12,392 nucleotides of DNA from Candidatus Hydrogenedentota bacterium (lineage in GTDB: Bacteria; Hydrogenedentota; Hydrogenedentia; Hydrogenedentales; SLHB01): the NCBI GenBank assembly GCA_963668025.2, contig CAXXTH010000002.1:1-12392 (forward strand), given 5' to 3'. Below the pieces are notes generated by a model. The model saw only the letters and a list, made by a program, of their open reading frames with translations. It was not told where the DNA came from and searched no databases. Positions 1-12,392 of the stretch are shown here, in pieces; position 1 is the first letter of the stretch, and every line of letters begins with the position of its first letter. Both the position numbers and the translations under genes were made by a program.

Positions 1-887
1 GCCGCCATGGCGATCACCGTCAGGTAGCGGCTCACCTCGCGGAGTGGGTCCGCGACCAGCGCAGGGATGAGCCCCACCGAACGCGCGACAGCCAATAGCA
101 CAAACCCAATGATGAACCAGGGGATGAAACGATTTAAGGAGAACTTGGTCTGGCGTGTGACGTGCTCTGCGTTGCGGTAGCGCAAGGCGAAGAACAGGAC
201 CACCGGCCCAAGTAATAGCACGCGCACCAGCTTGACCAGTGTGCCGATATCGCCGCTGATGGTGCTGACGGAGTAGGTGGCCGCGATGACCTGTGGCACG
301 GCGTATACCGTCATCCCGGCGAGTACACCGTATTGATAGAGTGAGAGCCCGACAACAGAAATGAGCAGGGGCAGTGTGAGCACCACCACCACGCCCAGCA
401 CCGCCGTGAGCGCGATGGACGAGGCGACGTCTTTCTGATCCGCGCCGATCACCGGCGCCACAGCGGCGATGGCCGAATTGCCGCAGACGGAATTGCCGCA
501 GGCCACCAGGATCGCCAGCTTGGGGTTCAGGCCAAGCAACCTGCCGATTTGTGTGCTGGCGAAGATGCCGATGAGCACTACCATGACGATGGAAATCAGC
601 ATGGTGGGACCGGCTTTCAATAGCGAGGGCAGGTCGATGGAGACGCCCAGCAGGACGATGGCAAATTCCAGGACCTGTTTGGCCGAGAATCCAATGCCCG
701 GCTGCAAACGTTCATCCACCTGCCAGAACGTGCGCACGAGCATGCCCAGCAGGATGGCGATAACCAACCCTTCGATGATGGGCTGACCCAGCACCTGCAC
801 TTCCAGCCACTGCAACAGCACAGCCAGAGCAGCAATTACGACAGACAGCAAAACACCCGGCGCGTATCGAACGACTCGCTCTTTCAA
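1..887 (-). CDS. YeiH/UPF0324 family (putative sulfate exporter) integral membrane protein, 3' end outside window
   Basis: Not in the ORF track because it has no stop inside the window. Manual translation from TTG at 887 (GGGGTG SD-like motif just upstream) is open to position 1: MKERVVRYAPGVLLSVVIAALAVLLQWLEVQVLGQPIIEGLVIAILLGMLVR...LAILVACGNSVCGNSAIAAVAPVIGA...YGVLAGMTVYAVPQVIAA...GTLVKLVRVLLLGPVV...FIPWFIIGF...YLTVIAMA. The G-x-S-x-CG-x-SA-I-x-A, VKL-x-RV and PWF motifs plus many hydrophobic segments are typical of YeiH. Confidence 0.9.
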   Translation of the reverse strand, partial: MKERVVRYAPGVLLSVVIAALAVLLQWLEVQVLGQPIIEGLVIAILLGMLVRTFWQVDERLQPGIGFSAKQVLEFAIVLLGVSIDLPSLLKAGPTMLISIVMVVLIGIFASTQIGRLLGLNPKLAILVACGNSVCGNSAIAAVAPVIGADQKDVASSIALTAVLGVVVVLTLPLLISVVGLSLYQYGVLAGMTVYAVPQVIAATYSVSTISGDIGTLVKLVRVLLLGPVVLFFALRYRNAEHVTRQTKFSLNRFIPWFIIGFVLLAVARSVGLIPALVADPLREVSRYLTVIAMA

Positions 888-900
888 TGAATCACCCCGC

Positions 901-965
901 GAGAAAAAAGGATATGGCCGTTCCAAAGAGCACGATTTACACCATTGCTCCTGGAACGGCCATAT
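901..965 (-). terminator. Intrinsic terminator-like hairpin between the rhodanese gene and the YeiH-family gene
   Basis: Perfect 14-bp inverted repeat ATATGGCCGTTCCA (912-925) / TGGAACGGCCATAT (952-965), extended inward by GAGCA/TGCTC. On the minus strand it is followed by CCTTTTTTCTC (911-901). Confidence 0.7.
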
Positions 966-992
966 TGATGCAACGATGATCGATGAACAGAT

Positions 993-1383
993 TTAGCGAT
1001 TTGTGCCGCGTTGTATTGGCAGCCCGGCGTGCGTCCAGCTATACATGCCGCCGCTCAAGTTCAGCACATTGTAACCTGCGCCAAGCAGGTAACGTGTGGC
1101 GGAACTGCTGCGCCCGCCGGAATGGCACACGCAAACGATTTCCCGTTCGCGCGGCAACTCGCTCACGCGGTCCCATCAATTCGCCCAGCGGGATCAACGT
1201 CGCGCCGGTGATGTGCGCATCCATGTATTCGTACGGCTCGCGCACGTCGAGCAGGTACGGCGGTTGAGCCTGCTCCAGCTTCCCCACCAGTTCGTTTGCG
1301 CTAATCTCGCGCCGGACGGTCTCCGGCTTTGCAGGCGCTGCGCTCGTTTCTTTGTCACCCAATATGCGTTTTAAAAAACTCAT
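993..1383 (-). CDS. Single-domain rhodanese-like sulfurtransferase (one apparent +1 frameshift at 1172-1174)
   Basis: The N-terminal half has LLDVREPYEY..AHITGATLIPLGEL. Removing one G from ATGGGAC continues the frame as MDRVSELPREREIVCVCHSGGRSSSATRYLLGAGYNVLNLSGGMYSWTHAGLPIQRGTNR* (stop 993-995), 129 aa in total. This includes the active-site loop CHSGGRS and the C-terminal L-x-GG-xx-x-W motif. SD-like GGGAGCAGGA lies upstream. Confidence 0.9.
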
Positions 1384-1430
1384 CCAATCCTGCTCCCTTT
1401 TCTGTTTTTACACGTCACATACATGCTCGA

Positions 1431-1826
1431 TCAGTGTTCTTCCTCTTTGAGGAATTGCTCGTAGGCAGTCGCATCCAGTAGCGCATCGAACTCCGCGATA
1501 TTATCAGGCTTCACTTTGATCAGCCAGCCGGCCTCGTAGGGGGCCTTGTTGATGACTTCCGGCGTCGTCTCCAACCCGCTATTCGTGGCCGTGATGACGC
1601 CTGCGACGGGCATATAGACGTCTGAGGCGGCTTTGACCGATTCGATGGTGCCGAAGCGCTCGCCTTTGGCGAGTTTGGTCCCCACGCGAGGGAGTTCGAG
1701 GAAGACGATATCGCTGAGGGCGTCCTGGGCGTGGTCGCTGATGCCGATGACCAGCTCACCATTGTCCTGGCGGACCCATTCGTGTGTCTTCTGATAGCGT
1801 ACCGACGGATCAATTTGTAAGCTCAT
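1431..1826 (-). CDS. gcvH: Glycine cleavage system H protein (lipoyl carrier)
   Basis: 131 aa with Y-x-K-T-HEWV, GISDHAQDALSDIVFLELP, the lipoyl-lysine motif IESVKAASD, and PEVINKAPYEAGWL. Confidence 0.96.
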   Translation of the reverse strand: MSLQIDPSVRYQKTHEWVRQDNGELVIGISDHAQDALSDIVFLELPRVGTKLAKGERFGTIESVKAASDVYMPVAGVITATNSGLETTPEVINKAPYEAGWLIKVKPDNIAEFDALLDATAYEQFLKEEEH

Positions 1827-1879
1827 TGCAGATCAATATCCTTGTACGTAATATCTGGTTTGAAATGACTGCCTCTTTA

Positions 1880-1912
1880 GATGCAATCGAGGGTGAGAAG
1901 TTACATGGAAAC
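1880..1912 (-). repeat. Highly eroded terminal CRISPR repeat relic (trailer end)
   Basis: + strand GATGCAATCGAG...CATGGAAAC matches the repeat's two ends (9/12 and 9/9). It lies one 36-bp spacer (1913-1948) from the first full repeat, and the hairpin is lost. Confidence 0.7.
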
Positions 1913-1948
1913 ATGCCGCGCGGCTAGGCTGGCACGTGGGTACAGCCC

Positions 1949-4900
1949 GCTTCAATGGAGCCACGCTTAAACAAGCATGGAAACTTGCCCTGACGCTTGC
2001 AAACGGGATAGCAGGCATCGATGCTTCAATGGAGGCATGCTTAATCAAGCATGGAAACGAGCACCGAGCGAAGTGGATTCGGGAGTTGGTGTATGGGCTT
2101 CAATGGAGCCATGCTTGAACAAGTATGGAAACATGGTACGTGCGCGATGACCGGCGACCTGACGACACGGCTTCAATAGAGCCATGCTTAAGCAAGCATG
2201 GAAATGTGCGGTGGTGATGGCGGATGAGGGTGGCCTAGAGTTGCTTCAATGGAGCCATACTAAATCAGGCATGGAAACTCTCTCGGGGTGGGGGATGTAG
2301 ACGAAGGGCACGAAGCCGTTTCAATAGAGCCATGCTTTATCAAGCATGGAAACGCAGTATGTGAAGTCTTTGGCATAGTTGCACCACGAATGGCTTCAAT
2401 GGAGCCATGATTGAACAAGCATGGAAACACGTGCCCGGGCGCTATTGGCTTCAATAGAGCCATGCTCGTTTAAGCATGGAAACGCCTGGTCACCCAGCGT
2501 GGCGGGCGCTACACGTGTCGGCTTCGGTGGAGCCATGCTTCATCAAGCATAGAAACCATCAGGTTGCTTTGGTAAACAGTGGGTGCGACGTTGCTTCAAT
2601 GGAGCCACGCTTAAACAAGCATGGGAACCGCACTGATGTCTCGCAGCGCGGACAAATCTCAGCCCTGCTTCAATGGAGCCATGCTTGATTAAGCATGGAA
2701 ACACCTATTTGCTGAATTACAACAAGTACCTGTATGCGCTGCTTCAATGGAGCCATGCTTAAGCGAACATGGAAACCGCCTTCGAACGTTGAAGACTGCG
2801 CATCCATTATGCCGCCCCTTCAATGGAGCCATGCTTAAACAAGCATGGAAACAAATCATGATGCGGGGGAGGGGGGTCGCCAGACTCAGCTTCAATGGAG
2901 CCATGCTAAATCAGGCATGGAAATCTCGTTGAGCGTGTGCGACGAACCTCTCACGGGCATCAGCTTCAATAGAACCATGCCTGTCTAAGCATGGAAACGT
3001 GAGTCGATTTTAGCGTGGGGCGCACGTGTCGAAGGCCACTTCAATGGAGCCATGCTTCGTCATGCATGGAAACGTCCCGCGCGCACTTTGGTTTCGAGCT
3101 GCTCCAAGTCGCTTCAATGGAGCCATGCTTTATCAAGCATGGAAACTTGCCCGCGCCCGGTCACTTCAATACGCCACGCCGCGAGCTTCAATGGAGCCAT
3201 GCTTTATCAAGCATGGAAACTTAAAGTGGAATGAGTTAACGCAGACGCAGCAGGTGCTTCAATGGAGCCATGCTTTATCAAGCATGGAAACCACGCGACC
3301 AAAGGCGCACTGCTGCCCAACTCGGAGGCTTCAATGGAGCCATGCTTTATCAAGCATGGAAACACCCTTTGTGCCGGGTTGCAAGAGCGGCGTGCGTGTG
3401 CCGCTTCAATGGAGCCATGCTTTATCAAGCATGGAAACCCGGCATCAAGGAATCCACGGCCGTCGGCGCACGGGTCTAGCTTCAATGGAGCCATGCTTTA
3501 TCAAGCATGGAAACCTTCAGGTGGGGGTCAAATGGTTCTTGCCAGGCTAGTCGCTTCAATGGAGCCATGCTTTATCAAGCATGGAAACGCCGCCGGCCTT
3601 CGGGCGGATGGCTTCGTCGTTCCGGCTTCAATGGAGCCATGCTTTATCAAGCATGGAAACGAAGCCGCACAGGCGAAGGCCGATGCCGAGATGCGCGTGC
3701 TTCAATGGAGCCATGCTTTATCAAGCATGGAAACAATGGGTGGATCACACCCAATCGGGCATATAAAACAGCTTCAATGGAGCCATGCTTTATCAAGCAT
3801 GGAAACAACCCCACTATCCTATTTTCTCTTTGGTATCCCTAACGCTTCAATGGAGCCATGCTTTATCAAGCATGGAAACCTGGCGTTCCATACGTGGCGG
3901 AGGATGGCAAATTCTGCTTCAATGGAGCCATGCTTTATCAAGCATGGAAACTCTTTCATGATTTGCGCAATTTCGTCCTCGCTGTAGCCGCTTCAATGGA
4001 GCCATGCTTTATCAAGCATGGAAACCGGGAAGAATTCGATGCCATGTTAGTGCCCGAACCGACGCTTCAATGGAGCCATGCTTTATCAAGCATGGAAACC
4101 TGCTGGAAACCGCTCGCTTCTGACCCGTCCACTTCCGCTTCAATGGAGCCATGCTTTATCAAGCATGGAAACCTCAACGAAATCGGGGTCGATGAAGGTA
4201 AGATCGCATGCTTCAATGGAGCCATGCTTTATCAAGCATGGAAACTCGTCATCGATATCGAGGAAACCCGGGATGTGCCAGCTTCAATGGAGCCATGCTT
4301 TATCAAGCATGGAAACAAGTTGAGGCGGGCTGTGTTCGGGGGAATGAAGGTGGCTTCAATGGAGCCATGCTTTATCAAGCATGGAAACGTCCACTATGCC
4401 ATGATTTCGGGTTCCATCCGAGATGGCTTCAATGGAGCCATGCTTTATCAAGCATGGAAACCCCCTTTCGCTCGCTCAGCATCCACCATCCCGCGCACGC
4501 TTCAATGGAGCCATGCTTTATCAAGCATGGAAACGTGCGCGAAAGTGTCGGCAGCTCCTTCGCCGGGGCGCTACGCTTCAATGGAGCCATGCTTTATCAA
4601 GCATGGAAACTGCAGTCGCAATTCGGAGGCGAGCACGGCGGGGAACGCTTCAATGGAGCCATGCTTTATCAAGCATGGAAACGCCGTTCTCGCGCAATTC
4701 CACTCCAGGCTTACGCGCGCTTCAATGGAGCCATGCTTTATCAAGCATGGAAACATACTGTGTCTGCGCGTAGGCTTGATACTCAGTCACGCTTCAATGG
4801 AGCCATGCTTTATCAAGCATGGAAACGCGAACGCAGGCAGCGCATATAAATCCCCCGTATCAGGGCTTCAATGGAGCCATGCTTTATCAAGCATGGAAAC

Positions 4901-7672
4901 ACGCCTGATCGATGAAGACGGCGGGATATCGAAGACGCTTCAATGGAGCCATGCTTTATCAAGCATGGAAACGGAGTGAGGCGTCAGGCAGTACGTCGGC
5001 ACTTCTGAGCTTCAATGGAGCCATGCTTTATCAAGCATGGAAACTTCACCTGTATCCGCACAGATGGCTCGCCGATCTTCTTGCTTCAATGGAGCCATGC
5101 TTTATCAAGCATGGAAACTCGCTATCCAGCTCAGCATGTTCGACCTGGAGGCGCTCGCTTCAATGGAGCCATGCTTTATCAAGCATGGAAACTTGGCCAC
5201 TTGTGGACCATGAACACGACGGCGATGACGCTTCAATGGAGCCATGCTTTATCAAGCATGGAAACGGTGCAGGCGTTGAAATTGTGCTTCCCGGCACGAT
5301 ATGCTTCAATGGAGCCATGCTTTATCAAGCATGGAAACGTGGCGCTGTATGACGCTGCTCAGGCTAATCCATGGATGCTTCAATGGAGCCATGCTTTATC
5401 AAGCATGGAAACACAACTTCCCCTCCCAAACCTTAAAAATTCAAGGACGCTTCAATGGAGCCATGCTTTATCAAGCATGGAAACCATTGACCATTCTAAG
5501 GTGGGGCGGGTTAGTCGTTTTGCTTCAATGGAGCCATGCTTTATCAAGCATGGAAACGCAGATCCTCAATCGACATCCGTCGTGTTTCAATCCGCTTCAA
5601 TGGAGCCATGCTTTATCAAGCATGGAAACGTCCTTGAGTGATTTGGTCAGGTCAGGCATGCTAATGCTTCAATGGAGCCATGCTTTATCAAGCATGGAAA
5701 CTTTATTCGTCCACGATGATCCGCCGGTCATCAGATAGCTTCAATGGAGCCATGCTTTATCAAGCATGGAAACACACCGGTTGCATCGCGGCTTACGACG
5801 TCTATTTGTCGAGCTTCAATGGAGCCATGCTTTATCAAGCATGGAAACCGCTTGGCTATTGCACGCTGCCCTACTCTGCGAATGCGCTTCAATGGAGCCA
5901 TGCTTTATCAAGCATGGAAACGATGCTAGAGTTTTCACTTTCATTTCCTCCGGCTCACACGCTTCAATGGAGCCATGCTTTATCAAGCATGGAAACTGTT
6001 ACCGCATCTACATTCCACGGCGACGTGTAATAGCTTCAATGGAGCCATGCTTTATCAAGCATGGAAACCATCACGCGGTAGGGATTTATCAGTCGGCCAT
6101 AGCTTGCTTCAATGGAGCCATGCTTTATCAAGCATGGAAACTGGACGCCGACGACATGATCGAACCGGCCTACATAGGCTTCAATGGAGCCATGCTTTAT
6201 CAAGCATGGAAACTTCTGCGTTCGATTGCCCGCCGCCACTACCTTCCCCGCTTCAATGGAGCCATGCTTTATCAAGCATGGAAACAATTCCAAGACGATG
6301 AAATGGACGACGTTCCCTAGGCGCTTCAATGGAGCCATGCTTTATCAAGCATGGAAACGTGGGACGAATCGAAGCACCCGCGCGGTGAGGCCGGGCTTCA
6401 ATGGAGCCATGCTTTATCAAGCATGGAAACTAACCGACCTACTAAGCGATGTTGCTGACGCGGTGGCGCTTCAATGGAGCCATGCTTTATCAAGCATGGA
6501 AACTTAATGGACCGCATGGATGCTGCGGGCGTACAATATCGCTTCAATGGAGCCATGCTTTATCAAGCATGGAAACGTTAGGCGTGTACGGTTGCACGGA
6601 AACGGCCCTGGCGCGCTTCAATGGAGCCATGCTTTATCAAGCATGGAAACGCGGCGGTGGGTTGGGGGCAACGGCGCGGGTGGTGCGTGCTTCAATGGAG
6701 CCATGCTTTATCAAGCATGGAAACCAACCCTTAGGCACTGAAAAGAAGCCATGCTGAGGGGCTTCAATGGAGCCATGCTTTATCAAGCATGGAAACAAGG
6801 GCAAGGGCGCGGATTACGGCGTTAGTTCAGATGCTTCAATGGAGCCATGCTTTATCAAGCATGGAAACTAAAGAGAAGCCATCACCGCCACCTGCCGTGG
6901 CGCGGCTTCAATGGAGCCATGCTTTATCAAGCATGGAAACTTGTCCCAGGTCGGCTGCGTGGTACCCGGGTGGCGTATCGGCTTCAATGGAGCCATGCTT
7001 TATCAAGCATGGAAACATCCTGATATGAGTTTGCCTGATGCGGAGGATGTGTCGCTTCAATGGAGCCATGCTTTATCAAGCATGGAAACACTATCATCGG
7101 TTGCCGATTTATCCCGGCGTGAATCTGCTTCAATGGAGCCATGCTTTATCAAGCATGGAAACCACTACGACGACCGCACTCGCGCTTAATAACACTACGC
7201 TTCAATGGAGCCATGCTTTATCAAGCATGGAAACTTCTCACATATGGCCCGAGCACGGGCACTGACCTGTTCGCTTCAATGGAGCCATGCTTTATCAAGC
7301 ATGGAAACGATCAAACTGTGAACCTTGCTGGCCAGGACCACCGCGCTTCAATGGAGCCATGCTTTATCAAGCATGGAAACTTGTGATACCGGCAGGCACG
7401 TCCACGGACACGCTGAAGCTTCAATGGAGCCATGCTTTATCAAGCATGGAAACAAACTCCTGTGTCATCGCGCCAACAAGCCTGCCCGAGCTTCAATGGA
7501 GCCATGCTTTATCAAGCATGGAAACTTACGCGGCATGATGCTTAACCCCCTTTAGCGTAACTTGCTTCAATGGAGCCATGCTTTATCAAGCATGGAAACT
7601 CTACTCGCTCGGTTGCGTTGACCTGAGCGGCGCCTGGCTTCAATGGAGCCATGCTTTATCAAGCATGGAAAC
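1949..7672 (-). CRISPR. Type I-G (I-U) CRISPR array: 79 repeats of 36 bp and 78 spacers (mostly 35-40 bp)
   Basis: The + strand repeat is GCTTCAATGGAGCCATGCTTTATCAAGCATGGAAAC. Its reverse complement ends in ATTGAAGC (I-G-type 3' end) and has an 8-bp stem CCATGCTT/AAGCATGG with a 4-nt loop. There are 63 identical copies at 3111-7672 (mean period 73 bp) and 16 variant copies at 1949-3073. Minus orientation is inferred from the ATTGAAGC end, the leader next to cas2, and degeneracy at the opposite end. Confidence 0.99.
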
Positions 7673-7985
7673 GTTTCCTCTGACAGTGGCGCGTAGTATA
7701 ACCTTTTTGGGCTTATTGGTTGGTGAAGTGGGACAATCCTTGATGGTTTGGCAGGCCTTCTATGCAACATTCAGGGCGTTGTCCCTGTGTCTCTAGCGCC
7801 ATCATTCGGCCCTAACGCGGCGGTTAATCGAACTTGCTGATTAACCGTCGCATAACAAGGCTTCTATGGGTTAAGCGTCGCGAGAGGGTCCCCTACTGGC
7901 ACATGCCACCTCACCTCTCGCGACTCATCCGCGGGAAAAAGAAGGTGATATTCAACTGGTAAGGTGCTTGTCTTGTGGAAGGCCG
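7673..7985 (-). promoter_or_regulatory. CRISPR leader
   Basis: A 313-bp region with no credible gene, between the cas2 stop and the first perfect repeat. It contains inverted repeats at 7730-7785, 7817-7851 and 7877-7924. Confidence 0.85.
7695..7700 (-). promoter_or_regulatory. Candidate -10 element (TATACT) for pre-crRNA transcription
   Basis: TATACT on the minus strand, 22 bp upstream of the first repeat. There is no convincing -35 at canonical spacing, so support is weak. Confidence 0.3.
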
Positions 7986-8277
7986 TCAGATGATGACGGC
8001 GCAGTGTTCGCTGGGACTATAGGATAAGCCGACGGCGTAAACATGTTGCTCGTTTGTTCCGCCGGCGGGTCCTAATGGGAAGAACAATACCTGATCTGCA
8101 TCATGCTTGATGACACGCTTCAGTTTGTCGGTCAGTTCCACGCGCTCGCGGTCTGTCAGCTCACAACGAAAAACGGAGTATTGCAGATGATCGCCATAAC
8201 CCGCGCATGAGCCTGAACACACTGCGCCAGCGGCGGTCATCGCACACGTCGTACACCACGATATACAGTAAACGCAT
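7986..8277 (-). CDS. cas2: CRISPR-associated endoribonuclease Cas2 (one apparent +1 frameshift at 8200-8202)
   Basis: ATG at 8277 with a GAGGA SD gives MRLLYIVVYDVCDDRRWRSVFRLMRG. Removing one G joins this to YGDHLQYSVFRCELTDRERVELTDKLKRVIKHDADQVLFFPLGP...AVII*, 96 aa in total. The Y-x-V-x-YD and QYSVF motifs are Cas2 hallmarks. Confidence 0.95.
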
Positions 8278-8283
8278 GATTCC

Positions 8284-10003
<1,720 letters not shown>

Positions 10004-10007
<4 letters not shown>

Positions 10008-11551
10008 GATGTTTTCCCGTCGCTCATGGGTGCGAATAACCCTAGCCCAAAGTGGCACGCATAACCCAGCGCAAGAGGGCCTCTTACTGGTTCAGGGAAT
10101 TCGATGATGAACCCGGTACCCGGTGTGTTGCCGCGTCGTCCGTCACCAAATACACGCTGTTGGCGAAACTCCAGCCAGCGCAGCGAACGTCCTGTCGCTT
10201 TCTGTTCAACGTGATTCCACAACGCGCACTCATCCAATGGTTTCACACTTGTTGGAACTGGCAAACCACGCCGCATCATTTCCTCACGCAATACTACTTC
10301 GGCGAACTGTTCTGGTGGGCAAGTATCGCGTTTCGTCCCGTGCCGCTTATAGTGACGTGTGGGAACAAACGGCGTGACAGAACACCAACGTCGAGCAGAA
10401 GTGGTTAGGACTAATTGATCGCACGGCTGCCCCCAACCCAGCCAAACGAGATTTAGAATCATTCCACCCGGCCCACGTGTCTGCCGCCATTCATCCAGCG
10501 CCGCCATTTCACGCGCTTTGAGGCCTTCGGGCGCGTAAAGCGTCAGGTGATCAAGTCTCCCGTCGCCATCTTCGTCGGTCGGCAAAAAGAAGGCATGCCG
10601 ATGTTCTGTCAGTGGCATACCCTGGGGTGTCTTACCAGCAAATGTTGGCGAAGCGGTTCCTCCAAATAAACGCCCATATATGCCTTGCACACGCTGACGA
10701 GACAACTCGGCCACGTAGACCGTCTCTTTTAAGCGAGGCAACACCGGGCCATCCAGCGCGAACCTGGCTAATTGGGGACATGGCGCTGACAAAGCGGTGC
10801 GCCCTCGGTGAACAGCAGCCGGCACGTTCAGCGACTGAGTCGGGCGCAAGTAGGTAATCCATTGCGCGCCGGGTGGGTCTGCCCAACCTTCTGCGTGAAG
10901 ATCGGCCGTTTCTGCCAGCAAGTTCCATGCTGGATCGGGGCGGGCGGTGCCTTCACTGTAGCTCCATTCGTGCCACGTAACGCGATCAGGACATAGCACA
11001 CGCGTTGGTTCCGTGCCTTTGAGTTCAGCATAGTGTAGTTCGCCGCTCTCAGAATCCAACCAACCACAAATCTCACCTGGCAGAACCTCCCAATTCATAC
11101 ATAGGCGCGCCGCGCACCAGGATTCGGCGCGCCCCAGATAACTTAAGCCACTAAGTGTCCGCGCCAACACTTCTGTTTCGTTCACCGTGAGGTCGATCTC
11201 CGGCCAGCACAAGCCAATCTCGGCAGAAGACCCGATAGCGATGAAGGTGTCGAACACCAACGTCCTATCACCAGGGCCTTTTTTAAACCATGGCATGAAG
11301 TGTCGCGTGTGCCCAAGCGTAGCAGGTGGTAGTTTGAAGATAGGTGGCGCGGTCAGCTTCGATAGCGCCAAGGGAAGCTCGGCGTTAACCAGTGGGTCAG
11401 CGCCAAGCTTGCGCTTCCACACTGCACACAATGCGCGCAAGACGCGCCAGGGTGAGGGTGGCCATTCCGGTGCACCCTCGTTCACATGACGGCCCCAGGG
11501 CGTGGCGTGGAATCGCCCGCCCGGAAAGGAAATCGCAATGGCAAGTGGCAT
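10004..11551 (-). CDS. csb2: Type I-G Csb2 (Cas5/Cas6 fusion; crRNA processing and effector subunit)
   Basis: N-terminal GRFHATPWG..VNEGAPEWPPSPWRVLRAL, then LSYLGRAESW, HAFFLPTDEDGDGRLDHL and W-x-SVTPFV. It ends with the Cas6 glycine-rich loop GPLALGYACHFGLGLF. The ATG at 11551 (preceded by GGGAGG) is preferred to the track's start at 11569. Intact, 515 aa. Confidence 0.93.
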
Positions 11552-11565
11552 AGCACCCTCCCTTC

Positions 11566-12392
<827 letters not shown>

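Follow-up and report, generated by a model that had tools for sequence, protein, structure and literature searches.

Repeat divergence at the ends of CRISPR arrays has been described as terminal-repeat polymorphism (Garrett 2021, PMC8047081; Mitrofanov et al. 2026, PMC12839519; Fehrenbach et al. 2024, PMC11472070). In the available parts of these papers the mutated repeats are leader-distal, as in the array analysed here, and old spacers are kept beside them; polymorphic terminal repeats are held to resist recombination, since a mismatched repeat cannot join in a deletion. However, those parts describe one terminal repeat, whereas here the deviation is not confined to the last one or few: 16 full, consecutive repeats and a remnant (17 in all) deviate, each different and without a gradient. 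Unlike the terminal repeats of these papers, as far as the same parts describe them, the old block has half of its changes in the hairpin loop. Type I-G is absent from Table 1 of PMC12839519.

Another described process is array collapse and repopulation (Deecker and Ensminger 2020, PMC7056967). According to the sections of that study drawn on here, arrays are held to collapse by a mass deletion that leaves one repeat, and then to repopulate from it, the regrown repeats being identical to the survivor. There the whole array collapses onto the terminal repeat, whereas in the present case only the identical-repeat part would have collapsed, leaving the diverged block.

The degenerate repeats of CreA/CreTA (Cheng et al. 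2022, PMC9458426) are, in the excerpts of that work considered, experimentally shown not to recombine and hence to be stable, and in this they are like the old block. The idea that diverged repeats resist deletion is already in print, in such excerpts, for both terminal and CreTA repeats. CreA is described there as one or two ectopic repeats with their own promoter and partial complementarity to the neighbouring toxin promoter. In contrast, the old block lies within an array and comprises 16 units with normal-length spacers, with neither a promoter-like site nor a host match beyond chance. None of the three hallmarks of CreA was found in it, whether an ectopic position, a promoter of its own or partial complementarity to the promoter of a host toxin.

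Array layout and type I-G context

The window (the whole stretch of DNA analysed, 12,392 nt) is an entire contig; at 1949-7672 it holds a type I-G CRISPR array, read on the minus strand, with 79 repeats of 36 nt. When the commonest repeat served as the query of a fuzzy search, 79 copies were returned, each exactly 36 nt long, and a separate repeat-finding run also gave 79. The repeats are direct and regularly spaced and the spacers unique: 77 of 78 measure 35-40 nt and one 19 nt, and no two are alike beyond 14 nt. The features, all on the minus strand, are as follows.

1903-1912, remnant of a truncated terminal (17th old) repeat, an exact 10-mer at 1903
1913-1948, oldest spacer-length stretch (36 nt), from the remnant to repeat 1
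1949-3073, old block, with 16 repeats of 36 nt, all different, and 15 spacers, one of which has 19 nt and the others 36-40 nt
2429-2447, truncated 19-nt spacer between repeats 7 and 8, the sole clear deletion in the old block
3074-3110, boundary spacer between repeat 16 (last variant) and repeat 17 (first modern repeat)
3111-7672, young block, in which 63 identical repeats alternate with 62 spacers of 35-40 nt
7673-7985, leader, with blocks conserved in the leader of the related locus L010
7986-8280, cas2, in frame when one surplus base in an assembly C run is disregarded (TIGR01573 match)
8283-10058, cas4g/cas1g fusion (NF049935, 4.6e-158 and 1.2e-35), in three frame pieces in the assembly
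10004-11569, csb2 (Cas5-Cas6 fusion), type I-G pre-crRNA nuclease (TIGR02165, 2.5e-45, profile positions 2-492 of 492)
11566-12392, csb1/cas7g, truncated at the contig end, with frame breaks in the assembly

The terminal remnant corresponds to the last 9-10 nt of the plus-strand repeat and lies exactly 36 nt before repeat 1. In 1877-1902, searched for further repeat sequence, the best ungapped identity (16/36, P = 0.54) was at chance level. The boundary spacer has an 18-nt exact match to contig C9, without extension (22/37) and likewise at the level of chance.

The type I-G assignment and the orientation of the array follow from the Cas4g/Cas1g, Cas2, Csb2 and Csb1 genes adjoining the leader at the 7673 side; the old block occupies the opposite, leader-distal end. 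Cas4g/Cas1g, Csb2 and Csb1 match NCBIfam models, and Cas2 does so weakly: its 84-aa piece matches TIGR01573 at E 2.5e-4, below the curated cut-off, with a one-base gap against L010. The contig stops inside csb1, before any Cas8g or Cas3, and the sole above-cut-off Cas3 of the genome is encoded on contig C17, beside another array. The frame breaks were considered as signs of cas pseudogenes, and this was rejected. The cas2 break equals one extra C against L010, and otherwise identical contigs show one-base differences at 8681, 11959, 11963 and 12363. A contig of sequencing run X2, identical apart from one base, lacks the base at 8681 (cas4g/cas1g), and X2 contigs carry additional single C's behind 11959, 11963 and 12363 (csb1).

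In the minus-strand repeat fold, RNA positions 5-12 pair with 17-24 to form a hairpin of 8 bp; a linker of 4 nt and a handle of 8 nt follow. The same arrangement is reported for type I-G Csb2, with the hairpin base 4 nt before a cut that leaves an 8-nt 5' handle (PMC9638904, in the part used here). Within that part, the type I-G (formerly I-U) system of Shangguan et al. 2022 (PMC9638904) is also alike in its 36-nt repeat, hairpin/cut layout, Cas4/Cas1 fusion, Cas2, Csb2 and Csb1; it differs in that the present contig, ending within csb1, is without cas8g and cas3, and in that repeat processing is here predicted. A search of Rfam returned no family for the repeat.

Substitutions in the sixteen old repeats

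Against the commonest repeat, repeats 1-16 carry 3, 2, 3, 4, 4, 2, 3, 5, 4, 4, 2, 4, 3, 4, 7 and 4 substitutions (58 in total) and no indel. All 16 are distinct, and a single position separates their consensus from the modern repeat. Repeats 17-79 are identical, an identity that rests on the assembly in a stretch barely reached by short-read contigs. Half of the substitutions (29) fall at plus-strand positions 21-24, the loop, which occurs in ten different forms; the other 29 are spread over the remaining 32 positions, with 5 in the handle (1-8), 5 in the linker (9-12), 16 in the stem and 3 at positions 33-36. As classed from per-repeat pair counts and folds, seven of the stem changes give G-U in the minus-strand RNA and nine break a pair, six of these in the two loop-adjacent pairs (repeats 5, 12, 14 and 16) and three lower down (repeats 2, 3 and 7). 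These figures agree in every number with the original prediction, which had described 16 different repeats of exactly 36 bp with 2-7 substitutions each, followed by 63 identical ones. The per-position tally likewise reproduced its 29 loop and 29 non-loop substitutions and ten loops, and the stem analysis its 7 G-U, 6 loop-adjacent and 3 lower-stem changes.

The concentration of 29 of 58 substitutions in 4 of 36 positions is highly significant (binomial p = 2e-13). With regard to the caveat that a different ancestral loop would inflate the count, the excess persisted with a reconstructed ancestral loop (22/51, p = 6e-9). Its fold size depends on how shared ancestry is counted, from 3.2-fold by parsimony counting (p = 0.004) to 7.7-fold on a tree built without the loop. 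The loop rate amounts to 0.46-0.70 substitutions per site. The loop also differs from the rest in its spectrum, with 7 transitions and 22 transversions compared to 23 and 6 at non-loop positions (Fisher 5.5e-5). For two of the ten loops the reverse complement occurs as another loop of the set, which was significant against a composition null (P = 0.006) but not in a column shuffle (P = 0.12). Loop inversion via template switching was accordingly kept as a lead only.

The repeats had been called structure-preserving and thought to be under selection to stay processable. The results did not bear this out. Given the number of non-loop substitutions, 119 of 128 pairs are kept against a null of 119.5 (P = 0.67). 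G-U pairs are not enriched among stem transitions (7/11, p = 0.27), and no pair is altered on both sides in any of the 16 repeats. The stem (16/256, 6.3%) is no better conserved than its flanks (5.1%; chi-square p = 0.76), and rates of 3.9-7.8% were found across all five non-loop regions (chi-square p = 0.76). Neither a compensatory or wobble excess nor stem conservation above that of the flanks, the marks of structure-conserving RNA hairpin evolution, was therefore found. Pairing is broken somewhere in seven of 16 hairpins, and the folding energy of two is only -3.5 kcal/mol, compared to -11.4 kcal/mol for the modern repeat. The positional test that had been proposed upheld the loop excess but gave no sign of selection elsewhere: the 32 non-loop positions fit one Poisson rate (13 unchanged versus 12.9 expected; dispersion p = 0.24). 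The share of transitions at these positions (23/29, 79%) is close to the 75-77% found between the present contig and related contigs. The non-loop changes look like unfiltered background mutation. Moreover, according to the available portion of one preprint, type I-G Csb2 cleaves in vitro regardless of the stem, which weakens the premise that processing polices this part of the repeat.

The distinct old block, its sharp boundary and the lack of a gradient of gradual decay were confirmed: divergence along the block has a Spearman rho of +0.45 (all positions) or +0.35 (non-loop), opposite in direction to gradual decay. The distance matrix of the old repeats is star-like, array neighbours being no closer (5.87) than non-neighbours (5.37). 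Repeats nine units apart were somewhat closer (mean distance 4.0 versus about 5.4; one of 12 offsets examined). Some non-adjacent repeats (1/10/13, 5/14, 8/15 and 3/7) have two to four derived bases in common. The 16 repeats are thus not wholly independent of one another, which calls for some conversion or for a more complex history. Segmental duplication within the old block was rejected, as no similar spacer pair was present.

The age of the old block is modest. The spread of spacer lengths is unchanged (SD 1.15 in old and 1.17 in new spacers, Levene p = 0.86), no repeat has an indel and one spacer is truncated. In the 63 young repeats, 4.6 substitutions would be expected at 2% of the age of the old block, and none was seen (P = 0.01).

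Origin and retention of the old block

We regard the old block, with slightly better than even confidence, as a passively kept fossil, the trailer of a type I-G array whose history would fall into two epochs. The inferred order of events would be as follows. In the first epoch, an earlier array of identical repeats would have stopped growing, and its repeats would then have mutated independently in place, giving rise to a star-like set of 16 equal-age repeats (17 with the remnant). In the second epoch, the leader side would have been cut down to, or replaced by, a single intact repeat, which would have regrown quickly to 63 identical copies; the sharp boundary is then explained by this single reset event. 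The 63 identical repeats fit a collapsed-and-repopulated array, as observed in one genome rather than a strain series.

Retention may be due to the diverged repeats having no long identical tracts in common with each other or with the active repeat, so that repeat-repeat misalignment and recombination, the usual route of spacer loss, could no longer remove the block. For 15 of the 16 old repeats the longest uninterrupted match to the modern repeat spans 12-20 nt, for repeat 6 it spans 27 nt, and only repeats 1 and 10 form an old pair with at least 24 nt of unbroken identity. The earlier suggestion that non-identical repeats resist deletion fits the limit of 20 nt in 15 of 16. In the part of the source available, the median spacer deletion rate is given as 374 times the per-site mutation rate, at which ordinary spacers would not last 0.059 substitutions per site. 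At this published median rate, a quiescent array would vanish before its repeats diverged, which counts against the fossil model: it would need a rate roughly ten times lower.

As the least constrained part of the hairpin, the loop would vary most, and as DNA it may undergo hairpin-specific changes such as loop inversion. The fossil-trailer model alone does not fully account for the loop excess, its size and its spectrum. In the related genome G136, a loop change was present in 0 of 283 clean repeats, with variants in contiguous blocks and two trailer-like ends of one deviating repeat each. Against five internal non-loop singletons there were no loop variants, where an 8-fold hot spot would give about 5. 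G136 thus gives no sign of the loop as a mutational hot spot, which counts against the model's account of the loop. By comparison with G136, the old block is atypical for its repeat family. The two other arrays of the present genome (24 and 9 repeats) look uniform by eye. Judging from the hairpins, 9 of 16 being fully paired, and from the mostly intact handles, partial cutting of RNAs from the old block probably continues. The old block can be explained without any special function.

A less probable account, though one that carries some weight, places a recombination joint at the boundary. Cas genes, leader and a fresh array would have arrived together by horizontal transfer of a type I-G locus and been joined at a repeat to the decayed array of an earlier resident system, the two blocks never having shared a growing end. 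None of 134 other genomes of the phylum contained the repeat pattern, with up to 3 mismatches allowed, while the repeat is present in genomes labelled as two other phyla, which indicates that the locus moves horizontally. The exact pattern in genome contigs was limited to two stretches, L009 and L010, which carry related repeats and not the old block; the genome with L010 has only one repeat, at a contig end. The sole metagenome-contig match to the exact pattern (L011) was a chance match and not an array. Old spacers are slightly longer (37.8 versus 37.0 nt, Mann-Whitney p = 0.016), and G at the PAM-proximal spacer position 2 (9/16 old versus 12/62 new spacers, uncorrected for multiple tests) hints at a different acquisition regime. 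In addition, a sister strain, about 96% identical over 1-1908, parts from the window at 1908. However, the old consensus is so close to the modern repeat that a single lineage is enough to explain both, the blocks join without a break in spacing, and a second leader is absent. Neither a donor nor a recipient form was found among 40 relatives, the 134 genomes of the phylum and metagenome contigs. This account departs from the fossil trailer only in how the leader side was reset.

We consider it improbable that the block was kept by selection, as a recombination-proof long-term memory or as domesticated guides, with purifying selection holding stem, linker and handle for Csb2 while the loop drifts freely. 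The loop excess (3.2- to 7.7-fold) fits this proposal, as do the retention of exactly 36 nt by all 16 repeats and the preserved spacer lengths. The absence of an intrinsic hot spot in the sister repeat family (0/283) makes relaxed constraint the simpler reason for the excess, and three different loops occur on the same stem in the window, L010 and L009. A 2026 preprint, in its available part, models distal spacers as long-term memory. Yet the stem is kept no better than flanks or chance, with no G-U excess, no compensatory pair, 7 of 16 hairpins broken and a single neutral-looking rate and spectrum at non-loop positions; the in vitro indifference of Csb2 to the stem, per the one preprint in part, points the same way. 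Taking the loop rate as neutral, and about one indel for every ten substitutions, one would expect scrambled spacers with lengths blurred by indels, and neither is seen.

The spacers were also compared with the host chromosome, as the original prediction had proposed. In the genome, which is 93.75% complete, there were no self-targets beyond chance and old and new spacers behaved alike: the best host matches were at 29.0 and 28.7 bits, respectively (p = 0.92), and matches of at least 30 bits numbered 0.56 and 0.58 per spacer. A simple consensus scan of 1700-8100 gave no promoter-like site on the minus strand, and BLAST of 1800-3200 against 40 relatives, the conservation check that had been suggested, gave 0 matches. 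With no host match beyond chance, no promoter-like site and no conservation shown elsewhere, the idea of a domesticated or regulatory module was left without support. The whole array gave one match (E = 0.5) among 50,697 phage records and a best E of 0.1 among 72,556 plasmids, and exact 22-29-nt parts of spacers 78, 77, 17 and 11 (4 of 78 spacers) had 0 matches each in IMG/VR. In one X2 contig, unrelated sequence gives way to a match with the window at 2701, which is two bases ahead of old spacer 11. If this is a protospacer, old spacer 11 still has a live target, and a retained function would be favoured. X2 contigs also abut 3147/3184, at spacer 17. On the memory proposal, to which we give correspondingly low credence, divergence where Csb2 tolerates it would lock 16 old guides into the array, at least some of them still processed and still matching mobile elements living with the host, as the candidate protospacer of spacer 11 would suggest. 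Nothing found here shows the old block to be a specially preserved or repurposed module.

A slow ratchet, in which protection spreads inward from the terminal repeat unit by unit as the next repeat mutates, seems very improbable. It follows from the published idea, known here from partial sources, that a mutated last repeat protects the last spacer, but it predicts most mutation at the trailer-most repeats, and the observed trend is flat or opposite (rho +0.45 and +0.35).

An assembly or consensus artefact is hardly credible as the source of the old-block variants: the cas2, cas1 and csb1 genes of the contig, and a gene of rhodanese type, do have length errors of a single base, but these are indels, whereas the repeats differ by substitutions alone and in only 16 of 79 copies, and short-read contigs match 1949-2661 exactly. 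Parts of the old block are contained in two runs of one study, which may be the source sample; Logan contigs of these runs cover 1949-2592 (X1) and 2322-2661 (X2), comprising repeats 1-10, with 0 differing letters, and the identical-repeat stretch has almost no contig cover.

Implications for spacer persistence

The duration of CRISPR memory and the persistence of trailer-end spacers are wider questions for which the present array provides a clean example from nature: the rest of it has turned over completely while the block of old units survived, and the long identical tracts needed for deletion have been lost from this block. If the block is a passive fossil, in our view the likeliest reading, it represents an extreme case of a known phenomenon and not a new mechanism. 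The memory reading, if true, would make it a natural instance of the 'dual memory' array that theory predicts. The transversion-rich variation of the loop could inform the substrate needs of Csb2 or the study of mutation in DNA hairpins. The 16 natural repeat variants of the little-studied type I-G make the idea that mutated repeats protect spacers directly testable.

Anatomy of the CRISPR array and its locus

The genome containing the window (6.1 Mb in 24 contigs, 93.75% complete) provides it as contig C2, entire (12,392 bases). The single CRISPR array of the window, at 1949-7672, is composed of 79 repeats, each exactly 36 nt long, and no second array with this repeat was found elsewhere in the same genome. 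The following features flank the array:

1903-1912: 10-nt remnant of a further repeat, exactly 36 nt ahead of repeat 1
7673-7985: leader, ~310 nt, right of the array
right of the leader, minus strand: cas2, cas4/cas1 fusion, csb2 and csb1, in that order (csb1 cut off by the contig end)

These four genes belong to the type I-G signature set, and the array is classed as type I-G. Since the leader and the minus-strand cas genes are located to the right of the array, it is read on the minus strand, 1949-3073 being its trailer end. On that strand the repeat forms a hairpin (8 bp, 4-nt loop), after which come 4 nt and a further 8 nt. In the type I-G system described in PMC9638904, Csb2 cuts 4 nt past the hairpin to leave an 8-nt handle; the predicted layout of the window repeat is the same.

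The leader has several conserved blocks in common with that of a related locus, L010, from a genome labelled Chloroflexi, the ~30 nt adjoining the repeat being among the best-kept parts. Two more arrays, with other repeats, are present in the genome of the window: G000:C10:921121-922675 (24 repeats) and G000:C17:335701-336310 (9 repeats), the latter ~6 kb from the sole Cas3 match above the family cut-off.

Substitutions in the trailer-end repeats

Every count given in the original prediction was reproduced. No two of repeats 1-16 (the old block) are alike, each carrying 2-7 substitutions (58 in total), while repeats 17-79 (the young block) are identical. Half of the substitutions (29) fall in plus-strand positions 21-24, the loop, where ten variants occur, and the other 29 are spread across the remaining 32 positions. 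Among the 16 stem changes, as read in the minus-strand RNA, 7 result in G-U pairs and the others disrupt a pair, 6 of them in the two pairs nearest the loop and 3 further down the stem.

Two public runs of a single study (X1 and X2), which may be the source sample itself, contain short-read contigs that agree at every base with 1949-2592 and 2322-2661. In one X1 contig the sequence returns from 2592 to 1949 via 32 nt common to repeats 1 and 10, most likely an assembly-graph loop. Elsewhere, contigs otherwise identical to the window show single-base differences at 8681, 11959, 11963 and 12363. Frame breaks are present at 1172 (a rhodanese-like gene), ~8203 (cas2, one extra C relative to L010), 8414-8782 including 8681 (cas4/cas1), and 11959-11963 and 12363 (csb1). 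Because near-identical contigs or the related locus differ at these sites by single bases, chiefly within short runs of C, assembly length errors most likely caused the breaks, and gene decay was rejected as their explanation. Such errors leave the repeat substitutions untouched.

The proposal that the old repeats preserve their structure was not borne out. With the null conditioned on the number of non-loop substitutions, the 119 of 128 pairs retained equal random placement (119.5, P = 0.67), and G-U outcomes (7/11 stem transitions) are not in excess (p = 0.27). No pair is altered on both sides in any of the 16 old repeats, one or more pairs are broken in 7 of the hairpins, and two have a folding energy of only -3.5 kcal/mol, compared to -11.4 kcal/mol for the modern repeat. 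Substitution rates in the handle, linker, both stem arms and 5' flank are all 3.9-7.8% (chi-square p = 0.76), and in the positional test against a neutral model one Poisson rate accounts for the 32 non-loop positions (13 without change, 12.9 expected). Transitions make up 79% of the non-loop changes, matching the 75-77% between the window contig and related run contigs. At ~0.059 substitutions per site, the non-loop positions look like unfiltered background mutation rather than sites under graded constraint. According to a preprint on another type I-G system, Csb2 cuts in vitro regardless of the stem and needs the region 5' of it; if this were general, cleavage would continue at most old repeats, and processing would exert no control over the stem.

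The excess of changes in the loop

The loop excess is robust relative to the modern repeat (p = 2e-13). It survives when the reference is the consensus of the block itself, identical to the modern repeat except at position 21 (p = 6e-9), and when only the minimum number of states is counted (p = 0.005). By parsimony, 10 loop and 25 non-loop changes (3.2-fold per site) were obtained on a tree from all sites, and 22 and 23 (7.7-fold) on one built without the loop. The predicted enrichment is thus real, but its 8-fold size is an upper estimate, inflated because position 21 had another ancestral base and because some repeats share ancestry.

Loop changes are mostly transversions (22/29 relative to the modern repeat, 12/22 relative to the block consensus), a spectrum significantly different from that outside the loop, and their rate is 0.46-0.70 substitutions per site. 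Were this the neutral rate, with constraint everywhere else, one would expect scrambled spacers and, at about one indel per ten substitutions, blurred spacer lengths; however, the length spread is alike in old and new spacers (Levene p = 0.86). The repeats contain no indels. A related genome, G136 (record label Gemmataceae; loci L031-L106), has about 288 members of this repeat family on 29 small contigs. Of these, 287 were collected, from 29 of 81 loci examined; the 283 without N include five internal non-loop singletons and no loop change. On this comparison, a simple mutational hot spot is not supported as the cause. In G136, variants of position 1 and a dimorphism (T/C) of position 20 also occur in contiguous runs, as expected where a change in the template repeat passes to later repeats.

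Two of the ten loops match two others exactly once reverse-complemented. Template switching in a DNA hairpin, inverting the loop, could produce such pairs, but the test is equivocal (P = 0.006 under one null and 0.12 under another). Derived bases, two to four per group, are common to the non-neighbouring repeats 1/10/13, 5/14, 8/15 and 3/7, which suggests conversion between repeats. The loop diversity may result from relaxed constraint, from DNA changes specific to hairpins or from conversion among repeats.

Origin of the two blocks and candidate targets

The old block shows no gradient (rho +0.45). Array neighbours among the old repeats are no closer to each other than non-neighbours, the modern repeat lies near the centre of a star, and a young block only 2% as old as the old one should carry 4.6 changes, where none was seen (P = 0.01). 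Taken together, these observations point to a history in two epochs: first the joint divergence of the repeats of an old array, then recent regrowth from one intact repeat. They exclude slow unit-by-unit decay from the array end.

Unbroken identity with the modern repeat is at most 20 nt in 15 of the 16 old repeats, and a single old pair exceeds 22 nt; among the old repeats, only 1 and 10 could still misalign with each other. Terminal polymorphic repeats are reported to resist spacer-deleting repeat-repeat events (PMC8047081; PMC12839519; PMC11472070), arrays may collapse to one repeat and then repopulate (PMC7056967), degenerate CreTA repeats are described as non-recombining (PMC9458426), and one published estimate has spacer loss ~374 times faster than mutation of a site. 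These publications support probable passive retention of the old block with a reset of the leader side.

The reset may have been a partial collapse or an import by recombination, with some hints of import: the window repeat is found in 0/134 other genomes of the phylum, yet in two genomes whose labels name other phyla; old spacers (1985-3110) are slightly longer than new ones (3147-7636), by a mean of 0.8 nt (p = 0.016); and a sister strain departs from the window at 1908. That point is inside the repeat remnant, and the sister strain carries no identical array there; its contigs cover the flanking genes (1-1908) with 75 differing letters over ~1,965 bases (identity ~96%). A further contig, from X1, leads from different sequence into repeat 1 at 1947. 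G occupies the second PAM-proximal spacer base in 9/16 old and 12/62 new spacers, and the first in 4/16 and 27/62, which may reflect a one-base change in spacer trimming in the earlier epoch.

Ordinary trailer-end degeneracy affects one unit, compared to 16-17 here, which makes the old block an extreme case; the ordinary pattern is seen in the related repeat family of G136 and in the two other arrays of the window's own genome, whose repeats look uniform by eye. The literature discusses terminal repeats and general decay at the distal array end, and a search of mostly openly available main texts found no description of such a multi-unit variant block. The block is a real, somewhat unusual but explicable feature, and a long-term memory block under selection, as had been proposed, is an improbable reading of it.

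The suggested check for host-chromosome matches gave none above chance for any spacer, old and new groups behaving alike. No minus-strand promoter-like site was found by consensus scan, no phage or plasmid matches were found for the array, and none in IMG/VR for the four spacers tried with exact words. An X2 contig matches spacer 17 (3147-3184) exactly between unrelated flanks. Its PAM-side flank, TTG in the crRNA sense, fits the TTN motif cited for type I-G, and it is likely a protospacer for the oldest young spacer. In a second X2 contig the match begins at 2701, two bases ahead of old spacer 11, preceded by unrelated sequence, a possible protospacer for that spacer. If so, an old guide would still have a target, and this is the best lead for the idea of long-term memory.
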